Sequence record: LR756504.1
Length of the DNA stretch: 64,000 bases
Direction: 5' to 3' (one strand)
Part shown: in pieces, positions 1 to 64,000 of the stretch
Layout of the letters: the number at the start of each line of letters is the position of its first letter
Position numbering within the stretch: the stretch's first letter is position 1
Position numbers and translations under genes: made by a program
The notes under the pieces: model-generated
Told to the model about the DNA's origin: nothing
The model's input: the letters and a program-made list of their open reading frames with translations, nothing else
The model's database searches: none

Positions 1-341
1 ACCATTGCACTTAGAGCTAATACTTTAATTTCAGTGCCATTAAATTTAAATTTCTCTCTTATGAATGCTAAACTAAATTTATCGAATAAATATCTTTTAA
101 AAAATTCTAATCCTGATAAAATTAAAACACAAATAATTAATGCTATTGCTAAAGTAGATGGTGATTGTGTAGTAATAGCTTGTTTTAATATTTTATCTGC
201 ATGAAAATAAGCAAATACAATACTAAAAATATTAGCAACAAAGCTAGCATAAAATAAAATTTTAGTCAATCCTCTGTAATTGGAAAAGAAATCTTTATTT
301 TTTACTTCTTCTTTTAATTTTTTATAGTCATTAAAGTTCAT
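1..341 (-). CDS. Membrane protein, partial (runs off window start)
   Basis: Hand-translated from ATG at 341: MNFNDYKKLKEEVKNKDFFSNYRGLTKILFYASFVANIFSIVFAYF..., open to position 1, several hydrophobic helices; not in the ORF track. Confidence 0.6.
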   Translation of the reverse strand, partial: MNFNDYKKLKEEVKNKDFFSNYRGLTKILFYASFVANIFSIVFAYFHADKILKQAITTQSPSTLAIALIICVLILSGLEFFKRYLFDKFSLAFIREKFKFNGTEIKVLALSAM

Positions 342-436
342 ATTAAATATAGTTTTACGAATATTGTATTCCTAATTTTAGATTTGTTTTAAAATAGGGA
401 TACAATATTCGTAATTATCTATTATATATCTGATAA

Positions 437-2383
437 TCAAGCTTCTTTCTCTTCTTTCAATCCTACAGATATTGCATCATTTTCTATATTAATAACAAGT
501 GTAGAATCATTTTCAGGAGCGTTTACAAGTAAGAATTCACAAAGAGCATCGGTAATTTCATTCTGAATAGTTCTTTTTAAGAATCTTGCACCATATTCTT
601 CACTATATCCCTTATCAACCAAATATGTTTTAGCCTTTTTAGTGATTTTAAGATTATATCCTCTATTATCTTTAAGCATTTTTCTAACGCTATCAATCTC
701 AATCTCCATAATTTCAGCCATCTGATCTTTTTTCAATTGTTCGAATACTATTATATCATCAATCCTATTCCATATTTCTGGGGTAAAGAATTTCTTAGCA
801 GTTTCGATACTTTTATCACGAAGTTTATTATCGTCTTTAGCAAATCCAACAGATTTAATAGCAGTTTCTCTTGCACCAAGATTAGAAGTCATAATGACAA
901 TACAATTTCTAAAGTTAATTTTTTTACCACTACCATCCGTCAATTCACCAACATCTAACATTTGAAGAAGAGTGTTTAATACTTCTGGATTTGCTTTTTC
1001 TACTTCATCTAATAAAACTAAACTATACGGATTCCTTCTTAATTGTTCAAACTTACCACCTTTATCATGCCCAACATATCCTGGAGGCGCACCAATTAAA
1101 GCTGATGAACTAATCTTTTCCATGAATTCTGACATATCAAGTCTTAACAATGCACCGTTATACCAAGATTCTGCTAAAACTTTTGCAAGTTCTGTTTTAC
1201 CCGTGCCTGTCATACCAAGGAACAAAAAACTAGCAACGGGTTTGTTTGGTGAGTTAATCCCAAGAACACTCCTTCTTAATGCCTTAACGATTTTATCTTT
1301 TGCTTCTTGTTGACCAATGATACGTTCATCAAAATTTTTAATAAGTGTTTTTATTTTATCACCACCATTAAGTGTCATATCATCAAGAGGGATTTTTGAT
1401 TGTAAAGATATAACTTTAAGAATATCCTCTCTATTAATAACTCTTTTATTCTCCTCTCTTTTGGTTTCCCATTTATTAATTTCTTTAGTTAAAGATGTTT
1501 GAGTCTTTTTAATAGACTTCTTTAATAGCATAATATCTTGCCATCTCTCTTCTACTATTATAGATTTCTTTTCTTCATTTAAATCAGCAAGTTCTTGTTC
1601 AAGTTTTGATACTTTATCAGGGAAAGACATTGATTCTATATTAGCTTTTGCACCAGCTTCATCAACTAAGTCTATAGCTGAATCTGGTAAATGTCTGTCA
1701 GGTAAAAATCTTTTTGCAAGAAATGGAATTTCGGCTAAAACATCGTCGGGATAAACAACAGAATGATATTGTTCATAGCTTTCTTTACAATTTTGTAAAA
1801 TTTTTACAGTTGTTTCGGGTGTTGGATCTTCGACGCTAAGTTTTTGAAATCTTCTCGCCATTGCACCATCCTTTTCAAAATATTTTTTACATTCATCGTG
1901 TGTAGTAGCACCTATACATTGAATAGTACCATTACTCAAATGTGGTTTGAGTATATTTGCAATATTCATTGAGTTATTACTACTGCTATCCATAATAATA
2001 TGAATTTCATCAATGAATAGAATTATTTGTTTATTTTTAGCACAATAATCAGAAATAGATTTTAATCTCTCTTCCATCTGTCCTCTATATTGAGTACCAG
2101 CCATTATTGATCCAATATCTAAACTAAAAATTATTTTATCTTGTAAGACGTGTGGCACATCTTTGGATGCAATACGTTGTGCTATAAGCTCAACCATTGC
2201 TGTTTTACCAGAACCAGGATTTCCTATAAAAAGCAAATTATTCTTTTTTCTTCTGCTTAAAATTTGAACAGAGCGTTCGATTTCTTCTTCTCTACCATAC
2301 ACTTTATCTAGTTTACCAGCCTTAGCTTTCTCAGTTAAATTAACACCGTAATTCAATAGAGGATTTTCTATAGTTTTCTCCAT
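437..2383 (-). CDS. clpC: Clp/Hsp100 AAA+ ATPase (ClpC/ClpB-like) lacking the N-terminal Clp-repeat domain
   Basis: Walker A GNPGSGKT and GMTGTGKT, Walker B LFIDEIH and LLDEVEKA, RRFQ, short coiled-coil middle domain, YGAR motif. Confidence 0.93.
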   Translation of the reverse strand: MEKTIENPLLNYGVNLTEKAKAGKLDKVYGREEEIERSVQILSRRKKNNLLFIGNPGSGKTAMVELIAQRIASKDVPHVLQDKIIFSLDIGSIMAGTQYRGQMEERLKSISDYCAKNKQIILFIDEIHIIMDSSSNNSMNIANILKPHLSNGTIQCIGATTHDECKKYFEKDGAMARRFQKLSVEDPTPETTVKILQNCKESYEQYHSVVYPDDVLAEIPFLAKRFLPDRHLPDSAIDLVDEAGAKANIESMSFPDKVSKLEQELADLNEEKKSIIVEERWQDIMLLKKSIKKTQTSLTKEINKWETKREENKRVINREDILKVISLQSKIPLDDMTLNGGDKIKTLIKNFDERIIGQQEAKDKIVKALRRSVLGINSPNKPVASFLFLGMTGTGKTELAKVLAESWYNGALLRLDMSEFMEKISSSALIGAPPGYVGHDKGGKFEQLRRNPYSLVLLDEVEKANPEVLNTLLQMLDVGELTDGSGKKINFRNCIVIMTSNLGARETAIKSVGFAKDDNKLRDKSIETAKKFFTPEIWNRIDDIIVFEQLKKDQMAEIMEIEIDSVRKMLKDNRGYNLKITKKAKTYLVDKGYSEEYGARFLKRTIQNEITDALCEFLLVNAPENDSTLVINIENDAISVGLKEEKEA

Positions 2384-2463
2384 AATTACTTTATATATGT
2401 AAATAAAACCGTTTAGTTTTGTTTTTTCTAACTTTTTTTAGAAAAAATATAATATATAGTTAT

Positions 2464-2655
2464 ATGAAATGTGCTAAATGTAAATCTGAAAATTTAACCT
2501 TTATGGTCCCTGTATATCTCGAAATGCCCATAAAACATTATAGGAGAATCACTAAGCTCACTCTTAGAGAAAAGTCTACAAAAATTATGGGTGCTAATTG
2601 GGAGAATGAAACTATAAGGTGTTTAGATTGTGGGAATATAGAAAAAATGAAATAA
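2464..2655 (+). CDS. Small zinc-ribbon protein
   Basis: CAKC...CLDC; ATG at 2464 preferred over the upstream TTG start in the track. Confidence 0.55.
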   Translation: MKCAKCKSENLTFMVPVYLEMPIKHYRRITKLTLREKSTKIMGANWENETIRCLDCGNIEKMK

Positions 2656-2664
2656 TTATTATTA

Positions 2665-3585
2665 TTATTTAATATTAAACCATCTTTCGCAATCAATAGC
2701 AGCTTTACAACCATCACCCGATGCAGTTATAGCTTGTCTATAATAATTATCTCCGACATCACCAGCAATAAAAATACCTGGTATTTCAGACATAGTTCTA
2801 TGTTTAGGTACTAAATAACCAAAGTCATCTGATGTAATAATATCTTTAAGTAGCTCAGAATTAGGTGTATGGCCAATTGCTACAAATAGTGCATCTATAA
2901 TTAAACGTCTTTTACTAATACCGTCTTTAGTAGGGAGTAAGTATATACCACCTAAATTATTATTTAGTATTGCAAAACTACAGATTTGATAATCAGTTAA
3001 GAATTCTATATTACTAATTGTTTTACACCTATCTACCATAATTTTAGATGCTTTAAAATTATCTGATCGGTGTATGATATAAACTTTATTAGCAATATTA
3101 CTTAAATACGATGCTTCTTCCATTGCGGTATCACCACCACCAACTACTGCAACATCTTTCCCTTTATAAAAAAATCCATCGCATGTCGCACATGTATGTA
3201 AACCATAACCAAGTAATTCTTTCTCACCTTCTATGTTTAGCATTTTTGGAGTAGATCCAGTTGCTATTATAACAGCATCAAAAGATTCTTCTATTTTATC
3301 ATAACTAACTATGAATGAATTATTTTCTATTTTTATTGATTGAACTATAGTGTGTATTAATTCAGAACCAAATCGTTGTGCTTGCTTCATCATATTAGAC
3401 ATTAATTCACTACCGTTTATTCCGTCAATAAATCCTGGAAAGTTTTCAATTTCTGTTGTTTGAGTTAATTGACCACCAGCCAATTGTCCTAAGAAATTTT
3501 TCACTTTTATATTTGCTCTCGATAAATAAATTGATGCTGTTAATCCAGCAGGACCAGAACCAATTACTGCTACTTTCTTACTCAT
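2665..3585 (-). CDS. trxB: Thioredoxin reductase
   Basis: GSGPAG FAD motif, CATCDG redox centre, GGGDTAMEEA, GHTPN, AGDV. Confidence 0.97.
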   Translation of the reverse strand: MSKKVAVIGSGPAGLTASIYLSRANIKVKNFLGQLAGGQLTQTTEIENFPGFIDGINGSELMSNMMKQAQRFGSELIHTIVQSIKIENNSFIVSYDKIEESFDAVIIATGSTPKMLNIEGEKELLGYGLHTCATCDGFFYKGKDVAVVGGGDTAMEEASYLSNIANKVYIIHRSDNFKASKIMVDRCKTISNIEFLTDYQICSFAILNNNLGGIYLLPTKDGISKRRLIIDALFVAIGHTPNSELLKDIITSDDFGYLVPKHRTMSEIPGIFIAGDVGDNYYRQAITASGDGCKAAIDCERWFNIK

Positions 3586-3588
3586 AAA

Positions 3589-3903
3589 TTAAATTTTTGC
3601 TCTTCCTGTTATTCTTTCCCATATAGACAATTTTTTAGTTAAATGTGATTTTAAAAAACTTATTTGTGTATTTTGAAAATCTATTTTTTTTTCTAAAGAT
3701 TCTATCTTAATATTTAATTCTTTTAATATCTTATCTCTATGATGAAGTTCGTGTTTTATCCAACTATTGTTTTCTTGAATTTGTCTATAATAAAATTGAT
3801 AATAATTCAAGAATTCTATCAATTCTGGATATGAATAACCATAATGACTTTTAAAATCTGCCGTTAATAGAAAATCTAAAATTCCTTCTTTATTCTTATT
3901 CAT
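3589..3903 (-). CDS. Hypothetical coiled-coil protein
   Basis: 104-aa ORF packed between polB and trxB. Confidence 0.6.
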   Translation of the reverse strand: MNKNKEGILDFLLTADFKSHYGYSYPELIEFLNYYQFYYRQIQENNSWIKHELHHRDKILKELNIKIESLEKKIDFQNTQISFLKSHLTKKLSIWERITGRAKI

Positions 3904-3931
3904 TTAAATATTATTTTTTTAATCTACATTA

Positions 3932-5158
3932 TTAAAATAATGATAATGTAAATGTTAACTTAGAATCAAGTTCTGATAGACCTAGAACTACATTGAATCT
4001 ATTTATAAGTGCTAATATACATTTCTCAAACTGTGTGTCATAATCAATCGGTGCATGTAGCATAGCAATTTCTTTTGGGTATTGTCCTGCCATATATGCA
4101 AACTCATTACATATAGGATTGCTTGTATAATAATATTTGATTTTAGAACCAGATTTAATCAAATTATATTTACTCTTATATTTAGGATTTTGATTCAATA
4201 GGTAATTATGTAATGCTGATGCTTTAACACCATGATGTGCTCCTTTAGCAAGCAGTAAAGAAGTTTGATCATTCAAAACCATTTGACCATATTTATTACA
4301 TGAAGTACTCATACTAATGTCTTCTATACTAGCAATTTTAAATTGGCTTTTTAATTCTCTTATAATTTTTACTAAGTCTCTATCGTTATAAGTATTAGGA
4401 TTTTTAAAATAATATTTTATAATGTCATACACTTTTTGTCTAGCGAATAATGGAGAACTTGAACGTACTAAGTCAATGCCCTTTGATTGTATATTACTTT
4501 CATGTTCAAAGAAAGTACCTTTTTTCTGCCATTCTGGATTTGCATCATTTGGTGAACCATCCTCCCATACAGCATTTTTAACATACATTTTTTTCTCTAA
4601 GAAAATAATAGATTTACATACTTGCTCCAATTCAAAATCTTGTACATTCTTAACTTTGTATTTTTGTGCATACAAATCTAATACATTTTTAAAATATCCA
4701 GATAATCTATGACTACAAACTGTATGTAGGAACTCTAATGGATCACCTTCCCAACCACAGCTTTCCATTGCAGGTTTCATTGTAAAGAAATTTGAATCAG
4801 TGTCTACATAAACACAACATTCAACATCAGTAGGAATTGGTTTCACGTCAGTTACTCCAAGAATTTTATGAAGTTCTGTATCTAAATGCCATTTTTTCTT
4901 AAAATAATGATTGCCTGCTCTATCCATGATTTTAATTAAATCTCTACCATGTGCAGTAATTGTCGATGCAACTCCGTTACAAAAACAAACAAAATGACGG
5001 TTTGCGAACGCACCGTAAGATCCATTAAGTGACAATTTTAATGCAAGTTGCATAGAATTGAATGAATCTGCTTGTTTTTTTAAGATTTCTATCTGATTTT
5101 TCTTTTCTTCAATTAAGACTTTTAATTGCTTTTTTCTTTCTGCTTTTGTAATTTCCAT
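3932..5158 (-). CDS. Family B DNA polymerase, C-terminal subunit of a split enzyme (fingers/palm/thumb)
   Basis: Region III KLSLNGSYG, region I YVDTDS, KKMY and KGIDLVRS motifs; no exonuclease domain or region II DxxSLYP in this ORF. Confidence 0.88.
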   Translation of the reverse strand: MEITKAERKKQLKVLIEEKKNQIEILKKQADSFNSMQLALKLSLNGSYGAFANRHFVCFCNGVASTITAHGRDLIKIMDRAGNHYFKKKWHLDTELHKILGVTDVKPIPTDVECCVYVDTDSNFFTMKPAMESCGWEGDPLEFLHTVCSHRLSGYFKNVLDLYAQKYKVKNVQDFELEQVCKSIIFLEKKMYVKNAVWEDGSPNDANPEWQKKGTFFEHESNIQSKGIDLVRSSSPLFARQKVYDIIKYYFKNPNTYNDRDLVKIIRELKSQFKIASIEDISMSTSCNKYGQMVLNDQTSLLLAKGAHHGVKASALHNYLLNQNPKYKSKYNLIKSGSKIKYYYTSNPICNEFAYMAGQYPKEIAMLHAPIDYDTQFEKCILALINRFNVVLGLSELDSKLTFTLSLF

Positions 5159-5253
5159 ATTTTAATTATATCTACTATATATGACAAAAATGATATAAGT
5201 TTAAAAACAATATGAACAAATTATCTCTAATGTAGACAAATAAAACTAATTAA

Positions 5254-5619
5254 CTATTCTTCTTTATCATCTCTTTTATTTTTAGCATCTATAGATGAAT
5301 ATTTCACACCAACCCAATCGGTAGGTAATTTATTCTGAATACTTTTAAAAACATCTTTATTAATTGGCTTATCCATATCTTTAAGTCTCTTTTTAAAAGA
5401 ATATTCCATTGAATTTAAAATTGTGTTAATTTCATCTTCGTTAAAAGTTGCTTTATTTCCATTTAATAGTTTAAATAGTGCATTTTTAGAGTTTTCGGCA
5501 GTTTTTTTCTTAGAATATTCGACTTTGCTCCAAAGGTATTCTCTTTCTTCTTTATTTATAGAAACTGATTCGTTCATATTTTCATTATTTTTATGAAATT
5601 CTTCAAAATTTTTAATCAT
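5254..5619 (-). CDS. Hypothetical protein with KNFEEF N-terminal motif (possible head-internal protein)
   Basis: ATG at 5619 gives MIKNFEEFHK; AATATATA lies upstream. Confidence 0.6.
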   Translation of the reverse strand: MIKNFEEFHKNNENMNESVSINKEEREYLWSKVEYSKKKTAENSKNALFKLLNGNKATFNEDEINTILNSMEYSFKKRLKDMDKPINKDVFKSIQNKLPTDWVGVKYSSIDAKNKRDDKEE

Positions 5620-5773
5620 GTAAATATACAATTTTATTTATATATTGTCAAATTTTTTGGAAAAATGTAAAATTAATAGTATATTTATAAATTATGAGCA
5701 TAAATATTAAAAGTCTTACATATGAAGATGTTAAAAATATGTATCAAACAATTGATAATGAACAAACTAAAAT

Positions 5774-6034
5774 ATGGAAAATAAAGATTTAATCAATGTA
5801 GGTTTTCAAGAGATATCTCATTTTACTATTGGTAATACTCTTATATTTCCATTGGGAAGAGATAGACATTTATCGGCAAGTAATATAGGAACTCCCAATG
5901 AATTTCTATATATTTGTAGTACGGATGATAAAGATTCTAAGAAAATTACGGATTTAATATGCTTACATAATTATGATTATGATGGCTATTTAACTATGGA
6001 AAAAATTATAGGCTTAATAAAAATATTAAAATAA
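5774..6034 (+). CDS. Hypothetical protein
   Basis: 86-aa ORF abutting smpB. Confidence 0.6.
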   Translation: MENKDLINVGFQEISHFTIGNTLIFPLGRDRHLSASNIGTPNEFLYICSTDDKDSKKITDLICLHNYDYDGYLTMEKIIGLIKILK

Positions 6035-6035
6035 A

Positions 6036-6470
6036 ATGGAATTAAAGAATAGAAAAGCTAGTTTTGATTATCATTTCGAAGATACTGAAATTGCTGGGAT
6101 TGTGTTAACTGGTTCTGAAATAAAATCATTACGTGAGGGTAAAGCTAGTTTAGTAGAAGGCTTTATATTCATTGACGATGATAATGAAATGTGGTTGAAA
6201 AAAATGTATATTGCACCATACGAAAATGGTGGATATGCAAACCACGAGCCTGTTAGAGATAGAAAACTTCTAATGACTAAGAAGCAGATTCAAAAATGGG
6301 ATAAAGAGGTTCAGACATCAAATTTAACTATTATTCCAGTTAAAGGATTTTTTAATAAGAAAGGTATATTCAAATTAGAAATCGCTCTTGCTAAGGGTAA
6401 AAAACAATATAATAAAAAAGAATCTATAAAAGCTAAAGATATTAAAAGGGATTTAGATAGAAATTTATAA
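6036..6470 (+). CDS. smpB: SsrA-binding protein SmpB
   Basis: NRKASFDY, AGIVLTGSEIKSLR, EPVRDRKLL, LAKGKKQYNKKESIK tail. Confidence 0.97.
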   Translation: MELKNRKASFDYHFEDTEIAGIVLTGSEIKSLREGKASLVEGFIFIDDDNEMWLKKMYIAPYENGGYANHEPVRDRKLLMTKKQIQKWDKEVQTSNLTIIPVKGFFNKKGIFKLEIALAKGKKQYNKKESIKAKDIKRDLDRNL

Positions 6471-6934
6471 TGGAAAAAGGTAAACACTTTTTACAAAAAA
6501 CTGAGTATACATGTGGGCCTGCTTGTATGAGAATGGTTTTATCAGATTTTGATATTGAATCAACTGAGATTGAATTGAAGAAGATGATGGATACCAACGA
6601 AAAAACTGGTACAACATACGAAAATATAATTACTTGTGGTATTGATAAATATAATTTATATTGTAAAAGTGGTGAAGACGGCTCTCTCGAATTATTGGAA
6701 TATTTAGCAAAGACTGGATGGAGCGTAATTGTTTGTTATACGTTAGGTACTATGCCACACTATGCATTATATGGAAATAGTAATGGTCAACATATATTTC
6801 TTCGTGATCCAGCTTTTTCAAAAAGAAATTCTATAACAATACATAAATTTTTGAAATCTTGGAGAGTCGATATGAAATCTTTTAAGAAATTAAACTCATT
6901 TAGATGGTACACAGCATTTAAAGACATAAGATAA
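6470..6934 (+). CDS. Peptidase C39-like cysteine protease
   Basis: QKTEYTCGPAC with later PHY and LRDPA (Cys-His-Asp). Confidence 0.8.
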   Translation: MEKGKHFLQKTEYTCGPACMRMVLSDFDIESTEIELKKMMDTNEKTGTTYENIITCGIDKYNLYCKSGEDGSLELLEYLAKTGWSVIVCYTLGTMPHYALYGNSNGQHIFLRDPAFSKRNSITIHKFLKSWRVDMKSFKKLNSFRWYTAFKDIR

Positions 6935-7449
6935 TGAAAGAGATAAAAAGAATTAGAGAAATTACGATTATGGTGAATAAACAAAGTGAAGGTTATACGT
7001 TTGATTTACATCCATTATCATTAAAAGAAGTTCGTGAATATTCACCAATGGCATTACGTGGTGCTATATTTGTATCGTATGATACTAAGATAGATTTTGA
7101 AATTTTTCAAGACAATGTATTGCCTCGTGTAATAGAAATATTGACTAATATGGATAACGAAAAATTACTCCATATTGATATTAAACTTATTATTCCTTAT
7201 TCAGGTGAAGAAATATACATTAATAATTCAAAATCATGTTATGCATCCGATAATACTGTATTAGAAATTATCTTCGCAGAAGAAGAGAATATTGATGCAA
7301 GATATTGGTTTAGAGATATTGGTAAAGCTATAATTGAAAGAGAATATTTAGAAAATTACCATATATTAATATCTAAATATAGAATTTCTATAGTTTTAGG
7401 TAGTAGATGGTTTGTTAAACCTAATTATTATACTTTTTTAGGAGAATAA
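6934..7449 (+). CDS. Hypothetical protein
   Basis: 171-aa ORF coupled to the upstream stop codon. Confidence 0.6.
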   Translation: MKEIKRIREITIMVNKQSEGYTFDLHPLSLKEVREYSPMALRGAIFVSYDTKIDFEIFQDNVLPRVIEILTNMDNEKLLHIDIKLIIPYSGEEIYINNSKSCYASDNTVLEIIFAEEENIDARYWFRDIGKAIIEREYLENYHILISKYRISIVLGSRWFVKPNYYTFLGE

Positions 7450-7485
7450 TTTGTAAAATTGTGATAATTTATTTATATTTATAAT

Positions 7486-8055
7486 ATGCACTTAAATAAA
7501 GATAATATATTTTTCATATCGGATACTCATTTTTGGCATAAAAATGTAATAAAATTCGATAATCGACCATTCAAATCTGTCGAAGAAATGAATGAAGCTT
7601 TGATATTAAATTGGAATAATGTTGTTAAAAAGGATAATATAGTATTCTTTTTGGGTGATTTTGCATTTGCAGGAATAACAAAAACAAAAGAGATTGCGGA
7701 TAGACTTAATGGGATTATACATGTAATTACAGGAAATCATGATAATACAAAATTATTAGCTAAAACTGGTAGATTTGTATCTATAGAAGGATATAAAGAG
7801 ATATGGATAGAAGGTACTTTGATATGTATGTCTCACTACCCTATGATAGTATGGAATTCACATCACAGAGGTTCTATCCATCTGCACGGACATTCTCACG
7901 GTAGTTTAATTCCAACCGAATTTGGTAAAACTTATTATAAAAGAAAAGTAATAGATGTTGGATGTAATAATATTAATTATACACCTATATCTTATTTAGA
8001 TATTTGTAAAATAATGAATGAAAAGGCTATTATTACTATTGATAATCATAAATAA
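7486..8055 (+). CDS. Calcineurin-like metallophosphoesterase
   Basis: SDTHF, LGDF, GNHD, SHYP, HGHSH motifs. Confidence 0.92.
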   Translation: MHLNKDNIFFISDTHFWHKNVIKFDNRPFKSVEEMNEALILNWNNVVKKDNIVFFLGDFAFAGITKTKEIADRLNGIIHVITGNHDNTKLLAKTGRFVSIEGYKEIWIEGTLICMSHYPMIVWNSHHRGSIHLHGHSHGSLIPTEFGKTYYKRKVIDVGCNNINYTPISYLDICKIMNEKAIITIDNHK

Positions 8056-8095
8056 AATTTTAAAACTTTTATAAGTCATTTTACATATAATATAC

Positions 8096-8572
8096 ATGTC
8101 GAGTATAATCTTTGGTGCATCATTACTATTAGCAGTTTTAGTTTTTCTATTAATATTGGAAATTTTTTTTCTATTATTTAGTAAATCTGTATCATGTATA
8201 AATAAAGTTTATAATTTATTAAAAAATATAAACAATTTGGTATATGTTGGTAATTGTTTTTACTATAACTTCTATTATACTGATGATAAACATTTCTGGA
8301 TTTTACAATATTCACCAAGAAGTCCTAAAATATTTAGGTTATATAAATGGGAAGATAACAGTTTAGACAACAAACATTTTTACTGTCAATTAGGACAACC
8401 CATTTCAGGTATTATGTTTCATATCATAACAAACAAGCTGGATAAAATTATAATTCCATTGAGTGGAGGAAGTAATACGGATGACATTAGAAAGGAGGCA
8501 TCTATTATGAATTCTTATATAGAATTTAAAAGGATTTCAAAGCGTAAGAATTTAATTGATGAACTAATGTAA
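8096..8572 (+). CDS. Hypothetical membrane-anchored protein
   Basis: N-terminal hydrophobic helix; C-terminal KRKNLIDEL. Confidence 0.6.
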   Translation: MSSIIFGASLLLAVLVFLLILEIFFLLFSKSVSCINKVYNLLKNINNLVYVGNCFYYNFYYTDDKHFWILQYSPRSPKIFRLYKWEDNSLDNKHFYCQLGQPISGIMFHIITNKLDKIIIPLSGGSNTDDIRKEASIMNSYIEFKRISKRKNLIDELM

Positions 8573-8617
8573 TGTAGATGCTTTCTTTTTATAAATAAAT
8601 TAAATAATAGGTACTGA

Positions 8618-9268
8618 ATGTCTTTATTTAATTTAGAGTCTAAAAAAATTCTTCTCGATTTTCGATATGCAAAAGAGGAACTAAACATAAAGAAAGAGAT
8701 GATTGAAGAAATGAATGGACTCTTTAATAAAGCGGTTTCTGAATATCTTCAAAATGACATTGAATTGAAAACTCAATGGGATTTGTACCTTAAAAAGTCT
8801 GATGATAATATATCTAAAATATTGGATTTACAGAAATTTGAAGGTGATGTATATAAAATTGAAGATAATAATGAATCTATACAAGAAGTATTTGAAATAG
8901 AAGAAACAATAGAAAGCGAATTAGATAATTTTTTAAGACACGTTTATAGAGAAATTGTAAAGAAAACCCATCCTGATAAAACTACACATCTTTCAGAAGA
9001 AGAAAGAAATGTGAGGGATAAATTATACTTGGATGCTACAGTTGCATATGAGATAAAAAGTTTAGCTGATATTTTATATTGTGCATACATACTTAAAATT
9101 CCATTTGAAATAAATAAAGATTATGTGGAATCTTTAAAAGATTCTTTACAAAGATGTAAAATGGAATCTATTTTTTTAGAAAAAACATATACATGGCAAT
9201 GGTATCATGTTGATGAAATAATTAAACAAGAACTAATATTTAAGTTTGTGAAACATTCAGTAAAGTAA
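8618..9268 (+). CDS. J-domain-like co-chaperone
   Basis: LRHVYREIVKKTHPDK (HPD motif) after a coiled coil. Confidence 0.65.
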   Translation: MSLFNLESKKILLDFRYAKEELNIKKEMIEEMNGLFNKAVSEYLQNDIELKTQWDLYLKKSDDNISKILDLQKFEGDVYKIEDNNESIQEVFEIEETIESELDNFLRHVYREIVKKTHPDKTTHLSEEERNVRDKLYLDATVAYEIKSLADILYCAYILKIPFEINKDYVESLKDSLQRCKMESIFLEKTYTWQWYHVDEIIKQELIFKFVKHSVK

Positions 9269-9273
9269 AAATA

Positions 9274-10233
9274 TTATGATAAGTATTTAATTTCCACATA
9301 ATCATCTACATCAATTATGTATGGTAAATACGTTAAATCAAAATAAAGTGTAGATGTTGTTGTTGGTTTGTAATTACTTACCGAATCGAAATAATAATCT
9401 TGTTTTTTTAATTTAACACCATTAATGAATATATCGGCATCAGTTACAGCATTTATAGGATATGTAAACGTTCCACCGTAAGTAACTGCTCCAGATGTTC
9501 CAGATAAAGAAAAGCCTGTTTGCTCTAACCAAATATTTTGATTTAATGCTGAACCACTTACAGCATTATCAACATAAGCTTTATCAACAAGTGAGCGATT
9601 AGTATAAGTAGAAGAATAATCAGCAGCATATTTAAATCCGCCATTAGTACCAGATACATCCGTATATAAACCTCCACCATTTAAATGTAATGTTGCTAAT
9701 GGTGAAGATAATGCTATAGCAGATGCAATGATATTTACATTACCACTACTTGATGTTATATTAGTATTAAATGTCGATACTATATTAACGATACCATTTG
9801 TTGCACTTGTACCATTACTGTATAAATTTATGCTATTTGCTGTAATATTATTATAACCATTTGAAGCTATTAATGATATACCATCAGTGTTTGTAGTAGT
9901 TAAACTAATTTTATCAGAATCGGAATAATTTTGAATATTAAGTACTACACTATCGGATTCTATTGCAATACCAGAACCAACATTTACATTAATTATACCA
10001 GATGTAGAATCACCAGATAGTCCTGCGCCAGCAAGAGTTGTAGTGTTTGACGTTGCGGTATTAATTTTGCTATCTACATAATCTTTTGTAGTAAATTCTC
10101 TTACATCTACAATTTCGCTGATTGTTTTATCAGAACCTAAAGTAGCAGTATCAGGTAAAATTTTACTACCACTGCGTATTTTTTCTAAATCTAATGAATC
10201 ATTCTTAATCTGCTTCCCTTTAATTTGTCCCAT
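9274..10233 (-). CDS. Probable virion structural or tail-appendage protein
   Basis: S/T/G/N-rich, TTKDYVD and DKAYVD fibre-like motifs, C-terminal FINGVK...DDYVEIKY module. Confidence 0.6.
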   Translation of the reverse strand: MGQIKGKQIKNDSLDLEKIRSGSKILPDTATLGSDKTISEIVDVREFTTKDYVDSKINTATSNTTTLAGAGLSGDSTSGIINVNVGSGIAIESDSVVLNIQNYSDSDKISLTTTNTDGISLIASNGYNNITANSINLYSNGTSATNGIVNIVSTFNTNITSSSGNVNIIASAIALSSPLATLHLNGGGLYTDVSGTNGGFKYAADYSSTYTNRSLVDKAYVDNAVSGSALNQNIWLEQTGFSLSGTSGAVTYGGTFTYPINAVTDADIFINGVKLKKQDYYFDSVSNYKPTTTSTLYFDLTYLPYIIDVDDYVEIKYLS

Positions 10234-10282
10234 TAAATTCTTTAGGATTTAATGTATATATAAAAAAATTGAAATATTTAAT

Positions 10283-10843
10283 TTAAATATTCTTAAAATA
10301 TTCTAAACAAAGTGCTGTAATAGTATCAGATGGATTTAAATTTTTAACAAATTTAACATCAATTCTGACAGAAATACTTTTATCTTCTATTTCAGAACCA
10401 TCCCCTTTAGCTAATACTTTTTCATAATCAGTATCATTTAAAGGAACATAATAAATATGATATTGCGCTGTACATCCTTTATTAAAAAATAGTTGATTTA
10501 ACTTTTTAAATCCTCTGTAATGGGTGTGTAGTTTTATTCCAGCTTCTTCTTCAAGTTCTCTAATTAATGTTCTTTCCGCAGTTTCACCTTCTTCTATAGC
10601 ACCTGATAAAATAGTTAAGTAGAATTCTTTCTTATTAACCCAATTATATGTAGGTACATATTCCTTTCTTAATACTAATTCATCATGTTCTAATAGATAT
10701 ACTATAGCGACAATGCAATCTTTTTCGCACACACCTTCCCAACCATCTAATTCTTTAATTTTAATGTAACTTCCCTTCCAAAGGTAGTTATCATCATCTT
10801 TAAGTTTTTTATTTGATTGAAATAATTTAGAGAACTTATCCAT
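10283..10843 (-). CDS. Nudix hydrolase
   Basis: Nudix box GAIEEGETAERTLIRELEEEAG. Confidence 0.9.
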   Translation of the reverse strand: MDKFSKLFQSNKKLKDDDNYLWKGSYIKIKELDGWEGVCEKDCIVAIVYLLEHDELVLRKEYVPTYNWVNKKEFYLTILSGAIEEGETAERTLIRELEEEAGIKLHTHYRGFKKLNQLFFNKGCTAQYHIYYVPLNDTDYEKVLAKGDGSEIEDKSISVRIDVKFVKNLNPSDTITALCLEYFKNI

Positions 10844-10847
10844 TTAA

Positions 10848-11744
10848 TTAAGCAACATTTTTTGGAATATCCTTTTTAACATAATCTTTAAATTCTCCAA
10901 CAGTAATTTGCCCATCTTTATTTAAATCTACACCTGGATTTTGTTGAGCTACCTTCTTACCACCTAATGCATCATCATCATCTTTACCTAATCCAATAGG
11001 ATAAAAAGTTATCATATAGAGGTCTTCTACTGAATGAATTTTACCTGTATATTTTTCAAAATATTTAAAAATTAAATCTAGCTGATTTAAGGCTGGCATT
11101 TTACGAATTTCTTCTACAGATGTATTTAACCCTCGTGCTGTTGATGGTATAAATTGTAACAAGCCACTAGCACCTGAGTATTTGTTCACTATAGTTGGTG
11201 AAAAACTTGATTCTTTTTTAATTACATAGGATAACCAATTAGCTTTAATTTGTAATTTCTTACTTATCTCATACAATTTAGCTATAAATTCTTCTGGGTT
11301 TTCTATATTTTTAACAATTAAATCTTGGTAAATTAACTCACTATCATTTTCTAATTGTTTAGACAATTCTTCAAAATGTTTTTTAATTATTTCTTTAGCC
11401 TTATCATTTTGAGCCAACTGATAAATAATTGATTGTTGTTCTGGTGTTACTGTATTATTTTTTATTTCTAAATCACCTTTAACAAGATTAGATAAATCTT
11501 TATTGGTTTTAATTAAATGTAATAGTGATTTAACCTGTCCCATCGTTTCTGCGCCAAAAATACTATCTATATAAAAGCGTGTTAAATGAAATCCTAATAT
11601 TTCAAGTGATGTTTGTAAATTTTTAACACCTTCTGAATTTTGCATCCATGTAATAGATTTATATAATTCTTTAGCATCCTTTTCAGCTTCTATTTTATCA
11701 TTTCCCCAAAAAAGGAATTCATTTACAGTTTTGAAATATTTCAT
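10848..11744 (-). CDS. Lytic transglycosylase (SLT-like) with possible peptidoglycan-binding N-terminus
   Basis: IKKESSF, GASGLLQFIPSTA; FGAET PG-binding-like segment; EF-hand-like DLNKDGQIT. Confidence 0.8.
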   Translation of the reverse strand: MKYFKTVNEFLFWGNDKIEAEKDAKELYKSITWMQNSEGVKNLQTSLEILGFHLTRFYIDSIFGAETMGQVKSLLHLIKTNKDLSNLVKGDLEIKNNTVTPEQQSIIYQLAQNDKAKEIIKKHFEELSKQLENDSELIYQDLIVKNIENPEEFIAKLYEISKKLQIKANWLSYVIKKESSFSPTIVNKYSGASGLLQFIPSTARGLNTSVEEIRKMPALNQLDLIFKYFEKYTGKIHSVEDLYMITFYPIGLGKDDDDALGGKKVAQQNPGVDLNKDGQITVGEFKDYVKKDIPKNVA

Positions 11745-11875
11745 AATGTATATATTATATTATAAGTTCTTTTTTACTGTGTTTATTATATTCCGTAAAA
11801 TTGTATCATATAGTCCATTTATATAGAAAAGGAAAAAATATATAACCGTTTTATATAATGTTTTAGCTTAAATTT

Positions 11876-14413
11876 TTAAAATTTGTAAGCATTCGATATA
11901 ATTTTTCTATTAGAATTGTCAATTAGTAACGCCATTCTTGTATCACGCAGGATGTATTGGTTTAGCGATTTTGAAAATTTATCCTTCTCAACTACATCAC
12001 TAAATATTCTAAGATTGGTATAGTACATATTAGATCCTAACAATTCCACTACTAAATTCGTATTATCCCATGTTTGTGGAATGTATGCTGAACCTCCTTC
12101 TGATACTAATTTCAATTCTGATGATGAGGATGAACCTGGTTGAGTATCACCATAACGCTCATATAAAGCCCAATCAATTTTATGTTGTCTTTGATTTAAA
12201 TTAATTATTATACCATACCATTTATTTTGAACTACGCTCATATCATATTCATATAATGTAGCATTAACAACTATTTGTAATTTACCGTCTTTGTATCCAA
12301 TTTTATACCCATTATCATTTTTAAAATTGTGTATGAAATTATAATATTGACCTGAAACTAAATCAACTATATTAAACCAATTCATAAAACATCTATTTTC
12401 ACCTTCTATTAGATAATTATCTAGCTTCGCATAAGTAATAGCTGGTATACCAACAAAATTGCTTAAATCATAAAAATTGAGGGATATAATATTAGGGCCA
12501 TTTTCCAATTCAAAATCAATAATAGGTGCTTTTATACTTAATCTCACTATTTCTTCTGTTAAATTTTGTTGTGTTATTTTATCTGAAATTTTATTCTTCT
12601 CTTCTTGTACTTGTTCACCAATAAGAGTTTCTAAAGCATTATCTGTTGTAGCATCATGAATTTCTTGATCGAATTCTCGTCTATCAATAGAAGTATCTGT
12701 TTCGTGTTTAGTGAGAATAACTTTATAGTATACTGATGAATTCATGAAATTTTTTGACATTTGTGCATGTTCCACTCTATACCATCTATTTGTCAAACAA
12801 AAGAAAATAATATCTTTTTTAGCAGGTCTTTCTGTAATACCAAACGCATTATGAAATTCATCTTTAGTGATATTAATTTCAGATGATTCGAATAAAGCTA
12901 AATCAAAACTTGTAAAATTTACAGTATTTTCTGGTATTTTATTTTCAGGAAATAATATTTTTATTCTCTTTTTATTACTAAGGTTCATCGTACCATATTC
13001 ATGTAATATATTATCGACACCAGAACCATCAGGTGTTGCTTTATAATAATCAACTTCCCAACCATAAACATTAGTTACATCATTTGCTAATTTATTATAC
13101 AAATCAATTGGTTGACTAAAATTATATGGGTTATATGTAGGTGCGCATGAATTAGCCCACTCATTTTTAATTTCATCAAATGTAGCTATGCTATCAGGTG
13201 TATCAACATTATTAGTTGAACCACAACTTGGACATTCACAGTCAACATTATATAAACAATCCATTCTCAATCCTAATTTATTCATTTTCGCATAATCATT
13301 TGTGATATTTTGAAAATCTCCTTCGAATATAATATCTCTTAATCCAATTGATCCTGTATTATCTGTACCATTTCTCGTAAATGCTATTTCTATATAAAAG
13401 AAAGATAGCATATCTGTTTTAATTGTTGAAAAATTTGCTTGTGTGAATGGAGTCCATTGACTCCATTGTTTTTTATTTTTAGAATACCTGTATTGAATAT
13501 CCATCATTCTTGTAGAAGTTTCACCAATAATTGATATTTGATAACCAGTAAATTTGAATGCTTTAAAAACAAAAGGAGGTTGTAAAATTATTCTATCTCC
13601 TATTTTATATAAGTCAAATATGGTATCAGTAAATATGTTAGATTGTTCTGCTAAAAATTTAACTTCATTTAGATAAATTCTTTTTTTATAATTATTATCT
13701 AAACTTCTTTCTGTATAAATTATTTGAAGAATTTCACCACCTATAAGAGTAATTCCAGCAAAAAGTGGATTAATGTATATAAAATCACCTTTATTAATTA
13801 TACTATCAGCAGTTAATAAACTTGTTCCGAATAATATAGAGTTACTATCCAATAATACGCTATCAAGAACGAATCCATAACTACCTTGTGTGGGATAATC
13901 TCTATCGAATTGAAAGAAACTACTACCATCAAATACATTTGTCCATCCTAATGTTTTAGGTTTATCCACTACTATAGAAAATGTAAAATTTCTATCTACT
14001 GGTATACAGCTATATTTAAACTCAAACCATGCATCATATCCTTTAATAGTATTAAAATTTTCTAAATCTATAATAAGCCAATCTGACCAAGTTATGTTAT
14101 CGAATGAGTATCTAAATTGTTTTTCAAAATATAAAAAATCGGTATCACCAATAACATTATCGATGAAATCTTTCCATTCTAAAATATTTTCAATTTTTTC
14201 CGTTGTTCTCCATTGAATTACTTCATTTTCATATGCGAGCGATACTAAATTTGTACCTGATGTACCTTCCAAACTAGGAAATATAGGAATACCATTAGTA
14301 CCATCATCATCCCATAAATAAGGAATTTGAACTAATGATGGTGAAAATATAAAAGATAGTGATACATTTTCATTCAAGTCGTTGTTTACTATAGGATTAA
14401 GTATGATACTCAA
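11876..14413 (-). CDS. Large virion protein with T4 gp14 neck-like central domain and C-terminal LamG-like domain
   Basis: VDYYK..DNILHEYG..ITKDEFHNAFG..RPAKKDIIFF..YRVEH resembles the gp14 pattern (recalled, not searched); beta-sandwich-like C-terminus. Confidence 0.45.
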   Translation of the reverse strand: MSIILNPIVNNDLNENVSLSFIFSPSLVQIPYLWDDDGTNGIPIFPSLEGTSGTNLVSLAYENEVIQWRTTEKIENILEWKDFIDNVIGDTDFLYFEKQFRYSFDNITWSDWLIIDLENFNTIKGYDAWFEFKYSCIPVDRNFTFSIVVDKPKTLGWTNVFDGSSFFQFDRDYPTQGSYGFVLDSVLLDSNSILFGTSLLTADSIINKGDFIYINPLFAGITLIGGEILQIIYTERSLDNNYKKRIYLNEVKFLAEQSNIFTDTIFDLYKIGDRIILQPPFVFKAFKFTGYQISIIGETSTRMMDIQYRYSKNKKQWSQWTPFTQANFSTIKTDMLSFFYIEIAFTRNGTDNTGSIGLRDIIFEGDFQNITNDYAKMNKLGLRMDCLYNVDCECPSCGSTNNVDTPDSIATFDEIKNEWANSCAPTYNPYNFSQPIDLYNKLANDVTNVYGWEVDYYKATPDGSGVDNILHEYGTMNLSNKKRIKILFPENKIPENTVNFTSFDLALFESSEINITKDEFHNAFGITERPAKKDIIFFCLTNRWYRVEHAQMSKNFMNSSVYYKVILTKHETDTSIDRREFDQEIHDATTDNALETLIGEQVQEEKNKISDKITQQNLTEEIVRLSIKAPIIDFELENGPNIISLNFYDLSNFVGIPAITYAKLDNYLIEGENRCFMNWFNIVDLVSGQYYNFIHNFKNDNGYKIGYKDGKLQIVVNATLYEYDMSVVQNKWYGIIINLNQRQHKIDWALYERYGDTQPGSSSSSELKLVSEGGSAYIPQTWDNTNLVVELLGSNMYYTNLRIFSDVVEKDKFSKSLNQYILRDTRMALLIDNSNRKIISNAYKF

Positions 14414-14601
14414 AGTTATTCTATCATTTTTGTTATATATTAATTTTGGTGGTAATAAAATAAAATGACAATTAAGATGAAAATATTCCTTTTGACAAGT
14501 CGCAATATTAAATTTTGATATTAATGAGTTTATACAAGATCATGATATATATTATAATATTAATTATATAATTTAATATATAGAGAAAATAGGTTATTAT
14601 A

Positions 14602-16479
14602 ATGTGTAATAATAGTTTAGTTAAACCTTTTAGTAAGTATATTAAATTATATAAAGAAGATTTTGTTGCAATTGAAGGTTCAAATACTAAAAATAAATTG
14701 TCTTTATCGGATTTAAAAATACCGTATGAGCAGTATTTATATACAGAAGTAATGCTTAAAGAAGATTCTTATCATCATGAAATTCCTTATGGAGCTTTGG
14801 GTGATGAAGTAACTATTTTAATTGTTAAAATTACATATGTTCCTGTAGTAAAAACATTAACTCCTGATCCAGAAGTTCCATATGTACAATATTTTTTTAG
14901 AAATAATGAAGAAGAAATAAGAAATATTGATAGTCTTTTGATTTTATCTGGAACTAAAGATAAGAAATTACCTAAAATATATTTAAACAATCCTAATAAG
15001 AAATATAGAGCTAAAGTTGAAATATTTACTGCTACACAAGAAGTTGTATTTGGTACTGGTGTAACATTTGTTCCTATTAATGAATCGGTATTTAGTATTC
15101 AGGATTTAGAATATACTAATATAGTTTCTGATGCGAATGGAGTATCTATAATAGTTCAAACTGATAGTAATACGCCATTAGCTAATATTGCAATTGATAG
15201 AATTTCTAATATTGAAATTAGTGGAAGGTTATTAATTATAGATGATACAGCAATAGGTAAAATTAATTTATTTTTTATAAATGATTTTCATTGTTTACAA
15301 GCGTTTTCGTTAATTAACTGGGCTATTAAAGATCCTCAGAATAATATTATTACAATATCAACTGGTCCTGATTTAATTGCACCTGTTATTACTTATGCAT
15401 CAACTTTTACAACCAGTATTTCATTATTGGATTATCCAGTTGGAACAAGTGGAACAGCAGGTTATTTGATTACTAAACAAAATTTAATTAATTTGTTTAT
15501 TGATAATATAGAAGATAATAGAGATGGATTAGTATATGTTGATTCATCAAATGTTACTATTACGAAAGTAAATCAAAATTTAAAGAGAGAAAGTATTTCA
15601 GAAATAGGTAAATATAATTATACATTAGATGTTTTTGATACGGCTGGTAATTTAACATCGGATTCATTTATATTGAATATTACTGATAATAACCCACCAC
15701 AAATCATTTTAAATACCTTGGGTTACGAATTATATCAAAATAGTACATCTGGTACTGGTGGTACATCAGGATTTGTATTACAGCCACATATTTATTTAGA
15801 AGATTTTAGTTCTAATATTATAGATAAACAAGATTTAATAGATTTGTTAATATCTATGGTACTTGATACTGCTGATGGTGTTATTACTGCAAACACTAAT
15901 AATATTGAAATAACTATAACTGATTTCCAAGGGGTTACTATTGTTAGTGAAATAGATTCACCTGGATATTATGATATTTACTTTCAAGCAGTAGATTTAA
16001 ATAATAATGTTTCAACATCTTTATGGAAAGATATTGATACTGAGTTATTAGATTTATCTAATGCACCATTCACTAATCTTTCAATTGAAATTAGAGCAAA
16101 TCAACCACCAGTTGTTAATTTCTTTAGTACGATACCAAATATTAGTTTAATGGCTCAAGGGGGTATAGTATCAAAATCTGTATTACAAAATCTATTAATT
16201 GATAATATTACTGATGATAGAGATGGTATTATCACATCTAATATATTGAATATCAGCTTATTTAAAACATATTTTTGGGATAGCACGGCTGGTACAGCGG
16301 GAGCTGGTACGGCTGGTGTTGTAGTTGTAGATGGTTTTAATACATATGTTTTTGAGCCTATACCTGCTGTTGAGATGATTGCAACAACAACTGAGGGTAT
16401 TTATATAGTAAAAGTTCTTGTAGTAGATAGTGATGGTGGATTAGCATTAGAAGAAGTTTCTGTAAATATTCTCACTTAA
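14602..16479 (+). CDS. Probable structural protein with tandem Ig-like repeats
   Basis: Three P.I/V...KQDLI.L.I..I.D.RDG.IT repeats; GTSGT/GTAG linkers; AATATATA upstream. Confidence 0.6.
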   Translation: MCNNSLVKPFSKYIKLYKEDFVAIEGSNTKNKLSLSDLKIPYEQYLYTEVMLKEDSYHHEIPYGALGDEVTILIVKITYVPVVKTLTPDPEVPYVQYFFRNNEEEIRNIDSLLILSGTKDKKLPKIYLNNPNKKYRAKVEIFTATQEVVFGTGVTFVPINESVFSIQDLEYTNIVSDANGVSIIVQTDSNTPLANIAIDRISNIEISGRLLIIDDTAIGKINLFFINDFHCLQAFSLINWAIKDPQNNIITISTGPDLIAPVITYASTFTTSISLLDYPVGTSGTAGYLITKQNLINLFIDNIEDNRDGLVYVDSSNVTITKVNQNLKRESISEIGKYNYTLDVFDTAGNLTSDSFILNITDNNPPQIILNTLGYELYQNSTSGTGGTSGFVLQPHIYLEDFSSNIIDKQDLIDLLISMVLDTADGVITANTNNIEITITDFQGVTIVSEIDSPGYYDIYFQAVDLNNNVSTSLWKDIDTELLDLSNAPFTNLSIEIRANQPPVVNFFSTIPNISLMAQGGIVSKSVLQNLLIDNITDDRDGIITSNILNISLFKTYFWDSTAGTAGAGTAGVVVVDGFNTYVFEPIPAVEMIATTTEGIYIVKVLVVDSDGGLALEEVSVNILT

Positions 16480-16483
16480 TTTC

Positions 16484-16514
16484 TTGTATTTTTGAATAAT
16501 TTGGTTTATATTTG
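16484..16514 (+). promoter_or_regulatory. Bacteroidota-type housekeeping promoter
   Basis: TTG-N20-TATATTTG. Confidence 0.65.
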
Positions 16515-16533
16515 TATATAAAATTGGAAAATT

Positions 16534-16944
16534 ATGTATAAAGATAGAACCCAATTACTTAAAGAAATTGAAAAATTACAAGAAGAAAGACATTCATTAA
16601 GGCTTAAAGAAGCTCAAATTTACAGAATTTTAGCTATAGTTATTGGTGTTGTTACTGCTGGTTTAATATTCAATTCTTTTATAGGAGTAACAACGAATCA
16701 GATATATGTTTCTATTTTTTTAAACATAGTTTCATGTTTCTATATAATCAGAGAATTAGTAAAGAAAAATACAAAAGTTAGTATAAATGATAGTTCACCT
16801 ATTAATGTTTTCGAAAAAGGTGAGAAATTATATACTTTATCTGAAGGTAGATTAAACGAACTATTATCTATTTGTGTAGAGAAAGAAAACTATGAAATAG
16901 CCTCAAAAGTGAGGGATGAATTAAAAAAGTTTAAAAATAATTGA
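16534..16944 (+). CDS. Membrane protein with C-terminal UVR-type motif
   Basis: Two hydrophobic helices; LNELL..CVEKENYEIASKVRDEL. Confidence 0.65.
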   Translation: MYKDRTQLLKEIEKLQEERHSLRLKEAQIYRILAIVIGVVTAGLIFNSFIGVTTNQIYVSIFLNIVSCFYIIRELVKKNTKVSINDSSPINVFEKGEKLYTLSEGRLNELLSICVEKENYEIASKVRDELKKFKNN

Positions 16945-16970
16945 AATTCTAATATAAATTATTATATTTG
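16941..16970 (+). promoter_or_regulatory. Bacteroidota-type housekeeping promoter
   Basis: TTG-N19-TATATTTG. Confidence 0.7.
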
Positions 16971-16974
16971 TAAT

Positions 16975-17319
16975 ATGCTTGATGTAAAAGGAGAAAATTT
17001 ATTCAGATTTTTAAGGAAAACTGTACTTAATGGTTTATATTGTAAATCAATTGAGAGTGGTGATGATATTCAATATACCGATGCGGAACTTAATCGTATT
17101 ATGGGATATATTAGTGTATTGCAACCGCAGGATAAAGTTCTTCTTTTAAATGTTATGAAGAAAAGCAAATTTCCTGATGATTTTTTAGGTTTGTTTGAGG
17201 AAGAAATGAAATTTATAAAAAAGAATTATAAAAATGATAAATGGGATTTCTTTACTAAAAAAGGCTTCAAAGACGAAATTAAGAAGGTTTTCAAAGTTGA
17301 AGAAACTGAACAAGGTTAA
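16975..17319 (+). CDS. Hypothetical protein
   Basis: 114-aa ORF directly after a host-type promoter. Confidence 0.65.
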   Translation: MLDVKGENLFRFLRKTVLNGLYCKSIESGDDIQYTDAELNRIMGYISVLQPQDKVLLLNVMKKSKFPDDFLGLFEEEMKFIKKNYKNDKWDFFTKKGFKDEIKKVFKVEETEQG

Positions 17320-17321
17320 AT

Positions 17322-17552
17322 ATGATGTTTGCGATAGGAGATAAAGTAAAATGTAATTCGTCTGATATTCATACAATATTACGTATTGGTGCTGAAGAAA
17401 TTCTTATTGTTAGAAAATCTACTTATGATATAGAAACAAATAAATTTTACTTAAAATTCGAAGATAAGGATTTTTTTTATGGAATATCTGAAGATTGTTT
17501 TACCTTAGTTACAAATAGAAAAAATAGAATAGAAAATCTTTTTAGTGAATAA
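17322..17552 (+). CDS. Hypothetical SH3/KOW-like small protein
   Basis: FAIGDKVKC start; C-terminal RKNRIENL. Confidence 0.6.
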   Translation: MMFAIGDKVKCNSSDIHTILRIGAEEILIVRKSTYDIETNKFYLKFEDKDFFYGISEDCFTLVTNRKNRIENLFSE

Positions 17553-17931
17553 ACTTTTTATATTTTTATACTATAATGGTATGAAAATTAGAGTATTTTC
17601 CGATATTATCGGAACATCCATTTTTATTAATAATAAATTAGCCGAACATGATATATTAGTAAAGTCTGTGTGGGTTTTATTGATATTGGTTAAATATGGT
17701 ATTATTCCACATGATACAGACTCGGTATCAAAATTAATACATAAATATGGTGATTTTAGTAAAATTCCGAGTATTCATGAGTTTATAACAAATGATATGG
17801 TGAATGATGATAAATTCAAGTTTAATATTGATATTAAATCTATTAAAATAAATATTGATAAAAAACATCCTAAACTTTTTTCTACTCTACAAAAATATTT
17901 AATCAAAAAGCACAATATAGATTTTCAATAA
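17545..17931 (+). CDS. Hypothetical protein
   Basis: 128-aa ORF overlapping the upstream gene. Confidence 0.5.
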   Translation: MNKLFIFLYYNGMKIRVFSDIIGTSIFINNKLAEHDILVKSVWVLLILVKYGIIPHDTDSVSKLIHKYGDFSKIPSIHEFITNDMVNDDKFKFNIDIKSIKINIDKKHPKLFSTLQKYLIKKHNIDFQ

Positions 17932-17963
17932 AAATATATAACGTAAATGAGATTAAAGTTGAA

Positions 17964-18503
17964 ATGGCTAATTATAGCAAATTAAATTTTTGTGTTCCCG
18001 CAGGAGATTCGACATCTCTTAGAATTAGAGATTCTAAAGGTAATATTAAATATACTATTTATAATAGTAATGAGACATTATTTTTTAATAATAATAATTT
18101 GATTGTTATTAGAACTGAAGGTGATGCAACTGATATTATGTTAGATTTCTCATCTAAACCAGAAGCTATACAGTCGTTGGCTATATTAAATACAGAATAT
18201 AGTAAAATAAAAAAAAATTATGAAGATAAGAAAATATCGACAATAATAGAAAATATTGGTGAAGGTATAACACCTGACATAAAAGAAATTATTTTTAGTA
18301 GTGAATCAGGTGCAAATCCTATTACAAATGGACAGACAGTTTTTAATATTCCGAATTCTGTAGCAATAGATTCTGTTATATTTAATGGTATTGTAATAAA
18401 TGACTATTCTTTTAATATTATTGATAAAAACATCACATTGGATGTTGTTAATATTGGATATGATATTGAAGATACCGATGAAATCTTTATAAAATATTAT
18501 TAA
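17964..18503 (+). CDS. Probable structural protein
   Basis: C-terminal FNGIVINDY...DTDEIFIKY module shared with 9274-10233. Confidence 0.6.
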   Translation: MANYSKLNFCVPAGDSTSLRIRDSKGNIKYTIYNSNETLFFNNNNLIVIRTEGDATDIMLDFSSKPEAIQSLAILNTEYSKIKKNYEDKKISTIIENIGEGITPDIKEIIFSSESGANPITNGQTVFNIPNSVAIDSVIFNGIVINDYSFNIIDKNITLDVVNIGYDIEDTDEIFIKYY

Positions 18504-18569
18504 ATTGTTTATTTTTATTTCTATTTTACTTGATTAATATATACACTATATTAAAAATTTAGATAGAAT

Positions 18570-20216
18570 ATGTCAAAATTAATAAAAAGAAAACAGATAG
18601 ATTTAAAATTAAAAGCTGCACCCGATGGTTCTTATGGGTTTTCGTCTAATATACCAAATGTTTTACAAGGAGATGATTTAGAATCTGCTATTGATAAAAT
18701 TGTTTCGGTATTAGATAAATTATCACCTGTAATGCCACCATTATTAAATCAGCTTACATTATCAATATCTGTTGCTGGTGGTACTACAACACCAACTACT
18801 GGGTTATTAACATCTGATGGAACTACTAAAACGAATGTTCATAAATTTGTTAACAATTCAACTTTAACATGGACTACAACAGGAATATTTAATAGTGTTT
18901 CAACAAGAAATGGACATTTTAGAAATGGTGATTCAACTACAGCTAAATTAAGAATTACACATTTATATAATTCAATAGTTAAACAAGCAACTATTAGCAA
19001 TATTGATACTATTGCTATAGATGGTACTTCCTCAGCATCCGATAATATTAATTATAATGTCAGAGTTGATATTATAGAAAAAAAAGATTATTATTCTGAT
19101 GATGTTTCTTCAGCAACTAAATCTAATTTTTATAAATCAATTAAAGGTGCTATACTTGCTACAATGGCTACAACACAAAATGATTCCGATATTTTAGAAA
19201 GAACAATTATGATTGAGTATTCAGAAAATGGATCATTTTCTGATACTATTTATTTAACAGGAACTTATAGAATTGAAAGTGCATCAACACCAACAGCATC
19301 TATTAATTCTGTTACTATTCCCTCTATGTCAGGACAAAAAGTTTCTGGTGTTCCTACATTAAATAATGGACAAATTATTTCAATTAGTGCTAATATTAGT
19401 AATGGTATTAAATATTATTATCCATCTATTATAGCTTCTTCAACTGTAACATCGGCTAGTACATTAAGTGTTACAATATCAGGTAGTCAAACACCAAATA
19501 GTACATATAATTATGTAAGAAATCATACAATATCTGGTTCTGTGACTGTGGAATCTATTACATCATCTGTAACTCCAAATGATATTTTTGGTAGTGGTTC
19601 AGCAATACTATCTACGGATACAAGTAAGCGTATTGATACTGTAGGTGTTGCTAAAATAACTACTGACACATCTATCAGAAAATTATCACCTGTGACAGGT
19701 GGTCAATATGAAACTATTTCGGGTACTTATGGGTTAGTTCAACATGATAATACATTAAATTCTGTATCTGATGCTTATTCATATCAATTACAAGTTTATG
19801 GTAATAATTATAGATACCCATCGGGAAATTTTACAGCATTTGGTGGACCAAATTATACATCATTAACACAAAATTCATGGAGATACTCAGATTTTTCGGT
19901 AACTTCTATTTCAAATAAAACAAATATAGATTTAACAATAGTAGGTGCAACAGGTATTACTGTAAATCCTTATGGTACTGCTAATTTTAGATTGTATGTT
20001 AAAATTGAGGGTGTGACAGGCTGGTTGGATGCTAATGCTGCATGGGCAGCAGGAACGCCTATTAGTGATGGTGATGCGTCTGTTGATGTTGGAAACTCTA
20101 CATCTGCTACAGTGAGACGTATTACATTTGGTGCTAACCGTACAGGTAATATTAGTGTGAGAGTTGGAATTAATAGTGGTTCGGCAATTACATTTAGTGG
20201 AATAACAATAGCGTAA
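18570..20216 (+). CDS. Probable virion or tail-fibre-associated protein
   Basis: 548 aa, S/T/G/I-rich beta composition, N-terminal IKRKQI, AATATATA upstream. Confidence 0.65.
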   Translation: MSKLIKRKQIDLKLKAAPDGSYGFSSNIPNVLQGDDLESAIDKIVSVLDKLSPVMPPLLNQLTLSISVAGGTTTPTTGLLTSDGTTKTNVHKFVNNSTLTWTTTGIFNSVSTRNGHFRNGDSTTAKLRITHLYNSIVKQATISNIDTIAIDGTSSASDNINYNVRVDIIEKKDYYSDDVSSATKSNFYKSIKGAILATMATTQNDSDILERTIMIEYSENGSFSDTIYLTGTYRIESASTPTASINSVTIPSMSGQKVSGVPTLNNGQIISISANISNGIKYYYPSIIASSTVTSASTLSVTISGSQTPNSTYNYVRNHTISGSVTVESITSSVTPNDIFGSGSAILSTDTSKRIDTVGVAKITTDTSIRKLSPVTGGQYETISGTYGLVQHDNTLNSVSDAYSYQLQVYGNNYRYPSGNFTAFGGPNYTSLTQNSWRYSDFSVTSISNKTNIDLTIVGATGITVNPYGTANFRLYVKIEGVTGWLDANAAWAAGTPISDGDASVDVGNSTSATVRRITFGANRTGNISVRVGINSGSAITFSGITIA

Positions 20217-20233
20217 AAAATAAAATATTAAAA

Positions 20234-21601
20234 ATGGCATTAAATGTAAACCAAATAGCAGACATATTATTTAAAAAAATAGCCGCTGGTAAAGCAACTA
20301 CTGAATTTGGTAGATTTTATGGTAATGGTGAAGAACCATATTCAGGAAGATCTTTTGTTGATTTAAGTCAAATATGGGTTGAATCAAATTTAATTCCTTC
20401 TGTAGCTTCTGAAGTTGCAAATATTGTAGTTAAAATTAATAATATACAATTAACAAATATACCAGGTTCATCATCGTTTACACATGCATCATTGAAGAAT
20501 GTCATACCATTCAATTATGGTGATGGTTTATCATATACTTATACACTTAAAAGAAATGATGGTGCAACTGTTATACCACCAGGTGTCAATGATTGGTATT
20601 TGGATACAGAAACAGGTGTTCTTACATTCTTTTTTGGTGATACTGCTACACCTGGCTTACCAGGTACATTACCAACAGGTGTATCAACGGTATCAGGTCC
20701 ATATATAACATGTTATAAATATGTTGGTAAAACTGCATTAGATACTGGTTTGTCTGGTGGGAGCGGTTCGGCTAATATTTCAATGGGTGAATGGCAAAAT
20801 TCAGTTTATAGTTTAATTACATCATTACCTGGTTCTTCTGTTAATGGTGATAGATATATTTGGAATTCTACATCTGGAACTAATGCTAATATAATAAATC
20901 CTTCAACAGAAGTTGTAACATTAGGAACTATAAATCCTTATGATATTATTGATTGGTATGCAACTTCGAGTGGTACGGCAGGATGGGTAAATATACCTGC
21001 CACAACTGGAATGTTTACATCAATTGATAGTTTATCTAATGCGATTTATTTTTATAATACCACAAATAAATGGTCTAAATATGAAGGTGAAAAAACATAT
21101 CCAACGGAATTAGTTTTAATAGCACAAGATACATTTACACAAGAAGTGGATAATTATGATCATGTAATTTCTGATACAACTGTAGTTCAAGAAGGAACAC
21201 CTGATAGTGATTATAATTTGAGTATTAATGGTATTAAAACAACTGATAATAGCTTTGATATTCGACCTTTAATAAATAGAGCACTATCTTACAGTTCATC
21301 TACTATTGTTGATATTACTTTTTCTTCTATAGGTTCAGCATCATTAGGTGATCCAATTAGAATTTTAACTTCAACTGAAATTATATGGAGAGTCGTTAAA
21401 GCTATAAACACAAATACTATAACATTTACAGGAACACCAATTTTAAGTATAACTGGAGCACAAGTATATTCTAAAGATACTGTTAGTTTATACCCACACA
21501 CAGGTGATTATATTTTAGTGAAATATAACTTAGGTTTTGATATTGAAAGTGGTTTAGATCCTGATAATTTATCATTAACATATGTAAGACCAATAGTATA
21601 A
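20234..21601 (+). CDS. Probable virion or tail-fibre-associated protein
   Basis: 455 aa, GEWQNSV and GDRYIW carbohydrate-binding-like segment, INGIK C-terminal module. Confidence 0.6.
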   Translation: MALNVNQIADILFKKIAAGKATTEFGRFYGNGEEPYSGRSFVDLSQIWVESNLIPSVASEVANIVVKINNIQLTNIPGSSSFTHASLKNVIPFNYGDGLSYTYTLKRNDGATVIPPGVNDWYLDTETGVLTFFFGDTATPGLPGTLPTGVSTVSGPYITCYKYVGKTALDTGLSGGSGSANISMGEWQNSVYSLITSLPGSSVNGDRYIWNSTSGTNANIINPSTEVVTLGTINPYDIIDWYATSSGTAGWVNIPATTGMFTSIDSLSNAIYFYNTTNKWSKYEGEKTYPTELVLIAQDTFTQEVDNYDHVISDTTVVQEGTPDSDYNLSINGIKTTDNSFDIRPLINRALSYSSSTIVDITFSSIGSASLGDPIRILTSTEIIWRVVKAINTNTITFTGTPILSITGAQVYSKDTVSLYPHTGDYILVKYNLGFDIESGLDPDNLSLTYVRPIV

Positions 21602-21603
21602 TA

Positions 21604-23178
21604 TTATATCTTAGGTTCAGCGGATAATATATCTTCTGATGTATTTTCTCTATATTGATTAAAATTATTTATAAATGATGTAGCTAATTTAGCTAATTGT
21701 TCATTATATTCATTTTCACTACTCCATAAATATTTTTGATTTAATACTTTAAATGGGACATCCTCACATGATGTTGGATAGCTTAAATTAAATATTGGTA
21801 AATTATCAAATTCTATATTATCAAAATCACCATTCAGTGCAGCGTTAATTAATAATCTTGTATACTTTAATTCAATTCTATTACCAATACCGTATCCACC
21901 ACCTATCCATCCAGTATTTACTAACCAAACGTTTACTTTATGTTCGTGAATTTTTTTACCAAACATTTCGGCATATTTCGATGGGTGTAATGGTAAAAAT
22001 GCTTTACCAAAACATGCAGAAAATGTTAATTGTGGTTCGGTAATATTCATCTCAGTACCCGCAACTTTTGATGTATATCCTGAAATAAAATGATACATTG
22101 CTTGTTCTGTAGTTAATTTTGAAATTGGTGGTAATACACCAGTTGCATCACAAGTCAAAAAGAAAATGTTATTAGGTATATTTCCAATAGATGGTGATAT
22201 AGCATTATCAATAAATGATAAAGGGTATGATACTCTTGTATTTTCTGTTATTGATACATCTGAGAAATTAACTTTATTTGAATTTTCAAAGAATTTAATA
22301 TTCTCTAATATAGATCCATATTTAATTGCTTTGAATACCGCTGGTTCTTTTTCTTCGGATAAATTTGCTGTTTTAGCATAACAACCACCTTCAAAGTTAA
22401 AAACACTTTTATCTGACCAACCATGTTCATCATCACCAATGAGTTTTCTATTTGGAACATTTGAAATTGTAGATTTTCCCGTCCCAGAAAGCCCGTAATA
22501 TAAAGCAGTATCACCACTCTCCCCAATATTAGCTGAACAGTGCATGGGTAATACATTGTGTTCATTTGGTAGTATGTAATTTAAAATAGTAAATATACCT
22601 TTTTTAATTTCTCCTGTATAACCACTACCACCAATTAATAATATTTTTTTACTAAAATTGATGATGGTGAAATTATGCTGTCTTGTACCATCTTTCAGTG
22701 GGTTTGCTTTGAATGATGGTACGCATAATATTATCCAATCATGTTTAAATGTCTTCAATTCATCTTCGGTAGGCCTTAAAAACATATTGTAAGCAAAAAG
22801 ATTTGACCAAGGTTTCTCAGTAATTACTTTAATATTAAGTTTATATTTTTCATCAGCACATACATAGCTATCTCTAATATAAATTTCTTTATGTTTAAGA
22901 TAGCTAATCATTTTGTTGTAAATTTTGTTGAAGTTATCGGCTTCAAATTTATTATTTACATCACCCCACCATATAGTATCTTTTGTAATATCATCATAAA
23001 CAACATATTTATCTTTTGGTGAGCGGCCAGTAAATTCACCAGTATCTATTGCTAAACTATCAGTAGAAGTTATAACACCTTCTCCAATACTAACAGTTTT
23101 ATCAATTAGTTTGGATGGTGATAAATTATAATAAATTTTGGAATTATTAAGTCCTATGCTTTTTATAAAATTTTTCAT
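21604..23178 (-). CDS. pckA: Phosphoenolpyruvate carboxykinase (ATP)
   Basis: TGRSPKDK, YTGEIKK, MHCSAN, GLSGTGKS, IGDDEHGW, NFEGGCYAK, TENTR, LVNTGW. Confidence 0.97.
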   Translation of the reverse strand: MKNFIKSIGLNNSKIYYNLSPSKLIDKTVSIGEGVITSTDSLAIDTGEFTGRSPKDKYVVYDDITKDTIWWGDVNNKFEADNFNKIYNKMISYLKHKEIYIRDSYVCADEKYKLNIKVITEKPWSNLFAYNMFLRPTEDELKTFKHDWIILCVPSFKANPLKDGTRQHNFTIINFSKKILLIGGSGYTGEIKKGIFTILNYILPNEHNVLPMHCSANIGESGDTALYYGLSGTGKSTISNVPNRKLIGDDEHGWSDKSVFNFEGGCYAKTANLSEEKEPAVFKAIKYGSILENIKFFENSNKVNFSDVSITENTRVSYPLSFIDNAISPSIGNIPNNIFFLTCDATGVLPPISKLTTEQAMYHFISGYTSKVAGTEMNITEPQLTFSACFGKAFLPLHPSKYAEMFGKKIHEHKVNVWLVNTGWIGGGYGIGNRIELKYTRLLINAALNGDFDNIEFDNLPIFNLSYPTSCEDVPFKVLNQKYLWSSENEYNEQLAKLATSFINNFNQYRENTSEDILSAEPKI

Positions 23179-23183
23179 ATTGT

Positions 23184-23534
23184 TTAAAGTTCATCAATTC
23201 TTAATTGTCTTATACTACTTTTAGATGTAATAACATCAGCTATTATTTTTATATCATTTCTTACACCAATATATTTTGACTGTAATACAACAGTATTAAC
23301 ATTTTGCATTTCTTCATTGATAAGGAAATCTTTAATTATTTTTATACTTTGTTTAGCATCATTTAAATATATTTCACCATATTCTGTTAAACAACACGAC
23401 ATTTTAGGAAATTCAATATCATACTCTTTCCATAGATAATTTACATCCAAACCTCTGTATAACAATTTTACTCTAATATCCCTACTAGATAGTGTAAATG
23501 TTTTAAAATTCCCTAAATTATCCAAATCAATCAT
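23184..23534 (-). CDS. Hypothetical protein
   Basis: 116-aa ORF; C-terminal RQLRIDEL. Confidence 0.6.
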   Translation of the reverse strand: MIDLDNLGNFKTFTLSSRDIRVKLLYRGLDVNYLWKEYDIEFPKMSCCLTEYGEIYLNDAKQSIKIIKDFLINEEMQNVNTVVLQSKYIGVRNDIKIIADVITSKSSIRQLRIDEL

Positions 23535-23616
23535 TTTTTATTTAATACTTATATTAATGAAAAATTAAATAGTTTTAAAAAATGAAATTTAATATATAGA
23601 AAAAAGGGATATTTAA

Positions 23617-24276
23617 ATGATTTTACTATTTGAAGAGTATAATCCTCTTATGGATTTGAATAATGATGTAAAGGATCATTTATCTCAATTTCCTTACTTA
23701 AGTTATACTATAAAGGATGAAGATAATGGTATAGTATTAACATTTAATAAAGATGTTTCATTAAAATACGTTAAAGGTATTTTAGATCCTTTCAAAATTG
23801 AAGTTAAAAATGAATTTCCAGTAAAAATTAAAGTTATTTCTAAAAAACTAGTTGATTCTTTTGAAGAATTTAACGGTAAGCTTATAATTGGTCCTACAGA
23901 GAAAATTGATATTCCAACATTAAATTTAAAAGGAATTTCGGTAAAAATTGATAGCGGAGCGACCTGTTCTAGTATGGGTGTGTCTTGGTTACATGTAGAT
24001 AAAAAAAATAAAAAAGTTAGTTTTTTACCATTGGATAAAACATATCCACAATATGTAAATAAAAAATTTACTTTACCTTTGATTGAAGAAGTTAGTGTTC
24101 AAAACTCTAGTGGTAAACAAGAATTAAGACCATTAATTAAATTAGATATTATAATTAAGGGTAAAACATACGAAACATTTTTTTCATTAGCTAGTCGTAG
24201 AGAATTAGAATTTCCTATATTAATTGGTCGTGATGCGTTATCTGGAAGATTTTTAATAGATATTTCTACTATATAA
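23617..24276 (+). CDS. Retropepsin-like aspartic protease (RimK-associated 'ATP-dependent zinc protease' family) with N-terminal extension
   Basis: KIDSGATCS, QELRPLI, SLASRRELEFPILIGRDAL. Confidence 0.85.
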   Translation: MILLFEEYNPLMDLNNDVKDHLSQFPYLSYTIKDEDNGIVLTFNKDVSLKYVKGILDPFKIEVKNEFPVKIKVISKKLVDSFEEFNGKLIIGPTEKIDIPTLNLKGISVKIDSGATCSSMGVSWLHVDKKNKKVSFLPLDKTYPQYVNKKFTLPLIEEVSVQNSSGKQELRPLIKLDIIIKGKTYETFFSLASRRELEFPILIGRDALSGRFLIDISTI

Positions 24277-24338
24277 AATATAGTTCCGTGAAGTGATAAT
24301 ATTGTAATATATAAACCCAAATAGGTTTAAAGCAACTC

Positions 24339-27300
24339 ATGCCAGATTTTAAATTCAGTGGTAATAAGTTTTATTTTAGTATATTAAATGATCCAAATGG
24401 TAAACACCCTCTTTTAGTACCATTAGTAACTAATCCTAATTTTATTGATACTAAAACATTTAAAGTAACAGGTCCACCTGGTATTAAAGAATTGATAGAA
24501 GGTGATTTAGGTATTACCGAATTATTAATGTCTAAAATTATGGAGCCAGTATTTGCTTCATTAAAAATTAATACTCTCCTTTCTGAATTTTTAGCAAATC
24601 AACCAGATCCTTTAGAAAAAGCTAATCCTAATGCTGTACCAACACAATTAAAGGGGTCTGATGCATTTAATAAAGCTAAAAAGAAATTATTAGCAAGTGC
24701 TATACCTGGTTCTGTATATTTACAATCGGGTGGTGAGCCAACAGGACTTAAATCTTTAGAAAAAACTATTATAACATCTATGATGGAATCATATAAGCCA
24801 TTAATGGATTTTGCTAAAATATTAATAGAATTATTAAGCGTTGGTGAAGATGTTGTATGTAGATTTTTAGGAAGCTCTATTAAAATATTAGGTAAAGAAA
24901 TAGGTTCACCATCAAAGAATCCTGCATATTGGAGTCAGGATTTAGGATATGCCAAAACTATGACTTATTCTAAAAAAGAATTTGATGATGCTATTGCTGG
25001 TGGTTTAGCAGAATTTAATAAATCAATGGCTAAAAACAATCCAATAAAGGAAAATCTTAAAAATGGTGATTCCACACCAGGTGATATTGTATCAGATGAA
25101 AAAGAGGCTTTATATGTTGGTTATTTTGATGAAACAGGAAATTATATAGATCCTCCACAATGGGTTAAGAATAGTAACAAATGGTTGGAAATACTCGATA
25201 GAAATAATAATAGGATTGGTGCGCCATTTGATCAATTATCTACTAATTTACATGATGGTGCTGAACAAGTAAGAAGTTATCACGAAAAAGCAATTGAGAG
25301 AATTAAAACACAAAAAGTTTTAATGCTTGAAGAGATTACTAAAAGAGCTACTGATATAAATTCTAAATATGATGCACTTATAAAAGCGACTAATGAAAAT
25401 ACATCATATACTACAGAAGTAAAAGCATCTGAGCTTAAAACCATAGCGAATAAAAAAGTAGAAGATATAAAAGTATTAGAAGAAGAAAAAAAACAATCAG
25501 CTAGTGAATTTGATGATTTAATACAAACATTAATAGATGTGATAGATGGTACAAATGTAGCAGGTAATAATTGGGAAGATGATAATGATAAATCTAAAGG
25601 TGTTAATCCACCAAGCGTAATATCTGAATGGATTGCTAAAACAAGAGGGTCTCAATTAAGACAAAAATATTTTCCTGAAACAGTATCTACCGCACAAACG
25701 ATTATTAAAAGTAATGGCGAAGGTAAAGAACCATATGTATTTATTCCTAAATTTGCAGCAGATTATAGAGGTAGGTCAGTTCAATTAGAAGTACCGTTGA
25801 TTTATAGTAATCAAATTAGACAAGAAGAAGTGAGAAGTAGTAGTGAATTTTTTGATTCGCGTGAAAGAAAACCTCTTAATAAAGGGGGGTATAGATATTC
25901 TATGAGAAATGTTATTGATAATATTGATTTATTTTATAATACGGATGCCAATGAACCATATCGTGAAAATAATATTACATATTTTAGACATGATAATAAA
26001 ACTGATTATTACATACCAGATAAATTAAAAACTTTTTATTTACCTATTGAATGGGAAGAAATAAGAGAGTTTGAAGTTAGATATAAAAACGATCCTTCTA
26101 AAGTTATTAGAACTGAAACTGAAGTAATATTACATAAAATTGATATAGAAAATGATTATGAGCTTCGTGTAATAAAAGTAGTTAATTTACCATTATTACC
26201 GCCTGCTGGACAAGCAGGCTTATTAGAATTCTTTCCAAGTAATAATGATTTACTTATAATGAGAAGTCAAAATCAAATACAATTTTTGAATGTAAGTGAA
26301 AATCCTATCATAGAATCAGTTGAACTTTTAGATGTAACTAATACTGTGACATCGACAACAAGTGGTTCAACAATAACAAATATTAATGCTACAAGATTTA
26401 AAACTAGTAATCGTTATGTAGATGAAGCATATTATACGAAAGATTCATTCTTTTATTTAAGAAAAGAGAATTCGAAATGGGGTGATGAAGTAAAAAATAA
26501 AGATGTTGATGATTCTGAAATATATCAAGTTAAATCAATAAATAAGCAATGGGCATCCAAATCAATTACATTCACATATAATCCTAGATTGGGTGTAGTA
26601 GGTAGTCAAAGAATGGTTGAAAATGGTACTGATTTTTCGCAACATATTATTATAAATAATTCCAATAAAACAATACAGATACACTCATCTAAAGTATCAG
26701 ATTTACCAAAATTTATATTAGAATCTAAAAGTAATCAATTTAAAATACTTTCGGGTAAAAATGCAAATAGAGAAATTAGAATAACTAATTGGGATAGTAC
26801 AACTGAATATGCTATCTTTAAATATGAAGGTGAACTTATAGATGAAATATTTAGTACTTCTGCGCAGTATGATAATTCGGGTTTATTAACTAAATTTGAT
26901 ACAACTGTATGGAATTATCAATATGCAGAATTTTCACATGTTGAAACATATCAAACATTTACACACGAAAGAACATTCAATGCTATAATATATCCAATTA
27001 GAGACATTAATTACGTACCAGCAATATTGAAACAAACACCGCGTGCCATTGTAATTCAAGGTATGAATGATAGTAGTATTTTAGCATCATTGACAGATAA
27101 AGTTAAAAGAACTGGTGTTGATTTGAAAAAATTTAATAAACCCGATTTACAAGTAGACGGTATATTTAATATTTCATCTGTTAAAACAGTAAAAACTAAA
27201 AAGGGGGTTCTCGTTAAAGTATTGCAAGTAAATGAGACTATAGAAAATAAATTTTTGAATAGAGCTTATTCTGGTAATAGAAATGATAAATTTTATTTTC

Positions 27301-29066
27301 CATTAAGAATTGTAGGTATATCGAATGACTTAAATGATATTGGTATAAAGAATGCTGATAATCCATTAACTAAAACAGGTACATTATATACATATAACAA
27401 TAATATACCAGATGATTTAATTCAGCAAGAAGATGGTACATCACCCATTGGTAATTTACATTCTACACCTGATATTAATGAAAGTAATTATCTTAAAGAG
27501 GGTACGATTTTCCATGGGCTTGATCCAAGATTTGTACATAGAACTAAATATAAAGTTTTTTGGTTAGTAGAAGCTTTGAAGAAAGATAATAGTGGTATTG
27601 CAGCAATTAATAAAAAATATAATCCAAAGGATTTAGCATCGGCACAAGATACAGCTAAAAAAACTGGTGGCGGAGGTGCGTCACGTGGTAAAGAATGGTA
27701 TACACTTATAGATAAATTTACTGCTATTCCAATACTTATATCGAAACTTGTTCCTATAATAGCGGGTAAATTAATTCCTTTAATAGTTAAAATAATACAA
27801 TTGATTTCTAATCCAAGTAAGATAACAGAATTATTAACTGATTTAATTACGGATAAAAGTATTAGTAAAGTTCCAATTAATTTTCCAGTTTTCGATAAAG
27901 ATAAAGGTACTTTGAGTAAAGTAATTAAATATAAATCAACAAAACTTCCAAAGACATTTGATGATGGAAAACCTATATCAGACAATCCTTATTATTATGC
28001 AGGTCCACAAGTAGGTGTTGATAACCCTAAATTGGTTTCTATGATGGATGGTAAAGCTGTTGCTGATTTTGGAAAAGGATTAAGTGCTAGTAAGAAACCA
28101 TTATTTAGTTTTGGTATTGATACAAATTTTGCTGGATCACCACCATTTAAACTCATTACTAAAAAAGCCAAGCAAACAGATTTCACAAAACCTGCAATAG
28201 ATAAAACACAACCTTTATTTGAATTAATAATGAATTTTATAAAAATGCCATTCGAAATTATATTCATGATATTTAAATGGGTTATGAAATGGGTTAAGAA
28301 ATTACTTAATCCAACGAAAATTCCATCAGCAGTATCGGAGCTATTATCTTTTAAATGGCTAATAGATATAATTGGTAAAAATAGTTTATTCCAAATATTA
28401 GGAATAGAAGATCCTTTAGAGAGTAGTAAAGTTGCTAAGGGTATGGATGATGTAATAAATGCAAACGGAAAAAATGCACAAGGATTATTTAATAATCTTA
28501 TTAAAGCAATGGCTGGTGGTACACCTGAATATAGTGAAATATTAATATATCATTTATTTAAAAATGGTGTATTTTTAAAAGAAGAAACAGTAGTGCGACC
28601 ATATAATGGCTCTATTAATGATCCTAATTTGAGTGGTAATACTTCTGATAAAAATAGAAATAACAATTTGAATAATGCTAATAATCCACCATTACAGTCG
28701 GCAAGTAATAAAGAAGGTGATGGTGATGGTGCAATAGGTAATTTAAATTTCAATCCACTTGCTTTATGTGGACCAAGATTTTTTAATATTAATGATTTAG
28801 TTCCAATACCGTTCTGGTCAGCAATGCCATCTTTTAATATGTGTGAATTACCACAGATATTTTTAAAACCATTAGAATTGATTTTAGGTACATTAAAACT
28901 AATACAAGAATTATTAAATTCTTTAATAAGTATGCCTATATCTATATTAGGATTGGATCCACAAATACCTATTCCTAAATTTGGTAAAGAGATACCATTT
29001 GCTAATGTATTTGAAGATAAATTAAATCAATTGAAAAGTAAGCTTCAACAAATAAAAACAGCTTAA
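24339..29066 (+). CDS. Very large hypothetical protein (1575 aa), possibly virion or baseplate associated
   Basis: Uninterrupted 4.7-kb ORF after AATATATA; no recognisable family motif. Confidence 0.6.
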   Translation: MPDFKFSGNKFYFSILNDPNGKHPLLVPLVTNPNFIDTKTFKVTGPPGIKELIEGDLGITELLMSKIMEPVFASLKINTLLSEFLANQPDPLEKANPNAVPTQLKGSDAFNKAKKKLLASAIPGSVYLQSGGEPTGLKSLEKTIITSMMESYKPLMDFAKILIELLSVGEDVVCRFLGSSIKILGKEIGSPSKNPAYWSQDLGYAKTMTYSKKEFDDAIAGGLAEFNKSMAKNNPIKENLKNGDSTPGDIVSDEKEALYVGYFDETGNYIDPPQWVKNSNKWLEILDRNNNRIGAPFDQLSTNLHDGAEQVRSYHEKAIERIKTQKVLMLEEITKRATDINSKYDALIKATNENTSYTTEVKASELKTIANKKVEDIKVLEEEKKQSASEFDDLIQTLIDVIDGTNVAGNNWEDDNDKSKGVNPPSVISEWIAKTRGSQLRQKYFPETVSTAQTIIKSNGEGKEPYVFIPKFAADYRGRSVQLEVPLIYSNQIRQEEVRSSSEFFDSRERKPLNKGGYRYSMRNVIDNIDLFYNTDANEPYRENNITYFRHDNKTDYYIPDKLKTFYLPIEWEEIREFEVRYKNDPSKVIRTETEVILHKIDIENDYELRVIKVVNLPLLPPAGQAGLLEFFPSNNDLLIMRSQNQIQFLNVSENPIIESVELLDVTNTVTSTTSGSTITNINATRFKTSNRYVDEAYYTKDSFFYLRKENSKWGDEVKNKDVDDSEIYQVKSINKQWASKSITFTYNPRLGVVGSQRMVENGTDFSQHIIINNSNKTIQIHSSKVSDLPKFILESKSNQFKILSGKNANREIRITNWDSTTEYAIFKYEGELIDEIFSTSAQYDNSGLLTKFDTTVWNYQYAEFSHVETYQTFTHERTFNAIIYPIRDINYVPAILKQTPRAIVIQGMNDSSILASLTDKVKRTGVDLKKFNKPDLQVDGIFNISSVKTVKTKKGVLVKVLQVNETIENKFLNRAYSGNRNDKFYFPLRIVGISNDLNDIGIKNADNPLTKTGTLYTYNNNIPDDLIQQEDGTSPIGNLHSTPDINESNYLKEGTIFHGLDPRFVHRTKYKVFWLVEALKKDNSGIAAINKKYNPKDLASAQDTAKKTGGGGASRGKEWYTLIDKFTAIPILISKLVPIIAGKLIPLIVKIIQLISNPSKITELLTDLITDKSISKVPINFPVFDKDKGTLSKVIKYKSTKLPKTFDDGKPISDNPYYYAGPQVGVDNPKLVSMMDGKAVADFGKGLSASKKPLFSFGIDTNFAGSPPFKLITKKAKQTDFTKPAIDKTQPLFELIMNFIKMPFEIIFMIFKWVMKWVKKLLNPTKIPSAVSELLSFKWLIDIIGKNSLFQILGIEDPLESSKVAKGMDDVINANGKNAQGLFNNLIKAMAGGTPEYSEILIYHLFKNGVFLKEETVVRPYNGSINDPNLSGNTSDKNRNNNLNNANNPPLQSASNKEGDGDGAIGNLNFNPLALCGPRFFNINDLVPIPFWSAMPSFNMCELPQIFLKPLELILGTLKLIQELLNSLISMPISILGLDPQIPIPKFGKEIPFANVFEDKLNQLKSKLQQIKTA

Positions 29067-29099
29067 TTTTTGATATATAATAAAAATAAGATATATTTT

Positions 29100-29273
29100 A
29101 TGGAAAATGATGAAATGAATGAAAAAGTTGAATATGGTAAAAAAGAAATTAAACAGAAAGAAGATAATGTTAATGAAGTATTTAGCGCACCAAAAAATCT
29201 CGATTTAATTGAAAAGAAGGTAAAAATTAAGAAACCTGAGAAATTTAAAAAAGAAGATGGTATTAGAGAATAA
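29100..29273 (+). CDS. Small charged hypothetical protein
   Basis: ATG at 29100 after GATATATAAT; Lys/Glu-rich. Confidence 0.45.
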   Translation: MENDEMNEKVEYGKKEIKQKEDNVNEVFSAPKNLDLIEKKVKIKKPEKFKKEDGIRE

Positions 29274-29292
29274 TTTAAAAAAGAAGTAGAAA

Positions 29293-29703
29293 TTACTTCT
29301 TTTTTCTTTTTAGCTTCTTTGTAACTATGTTTTTTTCAATTTCCTTTTCTCTTTCTATTTTATAATCGATTTCTTTTTGATAAAAATTCTCTAAAATATA
29401 TTTATCTATATCATCAATATCTTTCATAGAATCTAAATAACTTTTTTCTTGCTTAGATTTTTTTACTCTTGGATAATACCAATCGGGTGTTAAAGTGGTT
29501 CTTTGTGCATAATTAAACCATATATCCATAGCCAATGCACCATCAATACCATTTTTATTTAAAGCCTCAGCATTATGTGGTAAAGCTCTACCCATATATC
29601 TATTTAAAGGAAAAAATAACATTTCTTTATCTTTTTCGTCTATATTGTAATATAAATGTTTTTTTTCAAAAATTGCTTTAGTAAGAGAGCTAAAATCTAT
29701 CAT
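29293..29703 (-). CDS. Probable clamp-loader small subunit (T4 gp62-like)
   Basis: Size and pattern F.SL..AI.EKK...FFPLNRYM...N...D.WF...P.W..P..KK resemble gp62 homologues (recalled). Confidence 0.45.
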   Translation of the reverse strand: MIDFSSLTKAIFEKKHLYYNIDEKDKEMLFFPLNRYMGRALPHNAEALNKNGIDGALAMDIWFNYAQRTTLTPDWYYPRVKKSKQEKSYLDSMKDIDDIDKYILENFYQKEIDYKIEREKEIEKNIVTKKLKRKKK

Positions 29704-29862
29704 TTGGTTATTATTTTGTATTTTTAGTTAAAATATGATAAAAGTTTATGATTGTGTAGAAATAAAAATATTTTAACTTTTTTTTAAAAAACATGAAAAA
29801 AACAAAACTTTTGATTTATTAAATACTATATGTTAAAAATTAAAACAATTAAATAACAGGAT

Positions 29863-30966
29863 ATGAAATTTACAGAAGAACAATTGAGTAGATTGAATGA
29901 GAAAGAACGTTCATATTTAAATATGATGGCCCCTCAATATGGAGTATTATATATTACGTCTAAACCAGGATTAGCTAAGTCTGCTATTGCGAGAAGTATA
30001 GCCAGAAAATTAGAATTAAATTATTATGATATTCGTTTAAGTATGGTAGATGAAACCGATGTTGGATTGTACCCTACAGTAAGTGATATTGAAGTTAATG
30101 GTACGAAAACAAAGGTGTTAGAATTCGTAGTGCCTGAGTGGGCTATTAGAGCGAATGAAGCACCATGTATCATTCACTTTGAAGAATTAAATAGAGCCTC
30201 TTTACAAGTAAGAAATGCCGCACTACAACTCTTACTAGAAAGATGTATAGGCACTAAATTTAAGTTCAATGATAATGTACTTATGTTATCTTCTGGTAAT
30301 TTAGGTGAAGAAGATGGTACTGACGTAGAAGAATTTGATTCGGCACTAAATAATCGTCTAATTCACGTAAAACATGAATTAACTGCACAAGAATGGATAG
30401 ATTCATATGCCAAAGATAATGTTCATCCATTAATAGTAAACTTCGTTAAGAATTATCCAGAAGAATTCTATAGAAGAGGAAAAGAAGATGTTCGCGCATA
30501 TGCAACACCACGTACATGGACATTCTTGAGTAGCTTTATAAATACCACATTGGGTGAAAATTCAAATAATATTGAAGCTGTTAAAGAATTGGTACAAAAA
30601 AATGGATTCTCTTATATTGGTAATTCGCAAGTGAAGTTTAACAAGTATCTTGAAGAAACAATGAGATTATCTATTAATGATGTACTTAAATCATTCGATA
30701 AAGTAAAATCAGCATTAGAAAAATCTAATAGAGATAAAAAATCTGAGTTGTTGAATAACTTACGTGAAATGAAGTTAAATAGCTTAACTGAAAATGAAGT
30801 TTCTAATTTAATTAGCTTCTTAAATATTCTTGATGAAGATGAATTAATCGGTTATTTAACGTACCTAATTGATGGTGGAATGGATGATGAATTGAAGAAA
30901 TATCCATATAAAAACATTCTACAATCATTTAAGGTAATCTTGAAAAAGATTTCATCAATGAGCTAA
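29863..30966 (+). CDS. MoxR-like AAA+ ATPase
   Basis: SKPGLAKS Walker A, IHFEELNRA Walker B, DSALNNRL, TPRTW. Confidence 0.85.
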   Translation: MKFTEEQLSRLNEKERSYLNMMAPQYGVLYITSKPGLAKSAIARSIARKLELNYYDIRLSMVDETDVGLYPTVSDIEVNGTKTKVLEFVVPEWAIRANEAPCIIHFEELNRASLQVRNAALQLLLERCIGTKFKFNDNVLMLSSGNLGEEDGTDVEEFDSALNNRLIHVKHELTAQEWIDSYAKDNVHPLIVNFVKNYPEEFYRRGKEDVRAYATPRTWTFLSSFINTTLGENSNNIEAVKELVQKNGFSYIGNSQVKFNKYLEETMRLSINDVLKSFDKVKSALEKSNRDKKSELLNNLREMKLNSLTENEVSNLISFLNILDEDELIGYLTYLIDGGMDDELKKYPYKNILQSFKVILKKISSMS

Positions 30967-30982
30967 TATATTTGGGTTTAGT

Positions 30983-31023
30983 AATAAAAGAACCACATCT
31001 GATAAAGGTGTGGTTCTTTTATT
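30983..31023. terminator. Bidirectional intrinsic terminator
   Basis: AATAAAAGAACCACA / TGTGGTTCTTTTATT inverted repeat between convergent genes. Confidence 0.85.
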
Positions 31024-31258
31024 GAACAATATAACCAATATGTTGTAATAGTCTTACTAGACAAGACTCGAAATCTTTTTCACCACCTATATTTTTTTCT
31101 TGTAGTGTTTGTGGATAATAAAAATTATTTTTAGATTTAAAGTAGATTTTACCAATTTTAAGCCATTTTTCATCTTTAAAAATGTAAATATATTCAAACG
31201 AGTCTATATAGCACCCATATTTTTTACAAATAATGTTTAAATCTTTGTTTTTCATCAC
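31019..31258 (-). CDS. Hypothetical protein
   Basis: 79-aa ORF ending at the terminator. Confidence 0.5.
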   Translation of the reverse strand: MMKNKDLNIICKKYGCYIDSFEYIYIFKDEKWLKIGKIYFKSKNNFYYPQTLQEKNIGGEKDFESCLVRLLQHIGYIVQ

Positions 31259-31312
31259 ACCAGTAGAAATTCTTCATAAAATCAAGATATATATTAATAT
31301 TTCTTAAAATAA

Positions 31313-31343
31313 TTGTTTTTTATATAAAAAATTTATACCTTTG
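31313..31343 (+). promoter_or_regulatory. Bacteroidota-type housekeeping promoter
   Basis: TTG-N20-TACCTTTG. Confidence 0.65.
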
Positions 31344-31441
31344 TGTTAAATAAAACCATATTTGATACTCCGAATACAGACTTTTAGTCCGATGAGAAAT
31401 TAAAGAGGTAGTTTTAATATATAATAAAAATAGAATCGCAA

Positions 31442-33544
31442 ATGGATTTTAAAAAGACATTTATTAGTCTTACGCAGTGGACAATACCTCATGGATATGA
31501 GGAAAGTATTGCACATTTGCTACCTAAAGGAGTACAAAAAGACGGTATTGGTAATTATCATATTACCATTGGTGAAAATAGTAAAACATTGTTTACTTGT
31601 CATTTAGATACTGTTTCTAAAAGAGAGAAAATTCATCATGTTATTAGTGGTAATATTATTAAAACTAATGGTAAAACTATTTTAGGTGGTGACAATAAAG
31701 CTGGTGTATGTATTTTGATGTATCTAATTGAACAAAATGTTCCTGGTACATATTACTTCTTTGTTGGCGAAGAGTGTGGAACAATAGGTTCAAGATGGGC
31801 ATTACAAAATAATACTGAATTTTTTAAAGGATTTAAGAGAGCCGTTGCATATGATAGAAGAGAGCAAGGTTCAATTATTACATATCAAAGAGGTAGAAGA
31901 TGTTGTTCTGATGATTTTGCTAATGCTTTATCAATGGATTTTGCAAAAAATAGAATGGAATATCATATAGATCCCAATGGAGTTTATACGGATACTGCTG
32001 TATTTGTGAATGTAATACCAGAGTGTACTAATTTGTCTGCTGGTGTTGTTGGTGAGCATACTAATAGCGAACATGTAGATATTGAATATTGTGAAAGAGT
32101 AGCTAAAGCTTCTGTTAAAATAGATTGGGAAAATTTACCTGCTATTAGAGAAGCAAAAGAGGAAGATTATAGTAATTATTATAATAGAGGTAATTCACAA
32201 TTCAGAGGTGGTTATACTGTATATGATTACAGAAAGAGGAATGGATTACTTGGTAATAGTAAATGGAAAAAATCAAGAGATCCAGAAGAGGAGGAAGAAG
32301 AGGATGATGATTCGATATTAGCTAATGATGATCATTATCAAGCAACAGGTAGAAGAAATAATATTGTTAATAAACACTTTCATCTTGCAAATAATGAAGA
32401 AGAACATGATTGTGAACATTGTGATGGTGATGGTATACATTCATGTGAAAACTGTGATGGTATGGGTGTTATCGAATGTGATAATTGTGATGGTGTAGGT
32501 AGAAAATATACAGATAAAAATTGTAAAAAATGTAAAGGTGAAGGTACAGTTTTCAATGAAGTTTGTCCTGTGTGTGATGGAGAAGGATATGAATTTACAG
32601 ATTGTAAGAAATGTAAAGGTGTTGGTAATTTAGGTGAGTGTGAAATGTGTGATAGTACAGGAGATGTTGATTGTGTTTTTTGTAATGGCACTGGTATAGA
32701 ATTATTTAATGATGAAGAGGATGATGAAGTAGCTGGGTATGACGATGACGATGATTCTAGTGATTATTCAAGTAGAGGTGGTAGTTTTCTAAACGAAGAT
32801 CCAAATGATTATAATTGGAGAAGATGGAATAATAATGATAAAAATACTAAAAATGGAATTGAAAAATTTGATTCATTTTTAAATAGAAGTAATAAAAATG
32901 ATGGGCATACATCACTATATTCTGAAAATCTAATGGTTGTTAGACAACCAAATGGTTTATTTGGTGTATTTAATGAAAAAACTTCAAATTTTGAAAAATT
33001 TAATCTACTTGATGAAGAAGCACAAGAATTTTTAAATGACGAATTAGATATTTCAAATTTAATAATTCAACATATGATTCAGGCAGCAGTAAATGATAAA
33101 TTATCAAAAGAAAATTCTGAATTCCATAAATCGGATGATGGATTGGGTAGATGGAGATATTGTTTAAATGAACTTTCATCTAAAGTAGGTGGTGAAAATA
33201 TGGTTGAAGAAGCAATAGATGAAATTAAAAAATATATCCTAAAGCACGGTGAAAAAGTTGCAATGGATAAAAAGAAAACTCGTAGAGGTAATAAGAAGTC
33301 TACTAATAGAGAAAATGTTTATGAAAATTTCATAAAGGCTGAAAATAGAAGAGACTTCATTAATGCATTAAAAGGTAGTAGCTTAGAAGAATTTATTGAT
33401 GAAATGAAACATTTATCACCAAAATCTTTAAATATAACCCTAAATGTTATTCTAAACTTTGTTAAAGCAGAAGATTTAGAAAAAGACAAACCTGTCCATA
33501 TAATATTTAATATTTTTAAGAAACAAGTTGACGAATTAATCTAA
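31442..33544 (+). CDS. M20/M28-type metallopeptidase fused to eight CxxCxGxG-type zinc-finger repeats
   Basis: CHLDTV, LGGDNKAG, GEECG, YTD, GEHT; 8 CxxC motifs flanked by acidic tracts. Confidence 0.8.
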   Translation: MDFKKTFISLTQWTIPHGYEESIAHLLPKGVQKDGIGNYHITIGENSKTLFTCHLDTVSKREKIHHVISGNIIKTNGKTILGGDNKAGVCILMYLIEQNVPGTYYFFVGEECGTIGSRWALQNNTEFFKGFKRAVAYDRREQGSIITYQRGRRCCSDDFANALSMDFAKNRMEYHIDPNGVYTDTAVFVNVIPECTNLSAGVVGEHTNSEHVDIEYCERVAKASVKIDWENLPAIREAKEEDYSNYYNRGNSQFRGGYTVYDYRKRNGLLGNSKWKKSRDPEEEEEEDDDSILANDDHYQATGRRNNIVNKHFHLANNEEEHDCEHCDGDGIHSCENCDGMGVIECDNCDGVGRKYTDKNCKKCKGEGTVFNEVCPVCDGEGYEFTDCKKCKGVGNLGECEMCDSTGDVDCVFCNGTGIELFNDEEDDEVAGYDDDDDSSDYSSRGGSFLNEDPNDYNWRRWNNNDKNTKNGIEKFDSFLNRSNKNDGHTSLYSENLMVVRQPNGLFGVFNEKTSNFEKFNLLDEEAQEFLNDELDISNLIIQHMIQAAVNDKLSKENSEFHKSDDGLGRWRYCLNELSSKVGGENMVEEAIDEIKKYILKHGEKVAMDKKKTRRGNKKSTNRENVYENFIKAENRRDFINALKGSSLEEFIDEMKHLSPKSLNITLNVILNFVKAEDLEKDKPVHIIFNIFKKQVDELI

Positions 33545-33585
33545 AAACAAAAAAAGTGAGACTTTATTCCCACTTTTTTTGTTTT
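33544..33585 (+). terminator. Intrinsic terminator
   Basis: AAAAACAAAAAAAGTG...CACTTTTTTTGTTTT. Confidence 0.75.
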
Positions 33586-33608
33586 CTCTATATTTTTTGT
33601 TATATTTG
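33578..33608 (+). promoter_or_regulatory. Bacteroidota-type housekeeping promoter
   Basis: TTTG-N19-TATATTTG. Confidence 0.75.
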
Positions 33609-33641
33609 TAAACATTTCCTTTATAAAAGGATATAAGCATT

Positions 33642-34130
33642 ATGATAAAATTAAATCCAACGATTAAAATTTTGATTGGTCCGCCATGCAGCGGTAAAAC
33701 TTTTTACGTAAATAAAAATGCTTTATCTAACGAAGTAGTAATATCAAGAGATGCTATTATAATGGAATTACATCCCGATTTAAATTATACAGAAGCATAT
33801 AGAGTATGTAATCAGAAAGATGTTAATAGAATATTTAAAGAAAGATTTGACGAATGTGTAGCTAATGGGGTATCTATTATCATAGACAAAACTAATTTAA
33901 CTTCTAAAACAAGAAAAAAACTATTAGCTAAAGTCTCTGTTGATTATACTAAAATAGCGATACTATTTGATTGGGATAAGAAAATATTGTTAGAACGAAA
34001 TATTAAGAGAAATATAGAAGAAGGTAAATTTATATCTGATAAAGTATTTGAAGATATGATAAATTCTTTTGTACCTATAAAAGATATTGAAGGATTTGAC
34101 AAAGTTATATCTTTAAAAATAAGCAAATAA
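33642..34130 (+). CDS. P-loop kinase (AAA_33 / polynucleotide-kinase-like)
   Basis: IGPPCSGKT, ISRD, IIDKTNLTSKTRK, LERNIKR. Confidence 0.85.
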   Translation: MIKLNPTIKILIGPPCSGKTFYVNKNALSNEVVISRDAIIMELHPDLNYTEAYRVCNQKDVNRIFKERFDECVANGVSIIIDKTNLTSKTRKKLLAKVSVDYTKIAILFDWDKKILLERNIKRNIEEGKFISDKVFEDMINSFVPIKDIEGFDKVISLKISK

Positions 34131-34190
34131 AATATGTATGTCAAGTATATGAGAAAAAGGTAGATTAATAATTAGAACTATACTTGTGTG

Positions 34191-34439
34191 ATGGATGTTA
34201 AAAAAGGGGATACTATAATATGTAAAAAAGAATTTACATTAGCTGGTCATAATTTTATACTTAATCAAAAATATATTATTAAAGGTGATGGTATTATTGG
34301 TGGAAAGCGAGTACTTACTATTTCGATAAAAGGTGGAGAACGATATTTAGGAAGTTTACGTAATATTTATGAATCAACTTTAAATAATAATTTTGAAAAT
34401 AAATGGGATAAAAGAAAAAGAATTATTGATGAACTATAA
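34191..34439 (+). CDS. Hypothetical protein
   Basis: VKKGDTIICKK start; C-terminal KRKRIIDEL. Confidence 0.6.
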   Translation: MDVKKGDTIICKKEFTLAGHNFILNQKYIIKGDGIIGGKRVLTISIKGGERYLGSLRNIYESTLNNNFENKWDKRKRIIDEL

Positions 34440-34471
34440 CAAAGAACAATTTTAATCGTTATATATACTGT

Positions 34472-34561
34472 ATGAAACAAATAACAAAATATTAGCCTTT
34501 TTCAATTTTTAACTGAATACCCAATTCAGTAATGCTAATATATTGTATAATCAAAAAATAA
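34472..34561 (+). promoter_or_regulatory. Leader uORF MKQITKY-UAG with further in-frame UGA and UAA and a nested hairpin, upstream of the release factor gene
   Basis: ATG 34472, TAG 34493-95, TGA 34514-16, TAA 34559-61; stems 34489-96/34534-41 and 34512-18/34524-30. Confidence 0.5.
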
Positions 34562-34570
34562 TTTACAAAA

Positions 34571-35245
34571 ATGGAAAAGATAATTTTAGAAATTCGTCAA
34601 GCCGAAGGTGGTGATGATGCGAAACTACTTACAGAAGATATGGCTAATATTTATATCAAAGCATCCAATATTCAAAACTTCAAAGTTAAACCTATTGAGT
34701 GAAGAGATGGCTTCATAACACTTTCTGTTGAAGGTGAAGGCGTGAAGCAATATTTTTCAAATGAAAGCGGTATTCATTGTTGGAATAGAGTTCCTCCTAC
34801 AGAAAAAAGAGGAAGAATGCAAACTAGTTATGTATCAGTATCCATTTTATCTCAATATAAAAAAACGTTTAATATGAATTGTGATGATGTGAGAGTTCTT
34901 TATACAAAAGGCTCTGGTCCTGGGGGACAAGCAAAGAATAAATTAGAAACTTGTGTGGTATTAATGCACATTCCTACTAATATATCTGTTAGAATTGATG
35001 GTAGAAGTAGAGTTCATAATGAAAAAGAAGCTTGGAGAATATTAGAAGATAGATTAAAAAAAGTTCATAACAATATAGAAGATAGTATTGAAAACACTAA
35101 TAGGTTTGATCAAATTGGATATGGTAAAAGAGGTAATAAAAAAAGGAGTTATAAAGTAAAAGACAACTTAGTTATTGATCATGATACTAATAAGAAAATT
35201 CAATTAAAAGATATTCTTAAAGGTAGAATCGAACTTCTTAAATAA
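34571..35245 (+). CDS. prfA: RF1-like class I peptide chain release factor lacking domain 1, with in-frame TGA at codon 44
   Basis: MEKIILEIRQAEGGDDAKLL...KPIE*RDGF...NESGIHCWNRVPPTEKRGRMQTS (PxT motif)...GSGPGGQ; TGA at 34700-02 is in frame with the track ORF 34742-35245. Confidence 0.85.
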
Positions 35246-35308
35246 GATATTGCTTAATTTCTTTCAAAACAATGAAAATTAAAGATTTATCAAAAATGTT
35301 TAAAAATA

Positions 35309-35340
35309 TTTGCTTAATTAGAAAATACCTATTATATTTG
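35309..35340 (+). promoter_or_regulatory. Bacteroidota-type housekeeping promoter (telA)
   Basis: TTTG-N20-TATATTTG. Confidence 0.75.
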
Positions 35341-35367
35341 TAAAAAAGAAATAAACCGACATCATAT

Positions 35368-36492
35368 ATGAACTCAGAAAAATCATTAAAAACAGTAGAA
35401 ATTAATAAAGTAAAGCCAGAAGTTTTAGCGAAAGCTCAAAGTCTTGTCAAAACTATTGATATTTCTAAACAGGATAGTATTACTAACCTTGGATTAGAAA
35501 CTCAGCAAAAGTTGAGTTCTATGAATAATGCAATTCTTGATGAAGTTCGAACAAAAGATTCGGGTGAAGTAGGTAAAACTATTAATGAATTACTTACTCA
35601 AATCAATGCCATTGATGTTGATTTAAAACCAAGCCCACTTGCAAGCATTCCAATTATTGGAAGTTTTCTTGCTAAAATGTTTGATAAAGGAAAAGAAATT
35701 GTTTCTAAATATGAATCAGTTAAAACTAATATCAATGGTATAGTTTTAAAGCTTGATAAAAGTCGCTTAGGATTAAGAAAAGACAATAATAATTTTCAAA
35801 CTATGTTTGAAAAGAATGTTATAAACATTTCTGATTTGGATGCTGCTATTGTTGCAGGTAAAATGAAAGTTGAAGAATTGAGTGGTGTCGTAGCATCATT
35901 CAGTCCTGAAGATGGTATTGAGGATTATGAGAAAAAAGATACCGTTAACTTTTTGGATAGACTTGAAAAGAAAGTATATGACTTGCAATTAACAAGACAT
36001 ATTACTATTCAATCATTGCCTCAAATTAGATTGATTCAATCAAACAATCAATTGCTCGAAGATAAAATTTTAAGTTCAATTAACAATACCATTCCAATTT
36101 GGCAACAACAAATGGTTATTGGACTTGGTATTCAAAGACAAAAAAATGTGTTAGAAGTTGCTAAAAATATGGATGATGCAACAAATATAATGATTGTTAA
36201 AAATTCCGAGAATCTTAAATTTAACACAATTGAAGCTGCTAAAGCTAACGAGCGTGGAATTATTGACGTGGCTTCTTTGAAGAAAGTGAATGAAGATATA
36301 ATGTCCACTCTTGATGAACTAGTTAAAATTAAAGAAGATGGAAAGAAAGCAAGACAACAAGCTGAGGTAGAACTTTCAATGATTGAAAGTGAATTGAAAA
36401 ATAAAATCCTTACAATCAAACAAGGTACATCAGCAACAGATGTTGAACCAAATGTTAAAATTATCAATATAGACGAGCCAGAAAATGTCTAA
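35368..36492 (+). CDS. telA: Toxic anion resistance protein TelA family
   Basis: QDSITNLGLETQQKL, QSLPQIRLIQSNNQLL, NTIPIWQQQM, NERGIIDVASL. Confidence 0.9.
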   Translation: MNSEKSLKTVEINKVKPEVLAKAQSLVKTIDISKQDSITNLGLETQQKLSSMNNAILDEVRTKDSGEVGKTINELLTQINAIDVDLKPSPLASIPIIGSFLAKMFDKGKEIVSKYESVKTNINGIVLKLDKSRLGLRKDNNNFQTMFEKNVINISDLDAAIVAGKMKVEELSGVVASFSPEDGIEDYEKKDTVNFLDRLEKKVYDLQLTRHITIQSLPQIRLIQSNNQLLEDKILSSINNTIPIWQQQMVIGLGIQRQKNVLEVAKNMDDATNIMIVKNSENLKFNTIEAAKANERGIIDVASLKKVNEDIMSTLDELVKIKEDGKKARQQAEVELSMIESELKNKILTIKQGTSATDVEPNVKIINIDEPENV

Positions 36493-37444
36493 TCTTGTAA
36501 AAGTAAATAATAACAGAAATGCTTCATTGTGGAATCGCTTTACTAATTTCTTTTTACAAGTTTTTGGTATTTCTTCCGATGAAATTCAAACTGTTGTAAT
36601 AGAACCTGTGGACATGAGAAAAGAATATGTTAAAAGTAGTACGAAAAAAATCCGTACACTTTCTAACGTGTTGAAGTGTGATGAATTTGTTATAGGTGAA
36701 ACTGTAACAATAGAACAACCACAGTTATTGTTCAATGATATATTAAAAATTGTTAATAGTGTTCATTCAAGAATTGAAAGTGATATTAATATAATACCTG
36801 AGAAGTTAGAACAATTTCACATGTATTATACAGATAACTTAATAACTCTTCTCGCTCAATTAAAAAATATGAGAGAAGATATTAGAGAGGTTCATATAAA
36901 TTCAGAGCCATATGTAGCAAAAGCAATTAGTTATCGTGAAGCTCTTATAAATCAAGCATTAAAAAATAATGATGCTGTTATTAACGAAAGATATGGTGAT
37001 GTAATTGGTAAGAGAATGATCAAAGCGGAGAGAGAAGCTTTTCTTGCAACATTAGACAGACGAATATTCTACATTAAAAACAGTAAAGATGTTGAACGCT
37101 GTCCTATATTTTATTCAATGGGACATTTATATAAAGTGTTTATTGGTGGTGAAAATAATGAGTATGTAACCAAAAAACTTGTTATAAATGAAGGCTTTAA
37201 TATTAGAATAGAAGATGCTAAATATAATAATGATGATAATTTTGCTAATATTATATTAACTAAGCAAAAAATATGCAAAGTTGAATTTTTTAGTTTAACA
37301 CAAGAGCAATACGATTTGTTGGTTGAATTTAAAATAAAGATTGGTGAATATTATACTAACATGGATGGTAAGAAAGAAAAAATTAAATTAGAGATTGATA
37401 ATCTCAAATCAATCTTGAATACTGATATGTTAGATTTAGGTTAA
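36485..37444 (+). CDS. Hypothetical protein coupled to telA (possible XpaC-like partner)
   Basis: 8-nt overlap with telA; EKLEQFHMYYTDNLITLL recalls XpaC-type segments. Confidence 0.45.
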   Translation: MSNLVKVNNNRNASLWNRFTNFFLQVFGISSDEIQTVVIEPVDMRKEYVKSSTKKIRTLSNVLKCDEFVIGETVTIEQPQLLFNDILKIVNSVHSRIESDINIIPEKLEQFHMYYTDNLITLLAQLKNMREDIREVHINSEPYVAKAISYREALINQALKNNDAVINERYGDVIGKRMIKAEREAFLATLDRRIFYIKNSKDVERCPIFYSMGHLYKVFIGGENNEYVTKKLVINEGFNIRIEDAKYNNDDNFANIILTKQKICKVEFFSLTQEQYDLLVEFKIKIGEYYTNMDGKKEKIKLEIDNLKSILNTDMLDLG

Positions 37445-37446
37445 TT

Positions 37447-37824
37447 ATGAGAAGTAAAGTAGTAAAGCGAATATTATCAGAAGCTTCTATAAGTAACTCT
37501 AAAATTTTAGAAAAAGCCATTGTCGAACATAAAAAGAAATGGGATAGTGTGAATAGCATATTATCATTTTTTGGTGCAATATTATGGTTTTTTACAATTA
37601 TTGCATTATTTAAGATAAGTCCAATAATCGGCATAATTTTATTATTTTGGTCATTTTTGGGTATATTTTCTTTAAATTTTAATAATAGTAATACAATTAT
37701 TATATTACCACTTATTATATGGATGTTGATATTCGCATTAATATCATATTTGTTAATGAAAATAAATTATCCAACATTAGCAAAAATAAGAAAACAAAAA
37801 ATTAAAAAAGCTTCTAAAATTTAG
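37447..37824 (+). CDS. Multi-pass membrane protein
   Basis: Three hydrophobic helices. Confidence 0.7.
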   Translation: MRSKVVKRILSEASISNSKILEKAIVEHKKKWDSVNSILSFFGAILWFFTIIALFKISPIIGIILLFWSFLGIFSLNFNNSNTIIILPLIIWMLIFALISYLLMKINYPTLAKIRKQKIKKASKI

Positions 37825-37835
37825 AAGCTTTTTTT
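37804..37835. terminator. Bidirectional intrinsic terminator
   Basis: AAAAAAGCTTCTAAA / TTTAGAAGCTTTTTT. Confidence 0.8.
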
Positions 37836-37872
37836 GGTTTAGTATCGACTCTAATCAAGTTACCTACTTTTA

Positions 37873-38784
37873 TTATTTATCCATTCCTGCTTTAGGTTCT
37901 TCTAAATTGTTATGATATTCATGTTCCGCATCAGGATTAAGAATCATTTGTTTCCCTAATTCAAACCATGCTCGTGATAAATCTTTATCCATTTTATATA
38001 AAGATGTTGTGAGTGCGAATGGCGTATAATATATATTTAATGGAATATTTTTCTGGAAACATGCTAATTTTATTTCACTTTCATTTTCAATCGTTGTATT
38101 TCTTGACATCACTGTAATAGTTCTTAACATCACACCTAAAACACTCTTTGGTGTCCATTCAACATCACTCTCCGTTAATTCTATTTTCTCTGGTCGTGAG
38201 AATATAACATCTAGTGATTTTGATCCAGCTTCTAATGCCGCAATACCACCGACATGTTCTAGTGATCCACCATCAATATAATAATATTCACCTATTTTTA
38301 CAGTTTCAGTTGCAATAGGAATTGATGACGATGCAACAACCCATTTGATTGCCGTCTCATAGTCTACTTTAGTAATATCACAATATTCAATTCTAACTAA
38401 ATTAAGATTTACTGCACCTATTTTTACAATTTTACCAGAATTTTTCATTCTTTCGTGTTGCTCTGGTGTGTAATATTTTTTTAATAGTTTATCTAAAGAA
38501 TATTTACCTAAAGATTGTTTTCCTGAAATAACTCTGAATACCGCTTTAAGTGATATTTTACCATTATCTTTTGTTGGTTTAACTTCAAAGAAGTCGTCCT
38601 CGGTTGTATTCATAATAGCATTTTCTAAAATATCATAATCTTTAATTGCGATTAGTAATGCTATTATTGATCCTGCTGAAATACCAGTAATGACTTCGTA
38701 ATCATTTCGTTTCATGAGCTCTGTAGCTACAGAGCTCAAAAAACTGATCTTAGTTGATCCTCCTGATATAGCTAAACCTTTCAT
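37873..38784 (-). CDS. Patatin-like phospholipase
   Basis: ISGGSTK, GISAG nucleophile elbow, ASSSIP, YIDGG. Confidence 0.9.
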   Translation of the reverse strand: MKGLAISGGSTKISFLSSVATELMKRNDYEVITGISAGSIIALLIAIKDYDILENAIMNTTEDDFFEVKPTKDNGKISLKAVFRVISGKQSLGKYSLDKLLKKYYTPEQHERMKNSGKIVKIGAVNLNLVRIEYCDITKVDYETAIKWVVASSSIPIATETVKIGEYYYIDGGSLEHVGGIAALEAGSKSLDVIFSRPEKIELTESDVEWTPKSVLGVMLRTITVMSRNTTIENESEIKLACFQKNIPLNIYYTPFALTTSLYKMDKDLSRAWFELGKQMILNPDAEHEYHNNLEEPKAGMDK

Positions 38785-38976
38785 ATTTTATCGATAAATT
38801 AATTTATACTTTATATAATAAAAAATGAAAAAGTTTTAATATGGTAAAAAAAACAACAGAGGATTTTTTATTAGATGTTTTAAAAAATAAATATGACTAA
38901 ATTATATGCCAAATATTTTTCTTTATATTAAAAACTTATTTGAGCTTTACTTTATAATAGAAAAGAAATACAAAAT

Positions 38977-39525
38977 ATGATAGTTATACAGCTTATTGCG
39001 GGTCCAGGGACAGGAAAATCAACATTAGCACATTCTTTATTTTCAAAATTAAAGAAAAAAGGATTTAATGTAGAATTCGTCTTTGAAATAGCAAAAGAAA
39101 TGCTTTTCGAAGAAAATAGTGCTATAAAATATCAAATGCAAGTTTTTTCAGAACAGCTTTGGAAATTGAGATCAAAAGAAAGTAAAGTTGATATTATTGT
39201 AACTGATACATCTTTATTATTAGGATTAATATACTCAAGAGAAGAGAATCCACATTTTATACCTATGACAATATGGGAGTATAATCAATATCAAAATATG
39301 ACATATTTTTTAGAAAGAGAAGATTTAGTATATCAACCTCATGGTAGATTCCAAACAGAAGAACAAGCAAAAGAAATTGATACAACAGTATTAAATTTAC
39401 TAAAAGAACATAATATAGAATATAAATCAATAAAAAGAAAAGGTGCTAAAAAAACAATTCTCGATGATATTGAAAAAATTTTACAACCTACTTTAGAAAC
39501 TTTAAAAGATAATGTAACTGAATAA
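38977..39525 (+). CDS. NadR/Ttd14-type (AAA_28) P-loop kinase
   Basis: AGPGTGKST, EFVFEIAK, IVTDTSLLL, GRFQTEEQA. Confidence 0.8.
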   Translation: MIVIQLIAGPGTGKSTLAHSLFSKLKKKGFNVEFVFEIAKEMLFEENSAIKYQMQVFSEQLWKLRSKESKVDIIVTDTSLLLGLIYSREENPHFIPMTIWEYNQYQNMTYFLEREDLVYQPHGRFQTEEQAKEIDTTVLNLLKEHNIEYKSIKRKGAKKTILDDIEKILQPTLETLKDNVTE

Positions 39526-39528
39526 TAT

Positions 39529-40023
39529 ATGTTTCAATGTGTCCTTAAAACAGCGATAGATGATAACGACAAAATACAGTGGCAAGCATTGTATGTTGAT
39601 GGTAAAAAAGTATTAGAAAACTTTGAAATCGATATAGAGAAAGCTCTACCTATATTCACACCAGGTAACATTGATTATGATGTAGTAGATATGCGAGAAA
39701 ATGAATTTTCGGATATTGATAACTCGTTTCCATCAAATGAAGACTTTTATTATTTACTTGACTATAGAGACATTGAAGTTGGTTCTAAAGTATGGTTAGA
39801 AGATGGTGAGTGGGAAGTATCGGAAGTCGTTGGTGGTTATAGAGAAACTGGTGAGTATGAATATGTTGATTGGAAAGGGTTAACACCATATAAAAAAATG
39901 ATACGCTATTCAGGACATATTATAACAAGATTTAAAGTAAAAGGTAAAAATATAACTTTTGTATGGGAAGATTACAACTATCAACAATCTTATTTATACG
40001 AATATTTGAATTGTTTAAAATAA
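39529..40023 (+). CDS. Hypothetical protein
   Basis: 164-aa ORF. Confidence 0.6.
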   Translation: MFQCVLKTAIDDNDKIQWQALYVDGKKVLENFEIDIEKALPIFTPGNIDYDVVDMRENEFSDIDNSFPSNEDFYYLLDYRDIEVGSKVWLEDGEWEVSEVVGGYRETGEYEYVDWKGLTPYKKMIRYSGHIITRFKVKGKNITFVWEDYNYQQSYLYEYLNCLK

Positions 40024-40052
40024 AAAAGGGTGAATTAATTCACCCTTTTTTA
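40021..40052 (+). terminator. Intrinsic terminator
   Basis: TAAAAAAGGGTGAATTAATTCACCCTTTTTTA perfect palindrome. Confidence 0.85.
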
Positions 40053-40111
40053 TTAGTATAATTTAGGAGAATAGAAAGTAAATATATACTAAAAAGTAAA
40101 TAAAATTTTAA

Positions 40112-41113
40112 ATGAGTAAGTTAAAAAGATTGAAATCTTTTAGTGATTATAAACAGGATATGGGAAATACACCAAAATCTACTCCTGTACCATTGGTTTC
40201 GGAAAGAAATTTACATAAAAGTGTAGTTACTAAACAAAGAATGGTGAAAGAATCTGCTTTTAAAGTGGGTGATGATTATAAAGTAAAGGTTACTTTTGAT
40301 ATTCCTGTATCATTAATATCTGCTTATATTGAAAAAGTACAATCTGAAACAGGTAAAAATGCTTTAGAACATTTTAATGAAACTGAGTTGGCTGAACAAA
40401 TGGCTCAATACATACTAAAACAACATTTAAATATTGATCAAATACCGTCAGCATTATCAGTTGGTGAAGATCCTAATAGTTCTGAATCTACAGAAGCGCA
40501 AGAAGAAAATGATGCTACTGATTTAGGTGCTGAATTTGGTGATACGCCATCGGGTGAAACAGCAGAACCAGGTATTGAAGAAACACCATCAACAGATACA
40601 CCATCTAATATTGATATTAATGATTCTGATTTAAATATTGATAAAGAAGAAGATGGAGAAGATATATCATTAGAAGATGATAATAAAGAAGAGGTTGGTG
40701 AAGACATTCCATTAGAAGATGAAACTTCTGAAGAACCTGAATCCGAAACAAAAGAAGATCAAGATGAAAAAGAAATTAACTTAAAAAGTGATGAAGTAAA
40801 TCTTGGTGAAGAAAGAGAGATTGAAGCAAATAAAATAGAAGAACAAGAAGAAGAATATGAAGAAATAAATCTTGATGTTGATACTATTGGTGATACAACA
40901 GGTGTATTGAATAGTGTTACTATGGCTACTAAAGATATGTTATTCTATCTTAAACATCATGGAATAGATTGTACTGATTGTACAGCCAAAGATGTTGTAG
41001 ATATTTATAATGAAATATCAAAAGAATATACAATTGGAATTGATGATGATGGTAATGAAATAAAGCCAAGTCATAAAGAAGATTCCGATTTTAATGATTC
41101 TGATTTGTACTAA
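40112..41113 (+). CDS. Highly acidic protein (possible head-internal or scaffold protein)
   Basis: Long E/D-rich disordered middle; N-terminal KRLKSFSDY; AATATATA upstream. Confidence 0.55.
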   Translation: MSKLKRLKSFSDYKQDMGNTPKSTPVPLVSERNLHKSVVTKQRMVKESAFKVGDDYKVKVTFDIPVSLISAYIEKVQSETGKNALEHFNETELAEQMAQYILKQHLNIDQIPSALSVGEDPNSSESTEAQEENDATDLGAEFGDTPSGETAEPGIEETPSTDTPSNIDINDSDLNIDKEEDGEDISLEDDNKEEVGEDIPLEDETSEEPESETKEDQDEKEINLKSDEVNLGEEREIEANKIEEQEEEYEEINLDVDTIGDTTGVLNSVTMATKDMLFYLKHHGIDCTDCTAKDVVDIYNEISKEYTIGIDDDGNEIKPSHKEDSDFNDSDLY

Positions 41114-41132
41114 AAAATAAAAGATAAATGTT

Positions 41133-41402
41133 ATGAGTAAATATAAATATTTAACAAATTTTAAACAATTTGAATCACCTTATGGGAAAGATTCCAATGG
41201 TACACAGACATCACATATGTATAAAGTTGGTGATAATGTTATAGTAGATGACATTAACGAAAAACATGCTGGTAAAGAAGGTGTCATTGTAGTACCTACT
41301 GATTTACATGAAGTAAAAGAAAAACAAGGTGAAATGGTAAAAGTGAAATTTACCGATGGTAAATCGGATTATGTAAGTATCTATGAATTAAACAAGATAT
41401 AA
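41133..41402 (+). CDS. KOW/SH3-like small protein
   Basis: YKVGDNVIV...HAGKEGVI...VKVKF; N-terminal LTNFKQFES. Confidence 0.6.
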   Translation: MSKYKYLTNFKQFESPYGKDSNGTQTSHMYKVGDNVIVDDINEKHAGKEGVIVVPTDLHEVKEKQGEMVKVKFTDGKSDYVSIYELNKI

Positions 41403-41404
41403 TG

Positions 41405-41432
41405 AAAAGGGAGATTAATTCTCCCTTTTTTA
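41405..41432 (+). terminator. Intrinsic terminator
   Basis: AAAAGGGAGA-TTAAT-TCTCCCTTTTTT, near copy of the 40021 terminator. Confidence 0.8.
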
Positions 41433-41703
41433 TTTCCGAAATTTTTAAAACTTTTTTACACATTTTCCATATATTATAAAGTCTGTGGTAAATTGTGAAT
41501 TTAATATATACATTTATGGCAATAGGTTCAATACCATCAAGACTTTACTTAGATTATGATATGGCTATCCATATTTATAATAAAATGGGAGATATTCAAT
41601 TTATTGATTTCTTAGAAAACCACTATGTAATCTCTATGGATAAAGATTGTTATTATTTTCTTTTAAGTATTAAACAGGATTATGATAAATTAAAAAAGTT
41701 TTA

Positions 41704-42681
41704 ATGTCATTTATGAAACAAGATTATTACAACATTTTAGGTGTTGATAAAAACACTTCGCCAGAAGAATTAAAAGCAGCTTATAGAAAAAAAGCAAAAG
41801 AACATCATCCAGACAAAGGTGGTGATGCGGAACAATTTAAAATTATCAATTCTGCATATGAAACTCTCTCTGATCCACAAAAAAGGAGAGAATATGATAA
41901 CCCGAATCAATTTTCAAATTTCCAAGGTTCTCCTTTCGGTCAAGAGTTTAATTTCGATTTCGATTCAATATTTAATCAATTTAATTTTGGTGGACATAGA
42001 AAACAAGAATTTAGAGAAGATTTAGATATAAGATTAACTGTAGATATACCGTTTAAAACTATTTACCAAGATAAACCATTAGAAATAAAATACTATAAAA
42101 ATACACCATGTTCTAAATGTAATTATACAGGTGTTGAAGAAAGTGATGATTCTGCTGATTGTTTACATTGTGATGGTAAAGGACATAGTACAAAATTTGG
42201 AGGAAATAAAACAACTTGTAATTATTGTCATGGTTCAGGTAAAATTCATACAAAGGCATGTTCTCAATGTGATGGTAATAAAGTAGAATCTAAATTAGAA
42301 ACTATTACAATGGACAATGTATTTATATTAGGTGAAGAACCACAAAGGATGGCATATAGAGGTAGTGGACACTTTTCTAGATATTATCCTGGTAGAAGAG
42401 GTGATTTAATAATTTTATTAAACCCTATAGTAGATGGAAAATATTTAAGACAAGGTGTTAATTTATTACACCAATTGGATATAGATTATAGAACAGCAAT
42501 TGAAGGTGGTGAAATTGAGTATACGCATCTTGATGACAAAATTTATAAAATAAGAATTTCTGAAAAATCTAATAAAGGAACTAAACTAAAAATGACAGGA
42601 AAAGGATTATTACAAAGAGATAAAAAAACAAGAGGTGATTTAATAATTGAATTATCTATAATTATAAATTATGCAATTTAA
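41704..42681 (+). CDS. dnaJ: DnaJ chaperone (J domain, zinc finger, C-terminal domain)
   Basis: [15 protein letters not shown], four CxxC repeats, GDLII. Confidence 0.93.
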
Positions 42682-43081
42682 AGATTTGATTGATAATGGT
42701 GGTAGTGGTGTTTATTATAAAAATGTATCCATTATAAAAAAAGAAATAGAAAATATAAATGAAGATTTTATTTCTAAGAAAAGGATTATCCCAAATTCAT
42801 TAAAGGATGTTTTACTTGATGAATCAATAACATATTGTTTTAATGAATATTATGTTGATGGTAATATGAAATCATATAGAGATTATAATAATAAATGTAC
42901 AAGTGTATCTTTTTATTATGAATATAATGGAACAATATTTCTAAGTATTAAGAAAACGAATAGTGGTAAAATAACACGTAAGTGTATATTTGCGTGGGAT
43001 GATATTTATATTGAAAGAATTTATAAAGCTATATGTAAAATAGATAGGAATAATATTATTTCAGAAATCGTTAATGAATAA
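42671..43081 (+). CDS. Hypothetical protein
   Basis: 136-aa ORF; C-terminal DRNNIISEI. Confidence 0.55.
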
Positions 43082-43106
43082 AAATATATAGAAAAATACA
43101 ACTACA

Positions 43107-43328
43107 ATGATGGATATTAAAGATAATTGTACAGAAATGTTAAGAGAAGAAAGAGAAATCTTAATAAAAACATTAATAGATAATTTAGATGAATTGAAAG
43201 AAGATTTTTATAAAGGACATATTCATATAGACAAAGAATCAATGTTGAGAAAAATTAATGAAATTTGGGATAACTATCAATTTGAAATGAAATATCGTAA
43301 GCTTAAGGCTTTATCAGAAAAGAAATAA
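43107..43328 (+). CDS. Hypothetical protein
   Basis: 73-aa helical ORF after AATATATA. Confidence 0.55.
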   Translation: MMDIKDNCTEMLREEREILIKTLIDNLDELKEDFYKGHIHIDKESMLRKINEIWDNYQFEMKYRKLKALSEKK

Positions 43329-43331
43329 ATT

Positions 43332-43694
43332 TTAATTATCCTTTAATATAATTAAATATTTTCTATTTGTAATAGGAGATATATTTTCTTTTATTGTCCA
43401 ATTATTATCCGATAATTTCATTTTAAATAATCTTAATCTTATATCACATAAAACATATAAACGAATTTCGGTATAGTTTACACTTTTAATTATATTTTTT
43501 ATTTTTTTATAAAAATTTGGTTCAGGTTTTCCAATTTTATTAAATGAATAGGTGTCTGTATCAATATCATAATATGCAATATCTAAATCTACTGTTTTCT
43601 TATCCCTTTCTTCTAAAATTATTTTATATTCTCCTATATAAAACACATTTTTATTGGAAGAATCGTAATTTTCAAATAATTTGATATATTTCAT
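43332..43694 (-). CDS. Hypothetical protein with MKYIKLFENY N-terminal motif
   Basis: 120-aa ORF; TATATATA upstream. Confidence 0.6.
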   Translation of the reverse strand: MKYIKLFENYDSSNKNVFYIGEYKIILEERDKKTVDLDIAYYDIDTDTYSFNKIGKPEPNFYKKIKNIIKSVNYTEIRLYVLCDIRLRLFKMKLSDNNWTIKENISPITNRKYLIILKDN

Positions 43695-43760
43695 ATTTAA
43701 ATATTTAAACTATATATAAAACAAAAATTACTTTTTAAGTAGAATAGTAAATCTTGACAT

Positions 43761-44516
43761 ATGAAAAGCATTAATTTTAAAGCAAGTAAAGAAGAATTTC
43801 ATAAATTCTTATATATTATAGAAGAATTAAATAAAATATCAGACACTCATAAAATAAAATGGGAAGGTGATAATGTTTTCATTTATTCTCTTATGGGTGA
43901 TGATGGTACAAATCAGAAAATAGATGTTCTAAAGATATTTATTTTAAAACGTGATGTAGTATTTGCAGAATTTCTTGACGATAACATTACCTGGATAATA
44001 ATAAAAACTAAGAGTTGGTTGAAGCAAGTTAAATTTCTTCGTGATGATGATGAAGATGTTGACATTTGCATTAATGTCATAGATAATAAAGTATATTCAG
44101 TTCAATTGAAAACTTCTATTCTACAGATTAATACTATCGCTGGTGATGATGTAATCAAAGATGTTCCAATGTCATTTGTTAAGGAGAGAATGAATCCTAA
44201 GTATGCCGATTGGACATTCAACGCATCCGAAGATTTAATTAAGAGAGTTAAAAAACTTAATAAGTTAGATCCTTATAATGATATTATATCATTAACATCA
44301 ATTGATGGTGAAGTAGTGATTAGAGAAGAAGCATTATGGGATTTAAAGATTACACCAAATGGAACAGTACCATCAAATAATTGGCTATTTAAGAAAGAAC
44401 ATTTAGAAAGAATTACATTAAATGAAGATGGTGTAGTGTTCGGTGTATTCGAAAGTTATATTTCAGTTAAAGAGAAAGAAAGTACAATGTTATTTACTTT
44501 AGATTTACTGTCATAA
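43761..44516 (+). CDS. Probable DNA sliding clamp (gp45/PCNA-like)
   Basis: 251 aa with alternating helix/strand pattern typical of clamps; no diagnostic motif. Confidence 0.45.
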   Translation: MKSINFKASKEEFHKFLYIIEELNKISDTHKIKWEGDNVFIYSLMGDDGTNQKIDVLKIFILKRDVVFAEFLDDNITWIIIKTKSWLKQVKFLRDDDEDVDICINVIDNKVYSVQLKTSILQINTIAGDDVIKDVPMSFVKERMNPKYADWTFNASEDLIKRVKKLNKLDPYNDIISLTSIDGEVVIREEALWDLKITPNGTVPSNNWLFKKEHLERITLNEDGVVFGVFESYISVKEKESTMLFTLDLLS

Positions 44517-44531
44517 AAATAATAATGATAT

Positions 44532-45467
44532 ATGAAAGATAGTAAAAAACCTAATAAATATTGGACAAAAGAATTGTGTCATATAGAAGCCTTAAAATAT
44601 GACACAAAAAGAGAATTTGAAAATAAATCTGGTTCAGCGTATGTTACGTCTATAAAAAATAAATGGATTAATGAAATATGTTCACACATGAAAAATTTGG
44701 TTAAACATGGATACTGGGTATTTGAAAAATGTAAAGAAGATGCTCTAAAATATAAAAACAGACAAGATTTTAAAAATAATTCTGGTGGTTATAAAGCATC
44801 ACTTAGAAATGGTTGGTTAAATGAAGTTTGTTCACATATGGAAATTCAGGGTAGTAAATATTTGAGATTTATTTATGTGTTTGAGTTTGAAAATAATGCA
44901 GTATATATAGGATTATCATATAATGTTAAAATAAGATTGAATGAACATTTAAGTAATAAAAAAAGTCAGGTATATAAACATATAGAAAAAACAAATTCTA
45001 AATATATTTTAAAAATAGTAAATGATAAACCTATTATTAAAGAAAAAGCACAAATATTAGAACATGAGACAAAATTAAATTACATTAAAGAAGGTTGGAT
45101 AATTCTTAATAAAGCTAAAACAGGTAAAGGATTTGGCTCTCTTGGTGGTAATACTATAAAATGGACATATGAAAAATGTAAAGAAGAATCTCTAAAATAT
45201 AAAACTAAAAGTGAATTTAAAAATAAATCAAATGGTGCTTATAGTTCTTCTGTTAAAAATAATTGGTATAAAAAAATAACCTCACATATGATAGAACTCA
45301 AGAAACCAAATGGTTATTGGACAAAAGAAAAATGTCATGAAGAAGCTTTGAAATATAAATCCAAAATAAATTTTTGTAATGGATCTAAATTTGCTTATTC
45401 CAAATCTTATAAAGAAGGGTGGTTGCTTGATGTGTGTATTCATATGATAACTTGTTATGATAAATAA
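44532..45467 (+). CDS. GIY-YIG homing endonuclease with four ~50-aa repeats
   Basis: FIYVFEFENNAVYIGLS..RLNEH..E; repeats (Y)WTKEKCHEEALKY..K..F. Confidence 0.82.
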   Translation: MKDSKKPNKYWTKELCHIEALKYDTKREFENKSGSAYVTSIKNKWINEICSHMKNLVKHGYWVFEKCKEDALKYKNRQDFKNNSGGYKASLRNGWLNEVCSHMEIQGSKYLRFIYVFEFENNAVYIGLSYNVKIRLNEHLSNKKSQVYKHIEKTNSKYILKIVNDKPIIKEKAQILEHETKLNYIKEGWIILNKAKTGKGFGSLGGNTIKWTYEKCKEESLKYKTKSEFKNKSNGAYSSSVKNNWYKKITSHMIELKKPNGYWTKEKCHEEALKYKSKINFCNGSKFAYSKSYKEGWLLDVCIHMITCYDK

Positions 45468-45702
45468 AATGAAACTTGGTGTTTTATACCATGATGGAAA
45501 GATAGTAAATCACCGTCCTCTATTGAAAGTTTTATTAAATCCGATACTAAGAATGTTCGGAATCTGTATTGGTACTAACTTTAAAGATGGTGTTTTGGGT
45601 AGTATTATGATTATTAAATGCGAAAAAGTAAATAAATTACAATGGGACTTCACCAATCATAATAAATACGATAAGATAGATAGAAAAAGATTATTTATCT
45701 AA
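45457..45702 (+). CDS. Hypothetical protein
   Basis: 81-aa ORF. Confidence 0.55.
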   Translation: MINKMKLGVLYHDGKIVNHRPLLKVLLNPILRMFGICIGTNFKDGVLGSIMIIKCEKVNKLQWDFTNHNKYDKIDRKRLFI

Positions 45703-45718
45703 AAAATAATATCACAAT

Positions 45719-46408
45719 GTGTTTGCACTAAAAAAGAATATTTCACAAATTTTAATACCTGCTCTTAGAAAAAATGGTTGTGCATTTGATTTAGCAAAAT
45801 ATATTAATAAAAGAAATTTAATAATAAATTCTTTATTGGATGAGGATTGTGAAATCGGAGAAGCCTATTCACCATATTTAAAAGGAAATAAGAAAATAAA
45901 AATAGTTTTCTTTAATAGTCACCTTGTTTTAAATGATGATTTGAATAATACTTTAGTTAGAATTGATAACTACATGGATGATGTTGATAATACTGTTAAT
46001 ATTATTAATGAATATTACCAAGCAAAGTTTTATGAAAAAGATGAAATAAAAGAAATCTTAAAAGATAGAGCAGATGTTGAAAAAATAGAAAAACTACTAG
46101 ATATTTTTTATCCTGATGTTAAAGTAAGAAATTATGGTATTGTTGAAAGTAATTTATATTTATATTTAGGTGCTGGAATTTTTAGTTTTGAAATAAAAAC
46201 AACAGATACTAATAAAAGAAGTTGCTTTACTAAAATACATTTTTATGGTAGATCTAGTGGTAAGTATCAAACAAATAATTACGGGCAAATTTGGAATTTA
46301 AATTCTAAGTATAGATATTTAATATCATTCTCACAAGATCAATTAGAAATTAATGATTTCAATTTTCATAGATACGTAAAAGCCTATAATAAAAGCAAAA
46401 CTATATAA
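45719..46408 (+). CDS. Hypothetical protein
   Basis: 229-aa ORF. Confidence 0.55.
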   Translation: MFALKKNISQILIPALRKNGCAFDLAKYINKRNLIINSLLDEDCEIGEAYSPYLKGNKKIKIVFFNSHLVLNDDLNNTLVRIDNYMDDVDNTVNIINEYYQAKFYEKDEIKEILKDRADVEKIEKLLDIFYPDVKVRNYGIVESNLYLYLGAGIFSFEIKTTDTNKRSCFTKIHFYGRSSGKYQTNNYGQIWNLNSKYRYLISFSQDQLEINDFNFHRYVKAYNKSKTI

Positions 46409-47041
46409 TTATTCAGCAGAATGATTTATGAATCTATTTCTAATAGTTGAGAAGTTTGGTACTGTTTCAATTATAGATGGATTAATTGCGTATGATTTTC
46501 CTCTTGTGTGAAAAATTTCTGATGTGATTACATCTATTGGTCTATCGACTTTTTGTAGTTCTTCTAAATATAAATCATATATAGAATTATTTATAGCATA
46601 CATTTGACAACTCCAAGAACCATTTAATTTTATCAATCTATTACCACTCCAATCGGGCTGTATATGGTGTGTTGATGCAAAATGAAATAGTTCCCAATCA
46701 GAAGGTAAACTAAGCATTGCTTCATCAACCTTTTTATTTGTATTAGGTTTAAATAATAAGTCATCTTCTAAAATAAGAATATTCTTATATCCTTTTGATT
46801 TAGCATCATTGATTATATTAATTGTTGTATAGACAAGCCCAGCAGCACCTTTTGTCCATCCAGGCATTGTAGCAGTATTAGTTTCATCCCAAGTAAAATC
46901 AGTTCTATAACCATCTACACCTGGAAACACTTCAAATTCTAAATTAATTTGAGAGCATTGATATGTTATTAAATTTAATCTGTCTTGACAAATCAACGGT
47001 ATATTTATAACATATGTGTGATCAAAGTATGTATTTATCAT
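46409..47041 (-). CDS. Glycosyltransferase family 25
   Basis: YVINI...DR, FPGVDG, GAAG, LILEDD, YAI, PID. Confidence 0.85.
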   Translation of the reverse strand: MINTYFDHTYVINIPLICQDRLNLITYQCSQINLEFEVFPGVDGYRTDFTWDETNTATMPGWTKGAAGLVYTTINIINDAKSKGYKNILILEDDLLFKPNTNKKVDEAMLSLPSDWELFHFASTHHIQPDWSGNRLIKLNGSWSCQMYAINNSIYDLYLEELQKVDRPIDVITSEIFHTRGKSYAINPSIIETVPNFSTIRNRFINHSAE

Positions 47042-47056
47042 ATTAATATTTATTTT

Positions 47057-48760
47057 TTATGAAATAGAAATAGTAGTTATTGCCCCAGCATTGTCAATTG
47101 AAATATACCATAACGTATTATCTGGACTTCTACCACTAATTACACTATCAGCTATTGGGTTATTATATGTTTGTGTAGCATCTGAATATACATTAAATGT
47201 GGAGTTAGAAATTGTACTATTAAAAGTTATATTTTTTACAGTATTATTAAATGCGATATTAGTACAAGTATTATTTATTATTAAATTTGTGCAATTTATT
47301 GCGAATTTACCAACCGTTACTGAACCTGATGTAGATACTGAAATATTATTACAACCTGTTGCAAATTCAGTAGATGAAATAATACCATCAATTATAATAT
47401 CATTACACCCTATATTAAATTCATTGTTAAATAATGTACCATAAGAAACAACACTTTTAGAATTCTTAATCTGTGAACAGTTATTAGATATTCTATTACT
47501 TATTGCCCATAACATAAAGTTGTCGGTGCAATTATTACCAAGTGAATTATTAGATGAATTGTAAATAACATTATTGCTATTACTTGCGCCAAGTGTATTA
47601 TTTTTTCCATATTGATTAATATGATTAGATGTAGAGAAATCGCCGATGGTGTTATAAGATGAAATCATATTTAAATAATTATTAGAGCAATTTGATTTTA
47701 ATGTATTATATCTTGCCATATAACCAATGTAATTATTAATACCAGTTTTACCTATTGTATTACCGTGTGCCATACCACCAATAAAGAAATATGTGTTATT
47801 ACTATCTACGTATGTGTTGTTTGATGAGTTGATAATAAAATTATTACATCCATAATTTACTGTTGATAAATCTGGTGATATATTATCAACTTCATCAGAT
47901 ATTGTTCCATTAAAACAATTTTGTTCAATTTGTATATTAACACCCCTTTTAATTACAATATTATTATATGCTATTGATATATTCTTTTTAACATAACTAT
48001 TTTTAACATTATTTTCAAATGTAAAATATTCAGTTGGAGTATTTGCAGCATAAACAGTACCCCCCAAAAAAGTAATTACTTGATCCCATGATAACATGTT
48101 TGCTAAATCGAGTTGTTCCCAATATTTAGAAAGTAAATCATCTGAAAATGTTCCACTTGTATGTGCTGTCCTACATCTATAAAGAACACTACTTTGGTTA
48201 ACTATTGTACCTATACCGTAAGGAGTTGATGTTACCCATGCAGTAAATAAACCTATAGTTATAGGGTATCTAACAAACTTAACAGTTCTAATATCATAAT
48301 AAGCAAAGTTATTATTAACAGTATCGTGTCTAAATGTTATTTTACCATTTCTTGGTGTTGACGAATCTTCACAAAGAATATCCTGAAAATCATAATGAAT
48401 TAAATCAGTGGGGAATAATGTTGAATATGCTTGTTTATGAAAAGTATTTGTAGAAACAGATAGTACAAGTAAAGGCTCTGTAGTACCAGTTTTTATTGTG
48501 GTTGTGATAGGTTGTTGATATTTTGTTACATAATCACTTATTGAATAGAATTTACCCACTGATAGATTGCTGTTTGATACTAAAGTCGCTAAATTTGCAT
48601 ACGTTATAGCTTCAGTATTAATTAAATCATTTGAGTTAAGAATGGATGATATTTTACCATTTGTACCAAAAACTGGAATAGTACCCGAAGTACCATTAAT
48701 GGTTTTTGAAATTAATTCTTCATTAACGTTATAATTACCAAAAGCTGATTTAAAAGACAT
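47057..48760 (-). CDS. Tail fibre/spike-like protein with right-handed beta-helix repeats
   Basis: N/S/I/G-rich periodic N.IG.N..NN repeats; AATATATA upstream. Confidence 0.65.
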   Translation of the reverse strand: MSFKSAFGNYNVNEELISKTINGTSGTIPVFGTNGKISSILNSNDLINTEAITYANLATLVSNSNLSVGKFYSISDYVTKYQQPITTTIKTGTTEPLLVLSVSTNTFHKQAYSTLFPTDLIHYDFQDILCEDSSTPRNGKITFRHDTVNNNFAYYDIRTVKFVRYPITIGLFTAWVTSTPYGIGTIVNQSSVLYRCRTAHTSGTFSDDLLSKYWEQLDLANMLSWDQVITFLGGTVYAANTPTEYFTFENNVKNSYVKKNISIAYNNIVIKRGVNIQIEQNCFNGTISDEVDNISPDLSTVNYGCNNFIINSSNNTYVDSNNTYFFIGGMAHGNTIGKTGINNYIGYMARYNTLKSNCSNNYLNMISSYNTIGDFSTSNHINQYGKNNTLGASNSNNVIYNSSNNSLGNNCTDNFMLWAISNRISNNCSQIKNSKSVVSYGTLFNNEFNIGCNDIIIDGIISSTEFATGCNNISVSTSGSVTVGKFAINCTNLIINNTCTNIAFNNTVKNITFNSTISNSTFNVYSDATQTYNNPIADSVISGRSPDNTLWYISIDNAGAITTISIS

Positions 48761-48813
48761 TAATTATTAATCTATTTTAGGTATATATTATTTTTCTATA
48801 CCTTTAAAAACGA

Positions 48814-49029
48814 TTATAAATTTCGCCATTTTTTAATTTCGTTGACTTTTTGCATTTTGTCCCATGCTCTAGTATTAATACTTGTTAAGTGATATGAACC
48901 GCATTTGGTGCAAAGATAAGAGCGTGATTCTTGCTTTTCCTTGGATTTATACACCTTATTATTTTTAATGTTTAAAAGGACTCTATCAGCTTCATGTTTA
49001 GTAAAGTATTTTCTTTTGAGGCATCCCAT
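48814..49029 (-). CDS. Small zinc-binding phage protein
   Basis: CLKRKY...EA...RSYLCTKCGSYHLTS. Confidence 0.6.
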   Translation of the reverse strand: MGCLKRKYFTKHEADRVLLNIKNNKVYKSKEKQESRSYLCTKCGSYHLTSINTRAWDKMQKVNEIKKWRNL

Positions 49030-49047
49030 AGCTCACAGGGGTTTAGG

Positions 49048-49866
49048 TTATTTAATTACGTCTTTTCCTAATTCTATCATTCTTTTAAAAACTGCATCCT
49101 TATCATTTGGTAAAGTACCATTTACAATTTCATCTTTCAACTTTTTCTTGATAATTCCGATTTCTCTACCTGGTTTTAGATTAAAATAGTCCATTATCTC
49201 TTGACCAGAAACAGGTGGCTCAAATGTACGAACTTTATCGGCTTCTTCTAAAGCTATCATTTTAGATTTTAGTACATCAATACTTTTAATATTACTTTGT
49301 TTCCTCTCTTCATTCTTTGTTGTCATATCACATTTAGCGAAGAGTAGTAAATCATCCAAATCATCACCAATATCTAATTTAAATCTCCTAAGAGCAGAAT
49401 CAGATACATTAGGGATACATAATACTTTAACTTGACCATGTAAATTAATTAATTTCTTTACATAGTCTATCTTATCCATTGGTAAACTTAAACGTTTGAA
49501 AATGTTATCAATCATTCTAGCACCAATTTCTTCGTGTAAATGGAATGTCCAACCTAAAGATTTATCATATCTTTTGGATTTAGCTTTTCCAATATCATGT
49601 AATATAGAAACACAGATTAACCAAGGGTTATCTGTCATATTTCTTGTATTTCTAACAACTTTTATAGTATGCCAAAAATTGTCTTTATGGCCATTATTAC
49701 CCACCCTTTCAACTCCCTTTAAAGCAGTTAATTCGGGTAATAGATAATCTAATACCCCCATTTCATTTAGTTTTTCTAAATCTTCCGCAGGAGTATTTGA
49801 ATGTAAAATGTTCAAAAAAATCTTAGTTTCCTCTTTAAATGATTCAAATGTCATAAAATATTTCAT
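49048..49866 (-). CDS. HD-domain/body-tail half of a Bacteroidota-type CCA-adding enzyme, without the nucleotidyltransferase head
   Basis: LLPELTALKG, GHKDNFWHT, LHDIGK, GWTFHLHE, DSALRR, CDMTTKN, PPVSGQEIM, PGREIG. Confidence 0.85.
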   Translation of the reverse strand: MKYFMTFESFKEETKIFLNILHSNTPAEDLEKLNEMGVLDYLLPELTALKGVERVGNNGHKDNFWHTIKVVRNTRNMTDNPWLICVSILHDIGKAKSKRYDKSLGWTFHLHEEIGARMIDNIFKRLSLPMDKIDYVKKLINLHGQVKVLCIPNVSDSALRRFKLDIGDDLDDLLLFAKCDMTTKNEERKQSNIKSIDVLKSKMIALEEADKVRTFEPPVSGQEIMDYFNLKPGREIGIIKKKLKDEIVNGTLPNDKDAVFKRMIELGKDVIK

Positions 49867-49878
49867 AAACTATATATA

Positions 49879-49910
49879 CAAATTTACTAATTTTTTTGCA
49901 TTTCTGCAAA
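49879..49910 (-). promoter_or_regulatory. Bacteroidota-type housekeeping promoter (CCA-HD gene)
   Basis: TTTG-N20-TAAATTTG on the minus strand. Confidence 0.72.
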
Positions 49911-49949
49911 TTTTATGTTATTTTTGTTGTTCATAGTTAAAATAATTAT

Positions 49950-50492
49950 ATGAAAGCACCAATGTTCCGTAGTAGTGGAGATTTTCAGCGAGGAAATCAT
50001 AATACAACAAATCGTAAAAAAAGAATACATTCTTTAATGTCACCTTTACCTTCAAAGAAAACAATAATTAAGATAGGTAATTTTCTATTTAACACAATAT
50101 TATTAATTTCTTTTGCATGGCTTCATTATTGGTCAATAGGTAATTTATTTTTCAAAGATATAAAATCTACTGAACTTGTATATGGAACAATTCATAAAGT
50201 TTTTGAAAGACCTATGCATAATTCGAACACGGGTGATCAAAATGGTGTTGAAAAAATAATAGTGATGAAATATGCAGATGGATATGAAGAGAAAAATGTA
50301 AGCGATAAAACTTTTTATAAAGCTGTTGCTGGTGAAAGAATGTGTTTTGAAAAACATATTAATGATGGTAAATTATTTCTATCATTTCTTGGTATGATAG
50401 TAATTGTTGTAGTTTATATAATAGTTATTGAAACACATTCAGATAAAATAAAAAAAGCATTTAAATATTTGTGGGACAAACTACCTGACTAA
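49950..50492 (+). CDS. Membrane protein
   Basis: Two hydrophobic helices flanking a soluble domain. Confidence 0.6.
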   Translation: MKAPMFRSSGDFQRGNHNTTNRKKRIHSLMSPLPSKKTIIKIGNFLFNTILLISFAWLHYWSIGNLFFKDIKSTELVYGTIHKVFERPMHNSNTGDQNGVEKIIVMKYADGYEEKNVSDKTFYKAVAGERMCFEKHINDGKLFLSFLGMIVIVVVYIIVIETHSDKIKKAFKYLWDKLPD

Positions 50493-50494
50493 GT

Positions 50495-50773
50495 ATGAAG
50501 ATTAATAGAGAACATCCGCAAATAAAACTGTTTGTACAGGAAATGATTAATGAAAAAATTCCTTACTTACCCGATAAATTCGAACAAGAAGATTTTATGT
50601 TTCTTGTTATTGAACAAATGTGGAATAATAATAATTCACCACAATGTGTATCAGCGGATGGTAATGTCGTGGGTGCAAGACGAACTGAATTATTCAAAAA
50701 AATATTCGATTACAAAAGAATTTACTTAATTGATGAACTAACAAATGATAAACAAGATAAAAACGTTATTTAA
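50495..50773 (+). CDS. Hypothetical protein
   Basis: 92-aa ORF; KRIYLIDEL near the C-terminus. Confidence 0.55.
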   Translation: MKINREHPQIKLFVQEMINEKIPYLPDKFEQEDFMFLVIEQMWNNNNSPQCVSADGNVVGARRTELFKKIFDYKRIYLIDELTNDKQDKNVI

Positions 50774-50936
50774 AAGTTTTAGCTTTAGTTGTGAACATAG
50801 CTTTGTATCAGATATTCAACTCAGAATTGTTGAATGTACAAAATGTAATAAAAAATATTGGTACTCTTATGGTGATATTTATTCAAAACCTAATAAAATT
50901 CAAGAGAGAAAAAATAAAATAAAACTACTTAGTTAA
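50745..50936 (+). CDS. Small zinc-binding hypothetical protein
   Basis: CEH...CTKC; C-terminal ERKNKIKLL. Confidence 0.5.
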   Translation: MINKIKTLFKSFSFSCEHSFVSDIQLRIVECTKCNKKYWYSYGDIYSKPNKIQERKNKIKLLS

Positions 50937-51290
50937 GTCTTCTATTTTTATTTCTCTTAAAAGAGGTTTCAAGTCTTCATCAATATGTAGAAAAATATTT
51001 TCAAGAAGTATATGTATCTGTGATGGGACTTGTGCATGATCTCTTCTATCATAAATAAAGAAAATCATTATATCTTGATTTATACTATCAGTTAGATATG
51101 AATATTTAGTCTGTACTTTATATGGAATTTTTTCATATATGAAGTATTCGGAGAAAGTTTCTACATTGTTTATATACTTAAAAGTAATTGCCTTTCTTTT
51201 TACAATATCATAAAATAATGATGGAACTCTTAATGGAGTTGTTAAGTTTTTTGTATTTTTAAGTTTAGGTTTATTAACATTTTTAATCAT
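50925..51290 (-). CDS. Hypothetical protein
   Basis: 121-aa ORF; C-terminal LREIKIEDL. Confidence 0.55.
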   Translation of the reverse strand: MIKNVNKPKLKNTKNLTTPLRVPSLFYDIVKRKAITFKYINNVETFSEYFIYEKIPYKVQTKYSYLTDSINQDIMIFFIYDRRDHAQVPSQIHILLENIFLHIDEDLKPLLREIKIEDLTK

Positions 51291-51313
51291 TTATATAATC
51301 CTCTTAAATCTCA

Positions 51314-51826
51314 TTATTCGAGATTTTCTAATTTTTTTAACAATTTGGTAATCTTACCGAGCATACCACACTGCTTTAAACCTTCGTCTATTTTACATCT
51401 AATAAACCTTTCAGGATAACATTTTAAAGGCATATCATCTAAAATATAGAAGTTTTCTATATTATTATCATTAATGTATTTAGTAATTTCAGTGTCTCTC
51501 TTCTCAGCCATATCTTCAAATAATTCAAGTTTTCCTGAATCAAGCTTTTTATGAAATATGAAAGGAGTATATTCTGTTGGAATATGACTTACCTTATTCC
51601 ATAAAAATATTTCTTGAATTTCGGGAAGAGAAAAGTGGCTTCTCCAATCAGAAGTTAATACAATATTGGTAGGAGTTAATTTTAACGCCTCATTTAATAT
51701 ATTAACACACTTAGGATCAAATGGATATGTAGTTCCATTGAACCAATTCTTTTTACTCCTGCTTTGTCTAAATGACCAGCTAGTTGTTATCACATCATCG
51801 ATATCTAAAAATAGAACTATCATCAC
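51314..51826 (-). CDS. HAD-superfamily phosphatase (HAD_SAK_2 RNA-repair type)
   Basis: LFLDIDDV, IVLTSDWR, YILDD, DEGL. Confidence 0.82.
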   Translation of the reverse strand: MMIVLFLDIDDVITTSWSFRQSRSKKNWFNGTTYPFDPKCVNILNEALKLTPTNIVLTSDWRSHFSLPEIQEIFLWNKVSHIPTEYTPFIFHKKLDSGKLELFEDMAEKRDTEITKYINDNNIENFYILDDMPLKCYPERFIRCKIDEGLKQCGMLGKITKLLKKLENLE

Positions 51827-51942
51827 TAATTATTAACGAAATATAAGTAGGAAAGTTTTGAAAATTAAAGTAGTTTAGCTATATTTAGCTTTAATTTTAA
51901 TGTAAAATCAAAACTAATTGAAAATCTATTTATATAAGATAT

Positions 51943-52407
51943 ATGAAAGTATTCGGAAAAGAAAGAAATTGTATAATTCATGATGAAAACAAAGTATGTG
52001 GATTCTTTGGTGAATATCGCTTCTTATCTAATTATGATTGGTGCGAAATACATTATGATGGATTAGTGTATTCATCTACTGAGGCTGCTTATCAGGCTGC
52101 TAAATCATTAGATAGAGAAACTCAAATTGAATATACAAGAATGGGTCCATCGGAGTCAAAAAAAATAGCATACAAATTACCTATAAGAGAAGATTGGTAT
52201 GATATAAGACTTGATGTGATGTATGCGGTTATTAAAGATAAATTTACACGACACGAAGAATTGAAAACTAAATTACTTCAGACGGGTGATAAATATTTAG
52301 AGGAAACTAATTATTGGAAAGATGTTTTTTGGGGTGTGTATGATAGAAAAGGTGAGAACAATTTAGGAAAAATATTAATGCGAGTTAGAGAAGAAATTAA
52401 AAAATAG
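51943..52407 (+). CDS. NADAR family N-glycosidase (YbiA-like)
   Basis: FLSNY, STEAAYQAAK, KF...LLQTGDKYLEE, KDVFWG, GENNLGKILM. Confidence 0.92.
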   Translation: MKVFGKERNCIIHDENKVCGFFGEYRFLSNYDWCEIHYDGLVYSSTEAAYQAAKSLDRETQIEYTRMGPSESKKIAYKLPIREDWYDIRLDVMYAVIKDKFTRHEELKTKLLQTGDKYLEETNYWKDVFWGVYDRKGENNLGKILMRVREEIKK

Positions 52408-52411
52408 AATT

Positions 52412-52672
52412 ATGGATATGTTGACAATCTGTATTGATGAATTAGCTCATTCTGATTATAATGACTACATAGAACAGAATTTATCTTTAGAACAATTAAA
52501 AAATCTAACTAAATTCTTTTTTGGTTGGAAAGGAATTACTTCAGATGAATTGTGGCATATATATAATTCTGATAATAAAGAAATTATCACAAATATACCG
52601 CTCATTAAAAGTTTTATTAAATATTGTAAAAACGAACAAGAAATTGAAAATTTAATTAGAAGTTTAGTGTGA
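52412..52672 (+). CDS. Hypothetical protein
   Basis: 86-aa ORF ending in TGA. Confidence 0.55.
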   Translation: MDMLTICIDELAHSDYNDYIEQNLSLEQLKNLTKFFFGWKGITSDELWHIYNSDNKEIITNIPLIKSFIKYCKNEQEIENLIRSLV

Positions 52673-52699
52673 CGGTTTAATAAAAATATTAATGCTAAT

Positions 52700-52981
52700 A
52701 TGGAAACTATATTGAATTACATAGTCAATAATCGCATAGTCAATGTTGATGGTTGGTATTATTGCCAGAAAAATTGCATTGTTAGTGAACATTCGGTAGA
52801 ACTTTATTTTGAAAATACAAATTCATCACTTGATTATTATATTATGATTAATTTAAGTAAACCATTTAAGTTTTCATTATATAGAGGTGAAAAAATACAG
52901 AAGAAAGCATTTCAAAAAGCTTTTTATAAAAAGTTACCAAGAAATTTAAAAATTCAAAAATTAGTAGGGGGTAGATTATGA
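52700..52981 (+). CDS. Hypothetical protein
   Basis: 93-aa ORF; RNLKIQKL near the C-terminus; ATGA overlap with the next gene. Confidence 0.55.
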   Translation: METILNYIVNNRIVNVDGWYYCQKNCIVSEHSVELYFENTNSSLDYYIMINLSKPFKFSLYRGEKIQKKAFQKAFYKKLPRNLKIQKLVGGRL

Positions 52982-53340
52982 TACAAATTGATTTTATCCG
53001 AGAAAATAAAGATATGATAATCGAAGAATTAAATAAAAAACATTTTCGTAATGCAAAAAAATATGTGGAAATAATTTTAGAAACCGATGCTAAGAGAATG
53101 TCAATTCAAAAAGAATTGGACGAATCTATATTAAGAATTAACATGAAATCAAATGAAATTGAAGTTTATTTAAGTAATGGTGAAATAGAGGCAGCAGAGG
53201 ACATTAAAAATAAATCTAATATATTAGGAAAGAAGATTAAAGAATTAATTAAAGAATTGAAAGATGTTGAAGAAAAACTTAATGATAAATTAGTTAAGCT
53301 TCCTAATATACCGCACACCGATGTTCCTGACATACATTGA
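52978..53340 (+). CDS. Stand-alone seryl-tRNA synthetase N-terminal coiled-coil (tRNA-binding arm)
   Basis: MIQIDFIRENKD...D.KR...Q.ELD...N..S.EI...KL.KLPNIPHTDVP ends exactly at the arm/catalytic-domain hinge. Confidence 0.85.
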   Translation: MIQIDFIRENKDMIIEELNKKHFRNAKKYVEIILETDAKRMSIQKELDESILRINMKSNEIEVYLSNGEIEAAEDIKNKSNILGKKIKELIKELKDVEEKLNDKLVKLPNIPHTDVPDIH

Positions 53341-53452
53341 ACGGGAGCGCATTAACACTTTCTATAATTATGCATCTCTTTTAGAAAATAATCAAACAGT
53401 TTATGATGTTAAATTACCATATGCACAGGATTTTATTTAATAAATTAAAAAT

Positions 53453-53626
53453 ATGAAATTATTAAAAGTAGAATTATTATCATTATTAATTTACGTAATT
53501 TTAACTCTACCCCATCTTAGTTATTTAATATTTGATGTTGGTATACAATATTCATTACCTGTTTGTTTATCGGTTGGTATAGTTTCAGTTATAATTGGTA
53601 ATATAATAATGTTTGATAGGAAATAA
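53453..53626 (+). CDS. Small two-helix membrane protein (57 aa)
   Basis: Hand-translated MKLLKVELLSLLIYVILTLPHLSYLIFDVGIQYSLPVCLSVGIVSVIIGNIIMFDRK. Confidence 0.5.
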   Translation: MKLLKVELLSLLIYVILTLPHLSYLIFDVGIQYSLPVCLSVGIVSVIIGNIIMFDRK

Positions 53627-53637
53627 TTGATATAAAA

Positions 53638-53669
53638 TTTGGAAGTTTAATTATTTTTGTATATATTTG
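53638..53669 (+). promoter_or_regulatory. Bacteroidota-type housekeeping promoter
   Basis: TTTG-N20-TATATTTG. Confidence 0.75.
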
Positions 53670-53685
53670 TGTTAAAATTAAATTT

Positions 53686-54204
53686 ATGGGATATTCAATT
53701 TCACAAGGTAAAACATCTTTTAAAATTAAAGGTGAAAATATTCAAGGAGCATTAAAAGCTATTAAGGATTTTGCATCGAAGCGAACAAAATTAGGATATT
53801 TTGATGCTAAAAAAATTGCAAATGCTAAAACATTAGACGAAGCGTTTAAAGAACTTTGTTGGAAATTTAAGTACACCGAAGTACAAGAAGATGTTTTAAC
53901 GCTTGATAAAGCAAAAGTTATGTTAGAGTCTCTTTATGGAAAAATAAAAAATGAAGGTGCTAGTGAACAATATGCGTTGTCTTGCTTAGATGAAATTATT
54001 TCTAAATTTCCTAAAGATAAAGATGTTATAGGTATCACACAACAAGTCGAATATTTAGGCGAAGAAAGAATAATCTTTAATGTTATTGCACCATTTGTTG
54101 AAGAAGGTAGCTTTATTGAAATTGTGGGTGAGGATGGTGAAACATGGCGTTGGGTTTTTGAAGGTGGTAAGTGTGAAGAAAAGAAACCAAAAATAAAATG
54201 GTAA
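53686..54204 (+). CDS. Hypothetical protein
   Basis: 172-aa ORF after a host-type promoter. Confidence 0.65.
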   Translation: MGYSISQGKTSFKIKGENIQGALKAIKDFASKRTKLGYFDAKKIANAKTLDEAFKELCWKFKYTEVQEDVLTLDKAKVMLESLYGKIKNEGASEQYALSCLDEIISKFPKDKDVIGITQQVEYLGEERIIFNVIAPFVEEGSFIEIVGEDGETWRWVFEGGKCEEKKPKIKW

Positions 54205-54341
54205 TATTTGTAATTGCGATTCAAGCTGGTAAATGTACAATAGAGAAAAATAAATTCAAAATAAGAAAACAATTTCAAAAAATAAACGTTTACTATAATA
54301 TAACCCATTAAGGGAACAAATAAGTTTAAATATATACTATT

Positions 54342-54431
54342 ATGAAAGCAATGATTTTAAGTTTATGTCTATCGTTATCGCTAAGTTTGCAAAAACTTGG
54401 GGTGGTAGGCGTATGTAAAGTCATTAGTTAA
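54342..54431 (+). CDS. Attenuator leader peptide MKAMILSLCLSLSLSLQKLGVVGVCKVIS
   Basis: Codons 6-16 are TTA AGT TTA TGT CTA TCG TTA TCG CTA AGT TTG, and codon 19 is CTT; all are decoded by the downstream tRNAs. Confidence 0.75.
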   Translation: MKAMILSLCLSLSLSLQKLGVVGVCKVIS

Positions 54432-54490
54432 TATAAAAGACTTTAAATATCTTAAACCCTAAGTTCAAAAGACTTAGGGTTTTTTGTTTT
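54381..54490 (+). promoter_or_regulatory. Transcription attenuator: 1:2 protector, 2:3 antiterminator, 3:4 terminator
   Basis: 1:2 CTAAGTTT-GCAA-AAACTTGG (54381-400); 2:3 AACTTGGGGT (54394-403) with ACCCTAAGTT (54456-65); 3:4 AAACCCTAAGT with ACTTAGGGTTT followed by TTTGTTTT. Confidence 0.75.
54454..54490 (+). terminator. Intrinsic terminator of the attenuator
   Basis: 11-bp stem 54454-64/54472-82 and U-tract to 54490. Confidence 0.88.
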
Positions 54491-54513
54491 ATATTAAAAA
54501 AATTAATGAAATT

Positions 54514-54756
54514 ATGGAAAAGATAATGATTAAAGTTGTGGGTATGTTTAGTAATTGTTATATTCCTAAATATGATATGTATTTTGCTACAAAAACAGAA
54601 CATGGTAATGATGCTATAATTAAAAAAGCAAATGCAATGATAACAGTTTCAAATAATTTTAAAAACATTAATGAAGATTATAAAAGACAATTAGAAAATG
54701 AAGATGAAAAAAATAATGAAACGAAGGCTATATTGGATGGATATAAAGTGATGTAG
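54514..54756 (+). CDS. Hypothetical 80-aa protein, first gene after the attenuator
   Basis: ATG at 54514; the track's TTG start lies inside the terminator U-tract. Confidence 0.55.
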   Translation: MEKIMIKVVGMFSNCYIPKYDMYFATKTEHGNDAIIKKANAMITVSNNFKNINEDYKRQLENEDEKNNETKAILDGYKVM

Positions 54757-54764
54757 TTTTTAAT

Positions 54765-54844
54765 GCTCCCATGGTGGAATGGCAGACACGCTCGGCTTAA
54801 AATCGAGTGCCTTGTGCATACAGGTTCAAGTCCTGTTGGGAGTA
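54765..54844 (+). tRNA. tRNA-Leu(UAA)
   Basis: GCTCCCA/TGGGAGT-A acceptor, CTCGG-CTTAAAA-TCGAG, long variable arm, TTCAAGT T-loop; no encoded CCA. Confidence 0.92.
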
Positions 54845-54857
54845 CTAATTATCACAT

Positions 54858-54943
54858 GCCCTTGTGATGTAATGCAGCCATGAACGCCTTAGAAGCGTTT
54901 GCGAAGTAATAGTAGCGTGTAGGTTCGAGTCCTACCAAGGGTA
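54858..54943 (+). tRNA. tRNA-Leu(UAG)
   Basis: GCCCTTG/CAAGGGT-A, AACGC-CTTAGAA-GCGTT, long variable arm. Confidence 0.92.
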
Positions 54944-54952
54944 CACAATAAT

Positions 54953-55041
54953 GGAGGGAATCTGGCTGGATGAAGAGCCAATCTTGAAAATTGGTAAATC
55001 GGTGATGAACTGGTTTGTGGGTTCGAGTCCCACTTCCTCCT
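54953..55041 (+). tRNA. tRNA-Ser(UGA)
   Basis: GGAGGGA/TTCCTCC-T, CCAAT-CTTGAAA-ATTGG, long variable arm. Confidence 0.9.
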
Positions 55042-55047
55042 CAAAAT

Positions 55048-55120
55048 GGTACTATGGCCGAGTGGATATAGGCGCACGTCTGCAAAACGTGATACATCAG
55101 TTCGAACCTGATTAGTACCT
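55048..55120 (+). tRNA. tRNA-Cys(GCA)
   Basis: GGTACTA/TAGTACC-T (U73), CACGT-CTGCAAA-ACGTG. Confidence 0.93.
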
Positions 55121-55127
55121 CAAAAAT

Positions 55128-55214
55128 GGAGAGTAGGCAAATATTGGTTTGTTGCGGCATCCTGCTAAGATGTTCCGTATAAAAGCGGTGAGGGTTCAAT
55201 TCCCTTGCTCTCCT
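55128..55214 (+). tRNA. tRNA-Ser(GCU)
   Basis: GGAGAGT/GCTCTCC-T, GCATC-CTGCTAA-GATGT, long variable arm, enlarged D region. Confidence 0.88.
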
Positions 55215-55293
55215 CAAATAAAGTTCTATTGTGTAAATATTATCACACTTAAACGTAGCCGAACTTTTTGATATATAATATCAAAAAAAAGCT

Positions 55294-55998
55294 ATGAGTT
55301 TAAAAAGTGAGAAAATATTAAAGTATGCTAAAAAAATTAGAGCGATTGAATTATTAGGTGGTTGTTGCATTGAATGTGGTGTTGATAATATACATAAATT
55401 ATGTTTTCACCATATAAATAGAAATGATAAAAAATTTGATATTTCGGATAAATTAGGATTAAAGTGGAACAAAATAAAAGATGAAGTTATAAAATGTGAG
55501 TTATTATGTTTAAATTGTCATACAGAAAAACATTATAATGAAATTTCTGATAAAAAAGATATAAAAAGAAGGAGTGAAAAAAAACTATTTATTTCAATAA
55601 AGGGTGATTCATGTGAATATTGTAATTATAATAAGTGTGATGCAACATTAGAATTTCATCATCATAATGATAATAAAAATTTCTCTATAGGGAAAAAAAG
55701 ATTAACTAAAAATAATTTATTATTATTTATAGAAGAAATAAACAAGTGTACTTTATTATGTAAAAATTGCCATATTCATTTACATAAAGATAGTTTCTAT
55801 GATGATAATAAAGATGAAATAATAAAAAAGAAAAATGATTATATTGATTTAAATAAAATTGATTTAGATAAATTTTTTGAATTATATAATGGTGGGTATA
55901 AACAAGTTGAAATATCAAAACTGTTAAATTGTTCAAAAAGTAGAATCTCAGAATTAGTTTCAAAATATTTTAAAGGGAAGAATACTCAAGTGATTTAA
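55294..55998 (+). CDS. HNH homing endonuclease with two HNH-like modules and C-terminal HTH
   Basis: CIEC..FHH...CLNCH and CEYC..FHH...CKNCH; QVEISKLLNCSKSRIS; inserted in the tRNA cluster. Confidence 0.85.
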   Translation: MSLKSEKILKYAKKIRAIELLGGCCIECGVDNIHKLCFHHINRNDKKFDISDKLGLKWNKIKDEVIKCELLCLNCHTEKHYNEISDKKDIKRRSEKKLFISIKGDSCEYCNYNKCDATLEFHHHNDNKNFSIGKKRLTKNNLLLFIEEINKCTLLCKNCHIHLHKDSFYDDNKDEIIKKKNDYIDLNKIDLDKFFELYNGGYKQVEISKLLNCSKSRISELVSKYFKGKNTQVI

Positions 55999-56066
55999 GA
56001 GGATACATTGGAAATGTATTAGATCGGGATTAACCTGGTGCGTGAGTTTGAATCTCACTTCTTCCA
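55976..56066 (+). tRNA. tRNA-Ser(GGA)
   Basis: GGAAGAA/TTCTTCC-A, ATACA-TTGGAAA-TGTAT, long variable arm; first 23 nt overlap the end of the HNH ORF. Confidence 0.85.
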
Positions 56067-56071
56067 CAAAT

Positions 56072-56145
56072 GGCTTAGTGATGTAATTGGTAAACGTGTT
56101 CGGTTCAAACCCGAAATTTTATAGGTTCGAGTCCTATCTAAGCTA
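56072..56145 (+). tRNA. tRNA-Leu(CAA) with short variable loop
   Basis: GGCTTAG/CTAAGCT-A, TTCGG-TTCAAAC-CCGAA, 5-nt variable loop ATTTT. Confidence 0.82.
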
Positions 56146-56156
56146 CAATAATAAAT

Positions 56157-56231
56157 GCCATTGTGGTGGAATTGGTTATACACACTAGTCTAAGAAACTA
56201 GGAATTGCAGGTTCGACTCCTGTCAATGGTA
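56157..56231 (+). tRNA. tRNA-Leu(AAG) with A34 and short variable loop
   Basis: GCCATTG/CAATGGT-A, CTAGT-CTAAGAA-ACTAG, 5-nt variable loop GAATT, Leu-like D arm. Confidence 0.85.
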
Positions 56232-56250
56232 CTAAAAAATATATATTTAT

Positions 56251-56934
56251 GTGATAAAAAAACAAAATGTAAAGGTTAAAATAACAGATATAGCAAATAA
56301 TATTCTATTAAATGGTACTTTTAATATAAGAATTAAAAATTATAGAATTGAAATTTTAATTGATTATCCAACATTTAAAAAATTGGAATCTGAGGATAAA
56401 GGATATATGTTATTTAATGATATGGTTATTACAATTAATGATATGAATGTAAAACCAATTATTTATTATTTTCTTTTAGAAGAACCTATATCAGATAATG
56501 ATAATAGAAGAGAATTTTTTAAATTTCTAAACGGTAGTGATAAATATATTGAAGAAGAAATGTATATAGTTCATAGAAGAAAGCGTGATTTTACAACAGA
56601 GCATTTAACTATTGAATTTGATAATATTGAATATTCAATAATTGATTATATAATCTATTGTCAAAAAATTTACGATAAAGCAATTAGACAGAAAATTAAT
56701 ATATTTAAACAAAATTTACCAGAAATAATAGAATTTAATTCTACTAAAGAAGTTCTACAACTAAATATTCGTGAAAAAGATGATGATGATGGATTTGTAT
56801 TTGAATACTTAGATTGTAATAATAAATCAATTATTAATTTTGAATCGTATGATGATATTAATTCTTATGAGATTTCGGAAATATATGGTAACATGCTTAA
56901 TATAAATAAACAAGTTAAAATATTACAATTTTAG
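56251..56934 (+). CDS. Hypothetical protein
   Basis: 227-aa ORF with GTG start. Confidence 0.55.
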   Translation: MIKKQNVKVKITDIANNILLNGTFNIRIKNYRIEILIDYPTFKKLESEDKGYMLFNDMVITINDMNVKPIIYYFLLEEPISDNDNRREFFKFLNGSDKYIEEEMYIVHRRKRDFTTEHLTIEFDNIEYSIIDYIIYCQKIYDKAIRQKINIFKQNLPEIIEFNSTKEVLQLNIREKDDDDGFVFEYLDCNNKSIINFESYDDINSYEISEIYGNMLNINKQVKILQF

Positions 56935-56942
56935 CTTGTTGG

Positions 56943-57314
56943 CTAAATAATTTGCAATTGTATTTTAAGTCCTCTATCATTCAAAGTATTCATGAATGTA
57001 ATTATATATTGTGCTAACATAGAGTCATCAGGATTCATATAAATGGATACTAATTCTTCTGTATTAGAACTATATTCATTATTGGTTATAAAATTTAATA
57101 GTTTATCAAAATCTGAGCGGTATTTTTTACGTCTATCGCTATCATTATACATAAAAGGAGTTCCAATAGGATTACGCAAACCAGGGTATGACATTACTTT
57201 CTTTTTTAAATAGCTAAGAAGTGATATTTTTCTATATGACATAGGAAATTTTGAAAAACCTTCTTCAAATAGATTTAAGTATTGTTCTCTTAGTTTTTCT
57301 ATATCGTTATTCAT
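56943..57314 (-). CDS. Hypothetical protein
   Basis: 123-aa ORF. Confidence 0.55.
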   Translation of the reverse strand: MNNDIEKLREQYLNLFEEGFSKFPMSYRKISLLSYLKKKVMSYPGLRNPIGTPFMYNDSDRRKKYRSDFDKLLNFITNNEYSSNTEELVSIYMNPDDSMLAQYIITFMNTLNDRGLKIQLQII

Positions 57315-57371
57315 AATTTTGGGACATTTATTCCTATTTCTACTAAATGAGAATCAAAAAGTTTTAAAATG

Positions 57372-57403
57372 TTTGTATTTGTGTATATATTTTGCTATAT
57401 TTG
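57372..57403 (+). promoter_or_regulatory. Bacteroidota-type housekeeping promoter (RNA ligase-like gene)
   Basis: TTTG-N20-TATATTTG. Confidence 0.75.
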
Positions 57404-57408
57404 TGTAT

Positions 57409-57990
57409 ATGAAAAAAATAAGCACATTATTTAAAAAGGATCCTAAAGATTTGGGTTTAGTAACTACTGAAGTTAGTCCTGAAAATGATTGGGTTATAAA
57501 AGGAGAAGGTATAGCAACTCGTAAATGGGATGGTATTGCTACTGCTATTATGGACGGTTGTTTATTTAAAAGGTATGATGTAAAAAAAGGAAGAACTGCT
57601 CCTATTGGTGCTATTCCTTGTCAAGAACCTGATGAAATAACAGGACATCATCCACATTGGGTAAAATGTGAAAGAACAAATCCTGCCGATAAATATTTCT
57701 TTATGGCATTTGATAGTTTAGAAGATAAATCTGAGGGAACATATGAATTAATTTCTGATAATTTTCAAGGTAGACATTCTAAAAAGAATCCTGAGAACAT
57801 TACAGGACATAAGCTTATTAAACATGGTGTTGAATCATTTGAATTGAATGATTTAAGCTTTGAAGCTATAAAAGCGTTTATATGCAATCCTGATAATGAT
57901 GTTGAAGGTATTGTATTCCACCATAAGACTGATGGTAGAATGTGTAAAATTAAAAAATCTAATTTTGGAGTCCTTAGATATAAAATATAA
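57409..57990 (+). CDS. RNA ligase-like nucleotidyltransferase (DUF5565-like)
   Basis: Motif I RKWDG, GTYEL, motif IV EGIVF, motif V KIKK; ATG at 57409 follows a host-type promoter. Confidence 0.72.
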   Translation: MKKISTLFKKDPKDLGLVTTEVSPENDWVIKGEGIATRKWDGIATAIMDGCLFKRYDVKKGRTAPIGAIPCQEPDEITGHHPHWVKCERTNPADKYFFMAFDSLEDKSEGTYELISDNFQGRHSKKNPENITGHKLIKHGVESFELNDLSFEAIKAFICNPDNDVEGIVFHHKTDGRMCKIKKSNFGVLRYKI

Positions 57991-58346
57991 TGAAAAAGAT
58001 TAATCATTTATCTCTCATAGAATTAGAAGCAGAACTCGCCGAGTTAAAATCTGATACATTGTATATAAAAATACTTGAATTACAGAAACAAATTACTGTA
58101 ATGAAAAATATTAACAATAAAGAAGTTATTGAAGATTTTCTTAAAGAAAATAAAAACAGACTTGTAAAAGTAAAAGGTATTGTAGATAAAGGCATTATTC
58201 AAGATGCTTTTTTAAAAAGAAATGATATAGTTGTAAAAGTTCTTATATATGGTTATAACCGTAGTAAAAGATTTTTTAACTATAAATTAAATGAAATTGA
58301 TATTATTGGGAAATATATTCCACCTGTAGTAAAAAATATAAATTAG
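57990..58346 (+). CDS. Hypothetical protein
   Basis: 118-aa ORF with N-terminal coiled coil. Confidence 0.55.
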   Translation: MKKINHLSLIELEAELAELKSDTLYIKILELQKQITVMKNINNKEVIEDFLKENKNRLVKVKGIVDKGIIQDAFLKRNDIVVKVLIYGYNRSKRFFNYKLNEIDIIGKYIPPVVKNIN

Positions 58347-58347
58347 A

Positions 58348-58647
58348 ATGGATTTATCTTTCGAAATGTTATATGATGGTATGGAGTTCTCTGCTCGAAT
58401 AAATGAAATACCTTGTGTTGGTAAAATAGCATTGTTCGATGGTGGTGTATATTTGTGTCAAAATGTAAAATCGGGGGCATATTGTGTTCGTAATAAAAGA
58501 CATGGATATGATTTTAGTTGGGCAATATTAACAAAGAATTGTTATAAGAAAACAATAGAACGTGCATTAAAACAAAATCATGTATCTGAGTTTAAAATTT
58601 TAAATAGAAGAAAGAATAGAATAACTGAATTTTATAATAAAAAATAG
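58348..58647 (+). CDS. Tandem paralog 1 of 4 (DGMEFSA...LCQ...RHGY..SW family)
   Basis: Clear similarity to the next three ORFs. Confidence 0.75.
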   Translation: MDLSFEMLYDGMEFSARINEIPCVGKIALFDGGVYLCQNVKSGAYCVRNKRHGYDFSWAILTKNCYKKTIERALKQNHVSEFKILNRRKNRITEFYNKK

Positions 58648-58648
58648 A

Positions 58649-58948
58649 ATGAATTTAACATTTGAGTCATTGCAAGATGGTATGGAATTTTCCGCACATA
58701 TAGATGGGACACCATGTGAAGGTAAACTTTGTATGTATGATAACCATGTCTTTTTATGTCAAGACAAGAAAGATGGTATTGATTGTAGACGTGACAGAAG
58801 ACATGGTTATCAATTTAGTTGGATAATTAAAGATCCATATAAAAAAACTACAACACTTGATCAAGCATTGAAGATACATGGTGTAACTGGATTTAAAATT
58901 CTGAATAAAAGAAAAGATAGAATAACTGACTTTTATAATCAAAACTAA
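58649..58948 (+). CDS. Tandem paralog 2 of 4
   Basis: MNLTFESLQDGMEFSA...LCQ...RHGYQFSW...KRKDRITDFY. Confidence 0.75.
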   Translation: MNLTFESLQDGMEFSAHIDGTPCEGKLCMYDNHVFLCQDKKDGIDCRRDRRHGYQFSWIIKDPYKKTTTLDQALKIHGVTGFKILNKRKDRITDFYNQN

Positions 58949-58953
58949 TTGAA

Positions 58954-59253
58954 ATGGAATTATCTTTTGAATCATTAACAGATGGTATGGAATTTTCTGC
59001 TAACATAGATGGAATACCATGTGTTGGTAAAATTGCTGTATTTAGTGGTTTTGTATATTTATGTCAAAATAAAAAATCTGGCGCACTTTGTGGATACGAT
59101 AAAAGACATGGTTATAATAGTAGTTGGATAATTAGAAATCCTGCTAAACATGTTCCATCACTATCGGTATCGTTCGCTGAAAACAGAGTAACTGAATTTA
59201 AAATTCTGAATAAAAGAAAAGATAGAATAACTGAATTTTATAATCAACATTAA
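58954..59253 (+). CDS. Tandem paralog 3 of 4
   Basis: MELSFESLTDGMEFSA...LCQ...RHGYNSSW...KRKDRITEFY. Confidence 0.75.
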   Translation: MELSFESLTDGMEFSANIDGIPCVGKIAVFSGFVYLCQNKKSGALCGYDKRHGYNSSWIIRNPAKHVPSLSVSFAENRVTEFKILNKRKDRITEFYNQH

Positions 59254-59254
59254 A

Positions 59255-59560
59255 ATGGATTTATCTTTCGAATTGTTATATGATGGTATAGAATATTCTG
59301 CTAACATTGTTGGAATACCTTGTGTAGGTAAAGTTTCTATGTTTGATAACAGTGTTTATTTATGTCAAGATAAAACAGAAGGTTCTGACTGTGGTGTTGA
59401 TAGAAGACATGGTTATGATTACAGTTGGGTGATTGTAGAAAGTTTGGACGATACTCCATTAGAAGAAGCATTGGATTTAAATGATGTTAAAGATTTTAAA
59501 ATAATAAATAGAGTAGCTGATAAAAGAAAAGAAAGAATAAATAAATTAAATTTTGACTAA
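59255..59560 (+). CDS. Tandem paralog 4 of 4
   Basis: MDLSFELLYDGIEYSA...LCQ...RHGYDYSW...KRKERINKL. Confidence 0.75.
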   Translation: MDLSFELLYDGIEYSANIVGIPCVGKVSMFDNSVYLCQDKTEGSDCGVDRRHGYDYSWVIVESLDDTPLEEALDLNDVKDFKIINRVADKRKERINKLNFD

Positions 59561-59569
59561 TATCTATTA

Positions 59570-61159
59570 TTATTTCAAATAGTCAATTAACGAAGAAAGT
59601 ATTTCTTGTTTATTTTCTATACCATCAATTTGTTTTACAAAATTTATAAATCTTTTTTTATCATCATCACTTGTAAATTTAATATGTTGATTTCCAATAG
59701 AACCATTATCATAAACTCTAAATGTTGTAGTATAATTATTATCAACAGTTTCAAAAAAATCATTTATTGAATTATATACCAATGTATTATAATCATCAAA
59801 TAGTTTACTGTTTATAAAAATTATATTTAAGAATCCTGCTGATGCTACATAGGTACTAACACCAGAAGTATCAATTACGCATGTTATAGGATTCTCGTAT
59901 TTACCTACTAGTAAATTAAAAACTCCCCATTTTTCTTTACTTTTATTGAGATAATAAATAAAATTATTTGCTTCTGAATACACATCATCCTCTTCTTCGT
60001 CTTCATCATCAAAGTCAACATTTTCTCTAATATCTAATGGTTTATCAAAACGAAATGCATTTAGAGGGATATTATTTTCAGTTAAGAATGTTATAACATT
60101 TTTTATACTATTGGTATCGGTAAATTTTCTATAGATTACATCAGATGTTATATTAACGTATATTCTATATTTAGATTTTTTCCTTTGGTATTTACCCAAT
60201 CTAACATAATCATTATTCTTTGCAATATCTAAAAATTCTTCTCTAATCATAGTAAATTTAATGCTTGACGGAGTTCCCCAAGTACTCGTTTTATTATATT
60301 TTAGACTATGTGGTTCAATAATACATCTACAATTACCTGTTTTTTTATTCCATGTATGTATAATTCCATATTTTTCTTTACTTTTTTCTAAGTCTTCGAA
60401 AAATATTTCGTCTTCTTCTTCCTCGCCATCATCATCGTAATCTAAATATTCATTTAATGTCATAATTTTTTTCAATTCATCATCAAGTTCAATAGTCTTA
60501 AATGTCTTTTCGCATTCTTTTACTAACTCTTTAATATTATTGTATTTTTTAGATATAACCATAATACCTTCTAATTCTATAGATGGTCCATCAACAGATA
60601 AAGTTTCAATTTCTTTTATATCTTTATTAAGAACAATTGTGTAATAATCACTATCTTGAATTAAATGATACCATATCTTTCTACTATTATCATTAGTGGC
60701 ATAAGAAGAACTTCTAGCATATCCAATTTCATTTATAAGAGCTTTGTACATCTTATACCCTAAACCAATTCCAAATAATTTATCGGATAATCCTATTGCA
60801 TGTATTCTATTTAATGGATGTTCAACTTGAAAAGCTAATTTTAATTTAAGTCTATTTTGTGTAATTTCTTTATATTCATTTACTAATTTAAGTAAATGTA
60901 TGTTCTCTTTTACTGATACTGACCATTCATCAGTTTTGTAAACTTTTCTATCTAATACAGCATATAAATCATCTACAGAAATGTATTTTAAAATTGTTCT
61001 AATTTCGGTTAATAATAATTCACCTTTATCATCAGTTTGGGATTCTGGTTTATTTTTTGTAAGTTCTTTATTTTGTATTAGATAAAAGTCCTTATTAGAG
61101 TCTATCCATTGTTTAGACATCTCTTTTTCAAATAAATAGAATTTCTTTAAAAATTTCAT
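59570..61159 (-). CDS. Hypothetical protein with GNAT-like segment and two internal repeats
   Basis: LFGIGLGYKMYKAL...SS...SRKIWYHL; two acidic tract plus KSKEK[YW]G repeats; N-terminal KKFYLFEK. Confidence 0.5.
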   Translation of the reverse strand: MKFLKKFYLFEKEMSKQWIDSNKDFYLIQNKELTKNKPESQTDDKGELLLTEIRTILKYISVDDLYAVLDRKVYKTDEWSVSVKENIHLLKLVNEYKEITQNRLKLKLAFQVEHPLNRIHAIGLSDKLFGIGLGYKMYKALINEIGYARSSSYATNDNSRKIWYHLIQDSDYYTIVLNKDIKEIETLSVDGPSIELEGIMVISKKYNNIKELVKECEKTFKTIELDDELKKIMTLNEYLDYDDDGEEEEDEIFFEDLEKSKEKYGIIHTWNKKTGNCRCIIEPHSLKYNKTSTWGTPSSIKFTMIREEFLDIAKNNDYVRLGKYQRKKSKYRIYVNITSDVIYRKFTDTNSIKNVITFLTENNIPLNAFRFDKPLDIRENVDFDDEDEEEDDVYSEANNFIYYLNKSKEKWGVFNLLVGKYENPITCVIDTSGVSTYVASAGFLNIIFINSKLFDDYNTLVYNSINDFFETVDNNYTTTFRVYDNGSIGNQHIKFTSDDDKKRFINFVKQIDGIENKQEILSSLIDYLK

Positions 61160-61221
61160 AGTTTATATATTAATATTACAGCTTTGATTAATATATAGAT
61201 TTAGAAAACTTTTAGTATAGG

Positions 61222-61647
61222 GTGAAGAAACTATTGAATAAAACGTTTAAGGAGATGGCTTTTGAGTTTTCCCTTATGGTTACTTTTAGTACAGGAGTTA
61301 CTGCATTCTATCATGTTGTCTTAGGAATAATTAATGATTATAAACCACATTTTACTAACCACGCATTAATTTATTTAATACTTACATCTTGTTGTATCCT
61401 ATTACAGTCTATCTATGAAGTTATCCAAGAAAAGAACTCTATTGGGAAAGTAATACCATGTTTTATTGATAGAATAATTAACATCGTTGGATTTACCTTC
61501 ATGTTAGTTCCAACTGTCTTAATTATCAATAAAGCATTTGGTTATACTGAAATTCTTGGAGATTTTAAGATTCAAGGCGTTGTTTTGAGCTATTTTTTAT
61601 CATTTATAACATTTTTAGTAAGAACTTACATATTTCATAGAGATTAA
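61222..61647 (+). CDS. Four-helix membrane protein
   Basis: Hydrophobic segments. Confidence 0.65.
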   Translation: MKKLLNKTFKEMAFEFSLMVTFSTGVTAFYHVVLGIINDYKPHFTNHALIYLILTSCCILLQSIYEVIQEKNSIGKVIPCFIDRIINIVGFTFMLVPTVLIINKAFGYTEILGDFKIQGVVLSYFLSFITFLVRTYIFHRD

Positions 61648-61679
61648 TTTGTGAATTCAAGGTTTTTTGTGTAAATTTG
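61648..61679 (+). promoter_or_regulatory. Bacteroidota-type housekeeping promoter
   Basis: TTTG-N20-TAAATTTG. Confidence 0.72.
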
Positions 61680-61695
61680 TATTATAATTCAAATT

Positions 61696-62067
61696 ATGGA
61701 AAGTATAAGAACTACATTAATAGCTAAAACTCTTAAAAATTATCCTTCGCATAAAATAATTTTATATGCTATAGAATTGGGTAAGGGTATGATGTATTCT
61801 TTACAGAAAGCTTTAAGAAATGAAAATATTAGACATTATATGTTGGATATGTGTGACTTACATGTGGATATTTATTTGAATCATATTAAAAGTAGCTCAG
61901 AACATTCGGTTTTTGTATTAGCTGATTTCCATAAATTATCAGAATCAAATAAAAATAAAATTCTAATGTATATGTTCGAAAATGATAAGAAGTTGAATTT
62001 TGTTATCTGTGGATTGGATAGTATAAGCATTGATAATGTGCTATTAAATAAAATGATTACAGTTTAA
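61696..62067 (+). CDS. Hypothetical protein
   Basis: 123-aa ORF after a host-type promoter. Confidence 0.6.
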   Translation: MESIRTTLIAKTLKNYPSHKIILYAIELGKGMMYSLQKALRNENIRHYMLDMCDLHVDIYLNHIKSSSEHSVFVLADFHKLSESNKNKILMYMFENDKKLNFVICGLDSISIDNVLLNKMITV

Positions 62068-62068
62068 A

Positions 62069-62100
62069 TTTGTATTTGTTTACAAATTTTAGTACCTTTG
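62069..62100 (+). promoter_or_regulatory. Bacteroidota-type housekeeping promoter
   Basis: TTTG-N20-TACCTTTG. Confidence 0.72.
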
Positions 62101-62120
62101 TATTACTAAATAATAAAACT

Positions 62121-62375
62121 ATGCTAAAAGTATTTATATCAGATGGTGGACTTGGATATGGGCAAGCAGCATTCTTAATAAAATTGGAAGGTGATGATTA
62201 TTTGTGTATAGCAACACATGGTATTGATGAAGATGATACCTACGCAATGTATCGTGTGGGTGAAATTGTAAAAGATTTGGAAGATATTTATGTATCGCCA
62301 AGTGATTTTAAATTGGAGGACTCTCCTTTATTCAAAACATATCTATTCCAACATTTCTTAAAAACTAAAGTATAA
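62121..62375 (+). CDS. Hypothetical protein
   Basis: ATG at 62121 follows the promoter; the track's upstream TTG is inside the promoter. Confidence 0.55.
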   Translation: MLKVFISDGGLGYGQAAFLIKLEGDDYLCIATHGIDEDDTYAMYRVGEIVKDLEDIYVSPSDFKLEDSPLFKTYLFQHFLKTKV

Positions 62376-62737
62376 TGTCAAGTTTCAAATTTATAGAAAT
62401 GAGAGATTGTGGTTCTACCAATTGTCCACATTGTGGTTCGGAAGGCAGGTATATCTATACTTGGGAACAGGATGGTAAGGTATATTCTGCTATGGCAGGA
62501 TGCTACAAAGCATTAACTGGTAAATTAGAGAAAGGCGAAGCTTCTCGTTTCTATGAAATTTTAGCTGAAAAAGTAGTAAAAAATAAAACTCTTAATGGTT
62601 GGGATAAAGCAGTGTTAAGAATGCAGGAATATATTAAAGCAAATATTACGGATGTAAAAAAAGTAATATGGGCAGAAAATAAAATAGGTGAAGCATTGAG
62701 TCAAAGAAAAAAATATTTAGCTAAAAAGAGATATTAG
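62375..62737 (+). CDS. Hypothetical zinc-binding protein
   Basis: DCGSTNCPHCG...AGC. Confidence 0.6.
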   Translation: MSSFKFIEMRDCGSTNCPHCGSEGRYIYTWEQDGKVYSAMAGCYKALTGKLEKGEASRFYEILAEKVVKNKTLNGWDKAVLRMQEYIKANITDVKKVIWAENKIGEALSQRKKYLAKKRY

Positions 62738-62738
62738 T

Positions 62739-62942
62739 ATGTGTTTAACTGCATTTAGAAATGGTGACTTAGTGAGAATGCCAAACTGCAAAGATTTTAG
62801 ATTGACATCTGATGTATATGAATATAAAATAGGGAGAATGGGATTTAATACTGATAGAGAAAATGATAAGCCAATTTCTTATTTAAAATTACTAGAATCT
62901 GCTTACTTAGTAGAAACTAAAAGTGGAAGAAAAAATAAATAA
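62739..62942 (+). CDS. Hypothetical protein
   Basis: 67-aa ORF with FRNGDLVR start. Confidence 0.45.
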   Translation: MCLTAFRNGDLVRMPNCKDFRLTSDVYEYKIGRMGFNTDRENDKPISYLKLLESAYLVETKSGRKNK

Positions 62943-63848
62943 CTATTTTCTTATTATTGCATAGTTCTTGATAAACCAATCAATCGTATTGTTCAACCCT
63001 TCTTCTAAGGATGTAAATTCAAAATCCTTAAAATCACTCTTAGCTGTTTTTTTAAATTGACCATTTGGTTTTGATGTATCAAACTTCATCTTACTTAATA
63101 CATTAAATCTATCGGCTATTATAACGGCAATATCTTTTATTGAATACTCATTTTCATTGATTGCCATAAAAGGTTCTTCTCTTTTCCAATTATCAATACT
63201 CCATAATATAAGTTTAGATAAATCATCCGAATAGATAAACTGTCTTAATGGTGTACCATCACTCCATACAATAAAATCATTCCCTGTAAGGCTAGCTTCA
63301 TATGCCTTTCTAATTAGTGCAGGAATCAAATGTGAATTTTCTAAATGATAGTAATCATTCTTACCGTAGACATTTGTAGGTATTACGCTTATCCAATTCT
63401 TACCTGTGAAATTTCTATACATCTTAGTTTGATAATATAATAGTCTTTTAGCATATGAATATCCACTGTTGGATGAATGTGGACTTCCTAAATCTAATTG
63501 ATTTGCAGTTAATGGATATGAAACATTGTCATTTGGAAATATACAAGTAGATAAAATAGAAATAAAGTTCTCTACATTATTATTCAAAGCGGATTCTAAA
63601 ATGTTTGAATTGATTTTAACGTTCTCGCTAAAAAATCCATTGTTATCTTTCATATTTGAAAATACACCTCCGACTTTTGCAGCACAATGTATGATTGTAT
63701 CAGGTGCTTCGGCTTCAATATAATTATTAGTTTGAGTTAAGTCTAATAAATTAGCCTTCTCTCTTGTATGTTCAATAGCATTACTAATATTATTTGCCAA
63801 AGAACTACCTAATAGTCCTTTTGATCCAGTTATCATTATTCGTTGCAT
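62943..63848 (-). CDS. fcl: GDP-L-fucose synthase
   Basis: TGSKGLLG, HCAAKVGG, LSTCIFP, YSYAKR, PTNVYG, HLIPAL, SDGTPLRQFIYSDD, KPNGQ. Confidence 0.95.
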   Translation of the reverse strand: MQRIMITGSKGLLGSSLANNISNAIEHTREKANLLDLTQTNNYIEAEAPDTIIHCAAKVGGVFSNMKDNNGFFSENVKINSNILESALNNNVENFISILSTCIFPNDNVSYPLTANQLDLGSPHSSNSGYSYAKRLLYYQTKMYRNFTGKNWISVIPTNVYGKNDYYHLENSHLIPALIRKAYEASLTGNDFIVWSDGTPLRQFIYSDDLSKLILWSIDNWKREEPFMAINENEYSIKDIAVIIADRFNVLSKMKFDTSKPNGQFKKTAKSDFKDFEFTSLEEGLNNTIDWFIKNYAIIRK

Positions 63849-64000
63849 AACACATCATTTATCATTACTTTAAGTAAACCAGGTAATTTAGTTTCATATT
63901 TCCATCTCATTTTAGTCCTTTATTTACAATTTTATTCATATAAAAATTATAATTTATTAATTATATTCAAACTTTCACTTTTGTTTATTATATAACAAAA

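What the first reader, a model, noticed from the sequence alone, without database searches (positions are those of the whole stretch)
34444..34573. Stop-codon-sensing leader in front of the release factor gene
Seen: ATG AAA CAA ATA ACA AAA TAT TAG, then TGA at codon 15 and TAA at codon 30, so all three stops are in one frame, which is also the frame of the RF start codon at 34571. The UAG and UGA each lie in the 5' strand of nested stems (ATATTAGC/GCTAATAT and ACTGAAT/ATTCAGT). No U-tract follows, so control would be translational. Inference: ribosome dwell or readthrough at UAG/UGA when host RF1/RF2 is limiting remodels the hairpins and turns on the phage RF.
Basis: partly seen in the sequence, partly recalled or inferred. 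Interest (0 to 1): 0.66.

Follow-up and report, generated by a model that had tools for sequence, protein, structure and literature searches.

The report
Stop-gated phage release factor gene
A huge soil phage carries a shortened release-factor gene interrupted by its own in-frame stop codon and preceded by a small conserved RNA leader, so the factor that ends protein synthesis is probably made only when ending is inefficient.

Summary
Only part of it is more than chance.

**What holds up.** Four related phage lineages carry the same leader. All five have:
- a 7-codon upstream ORF (uORF) ending in UAG-C;
- a sequence-invariant outer stem that holds that UAG;
- an inner hairpin that keeps pairing through compensatory changes.

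**What does not hold up.** The UGA in the inner stem occurs in 3 of 5 lineages. The shared frame with the RF start occurs in 2 of 5. The TAA is background. The leader is confined to this small subclade.

**The stronger signal is inside the gene.** The ORF (34571-35245) has an in-frame TGA at codon 44 (34700-34702), although the 636-kb genome uses the standard code. The protein is an RF1-type factor (PPT and GGQ motifs) that lacks domain 1.

**Family pattern.** Among 71 distinct relatives:
- 50 have one or two in-frame stops at a few hot-spot columns, and every stop is followed by A or C;
- 11 need a +1 shift there, 10 of them at CTT-TGA or CTT-TAG, some preceded by an SD-like GGAGG as in prfB;
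- 10 have neither.

**Reading.** Full-length RF needs programmed read-through, so output should rise when termination at that codon is weak. The leader is a real accessory element, but its stop-sensing role is unproven. I found no prior report.

The parts
34438..34471 (+). Conserved block upstream of the uORF (AACAAAG ... CGTTATATATACTG). It marks the 5' edge of the cassette. It may be a promoter or an AU-rich ribosome loading region (inferred).
   Evidence: Similarity among window, L302, L125 and L128 starts here, while the upstream genes are unrelated. CGTTATATATA occurs only twice in the 636-kb genome.
34472..34495 (+). uORF: ATG, 6 more sense codons (MKQITKY), then TAG, followed by C.
   Evidence: Read. 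The same position, length and TAG-C are kept in 5 of 5 lineages, while the peptide body varies (MKQITKY, MISMAKY, MIRITKY, MIRMTKY).
34485..34496 (+). 5' strand of the outer stem (ACAA-A-ATATTAGC). It contains the last uORF codons and the UAG.
   Evidence: Folds. The 8 core pairs are invariant or wobble in 5 lineages.
34497..34511 (+). U-rich asymmetric internal loop (CUUUUUCAAUUUUUA). Its sequence is largely conserved.
   Evidence: Invariant columns in A3. Pairing with the RBS was tested and is not significant in the window.
34512..34530 (+). Inner hairpin ACTGAAT-ACCCA-ATTCAGT. The TGA at 34514-16 lies in its 5' strand.
   Evidence: 7 pairs, 100% paired, 4 with compensatory changes. The TGA is present in only 3 of 5 lineages.
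34534..34545 (+). 3' strand of the outer stem (GCTAATAT-A-TTGT).
34546..34570 (+). Unstructured A-rich stretch before the RF start. It includes an extended -10-like TGTATAAT (34545-34552).
   Evidence: Unpaired in all folds. -10-like hexamers are kept loosely (TATAAT, TACAAT, TATAAA) in A3. Promoter role is inferred only.
34571..35245 (+). Release-factor gene: 224 codons, RF1-type, without domain 1, interrupted by one in-frame TGA.
   Evidence: Pfam PCRF (residues 3-90) and RF-1 (100-204) span the TGA. NCBIfam scores RF1 at 159 bits and RF2 at 108 bits. Residues 4-218 align with T. thermophilus RF1 residues 107-330.
34700..34702 (+). In-frame TGA at codon 44, followed by AGA. This is the programmed stop that must be read through to make full-length RF.
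   Evidence: It is kept in 5 of 5 close lineages while neighbouring codons change synonymously. It sits in one of the family's hot-spot columns. The genome otherwise uses the standard code.
34793..34801 (+). PPT tripeptide (codons 75-77), the RF1-type PxT stop-codon reader.
   Evidence: sequence; translation; P75, P76, T77 and E78 are invariant or nearly invariant in the family.
34922..34930 (+). GGQ catalytic motif (codons 118-120).
34766..35171 (+). Core of the RF gene. It is strongly diverged between otherwise near-identical strains, which gives a mosaic allele.
   Evidence: reported as 'skips 404, same length, diverged' in runs X2 and X3; the N-terminal 60 residues are 90% identical and the rest 48-56%.

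Best explanation
The region is the 5' control module of a mobile release-factor cassette in a huge, standard-code phage.

**The gene.** It encodes an RF1-type class-I release factor that starts at domain 2. It has the PPT reader and the GGQ catalytic motif, and it lacks domain 1.

**The primary stop-dependent control lies inside the ORF.** Codon 44 is UGA, in a leaky UGA-A context.
- Ribosomes that terminate there make only a 43-residue peptide.
- Ribosomes that read through make the full factor. The inserted residue is unknown; near-cognate Trp-tRNA is the usual route (background knowledge).
- By its motifs the phage factor should not read UGA. The gate is therefore set by the cell's RF2 activity competing with tRNA, and output rises when UGA termination is weak.

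**Relatives solve the same problem in other ways.** Some use UAG, which their own product should read, giving true feedback. GC-richer phages use a prfB-like SD-CUU-UGA/UAG +1 frameshift at the same hot spots.

It is a translated-looking 7-codon uORF ending in a weak UAG-C. That stop sits inside an invariant stem, which encloses a covarying hairpin.

**Shown:** the in-frame stop, its conservation and context, the standard code of the genome, and the conservation and covariation of the leader.

**Inferred:** that read-through happens, that it responds to release-factor activity, and that the uORF is translated and affects RF initiation.
For: **In-frame TGA with homology on both sides.**

**The genome uses the standard code.**
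- Coding density is 0.877 under code 11, 0.870 under code 4 and 0.876 under code 15.
- TGA ends 99 of 764 ORFs.
- There is no UCA suppressor among 38 tRNAs.
- No other Pfam domain clearly spans an internal TGA. One weak case is listed under things noticed in passing.
- A second complete genome (LR745206) gives the same picture, and its RF has two TGAs.

**Family census.**
- 397 IMG/VR contigs encode relatives.
- Of 71 distinct proteins among the best 80 loci: 50 have in-frame stops (65 TGA and 5 TAG), 11 need a +1 shift (10 of them at CTT-TGA or CTT-TAG), and 10 have none.
- The stops fall in six alignment columns, mostly in four of them. Frameshift sites fall at two of the same hot spots.
- All 70 in-frame stops are followed by A (33) or C (37), never G or T.
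- SD-like GGAGG or AGGGG precedes CTT by about 3 nt in the GC-richer loci, as in prfB (PMC12421855).
- AT-rich loci show about zero internal TGA in flanking ORFs.

**TGA-44 is held by selection.** It is invariant in five lineages while the adjacent codons vary synonymously.

**RF1 type.**
- NCBIfam scores RF1 at 159 bits and RF2 at 108 bits.
- PPTE is invariant in the family.

**Leader.** Searches show the uORF in 5 of 5 lineages, inner-helix covariation, and 97.9% of cells paired.
Against: - There is no expression or protein evidence. No RNA run holds the locus.
- The inserted residue is unknown.
- An RF1-type factor gated by an RF2 codon has no obvious homeostatic logic. The gate could be a fixed attenuator rather than a sensor.
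- Relatives with two UGAs would give very low yield unless read-through is boosted by something I did not find.
- His193 of RF1 is Gln here and Gln181 is Asn. Codon specificity is therefore not certain.
- No covarying stimulatory structure follows the TGA.
- For the leader, the hairpin does not occlude the RBS and no effector pairing was found.
- A terminator-plus-promoter or mRNA-stabiliser reading of the leader is not excluded.
Confidence: 0.6

Rival explanations
1. **The reader's full model.** The leader's UAG and UGA are both sensed. Ribosome dwell or read-through at them, in the frame of the RF start, remodels the nested hairpins and switches RF translation on.
For: - The uORF with UAG in the outer stem is kept in 5 of 5 lineages.
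- The stems are conserved and covary.
- UAG-C is a weak termination context (background knowledge). It is also the context of the family's TAG gates.
- A second in-frame stop falls at codon 15 in 4 of 5 lineages (TGA three times, TAA once).
Against: - TGA is absent from two lineages.
- The frame link to the RF ATG holds in only 2 of 5.
- The RBS is unpaired in all folds.
- Loop-RBS duplex energy is not better than controls in the window.
- The leader is absent from most of the family.
- In-frame stops are background in this genome: 3.4 per 33 codons.
Confidence: 0.12
2. **Structural or transcriptional element, no stop sensing.** The leader is real but does not sense stops. It could be a 5' stem-loop that stabilises or processes the mRNA. 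It could be a protein-binding operator. Or it could be an insulating hairpin at the cassette's edge, followed by the RF promoter (extended -10 TGTATAAT at 34545-34552). On this reading the uORF ATG and TAG persist only because they lie in conserved sequence blocks.
For: - The outer stem is sequence-invariant rather than covarying. That fits a sequence-specific partner.
- -10-like hexamers are kept after the stem.
- The cassette moves between unrelated neighbourhoods, so it needs its own signals.
- The hairpin does not touch the RBS.
Against: - There is no U-tract, so it is not a canonical terminator.
- The uORF keeps its exact length with no indel, although its body is almost fully substituted. 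It also survives in L303, where the upstream block has diverged.
- G-U wobbles place the structure in the sense-strand RNA. At least some transcripts must therefore start upstream of 34512.
Confidence: 0.3
3. **The TGA is not programmed.** It reflects a genome-wide TGA-sense code, a pseudogene, a split gene, or an assembly error.
For: - Code-4 phages that carry RF1 are known, for example the Jade phages (bioRxiv 10.1101/2021.08.26.457843).
- Gene callers split the ORF into 43-aa and 123-167-aa products.
Against: - The genome and a relative's genome use the standard code.
- The TGA is present in independent assemblies and studies.
- The N-terminal 43 residues carry invariant RF residues (E7, G13, G14, D16, K18) and are 90% conserved.
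- The stop is conserved while synonymous sites drift.
- The strict +4 A or C rule and the frameshift cassettes at the same hot spots argue for selection.
Confidence: 0.04
4. **The gate is a fixed throttle, not a sensor.** A leaky UGA simply keeps a potentially toxic factor at a few percent of what its mRNA could yield, independent of release-factor status.
For: - RF overexpression is harmful in bacteria (PMC12421855).
- UGA is insulated from an RF1-type product, so there is no feedback loop.
- 10 of 71 relatives do without any gate.
Against: - A weak start site would achieve the same at less cost.
- Parallel use of UAG gates and of prfB-type cassettes points to selection for responsiveness, because prfB cassettes are known feedback devices.
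- Read-through at any stop inevitably depends on competing RF activity.
Confidence: 0.2

Closest known systems
prfB (RF2) autoregulatory +1 programmed frameshift (SD-like, CUU UGA C)
   Same: - A release-factor gene is interrupted early by a stop codon, and passage through it competes with termination.
- 10 of 71 relatives use CTT-TGA or CTT-TAG as the shift site. About half of them carry GGAGG or AGGGG roughly 3 nt upstream.
   Different: - The window's gene has a zero-frame UGA with no CUU and no SD, so it needs read-through rather than a frameshift.
- The factor is RF1-type and lacks domain 1. The gate lies in domain 2, at codons 38-55, not at codon 26 of domain 1.
- Some relatives use CUU UAG. 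That was found in none of 8,164 bacterial prfB genes (PMC12421855).
- With UGA the loop is not closed by the gene's own product.
Leaky UGA read-through in phages and viruses (Q-beta A1 protein; UGA-A and UGA-C contexts read by Trp-tRNA in E. coli)
   Same: An in-frame UGA followed by A or C in the zero frame, with the product extended past the stop. All 70 family stops obey the A-or-C rule.
   Different: - Here the short product is probably waste and only the long one is functional.
- The gene is itself a termination factor.
- The context rules are recalled from the E. coli literature and were not tested in the unknown host.
Code-change modules of TGA-recoded phages (Jade phages: suppressor tRNA, TrpRS and RF1)
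   Same: A phage-encoded RF1 is linked to the handling of UGA (bioRxiv 10.1101/2021.08.26.457843).
   Different: - Those RF1 genes are written in the standard code, and the rest of the phage is recoded.
- Here it is the reverse. The genome uses the standard code, has no UCA suppressor, and the RF gene is the one that clearly carries an in-frame TGA.
Stop-codon-dependent leader peptides (tnaC: RF2 action at UGA is blocked and the stalled ribosome controls downstream expression)
   Same: A short uORF with a stop codon at a defined place in a structured leader upstream of the regulated gene. The uORF is kept in 5 of 5 lineages.
   Different: - No conserved peptide except the C-terminal Lys-Tyr.
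- No Rho or terminator element is evident.
- No link to the RBS was found.
- Translation of the uORF is unproven.
PrfH (RF-H) and ArfB, the other truncated class-I RF relatives
   Same: No domain 1, about 200-230 residues, with GGQ.
   Different: - The phage protein scores far better as RF1 (159 bits) than as PrfH (63 bits, cut-off 167) or ArfB (20 bits).
- It keeps the PxT reader.

Membership tests
Class-I release factor RF1 (prfA) | PxT stop-codon reading tripeptide | tested here: met
   PPT at codons 75-77. PPTE is invariant in the family. It aligns with PVT184-186 of T. thermophilus RF1.
Class-I release factor RF1 (prfA) | GGQ catalytic motif | tested here: met
   GGQ at codons 118-120, invariant in the family.
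Class-I release factor RF1 (prfA) | Scores higher as RF1 than as RF2 and reaches the equivalog cut-off | tested here: inconclusive
   RF1 models score 159 and 156 bits against 108 bits for RF2. Both are far below the cut-offs of 400 and 423 bits.
Class-I release factor RF1 (prfA) | Four-domain architecture including N-terminal domain 1 | tested here: not met
   The protein starts at the equivalent of RF1 residue 104. The Pfam PCRF match covers only profile positions 101-194. All relatives start at the same point.
Class-I release factor RF1 (prfA) | Conserved decoding residues Gln181 and His193 (T. thermophilus numbering) | tested here: not met
   The window has Asn and Gln at these positions. 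Close relatives L302, L125, L128 and L303 keep Gln and His.
Class-I release factor RF1 (prfA) | Releases peptide at UAA and UAG but not UGA | not testable with these tools
   Needs an in vitro release assay.
prfB-type programmed +1 frameshift | Slippery CUU followed by an in-frame stop, with the downstream ORF in the +1 frame | tested here: not met
   In the window the codons are GAG TGA AGA and the ORF continues in the zero frame. The feature is met in 10 distinct relatives and in LR745208.
prfB-type programmed +1 frameshift | SD-like purine tract about 3 nt upstream of CUU | tested here: not met
   Absent in the window. Present in GC-richer relatives (L111, L115, L116, L120, L121, L005).
Programmed stop-codon read-through | Conserved in-frame stop with homology on both sides and a non-random context | tested here: met
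   The stop is kept in 5 of 5 close lineages, falls in a hot-spot column, and the +4 base is A or C in 70 of 70 cases.
Programmed stop-codon read-through | A full-length product is actually made | not testable with these tools
   No RNA or protein data.
Genome-wide TGA reassignment (code 4 or 25) | Many genes with internal TGA, higher coding density under the alternative code, and a UCA-anticodon tRNA | tested here: not met
Intrinsic terminator or attenuator | GC-rich hairpin followed by a U-tract | tested here: not met
   0 terminator-like sites. The stems have 2 G-C pairs each, and AAUGCUAAUAU follows.
Regulatory leader peptide (uORF) | uORF start, length and stop conserved in relatives | tested here: met
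   5 of 5 lineages.
Regulatory leader peptide (uORF) | The uORF is translated and its stop codon or peptide controls the downstream gene | not testable with these tools
   No ribosome profiling is available. No structural link to the RBS was found.
Any described RNA family (Rfam 15) | A covariance-model match | tested here: not met
   No match at E up to 5 in 34000-35300.
PrfH (RF-H) | Reaches the PrfH model cut-off | tested here: not met
   62.8 bits against a cut-off of 166.65.

The most novel reading that the evidence does not exclude
The cassette is a two-input sensor of the cell's termination state. The uORF's weak UAG-C reports RF1-type capacity at the level of initiation. The in-ORF UGA-A reports RF2 capacity at the level of elongation. 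The phage therefore makes its own domain-1-less release factor only when the host's release-factor balance is disturbed. More broadly, phages have repeatedly evolved UGA and UAG read-through gates and prfB-like frameshift cassettes to control a private release factor. These include CUU-UAG cassettes, an RF1-style feedback loop not found in bacterial prfB genes.
Probability: 0.15. Interest if true: 0.9.

Novelty: new variant of a known kind. Interest (0 to 1): 0.72.

Why it matters
**Why it matters.**
- Autoregulation of a release factor by its own stop codon is a textbook case known only for bacterial RF2.
- Here a large, unstudied family of phage release factors (397 viral contigs) shows the same principle in new forms:
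  - zero-frame read-through at UGA or UAG in AT-rich phages;
  - prfB-like frameshift cassettes, some using the RF1 codon UAG, in GC-richer ones;
  - in one clade, an added uORF-hairpin leader.
- Gene callers split these genes, so catalogues of phage translation genes under-count or mis-annotate them.
- It raises a directly testable question: why does a standard-code phage need a private, domain-1-less RF1, and why tie its synthesis to poor termination?
- It offers natural, compact read-through and frameshift cassettes for recoding research.

Tried and rejected
1. **Code 4, 15 or TAA-sense for the genome.** Rejected. Coding density does not improve, and TGA is a common true stop. Code 4 was used only as a device to read through the single TGA. 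The residue inserted there is unknown.
2. **Suppressor tRNA.** There is no UCA anticodon in LR756504 (38 tRNAs) or LR745206 (59 tRNAs). The odd-loop tRNAs do not fit a UCA reader.
3. **Other genes with internal TGA or TAG.** Pfam domains stop at the TGA in the candidates tested. The one weak exception is listed under things noticed in passing. The halves around four candidate TAGs gave no spanning domain.
4. **Leader as a repeated genomic element.** The motif is unique in the genome.
5. **Motif scans** of viral and metagenome contigs with AATATTAGCC-N(25-45)-GCTAATAT returned only chance inverted repeats, none next to an RF. A coding-motif scan of viral contigs found only the phage itself.
6. 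**Long-range pairing** of 34487-97 with RF codons 24-27 (11 nt complementary). It is not kept in L125 or L302, so I dropped it.
7. **U-rich loop pairing with the RBS.** Not better than shuffles in the window.
8. **Stimulatory structure 3' of TGA-44.** No covariation.
9. **uORF-stop-in-stem as a family-wide trait.** 10 of 71 against 27 of 238 in controls.
10. **Trp as the ancestral residue at the TGA columns.** I first inferred this from database proteins. I withdrew it because DNA-based relatives show S, E, K or T there, and the database W may itself be a code-4 translation.
11. **RNA evidence.** No RNA run holds the locus.
12. **Rfam.** No match.
Full report
**1. Setting**

The window is part of a huge uncultured phage.
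- It is 100% identical to LR756504.1, a 636,363-bp record. That record comes from the 'huge phages' survey, whose largest genomes (over 634 kb) were predicted to infect Bacteroidetes (PMC7162821).
- The held genome G000 is a 348-kb rotated piece of that record.
- GC content is 26-27%.
- The only DNA run holding the whole locus is a soil metagenome. No RNA run holds it.

**2. Checking the observation**

- uORF ATG at 34472;
- TAG at 34493-95 (codon 8);
- TGA at 34514-16 (codon 15);
- TAA at 34559-61 (codon 30);
- RF ATG at 34571, 99 nt after the uORF ATG;
- stems ATATTAGC/GCTAATAT (34489-96 with 34534-41) and ACTGAAT/ATTCAGT (34512-18 with 34524-30);
- no U-tract and no terminator call.

RNAfold gives exactly this nested fold.

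On one sequence alone, none of this is unusual for the genome:
- The 141-nt spacer has z = -1.46.
- 5% of arbitrary 61-mers fold at or below -11.5 kcal/mol, and 35% of 100-180-nt spacers contain such a window.
- ORFs with at least 99 nt of non-coding sequence upstream carry on average 3.4 in-frame stops per 33 codons.
- 39 of 271 such ORFs show all three stop kinds, and 14 of 271 also have an in-frame ATG.

**3.

The RF ORF itself is interrupted.
- Under the standard code it stops at TGA 34700-34702 (codon 44) and resumes in the same frame to 35245.
- The Pfam PCRF match (residues 3-90) crosses the TGA, and RF-1 follows it.
- The protein aligns with T. thermophilus RF1 residues 107-330, so domain 1 is missing.
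- It has PPT (the RF1-type PxT reader) and GGQ.
- It scores 159 bits as RF1, 108 as RF2 and 63 as PrfH.
- I used code 4 only as a device to read through this one codon. The genome does not use code 4.

**4. The genome uses the standard code**

- For the complete 636-kb record, coding density from ORFs of at least 80 aa is 0.877 (code 11), 0.870 (code 4) and 0.876 (code 15), with no region that differs.
- Stops are TAA 588, TGA 99 and TAG 77.
- TGG is used at 11 per 1000 codons (on the 348-kb G000 piece).
- ARAGORN finds 38 tRNAs, none with a UCA anticodon and no tRNA-Trp.
- Among ORFs joined by a single internal TGA, only the RF has a strong domain running across it. The others end at the TGA.
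- A relative's complete genome (LR745206, 635 kb) behaves the same way. Densities are 0.886, 0.885 and 0.884, and it has 59 tRNAs including Trp-CCA but no UCA suppressor. Its RF carries two in-frame TGAs.

**5. The family**

tblastn and profile-guided scans show a large family of roughly 225-residue, domain-1-less, PPTE/GGQ release factors in phage contigs. Relatives occur in 397 IMG/VR contigs.

Among the best 80 loci there are 71 distinct proteins:

| Class | Count |
|---|---|
| One or two in-frame stops | 50 (65 TGA and 5 TAG in all) |
| Need a +1 shift | 11 |
| Neither | 10 |

- The stops lie in six alignment columns. Four of them dominate, corresponding to window codons 39, 44, 48 and 52. 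Frameshift sites fall at two of the same hot spots, around codons 38-39 and 52-54.
- Every one of the 70 in-frame stops is followed by A (33) or C (37), never G or T.
- Ten of the eleven shift sites are CTT-TGA or CTT-TAG. In the GC-richer loci, GGAGG or AGGGG lies about 3 nt upstream, which is the prfB arrangement (PMC12421855).
- LR756511 has no start codon on the RF frame. It has a leader ORF with AGGTG-N3-CTT-TAA-C, then 15 codons, then CTT-TGA-C leading into the RF frame (read by eye).
- Flanking ORFs of the AT-rich loci have essentially no internal TGA, so the trait is gene-specific.
- The N-terminal segment before the stops carries invariant RF residues (E7, G13, G14, D16, K18), so it must be joined to the rest.

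**6. Close relatives and the leader**

The distant relatives first examined have 25-68-nt spacers and no synteny. Across the family, 25 of 71 spacers are 40 nt or shorter. The leader is therefore not a family trait.

Following the neighbouring TelA gene and a second protein search gave four further lineages that do carry it:
- L302, an approximately 88%-identical soil strain that is also seen in runs X2 and X3;
- L125/L126;
- L128;
- L303.

Their upstream genes are unrelated. One relative (L127) has AAA_33 next to TelA with no RF between them. L128 has a weak NUMOD4 (homing-endonuclease-type) match in the gene beside the RF. L303 sits in a different neighbourhood. The leader therefore travels with the RF as a cassette.

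In all five lineages:
- The uORF has the same start position, 7 sense codons and TAG-C, with a variable body (MKQITKY twice, MISMAKY, MIRITKY, MIRMTKY).
- The outer stem is invariant, apart from wobble changes in its core and two unpaired cells in its 4-bp extension.
- The inner stem differs in sequence but always pairs (ACUGAAU/AUUCAGU, ACUGAGU/AUUCAGU, AUCGGAU/AUUCGAU, AGAUAAAU/AUUUAUCU, GUUGAAU/AUUCAGC).

Pair counting gives 97.9% of cells paired, against 39% or less for slid partners. The inner helix is 100% paired, with 4 of 7 pairs changed on both sides. G-U wobbles place the structure in the sense-strand RNA.

Third-codon-position identity between the window and L125 in RF codons 1-60 is only 0.55. 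The invariant leader blocks are therefore under selection.

Not conserved:
- TGA at codon 15 (3 of 5 lineages; TAA once; one lineage has its next stop at codon 17);
- the TAA;
- the frame link to the RF ATG (2 of 5).

TGA-44 is kept in 5 of 5 while the flanking codons vary synonymously.

**7. Mechanism**

Shown:
- Making a full-length factor requires passing an in-frame stop.
- That stop is conserved and sits in a selected context. Its position recurs across the family, where other members use a known termination-sensing frameshift device at the same spots.

Inferred:
- Read-through competes with release-factor action. For UGA, near-cognate Trp-tRNA is the usual route, which is background knowledge.
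- By its PxT motif the phage factor should read UAA and UAG. The UGA gate should then report host RF2 activity, and the UAG-gated relatives would be true feedback loops.

Caveats:
- Q181N and H193Q in the window's protein leave its specificity open.
- Double-UGA genes imply either very low yield or an unknown booster.
- The gate might be a fixed throttle.
- No covarying RNA structure follows the TGA.

For the leader I can show conservation but not function.
- The RBS region 34546-34570 is single-stranded in every fold.
- U-loop to RBS pairing is not significant in the window.
- A ribosome paused on UAG-C would open the outer stem, but I see no consequence for initiation.
- Alternatives are an mRNA-stabilising or protein-binding stem-loop, or an insulating hairpin ahead of an extended -10 promoter (TGTATAAT at 34545-52).

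**8. Comparison with what is known**

- The closest system is prfB frameshift autoregulation. The window's gene fails its defining features (CUU, SD, +1 frame), although relatives meet them.
- Bacterial RF1 genes are not known to be regulated this way, and no prfB uses TAG (PMC12421855).
- TGA-recoded Jade phages carry RF1 written in the standard code, which is the opposite arrangement (10.1101/2021.08.26.457843).
- Papers on huge and jumbo phages list RF1 or RF2 without noting interrupted genes.
- Five further full-text searches found no report of programmed stops in phage RF genes. Absence from this library is not proof of novelty.
- There is no Rfam match.

**9. Verdict**

About half of it is signal: the uORF, its UAG and the nested stems. 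The rest is AT-rich background: the TGA, the TAA and the shared frame.
The robust stop-codon-dependent control is the in-ORF TGA at 34700-34702, which is part of a family-wide recoding trait.
- I rate it a new variant of a known kind, with interest 0.72.

Noticed in passing
window 34766-35171 (RF codons 66-200): The catalytic and decoding core of the RF gene is strongly diverged between strains whose flanks are about 88-97% identical. The soil strain L302 has window-like flanks but an L128-like core. This suggests allele swapping or fast evolution of the core. The window's allele alone has Q181N and H193Q.
   Followed up: partly
L090/L091, L105, L115, L124 (IMG/VR loci), around codon 38 or 52-55 of the RF: +1 frameshift sites of the form CTT TAG C in RF1-type genes. 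This would be an RF1-specific counterpart of the prfB cassette. TAG was found in none of 8,164 bacterial prfB motifs (PMC12421855).
   Followed up: partly
L004 (LR756511.1), 120 nt upstream of the RF frame: The RF has no start codon of its own. A strong-SD leader ORF (MKKKVKNQVCL) ends in AGGTG-TGT-CTT-TAA-C. Fifteen codons later, in the +1 frame, CTT-TGA-C leads into the RF frame. That makes two successive programmed shifts.
   Followed up: no
LR756504.1 c136122-136197, c402360-402435, c461088-461164, c281045-281120 (outside the window): Three Glu-like tRNAs have 6-nt anticodon loops (UUUUCA in two of them). One tRNA has an 8-nt loop, AUUCUAAC. It could be read as a CUA (amber) anticodon with U33 and A37, or as Arg-UCU. 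The halves around four candidate in-frame TAGs showed no domain spanning the stop.
   Followed up: partly
L127, L128, L303 compared with window 33642-36492: The RF cassette is mobile. One relative has AAA_33 kinase directly next to TelA with no RF. Another has a gene with a weak NUMOD4 (homing-endonuclease-type) match beside the RF. A third carries the cassette in an unrelated neighbourhood.
   Followed up: partly
L049, L053, L071 (IMG/VR), 100 nt upstream of their RF genes: Another AT-rich subclade has its own conserved leader: ACATAAnTATTAGCG, a covarying hairpin (GTGAGT/ACTCAC or GTGATT/AATCAC), then AAACAATTTATTG. In the MFE folds a 5' segment pairs with the RF start-codon region.
   Followed up: no
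window 34487-34497 and 34642-34652: The 5' strand of the outer stem (AAATATTAGCC) is also perfectly complementary to RF codons 24-27 (GGCTAATATTT). This is not kept in L125 (one mismatch) or L302 (a wobble), so it is probably chance.
   Followed up: yes
window 54765-56232: A cluster of eight tRNA genes: Leu-TAA, Leu-TAG, Ser-TGA, Cys-GCA, Ser-GCT, Ser-GGA, Leu-CAA and Leu-AAG.
   Followed up: no
LR756504.1 88966-89421 (- strand, outside the window): A 151-codon frame with a weak TyrRS C-terminal-domain match (E = 2.4e-4) that runs across an in-frame TGA. It is the only other candidate for a TGA-interrupted gene.
   Followed up: no
window 31442-33544, 33642-34130, 35368-36492: Neighbouring genes: a 700-aa protein with a weak DnaJ-type zinc-finger match (below Pfam's gathering cut-off), an AAA_33 kinase-like protein, and a TelA-like (toxic anion resistance) protein with a very strong Pfam match.
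   Followed up: no

What the first reader, a model, noticed from the sequence alone, without database searches (positions are those of the whole stretch)
34571..35245. RF1-like release factor with a single in-frame UGA: candidate programmed readthrough
Seen: the true gene starts at 34571 (EIRQAEGGDDAKLL matches RF domain 2) and continues in frame through GAG TGA AGA at 34700-02 to PxT (VPPT) and GGQ motifs. Domain 1 is absent. Other long genes are intact under code 11. Established: bacterial RF2 autoregulates by a +1 frameshift at an internal UGA; PxT marks UAA/UAG specificity, while UGA is read by RF2. Inference: full-length protein is made only when UGA termination is weak, giving a readthrough (not frameshift) sensor, or cross-regulation between host RF2 and phage RF.
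Basis: partly seen in the sequence, partly recalled or inferred. Interest (0 to 1): 0.76.

Follow-up and report, generated by a model that had tools for sequence, protein, structure and literature searches.

The report
Phage release-factor gene gated by UGA
A giant phage carries a shortened RF1-type translation-termination factor whose own gene is interrupted by one conserved, in-frame UGA stop codon. This appears to be programmed stop-codon readthrough, a control known for giant-virus and plant release factors but, as far as I could find, not reported for a bacterial-type one.

Summary
Window 34571-35245 (+) is one RF1-type class-I release-factor gene lacking domain 1. It has a single in-frame TGA at 34700-34702, a PPT (PxT) motif and a GGQ motif.

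The window comes from the 636-kb uncultured phage LR756504. That genome reads as standard code throughout and has no tRNA(UCA). This is the only gene in it with a stop inside continuous coding sequence.

The stop is not an error or decay:
- An independent, syntenic metagenomic relative keeps the same TGA.
- Of 85 phage homologues, 44 carry in-frame stops at three recurrent columns of the same β-hairpin.
- About 34 instead need a +1 frameshift at a prfB-like CTT-TGA/TAG site (33 scored by script, one read by eye); 2 of these also carry an in-frame TGA. Only 5 are uninterrupted.
- dN/dS is 0-0.27 on both sides of the stops while the stops persist past saturated dS.
- In-frame TGAs are always followed by A or C.
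- Uninterrupted relatives have Trp at these columns.

Best reading: programmed UGA readthrough, probably inserting Trp through host tRNA-Trp, so that output of the phage factor depends on weak RF2 termination. Readthrough, the inserted residue and the sensor role are inferred, not shown. I rate it a new variant of a known kind; interest 0.8.

The parts
34571..35245 (+). Whole release-factor gene: 43 codons, an in-frame TGA, 180 codons, then TAA. The conceptual product is 224 residues covering RF1-type domains 2-4 only.
   Evidence: A model of the closest uninterrupted relative superposes on ribosome-bound RF1 at TM 0.88-0.90.
34571..34699 (+). N piece (43 codons). It carries the EIRQAEGGDDAKLL element. 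The Gly-Gly at 34607-34612 is the universally conserved pair at the tip of the helix that reads the first stop-codon base. It also carries the first strand of the domain-2 β-hairpin.
   Evidence: Pfam PCRF positions 101-140 and NCBIfam prfA positions 105-144. dN/dS against L178 is 0.020/0.129. The role of the Gly-Gly pair is taken from PMC1586002.
34700..34702 (+). In-frame TGA (codon 44), followed by A (context GAG TGA AGA). This is the recoding site, called 'column 29' because it lies 29 codons before the R of RVPPT.
   Evidence: The same column is TGA in L003, L022-L025, L029/L030, L082, L099 and L178. It is Trp in uninterrupted P0004 and P0014.
34703..35242 (+). C piece (180 codons): the rest of domain 2/4 with the codon-reading loop, the GGQ domain 3 and the C-terminal helix.
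   Evidence: NCBIfam prfA E 2.9e-37. Best PDB sequence match is T. thermophilus RF1, residues 158-330.
34790..34801 (+). VPPT: a PxT-type 'anticodon' tripeptide, which marks RF1-type UAA/UAG specificity.
   Evidence: Read directly from the sequence. Invariant in alignments A1 and A2.
34922..34930 (+). GGQ peptidyl-tRNA hydrolysis motif.
   Evidence: Read directly from the sequence. Invariant in alignments A1 and A2.
34440..34570 (+). A+T-rich intergenic leader upstream of the gene. It contains no domain-1 coding capacity.
   Evidence: The consensus scan found no sigma-70-like promoter or terminator in this stretch.

Best explanation
The gene encodes a phage class-I release factor of RF1 type: a PPT codon-reading loop, GGQ, domains 2-4 and no domain 1. 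Ribosomes starting at 34571 reach UGA-A at codon 44, in a β-hairpin of domain 2.

Most ribosomes probably terminate there through host RF2 and release a useless 43-residue peptide. A fraction decode the UGA with a near-cognate host tRNA, most likely tRNA-Trp, and continue in frame to the 224-residue factor. Output of the phage factor would therefore rise when RF2-dependent termination in the infected cell is weak or saturated. This is a readthrough counterpart of the prfB +1 frameshift sensor, acting here across factors: an RF2 codon sits inside an RF1-type gene.

Shown:
- the gene anatomy;
- that the stop is genuine, and that in-frame stops in the homologues are conserved under purifying selection of the flanking codons, gene-specific, in weak-termination contexts and at Trp or tolerant columns;
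- that relatives use a textbook CTT-TGA/TAG +1 shift site in the same hairpin.

Inferred:
- that readthrough happens at all;
- the inserted residue;
- the dependence on RF2;
- the factor's UAA/UAG specificity.
For: 1. Gene-specific. This is the only in-frame stop inside continuous coding sequence in 636 kb. TGA ends 54 of 453 long ORFs. There is no tRNA(UCA), even at relaxed ARAGORN settings. There is only one RF gene in the genome. In relatives' flanks, the RF gene is again the only credible gene with internal TGAs.

2. Recurrent. Of 85 phage homologues, 44 have in-frame stops at columns 34, 29 or 21. About 34 need a +1 shift at CTT/TTT followed by TGA, TAG or TAA: 33 scored by script and L077 read by eye. 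In the GC-rich members the shift site often sits behind GGAGG with a 3-nt spacer, as in prfB. Two of these (L035, L083) need both a readthrough and a shift. Five are uninterrupted and one (L064) looks degraded. The same pattern appears in 80 loci from cellular assemblies.

3. Selected. dN/dS is 0-0.27 upstream and downstream of the stops in the 13 of 15 relative pairs where dS could be estimated, with dS from 0.05 to above 2 and every stop retained. One pair shows a TAG/TGA swap at a single column. Window versus L178 gives omega 0.15 upstream of the stop, 0.08 for codons 45-62 and 0.28 for the rest.

4. Weak-termination context. In 46 distinct in-frame TGA contexts the next base is A (23) or C (23), never T or G. 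Genuine terminal TGAs in this genome are followed by T 24, A 20, G 7, C 3. Leu after an in-frame TGA is always CTN (24 of 24), although CTN is only 26% of Leu codons genome-wide. A C after UGA makes a weak stop, as in prfB, and the fourth base affects termination efficiency.

5. Inserted residue. Uninterrupted relatives have Trp at the window's column (P0004 LQWRDGF, P0014) and at column 21 (P0008, P0009, P0014, P0021, P0028). Other relatives have Cys there. tRNA-Trp and tRNA-Cys are the known near-cognate decoders of UGA, and UGA readthrough rises when RF2 activity falls (PMC5373646).

6. The N piece carries an element needed for stop-codon reading, so a C piece alone would be defective.
Against: - No expression data exist. 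Readthrough efficiency at UGA-A in the presumed Bacteroidota host is unknown.
- Many relatives need two successive UGA readthroughs, which near-cognate decoding alone would make very inefficient.
- An RF1-type factor cannot itself relieve a UGA termination deficit, so the feedback logic is indirect.
- No conserved RNA structure follows the stop. A hairpin 3' of the window's TGA has z = -1.85 and is not conserved.
- TGG to TGA or TAG is a single G-to-A change favoured by A+T pressure, so mutation bias contributes to where the stops arise.
- The window's allele differs from the family at two codon-reading residues (N for Q before PPT; Q for H in xTS), so its specificity is uncertain.
Confidence: 0.6

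Rival explanations
1. Dedicated suppression or a transient code change. In the infected cell UGA is efficiently read as Trp, by a phage or host suppressor tRNA or after RF2 inactivation. The RF1-type factor would then be part of, or a readout of, a code-4-like switch like the one proposed for TGA-recoded Jade phages.
For: Trp occupies the same columns in uninterrupted relatives. TGA-recoded Jade phages encode RF1 next to a suppressor tRNA and TrpRS (bioRxiv 10.1101/2021.08.26.457843). Requiring two UGAs would be easy under efficient suppression. Suppressor tRNAs are often missed by detection tools.
Against: No tRNA(UCA) and no tRNA-Trp were found in 636 kb, even at relaxed thresholds. No other gene uses internal TGA, whereas 54 long ORFs end in TGA. 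TAG replaces TGA at the same column in L025, L029 and L030. Relatives use frameshift sites instead. The Jade module is itself written in standard code.
Confidence: 0.12
2. Fixed attenuator, not a sensor. The leaky stop simply sets a constitutively very low yield of a factor that is harmful in excess. It carries no information about RF2 activity.
For: The stops sit at substitution-tolerant or Trp columns. The recoding mode is freely exchanged among close relatives, between two TGAs and a CTT TAG C shift, as if only 'low yield' mattered. No stimulatory RNA element is conserved.
Against: Low yield could be set more simply by a weak promoter or start codon. The devices chosen are always stop-codon based, and in GC-rich members they copy the prfB sensor cassette including its Shine-Dalgarno element and spacing. 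The association is specific to a termination-factor gene.
Confidence: 0.15
3. Split gene. Termination at UGA is final, and a separate initiation (for example GTG 34742) yields an N-truncated 167-residue factor, with or without the 43-residue peptide as a second subunit.
For: Gene callers predict exactly these two ORFs here and in L178. Many database entries are 160-180-residue C pieces.
Against: The 13 codons between the TGA and the GTG, and the 7-12 codons between the two stops in relatives, are conserved as protein. No conserved start codon follows the stops. The frame is always preserved (or offset by exactly +1 at CTT-stop). The N piece carries the Gly-Gly element needed to read the stop codon.
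Confidence: 0.06
4. Pseudogene, or a sequencing or assembly error.
For: A single nonsense codon is the commonest way for a gene to die. TGG to TGA is one transition in an A+T-rich genome.
Against: The same TGA is present in an independent run. All family-invariant residues are intact. Omega is well below 1 on both sides of the stop. Across the family, the in-frame stops in intact frames are almost all TGA (a few TAG) and never TAA, although TAA is 79% of terminators. Only one degraded copy (L064) was seen.
Confidence: 0.03

Closest known systems
Bacterial prfB (RF2) autoregulatory +1 programmed frameshift (SD - CUU UGA C)
   Same: It is a class-I release-factor gene whose full-length product requires recoding at an internal UGA in a weak context. 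Relatives of the window's gene carry the same cassette (GGAGG, 3-nt spacer, CTT TGA).
   Different: In the window the frame continues unchanged, so this is readthrough rather than a shift. The site is codon 44 in domain 2, not codon 26 in domain 1. The factor is PxT (RF1) type, so UGA is not its own codon. The Atkins et al. review states that in-frame UGA readthrough in RF2 genes, and the UAG counterpart in RF1 genes, are unknown in bacteria (PMC5009743). PMC1586002 notes that the RF1 family lacks frameshift control.
Mimivirus/Megavirus class-I release factor (Jeudy et al. 2012, PMC3521657)
   Same: It is a giant-virus-encoded termination factor translated through internal stops by readthrough plus frameshift. 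Relatives L035 and L083 likewise need both.
   Different: That factor is of eRF1/aRF1 type in a eukaryotic host. The two are not homologous in the codon-reading domain, and the recoding positions differ.
RF1 of the 'code-change module' in TGA-recoded Jade phages (Borges et al., bioRxiv 10.1101/2021.08.26.457843)
   Same: It is a phage-encoded RF1-type factor linked to UGA decoding as Trp.
   Different: The Jade RF1 gene is written in standard code and sits beside a suppressor tRNA and TrpRS in a genome whose late genes contain many TGAs. Here the RF gene itself holds the only internal TGA, and no suppressor tRNA was detected.
PrfH (RF-H), the domain-1-less release-factor homologue paired with RtcB2
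   Same: It lacks domain 1 and retains domains 2-4 and GGQ.
   Different: The window's pieces score 59 bits against TIGR03072, whose cut-off is 167. The fold match is TM 0.62, against 0.9 for RF1. No RtcB gene lies nearby. A canonical PxT loop is kept.
Plant eRF1 autoregulation by stop-codon readthrough (PMC5397192)
   Same: Release-factor level is controlled through readthrough of a stop codon in its own mRNA (abstract seen).
   Different: That system is eukaryotic, and the abstract describes a readthrough/NMD autoregulatory circuit. It does not involve an internal stop within a folded domain.

Membership tests
Bacterial RF1 (PrfA) | PCRF and RF-1 domains with a GGQ motif | tested here: met
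   Pfam PCRF and RF-1 hits on the two pieces. GGQ lies at 34922-34930.
Bacterial RF1 (PrfA) | PxT tripeptide in the codon-reading loop | tested here: met
   VPPT at 34790-34801. PPT is invariant in the aligned relatives (A1 and A2).
Bacterial RF1 (PrfA) | N-terminal domain 1 (about 100 residues, the RF3/L11-stalk interface) | tested here: not met
   The profile match starts at position 101-105, with only 2 residues before it. The same holds in phage and cellular relatives.
Bacterial RF1 (PrfA) | Score above the NCBIfam equivalog cut-off (400-423 bits) | tested here: not met
   The two pieces score 29.5 and 128.6 bits.
Bacterial RF1 (PrfA) | UAA/UAG-specific peptide release on the ribosome | not testable with these tools
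   This needs a codon-specific release assay. The window's allele has N for Q three residues before PPT.
RF2 (PrfB) with programmed +1 frameshift | SPF tripeptide | tested here: not met
   The loop reads PPT. The prfB model scores lower than the prfA model.
RF2 (PrfB) with programmed +1 frameshift | CUU UGA C shift site, with the downstream ORF in the +1 frame | tested here: not met
   The window has GAG TGA AGA and the frame stays unchanged. The feature is met in about 34 phage relatives and 59 loci from cellular assemblies, but at a domain-2 position.
PrfH (RF-H) | TIGR03072 score above cut-off, and operon partner RtcB | tested here: not met
   The score is 59.4 bits against a cut-off of 166.65. 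The neighbours are an AAA_33 kinase and TelA, not RtcB.
ArfB / ICT1-type rescue factors | GGQ domain plus a basic C-terminal tail, with no codon-reading domain | tested here: not met
   The codon-reading domain is present. The ArfB model scores 20 bits against a cut-off of 100.
Stop-codon-recoded (code 4) phage with code-change module | Many genes with in-frame TGA, plus a tRNA(UCA) suppressor | tested here: not met
Programmed stop-codon readthrough genes | Stop conserved among diverged homologues, with purifying selection on the coding sequence on both sides | tested here: met
Programmed stop-codon readthrough genes | Demonstrated readthrough product | not testable with these tools
   This needs a reporter assay or mass spectrometry of the junction peptide.

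The most novel reading that the evidence does not exclude
A large, previously unrecognised family of domain-1-less, RF1-type release factors exists in huge phages and in some bacteria, notably Myxococcota. Its members are almost universally expressed through recoding at stop codons. In A+T-rich megaphages this is UGA (sometimes UAG) readthrough, the first such case for a bacterial-type release-factor gene. In G+C-rich members it is a prfB-like CUU-UGA/UAG +1 frameshift placed in domain 2. Together these would form a 'termination-capacity sensor' that couples synthesis of a back-up UAA/UAG factor to the activity of host RF2 (or RF1) during infection.
Probability: 0.5. Interest if true: 0.85.

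Novelty: new variant of a known kind. Interest (0 to 1): 0.8.

Why it matters
Release-factor genes are the classic example of translational autoregulation by recoding. In bacteria, however, only the RF2 +1 frameshift is known. An authoritative review states that the readthrough version, and any RF1 counterpart, had not been found (PMC5009743).

This locus and its roughly 160 relatives would supply both missing cases. They would also give a natural series in which readthrough and frameshifting interchange at the same hairpin.

The finding would show that huge phages regulate, as well as carry, termination factors, apparently by listening to the host's termination capacity. It offers compact, portable UGA/UAG-responsive cassettes for testing how stop-codon context and RF levels set decoding outcomes in Bacteroidota, which lack Shine-Dalgarno recognition.

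There is a practical consequence as well. Annotation pipelines currently split or truncate these genes: database entries are mostly 160-180-residue fragments.

Tried and rejected
- Alternative genetic code. ORF coverage under codes 11, 4 and 15 was compared across all 636 kb and in the relatives' flanks. There was no region-specific gain.
- Suppressor tRNA. ARAGORN at default and relaxed thresholds found no UCA anticodon. Hits at -ps80 are scattered noise. The odd tRNA-like genes with 6-nt anticodon loops look Glu/Lys-like (ARAGORN's call), not opal suppressors.
- Other split genes. Same-frame ORF pairs in the window (16522-17319, 27995-29062, 23703-24326, 12729-13046) are adjacent genes or antisense artefacts. 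A promising TAG pair at genome position 490608 is two adjacent genes.
- Selenocysteine. I rejected this on reasoning: the stops fall at three different columns, TAG variants occur, and no conserved downstream hairpin exists.
- Stimulatory RNA structure. A hairpin 3' of the window's TGA has dG -19 kcal/mol and z -1.85, and is not conserved among column-29 homologues.
- Promoter and terminator scan of 34100-35500. Nothing informative.
- Second RF gene in the genome. None found by tblastn.
- Literature. Six full-text searches and eight papers read turned up no report of recoding in a phage-encoded bacterial-type RF. The library lacks most subscription journals, so absence of a report is not proof.

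Full report
WHAT IS THERE. On the + strand, an ATG at 34571 follows a TAA at 34559-61 and opens a frame of 43 codons. That frame ends in GAG TGA AGA, with the TGA at 34700-34702. The same frame then continues for 180 codons to TAA at 35243-45.

The two pieces match RF1 profiles colinearly. The N piece matches Pfam PCRF positions 101-140 and NCBIfam prfA positions 105-144. The C piece matches PCRF positions 153-194 plus the RF-1 domain, and prfA positions 157-332 at E 2.9e-37. prfA scores above prfB, which scores above prfH, and all three are far below their equivalog cut-offs.

The product would have 224 residues. It carries the EIRQAEGG element, whose Gly-Gly reads the first stop-codon base (PMC1586002). 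It also carries VPPT (PxT type, 34790-34801) and GGQ (34922-34930). Domain 1 is missing. The best sequence matches in the PDB are RF1 chains. An AlphaFold model of the closest uninterrupted relative (P0004; pLDDT 86.7) superposes on ribosome-bound RF1 at TM 0.88-0.90. It superposes on RF2 at 0.82-0.85 and on PrfH at 0.62. In that model the recoding columns lie in one β-hairpin of domain 2: strand 37-44, a turn, then strand 47-53.

WHERE IT COMES FROM. The window is identical to LR756504.1, a 636,363-bp uncultured phage. It is one of the genomes above 634 kb in the Mahaphage clade, which are predicted to infect Bacteroidetes (PMC7162821). G+C content is about 27%.

IS THE STOP SPECIAL? I fetched the rest of the genome in pieces and analysed each piece separately.
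- Under code 11, ORFs of at least 100 codons cover about 85-95% of most 10-kb bins. Coverage is about 50-80% in the first 50 kb, at 245-255 kb and in part of the last 35 kb. Treating TGA or TAG as sense adds nothing region-specific.
- I scored coding potential on both sides of every same-frame stop and removed antisense artefacts. The RF stop then ranks first among TGAs and second overall. The remaining candidates are adjacent genes.
- TGA is a working terminator here, ending 54 of 453 long ORFs.
- ARAGORN finds 38 tRNAs, or 51 at a relaxed threshold. None has a UCA anticodon and none is tRNA-Trp.
- There is no second RF gene.

The genome is therefore not recoded, and the only internal stop in it sits in a termination-factor gene.

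IS IT REAL AND MAINTAINED? A syntenic relative from another run (L178, Logan SRR26541666) has the gene order AAA_33 kinase ... RF ... TelA and flanks about 88% identical. It has the same 43-codon piece and the same TGA, and its next codon differs synonymously (AGA/AGG). Between the two copies, dN/dS is 0.020/0.129 upstream of the stop, 0.024/0.309 for codons 45-62, and 0.41/1.48 for the rest. That last part has been replaced by a divergent allele. All family-invariant residues are intact in the window's copy.

THE FAMILY. tblastn and pattern scans gave 5 GenBank huge-phage loci, 80 IMG/VR loci and 80 loci in cellular assemblies. I mapped each gene relative to the R of R[IV]PPT. Among the 85 phage genes:
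- 44 have in-frame stops only. These fall at three recurrent columns: column 34 (NFN*RV), column 29 (EH*RDG, the window's column) and column 21 (SI*LTG). Nearly all are TGA. TAG occurs at column 21 in L025, L029 and L030 and at column 25 in L041.
- About 34 need a +1 shift at CTT (or TTT) followed by a stop: 33 scored by script and L077 read by eye. G+C-rich members often have cGGAGGggt CTT TGA, which is the prfB geometry of Shine-Dalgarno element, 3-nt spacer and CUU UGA. Some have CTT TAG or CTT TAA instead. A+T-rich members have tgtCTT TAG C with no Shine-Dalgarno element. That fits hosts such as Bacteroidia, which do not use Shine-Dalgarno pairing (PMC10798248).
- 2 of these (L035, L083) need both an in-frame TGA and a +1 shift.
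- 5 are uninterrupted, and 1 (L064) looks degraded.

The cellular-assembly loci show the same picture: 59 with +1 shift sites, 7 with in-frame TGAs and 6 uninterrupted. They come mainly from Myxococcota, some Betaproteobacteria and Planctomycetota, and include isolate genomes of Nannocystis, Minicystis and Thiobacillus. These copies also start directly at the EIR motif, so the whole family lacks domain 1.

On a tree of the C-terminal parts, close relatives switch between 'two in-frame TGAs' and 'CTT TAG C shift'.

SELECTION AND CONTEXT. I compared 15 pairs of relatives. Where dS could be estimated (13 pairs), dN/dS is 0-0.27 both upstream and downstream of the stops, with dS from 0.05 to above 2. 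Every stop is retained as a stop, and in one pair TAG and TGA swap at column 21.

In 46 distinct in-frame TGA contexts, the next base is A (23) or C (23), never T or G. Genuine terminal TGAs in this genome are followed by T 24, A 20, G 7 and C 3. Leu after an in-frame TGA is always CTN (24 of 24), although TTA makes up 62% of Leu codons and CTN only 26%. A C after UGA makes a weak stop, as in prfB. From memory, Poole et al. 1995 ranked the fourth base for UGAN as U > G > A ~ C in E. coli; I did not re-read that paper here.

WHAT IS INSERTED? Uninterrupted full-length relatives in the protein database have Trp exactly at these columns. P0004 is 51% identical to the window's protein and reads LQWRDGF where the window has PIE*RDGF. 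P0014 has Trp at both column 29 and column 21. P0008, P0009, P0021 and P0028 have Trp at column 21. Frameshift-class relatives have Cys at columns 34 and 21. Trp, Cys and stop are all TGN codons. tRNA-Trp and tRNA-Cys are the known near-cognate readers of UGA, and UGA readthrough increases when RF2 is weak (PMC5373646).

MECHANISM. Together these results support programmed UGA readthrough that gates synthesis of a phage RF1-type factor. The prfB-like cassettes in relatives argue that what is being read out is termination activity: RF2 at UGA sites, and RF1 or the factor itself at UAG sites.

The sensor function, the inserted residue and the factor's specificity remain inferred. Three weak points stand out. 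Many relatives need two readthroughs. No conserved stimulatory RNA structure was found. An RF1-type factor cannot itself cure a UGA deficit.

The main rival is efficient dedicated UGA-to-Trp suppression in infected cells. The Trp columns favour it. Against it are the absence of any suppressor tRNA, the absence of other internal TGAs, the TAG variants, and the frameshift variants. The pseudogene, error and split-gene readings are contradicted by the conservation data.

COMPARISON AND NOVELTY. Known relatives in kind are:
- prfB +1 frameshifting;
- the Mimivirus/Megavirus eRF1-type factor, translated by readthrough plus frameshift (PMC3521657);
- plant eRF1 readthrough control;
- the standard-code RF1 of Jade-phage code-change modules.

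The Atkins et al. review states that in-frame UGA readthrough in bacterial RF2 genes, and the UAG/RF1 counterpart, are unknown (PMC5009743). Baranov et al. record that the RF1 family lacks frameshift control (PMC1586002). My searches found no description of this family or of its recoding. Sources name the fragments 'peptide chain release factor 1' at most. I therefore rate it a new variant of a known kind, with the caveat that the searchable library is incomplete.

Noticed in passing
window 54765-56232 (+): An array of eight tRNA genes: Leu (UAA, UAG, CAA, AAG), Ser (UGA, GCU, GGA) and Cys (GCA). These are all the long-variable-arm types plus Cys. The genome as a whole has 38 tRNAs but none for Trp or Pro.
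   Followed up: partly
window 33642-34130, 35368-36492, 31442-33544 (+): The RF gene's neighbours are an AAA_33/zeta-toxin-like P-loop kinase, a TelA-like protein (Pfam E 4.5e-91), and a 700-residue protein with DnaJ-type CxxCxGxG zinc fingers and long acidic tracts. The order kinase ... RF ... TelA is conserved in L178.
   Followed up: partly
L178:2330-3004 versus window 34571-35245: The RF allele is mosaic. The first 62 codons are about 96% identical between the two phages and the flanks about 88%, but codons 63-195, which include the PxT and GGQ regions, are only about 62% identical. This looks like recombinational replacement of the catalytic and decoding part. The window's allele has N for the family's Q before PPT, and Q for H in xTS.
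   Followed up: partly
LR756504 outside the window: 136122-136197, 402360-402435, 461088-461164, 281045-281120 (all -): tRNA-like genes with non-standard anticodon loops. Three share a GGCCC(G/A)T acceptor stem and have 6-nt loops, and each has a weaker partner about 150-270 nt away. One has the 8-nt loop ATTCTAAC, which could present CUA. I did not establish their function.
   Followed up: partly
L098-L177 (genome contigs), e.g. L170 Nannocystis exedens, L145 Minicystis rosea chromosome, L114 Thiobacillus denitrificans, L132 Cupriavidus plasmid: The same PPT-type, domain-1-less RF family, with the CTT-TGA/TAG +1 shift site in domain 2, occurs in assemblies of cellular organisms, especially Myxococcota. 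Whether these copies sit in prophages or mobile elements was not examined.
   Followed up: partly
L005:1501-2010 (LR745208, a 485-kb G+C-rich phage): An RF-like gene in which the PxT tripeptide region is deleted (HRVQRTSNGRIHSS). Its upstream part appears to lie in another frame, like the frameshift class. It may be a release factor without a canonical codon-reading loop.
   Followed up: no
window 34703-34755 (+): A predicted hairpin begins immediately 3' of the in-frame TGA (dG about -19 kcal/mol, z -1.85, 8 of 200 shuffles fold as well). It is not conserved in the other column-29 homologues.
   Followed up: yes
L064 (IMGVR_UViG_3300035183_000733): The one family member that looks degraded. 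An internal deletion removes the hairpin region and there is a frame change with no CTT-stop site.
   Followed up: no

What the first reader, a model, noticed from the sequence alone, without database searches (positions are those of the whole stretch)
54314..56231. Candidate new system: leader-peptide attenuator that switches on a phage tRNA operon by sensing the same tRNAs
Seen: leader 54342-54431 (MKAMILSLCLSLSLSLQKL...) has 11 consecutive codons TTA AGT TTA TGT CTA TCG TTA TCG CTA AGT TTG, plus CTT. The operon downstream contains only Leu(UAA, UAG, CAA, AAG), Ser(UGA, GCU, GGA) and Cys(GCA) tRNAs. The four Leu codons used are exactly the cognates of the four Leu tRNAs; CTG and CTC, which have no cognate tRNA here, are absent. 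Three mutually exclusive helices follow: 1:2 (54381-88/54393-400, GCAA tetraloop), 2:3 antiterminator (54394-403/54456-65, 10 bp) and 3:4 terminator (54454-64/54472-82 plus U-tract). Established: this is the trp/his/leu attenuation logic, which normally controls amino acid biosynthesis or aminoacyl-tRNA synthetase genes. Inference: stalling near codons 9-14, when these tRNAs are uncharged or destroyed by host anticodon nucleases, frees strand 2 and allows read-through, so replacement tRNAs are made on demand. I know of no described attenuator controlling phage tRNA genes. Caveats: Ser(GGA) codons are not in the leader, and an overlapping frame (ATG 54365, MSIVIAKFAKTWGGRRM) also exists.
Basis: partly seen in the sequence, partly recalled or inferred. 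Interest (0 to 1): 0.95.

Follow-up and report, generated by a model that had tools for sequence, protein, structure and literature searches.

The report
Leader-peptide switches controlling phage tRNA genes
A giant phage places a tiny test gene, built from the codons read by the tRNA genes behind it, plus a stop signal in front of each tRNA cluster. This looks like a self-adjusting tRNA supply switch, it recurs in many phages including cultured ones, and I found no prior description.

Summary
Window 54342-54431 encodes a 29-aa leader (MKAMILSLCLSLSLSLQKL...). It is followed by a strong intrinsic terminator and then by all eight Leu/Ser/Cys tRNA genes of this phage.

The window is part of LR756504.1, a 636-kb uncultured huge phage predicted to infect Bacteroidetes. 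The element is not a one-off.
- The same genome has at least eight promoter-leader-terminator units. Each sits in front of tRNAs whose amino acids match its codon run, for example IAIVEIAVIGGAEEGV before Glu/Ala/Ile/Val/Gly and FWHFHF before His/Phe.
- The logic is nested within arrays: KQDKQYQPQYD, then KKQQYKQYQPQYK, then KKKK.
- The design recurs in two other huge phages, about 20 unrelated IMG/VR contigs and the cultured Cellulophaga phages phi4:1 and phi38:1. It was absent from 120 bacterial loci with the same terminator motif.
- Leader-to-tRNA matching beat all 20,000 shuffles.

Folding shows three mutually exclusive helices. The terminator is lost only when a ribosome is modelled stalled on the run.

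Verdict: a ribosome-mediated attenuator giving feedback control of phage tRNA supply. It is a new variant of a known mechanism, and ten literature searches found no description.

The parts
54265..54299 (+). Promoter-like motif GAAAACAATTT-N4-AAATAAACGTT-N3-TATAAT. It is a diverged copy of the motif GAAAACATTTnnnnnATATATACGTTATAATA found upstream of the other tRNA leaders.
   Evidence: Alignment of the eight units. The exact 11-mer ATATATACGTT occurs only four times in 636 kb, each time upstream of a tRNA leader. Coordinates. Function as a promoter is inferred.
54342..54431 (+). Leader ORF, 29 codons plus stop: MKAMILSLCLSLSLSLQKLGVVGVCKVIS.
   Evidence: It has the same build (start codon followed by an A-rich second codon, cognate run, region 2, stop before the terminator) as the seven paralogs.
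54357..54389 (+). Sensor run: 11 consecutive Leu/Ser/Cys codons (TTA AGT TTA TGT CTA TCG TTA TCG CTA AGT TTG). This is strand 1.
   Evidence: Longest L/S/C run in the window. All 11 codons are decodable by the downstream tRNAs by Watson-Crick or standard wobble pairing.
54348..54425 (+). Helix 1:2, a long imperfect hairpin with many G-U pairs that encloses the run. It sequesters strand 2 when the leader is not translated or after the ribosome has passed.
   Evidence: -30.2 kcal/mol, z = -6.5, and 0 of 200 shuffles fold as well.
54394..54465 (+). Antiterminator (2:3). 54394-54403 AACUUGGGGU pairs with 54456-54465 ACCCUAAGUU, and inner helices join 54406-54422 to 54439-54454.
   Evidence: -23.5 kcal/mol, z = -5.5. 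It remains the minimum-energy structure even when the terminator 3' arm is present, provided strand 1 is absent.
54454..54494 (+). Intrinsic terminator (3:4): a 12-bp stem at 54454-54465 / 54471-54482 with a 5-nt loop, then the tail TTTTTTGTTTTATAT.
   Evidence: -15 kcal/mol, z = -4.3. The 18-mer GGGTTTTTTGTTTTATAT is identical in paralogs A1 and B and abuts tRNA arrays in many other phages.
54514..54756 (+). 80-aa ORF of unknown function between the terminator and the first tRNA. The paralogs lack it.
   Evidence: No Pfam family. No sigma-70-like site and no TAnnTTTG site lies between the terminator and the tRNAs.
54765..55215 (+). First tRNA block: Leu-UAA 54765-54845, Leu-UAG 54858-54944, Ser-UGA 54951-55040, Cys-GCA 55048-55121, Ser-GCU 55128-55215.
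55294..55998 (+). 234-aa ORF with two CxxC...HH...CxNCH (HNH-like) modules, inserted in the array. Its end overlaps the start of tRNA-Ser-GGA.
   Evidence: about 70% identical DNA in LR756501/LR756503. No Pfam hit at E <= 0.01. The HNH reading comes from motifs seen in the translation.
55976..56232 (+). Second tRNA block: Ser-GGA 55976-56067, Leu-CAA 56072-56146 (75 nt), Leu-AAG 56157-56232 (76 nt).

Best explanation
This is a ribosome-mediated (leader-peptide) transcription attenuator that gates a phage tRNA operon. It is one of at least eight such units in this genome.

Proposed mechanism:
1. Transcription starts at a dedicated promoter and the 29-codon leader is translated at once.
2. If charged Leu, Ser and Cys tRNAs are plentiful, the ribosome runs through the 11-codon run and onto strand 2 (54394-54403 onward).
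3. Strand 3 is then free to pair with strand 4, the terminator forms, and RNA polymerase stops before the tRNA genes.
4. If any of these charged tRNAs is scarce, the ribosome stalls inside the run. Strand 1 is held in the ribosome and strand 2 is left free.
5. Strand 2 pairs with strand 3 (the antiterminator), the terminator cannot form, and polymerase reads into the tRNA genes. The tRNAs are then cut out of the read-through transcript.
6. Without any translation, the 1:2 hairpin forms and termination again prevails.

The products of the operon, once charged by the host synthetases, relieve the stall. This makes a negative-feedback controller of the supply of exactly those tRNAs.

Inside long arrays, further attenuators sense only the tRNAs still downstream, so sub-blocks are tuned separately.

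Shown here by computation: the ORF, the run, the tRNAs, the three alternative helices, the paralogs, the cross-phage recurrence and the statistics.

Inferred: that the leader is translated, that ribosomes stall, that transcription and translation are coupled, that read-through changes, and what triggers scarcity during infection.
For: 1. Anatomy confirmed.

2. Replication within the genome. Eight units each sit directly in front of matching tRNAs.
- F1: KQDKQYQPQYD before Asp, Tyr, Tyr, Gln, Lys.
- F2: KKQQYKQYQPQYK before Tyr, Tyr, Gln, Lys (no Asp codon and no Asp tRNA).
- F3: KKKK (AAG AAA AAG AAA) before Lys-CUU and Lys-UUU.
- A1: TTIIRNMNNNINRTRTT before Thr, Asn, Thr, Arg, Arg, Ile, Met.
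- A2: IAMIIRMRIIR before Arg, Ile, Met.
- B: IAIVEIAVIGGAEEGV, the single longest such run in 636 kb, before Glu, Ala, Ile, Val, Gly, Glu.
- D: FWHFHF before His, Phe.
- H: the element in the window.

3. Recurrence elsewhere. About 33 of 120 IMG/VR loci carrying the terminator 18-mer have the leader-plus-tRNA build.
- Examples include QQQQQQ before Gln, Gln and YYYEE before Glu, Glu, Tyr, Glu, Tyr.
- Huge phage LR756501 has SKHSKHFSSSSKWF before Trp, His, His, Phe, Lys, Ser.
- Huge phage LR745206 has HKNFSKSHKWFS before His, Phe, Trp, Lys, and SKSSSRSSS before Arg, Ser.
- Cultured Cellulophaga phage phi4:1 has QRLHLQELEQP before Pro, Glu, Gln, His, Leu, Leu, Arg.
- phi4:1 also has TKTGITVIDKTKGARAY before Ala, Lys, Ile, Gly, Met, Asp, Thr, Val, Arg, Met, Tyr.
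- Cultured Cellulophaga phage phi38:1 has IATDIRTKGVK before Lys, Ile, Gly, Asp, Thr, Val, Arg.

4. Statistics.
- For 18 non-redundant leaders, the best 10-residue window holds 6.67 cognate residues against 3.05 +/- 0.42 when pairings are shuffled. None of 20,000 shuffles reached the observed value.
- 79 of 89 run codons are decodable by downstream tRNAs.
- Rare codons are enriched in the runs: 25 of 85 against 10.9 expected, P about 3e-5.

5. Structure.
- With a ribosome footprint imposed, P(terminator) for H is 0.93 without a ribosome or at the stop codon. It falls to 0.08-0.3 with the A site on codons 8-12.
- Similar switches appear in F1, A1, B, phi38:1 gp066 and L106.
- In nearly all 21 modelled elements the terminator 5' arm is sequestered until the ribosome passes the end of the run.
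- Each leader pairs best with its own terminator arm: -17.0 against -10.2 kcal/mol, with 5 of 20,000 permutations as good.

6. In seven of the eight units of this genome the tRNA starts 1-4 nt after the terminator tail.

7. None of 120 bacterial loci with the same 18-mer shows the build.
Against: - No experiment of any kind exists. Translation of the leader, stalling and read-through are all inferred.
- No ortholog of the window's own element was found outside this phage. Its conservation rests on paralogs and analogs.
- Ser-GGA codons (TCT, TCC) are absent from the leader although that tRNA is in the operon.
- 10 of 89 run codons have no decoding tRNA downstream under standard wobble rules. 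One example is CCG in F1 and F2, although ARAGORN finds no tRNA-Pro in this genome.
- In several elements (D, A2, and many from other phages) equilibrium folding keeps the terminator whatever the ribosome position. A kinetic, co-transcriptional choice has to be assumed there.
- The leaders have no Shine-Dalgarno sequence. That is usual for Bacteroidota (my own knowledge), but tight transcription-translation coupling in such hosts has not been demonstrated.
- In the window, 282 nt carrying an ORF separate the terminator from the first tRNA. The scans would miss a promoter of an unknown type there.
Confidence: 0.85

Rival explanations
1. The same leader and translation sensing, but a different output. 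Ribosome position on the leader would control processing or stability of the precursor, or Rho access, rather than intrinsic termination. For example, it could alter RNase P or RNase E access to the first tRNA, which abuts the hairpin.
For: The tRNA 5' end lies 1-4 nt from the terminator tail in most units. In many elements the terminator stays thermodynamically dominant at every ribosome position.
Against: Every unit has a canonical hairpin plus U-tract. Every unit also has a leader segment complementary to its own terminator 5' arm, which is needed only if formation of the terminator hairpin itself is the regulated step.
Confidence: 0.06
2. A translation-independent RNA sensor. The codon run would act as a row of specifier triplets that bind the anticodons of (uncharged) tRNAs directly, in the manner of a T-box, and so stabilise the antiterminator.
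For: The run is a string of triplets complementary to the downstream anticodons. T-box elements do sense tRNA (my own knowledge).
Against: No T-box or other Rfam family matches at E <= 1. In about 30 independent elements the run is in frame with a start codon (ATG in all but one, where GTG is likely) and the ORF closes before the terminator. An RNA-only sensor would not need that. The run lies inside helix 1:2, not in a specifier-loop setting.
Confidence: 0.04
3. The short ORFs encode peptides that act in trans, such as small membrane or regulatory peptides. The terminator would merely end their transcript, and the tRNAs would be made by constitutive leak-through.
For: The window's peptide is hydrophobic (LSLCLSLSLSL). 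Two Cellulophaga leaders are annotated as hypothetical proteins.
Against: Peptide sequence and chemistry are not conserved. Paralogs are highly polar, for example KQDKQYQPQYD and KKKK. The only conserved property is identity with the downstream tRNA set, which no shuffle reproduces.
Confidence: 0.02
4. Chance or a composition artefact: a repeat-like AT-rich spacer that happens to translate into Leu/Ser/Cys.
For: TTA, AGT and TGT are common codons in a 27% G+C genome. The Leu codon match alone has P of about 0.13.
Against: Only three L/S/C runs of 11 or more exist in 636 kb across six frames. One of them sits 408 nt upstream of the only Leu/Ser/Cys tRNA cluster. Seven other units, and about 25 leader families elsewhere, show the same match with other amino acids.
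Confidence: 0.01

Closest known systems
Classical leader-peptide attenuators of amino-acid biosynthesis operons (trp, his, leu, pheA, thr, ilvGMEDA of enterobacteria). Comparison from my own knowledge.
   Same: A short translated leader with a run of regulatory codons. Strands 1-4 with mutually exclusive 1:2, 2:3 and 3:4 helices. An intrinsic terminator before the regulated genes. Termination in the absence of translation. Use of rare codons in the run, as with CUA in the leu leader. Leaders that sense several amino acids also exist (thr: Thr + Ile; ilv: Leu + Val + Ile).
   Different: The regulated genes here are tRNA genes, not enzymes, so the sensed molecule is itself the product and the feedback is direct. 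Runs combine up to about ten different amino acids and mirror the gene content of the array. Attenuators are nested inside arrays. The device is carried by phages. There is no sequence similarity to the Rfam leader families.
pheM leader attenuator of pheST (phenylalanyl-tRNA synthetase) in E. coli. Comparison from my own knowledge.
   Same: Leader-peptide attenuation applied to a gene of the translation apparatus, sensing charged tRNA of the same specificity.
   Different: It controls a synthetase, senses one amino acid, and is cellular. Here the tRNAs themselves are controlled.
T-box riboswitches (Rfam RF00230).
   Same: Transcription antitermination in response to the supply or charging state of a specific tRNA.
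   Different: A T-box binds uncharged tRNA directly, without translation, through a specifier codon and the T-box sequence, and it controls synthetase or amino-acid genes. No T-box match was found here, and a translated ORF is the conserved feature.
Phage tRNA gene arrays as described so far, for example in huge phages (PMC7162821) and the opinion paper PMC11025619.
   Same: Clusters of tRNA genes, often broken up by homing-endonuclease-like ORFs, thought to match phage codon usage or replace lost host tRNAs.
   Different: Neither paper mentions attenuation or a leader. Expression has been treated as promoter-driven.

Membership tests
Ribosome-mediated (leader-peptide) transcription attenuator | Short ORF with its own start and stop codon between the promoter and the regulated genes | tested here: met
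   ORF at 54342-54431. The same holds in seven paralogs and in other phages.
Ribosome-mediated (leader-peptide) transcription attenuator | Run of regulatory codons that matches the specificity of the regulated products | tested here: met
   At the amino-acid level, 11 of 11 codons are Leu/Ser/Cys in front of Leu/Ser/Cys tRNAs. The permutation test gave 0 of 20,000. At the codon level, 79 of 89 run codons are decodable by downstream tRNAs, but the Leu codon choice in the window is not itself significant.
Ribosome-mediated (leader-peptide) transcription attenuator | Intrinsic terminator (G+C-rich hairpin plus U-tract) between the leader and the regulated genes | tested here: met
   A 12-bp stem at 54454-54482 plus TTTTTTGTTTT. 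Present in all eight units.
Ribosome-mediated (leader-peptide) transcription attenuator | Antiterminator helix that uses the terminator 5' arm and a leader segment just 3' of the run, and excludes the terminator | tested here: met
   54394-54403 pairs with 54456-54465 plus inner helices, -23.5 kcal/mol, z = -5.5. Own-versus-other pairing is -17.0 against -10.2 kcal/mol, 5 of 20,000 permutations.
Ribosome-mediated (leader-peptide) transcription attenuator | Geometry: a ribosome stalled in the run frees strand 2, and a ribosome past the run covers it | tested here: met
   Footprint-constrained folding. This is in silico only.
Ribosome-mediated (leader-peptide) transcription attenuator | Read-through rises when the cognate aminoacyl-tRNA is limiting and needs translation of the leader | not testable with these tools
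   Needs reporters, 3'-end mapping or coupled in vitro transcription-translation.
Ribosome-mediated (leader-peptide) transcription attenuator | Regulated genes encode amino-acid biosynthesis enzymes or synthetases (the usual targets) | tested here: not met
   The targets are tRNA genes. This is the point of novelty, not a mechanistic requirement.
Curated Rfam leader families (Leu, His, Thr, Trp leaders and others) | Match to the family covariance model | tested here: not met
   Only tRNA matches at E <= 1 in 53500-57000. In the paralog D region nothing beyond tRNA reached a family's gathering score.
T-box riboswitch | Match to RF00230, with specifier loop and conserved T-box sequence | tested here: not met
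   No match at E <= 1.
Type I toxin or other small hydrophobic peptide gene | Conserved hydrophobic, membrane-spanning peptide | tested here: not met
   Paralogous leaders are polar (KQDKQYQPQYD, KKKK) and share only their N-terminal few residues.

The most novel reading that the evidence does not exclude
These leaders may be codon-resolved alarm sensors in the phage-host conflict over tRNA. When host anticodon nucleases, or the phage's own shut-off of the host, remove particular tRNAs, the matching sub-operon alone would be de-repressed and would replace them on demand. The nested attenuators would set an order of priority within an array. If so, the amino-acid content of a phage's leaders would report which tRNAs are contested in its host. 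The elements would also be ready-made, modular biosensors of the supply of any chosen set of tRNAs.
Probability: 0.3. Interest if true: 0.95.

Novelty: new variant of a known kind. Interest (0 to 1): 0.9.

Why it matters
Why phages carry tRNA genes is an old open question. The main proposals are codon-usage matching, replacement of degraded host tRNAs, and escape from tRNA-targeting defence.

A built-in sensor that switches each tRNA block on only when translation of exactly those codons falters says that the phage treats tRNA supply as a regulated quantity. It also gives a direct experimental handle, namely the leaders.

It extends leader-peptide attenuation from metabolic operons to genes for stable RNAs. 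The leaders are composite, sensing up to about ten amino acids, and the sensors are nested within arrays.

The device is present in cultured Cellulophaga phages, where the leaders are currently annotated as hypothetical proteins or not annotated at all. It can therefore be tested now. Genome annotation pipelines could also flag it.

Tried and rejected
- Orthologs of the window's own element. blastn against 50,697 phage records found only the same genome plus tRNA or HNH fragments. The flanking 172-aa protein found only copies of the same phage in IMG/VR and in metagenomes, plus one unrelated high-G+C contig.
- The promoter motif scan found only the same phage and one unrelated sequence that appears on two contigs.
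- The leader peptide is too short for the protein homology search. tblastn with a 35-aa leader from the commonest IMG/VR family found nothing in the phage collection. One blastn used wrong coordinates.
- Rfam found no family other than tRNA. The 73-nt spacer before tRNA-His in unit D has a CUCCAAA loop and a T arm, but neither ARAGORN nor Rfam calls it a tRNA. A Trp tRNA to match the W codon is therefore unproven.
- The codon-level argument for Leu is rejected as evidence.
- The overlapping frame (ATG 54365, MSIVIAKFAKTWGGRRM) is rejected because no paralog has a counterpart and it carries no cognate run.
- tRNA clusters C, E and G and the first genes of clusters A and F (Met and odd tRNAs) have no such leader.
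- The Bacteroidota -7 motif TAnnTTTG is not enriched in the window and is uninformative here.
- Ten literature searches, and reading of the genome's source paper, a phage-tRNA opinion paper and the phi38:1 transcriptome paper, found no description of the device.


Full report
**Source of the window.** The window is bases 534061-598060 of LR756504.1, an unannotated 636,363-bp uncultured phage genome. It is one of the four largest genomes of Al-Shayeb et al. 2020. That paper predicts Bacteroidetes hosts for phages of this size and mentions neither attenuation nor leaders (PMC7162821). The window has 27% G+C.

**Observation.** The 29-codon ORF at 54342-54431 reads MKAMILSLCLSLSLSLQKLGVVGVCKVIS. 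Codons 6-16 (54357-54389) are all Leu, Ser or Cys.
- This is the longest such run in six frames of the window and one of three runs of 11 or more in the whole genome.
- A 12-bp hairpin at 54454-54482 followed by TTTTTTGTTTT is the stronger of only two terminator-like sites the scan found in 4.5 kb; the other lies inside a tRNA gene.
- Downstream lie exactly eight tRNA genes: Leu-UAA, Leu-UAG, Ser-UGA, Cys-GCA, Ser-GCU, then an HNH-like ORF, then Ser-GGA, Leu-CAA and Leu-AAG.
- ARAGORN on the whole genome finds 38 tRNAs in several clusters. All Leu, Ser and Cys genes are in this one.

**Structures in the window.**
- The leader alone folds into a long imperfect hairpin at 54348-54425 (-30.2 kcal/mol, z = -6.5).
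- With the 5' half removed, as when a ribosome sits on the run, 54390-54470 folds into an extended antiterminator (-23.5 kcal/mol, z = -5.5). In it, 54394-54403 pairs with 54456-54465.
- This remains the minimum-energy fold even when the terminator 3' arm is added.
- The terminator alone is -15 kcal/mol, z = -4.3.
- With a 27-nt ribosome footprint forced single-stranded, the terminator probability is 0.93 without a ribosome and at the stop codon. It is 0.08-0.3 when the A site is on codons 8-12.

**Replication within the genome.** I looked upstream of every other tRNA cluster of the genome for runs of the cognate amino acids.
- This found a 16-residue run, IAIVEIAVIGGAEEGV, the longest of its kind in 636 kb. 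It lies 153 nt before the Glu/Ala/Ile/Val/Gly/Glu cluster.
- A search for the terminator tail then gave eight units of one build: promoter-like motif, leader starting ATG A(A/G/C)A, cognate run, CUUGG(G/A)-like strand 2, stop, hairpin, T-tract. In seven of the eight the tRNA follows 1-4 nt later.
- The runs are listed in the For line.
- The logic is nested. In one array, F1 senses K, Q, D and Y ahead of Asp, Tyr, Tyr, Gln and Lys. F2, placed after the Asp gene, senses K, Q and Y. F3 senses only K ahead of the Lys genes. A1 and A2 behave the same way.
- The exact 11-mer ATATATACGTT occurs four times in the genome, each time upstream of such a leader.

**Recurrence in other phages.** The terminator tail GGGTTTTTTGTTTTATAT was scanned in IMG/VR.
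- Of 120 loci returned, about 33 had the tail abutting a tRNA array. Nearly all of those had a short upstream ORF that mirrors the array.
- A second pass found internal attenuators with the same nested logic.
- Two other huge phage genomes carry them, and their leaders track their own arrays.
- LR756501 has SKHSKHFSSSSKWF before Trp, His, His, Phe, Lys, Ser. This genome's D unit has only FWHFHF before His, Phe.
- The cultured Cellulophaga baltica phages phi4:1 and phi38:1 carry them too, unannotated or annotated as hypothetical proteins with miscalled starts.
- The same 18-mer in 120 bacterial loci, mostly Bacteroidota, never showed the build.

**Statistics.**
- For 18 non-redundant leaders in front of arrays with at most six amino-acid types, the best 10-residue window held on average 6.67 cognate residues. 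Shuffled pairings gave 3.05 +/- 0.42, and none of 20,000 reached the observed value.
- Each leader pairs better with its own terminator 5' arm than with those of its paralogs: -17.0 against -10.2 kcal/mol, with 5 of 20,000 permutations as good.
- 79 of 89 run codons can be read by a downstream tRNA.
- Codons with relative usage of 0.15 or less are enriched in the runs: 25 of 85 against 10.9 expected, P about 3e-5.
- When the RNA is truncated before the terminator 3' arm, the 5' arm is sequestered (about 0.6-0.95) while the ribosome is at or before the run. It is freed (0.01-0.3) once the ribosome moves past the run. This holds in nearly all 21 elements modelled.

- The match of four Leu codons to four Leu anticodons is expected, because those codons make up 97% of Leu usage (P about 0.13).
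- CTT is part of the CUUGG(G/A) strand-2 motif that units A1, A2 and D also have.
- The overlapping frame has no counterpart in paralogs.
- No promoter-like site lies between the terminator and the first tRNA block. In the paralogs there is no room for one.
- The link to anticodon nucleases is untested.

**Mechanism and its status.** The best-supported reading is classical ribosome-mediated attenuation applied to tRNA genes, which gives feedback control of tRNA supply. Everything structural and comparative above is computed. Translation, stalling, coupling and read-through are inferred.

**Weak points.**
- There is no ortholog of this particular unit.
- Ser-GGA codons are missing from the leader.
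- CCG appears in two leaders although ARAGORN finds no tRNA-Pro in the genome.
- Several elements have terminators that dominate at equilibrium, so a kinetic choice must be assumed.
- There is no Shine-Dalgarno sequence.

**Novelty.** Ten full-text searches and three papers read found no description of leader-peptide attenuators in front of tRNA genes. Subscription-only literature is not covered. I rate it a new variant of a known mechanism, of high interest because it bears directly on why phages carry tRNAs and can be tested in cultured phages.

Noticed in passing
window 52978-53340 (+): A 120-aa ORF that is only the N-terminal tRNA-binding arm of seryl-tRNA synthetase (Pfam PF02403, E = 4.7e-16), with no catalytic domain. 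It lies about 1 kb upstream of the Ser/Leu tRNA cluster.
   Followed up: partly
window 56072-56146 and 56157-56232 (+): The tRNAs with Leu anticodons CAA and AAG are 75 and 76 nt long and have a short variable region. Bacterial tRNA-Leu normally has a long extra arm. Cellulophaga phage phi4:1 also has a 75-nt 'tRNA-Leu'. It is unclear which synthetase charges them.
   Followed up: no
window 55294-55998 (+): An ORF with two HNH-like CxxC...HH...CxNCH modules and a helix-turn-helix-like tail sits inside the tRNA array, and its end overlaps the start of tRNA-Ser-GGA. About 70% identical DNA occurs in LR756501 and LR756503. It is probably a homing endonuclease.
   Followed up: partly
window 54514-54756 (+): An 80-aa ORF with no Pfam family is wedged between the attenuator terminator and the first tRNA. 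The seven paralogous units have no such insert.
   Followed up: partly
LR756504.1 136122-136197, 281045-281120, 402360-402435, 461088-461164 (- strand; loci L003, L006, L009, L010), plus unrecognised copies just upstream of clusters A, F and G: A family of tRNA-like genes (ggcccgttcgtctagaggcttaggacg...) with 6- or 8-nt anticodon loops, for which ARAGORN reports 2- or 4-base anticodons. Those upstream of clusters F and G follow a conserved stretch of about 75 nt containing a Bacteroidota-type TAACTTTG motif. None has a leader attenuator.
   Followed up: partly
LR756504.1 309819-309891 (locus L007 9819-9891): The 73-nt spacer between the D-unit terminator and tRNA-His has a T arm and an AUGAU-CUCCAAA-AUCAU arm (anticodon CCA, Trp) but no normal D arm. 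Neither ARAGORN nor Rfam recognises it. The D leader contains one Trp codon.
   Followed up: partly
LR756504.1 units F1 and F2 (- strand, near 401900 and 401650): Both leaders contain the rare Pro codon CCG (QPQY), although ARAGORN finds no tRNA-Pro gene anywhere in the genome. More generally, rare G+C-rich codons (TCG, CAG, CGC, ACG, GCC, GGG, GGC) are over-used in the runs.
   Followed up: partly
L263 3868-3987 (phi4:1 gp075), L263 2944-3012 (unannotated), L264 1808-1915 (phi38:1 gp066): In the cultured Cellulophaga phages the leaders are either unannotated or annotated as hypothetical proteins that start at an upstream TTG lying inside the promoter TTGTATGTTTGCCAA (phi4:1) or upstream of the leader's ATG (phi38:1). 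The real starts are probably further downstream.
   Followed up: partly
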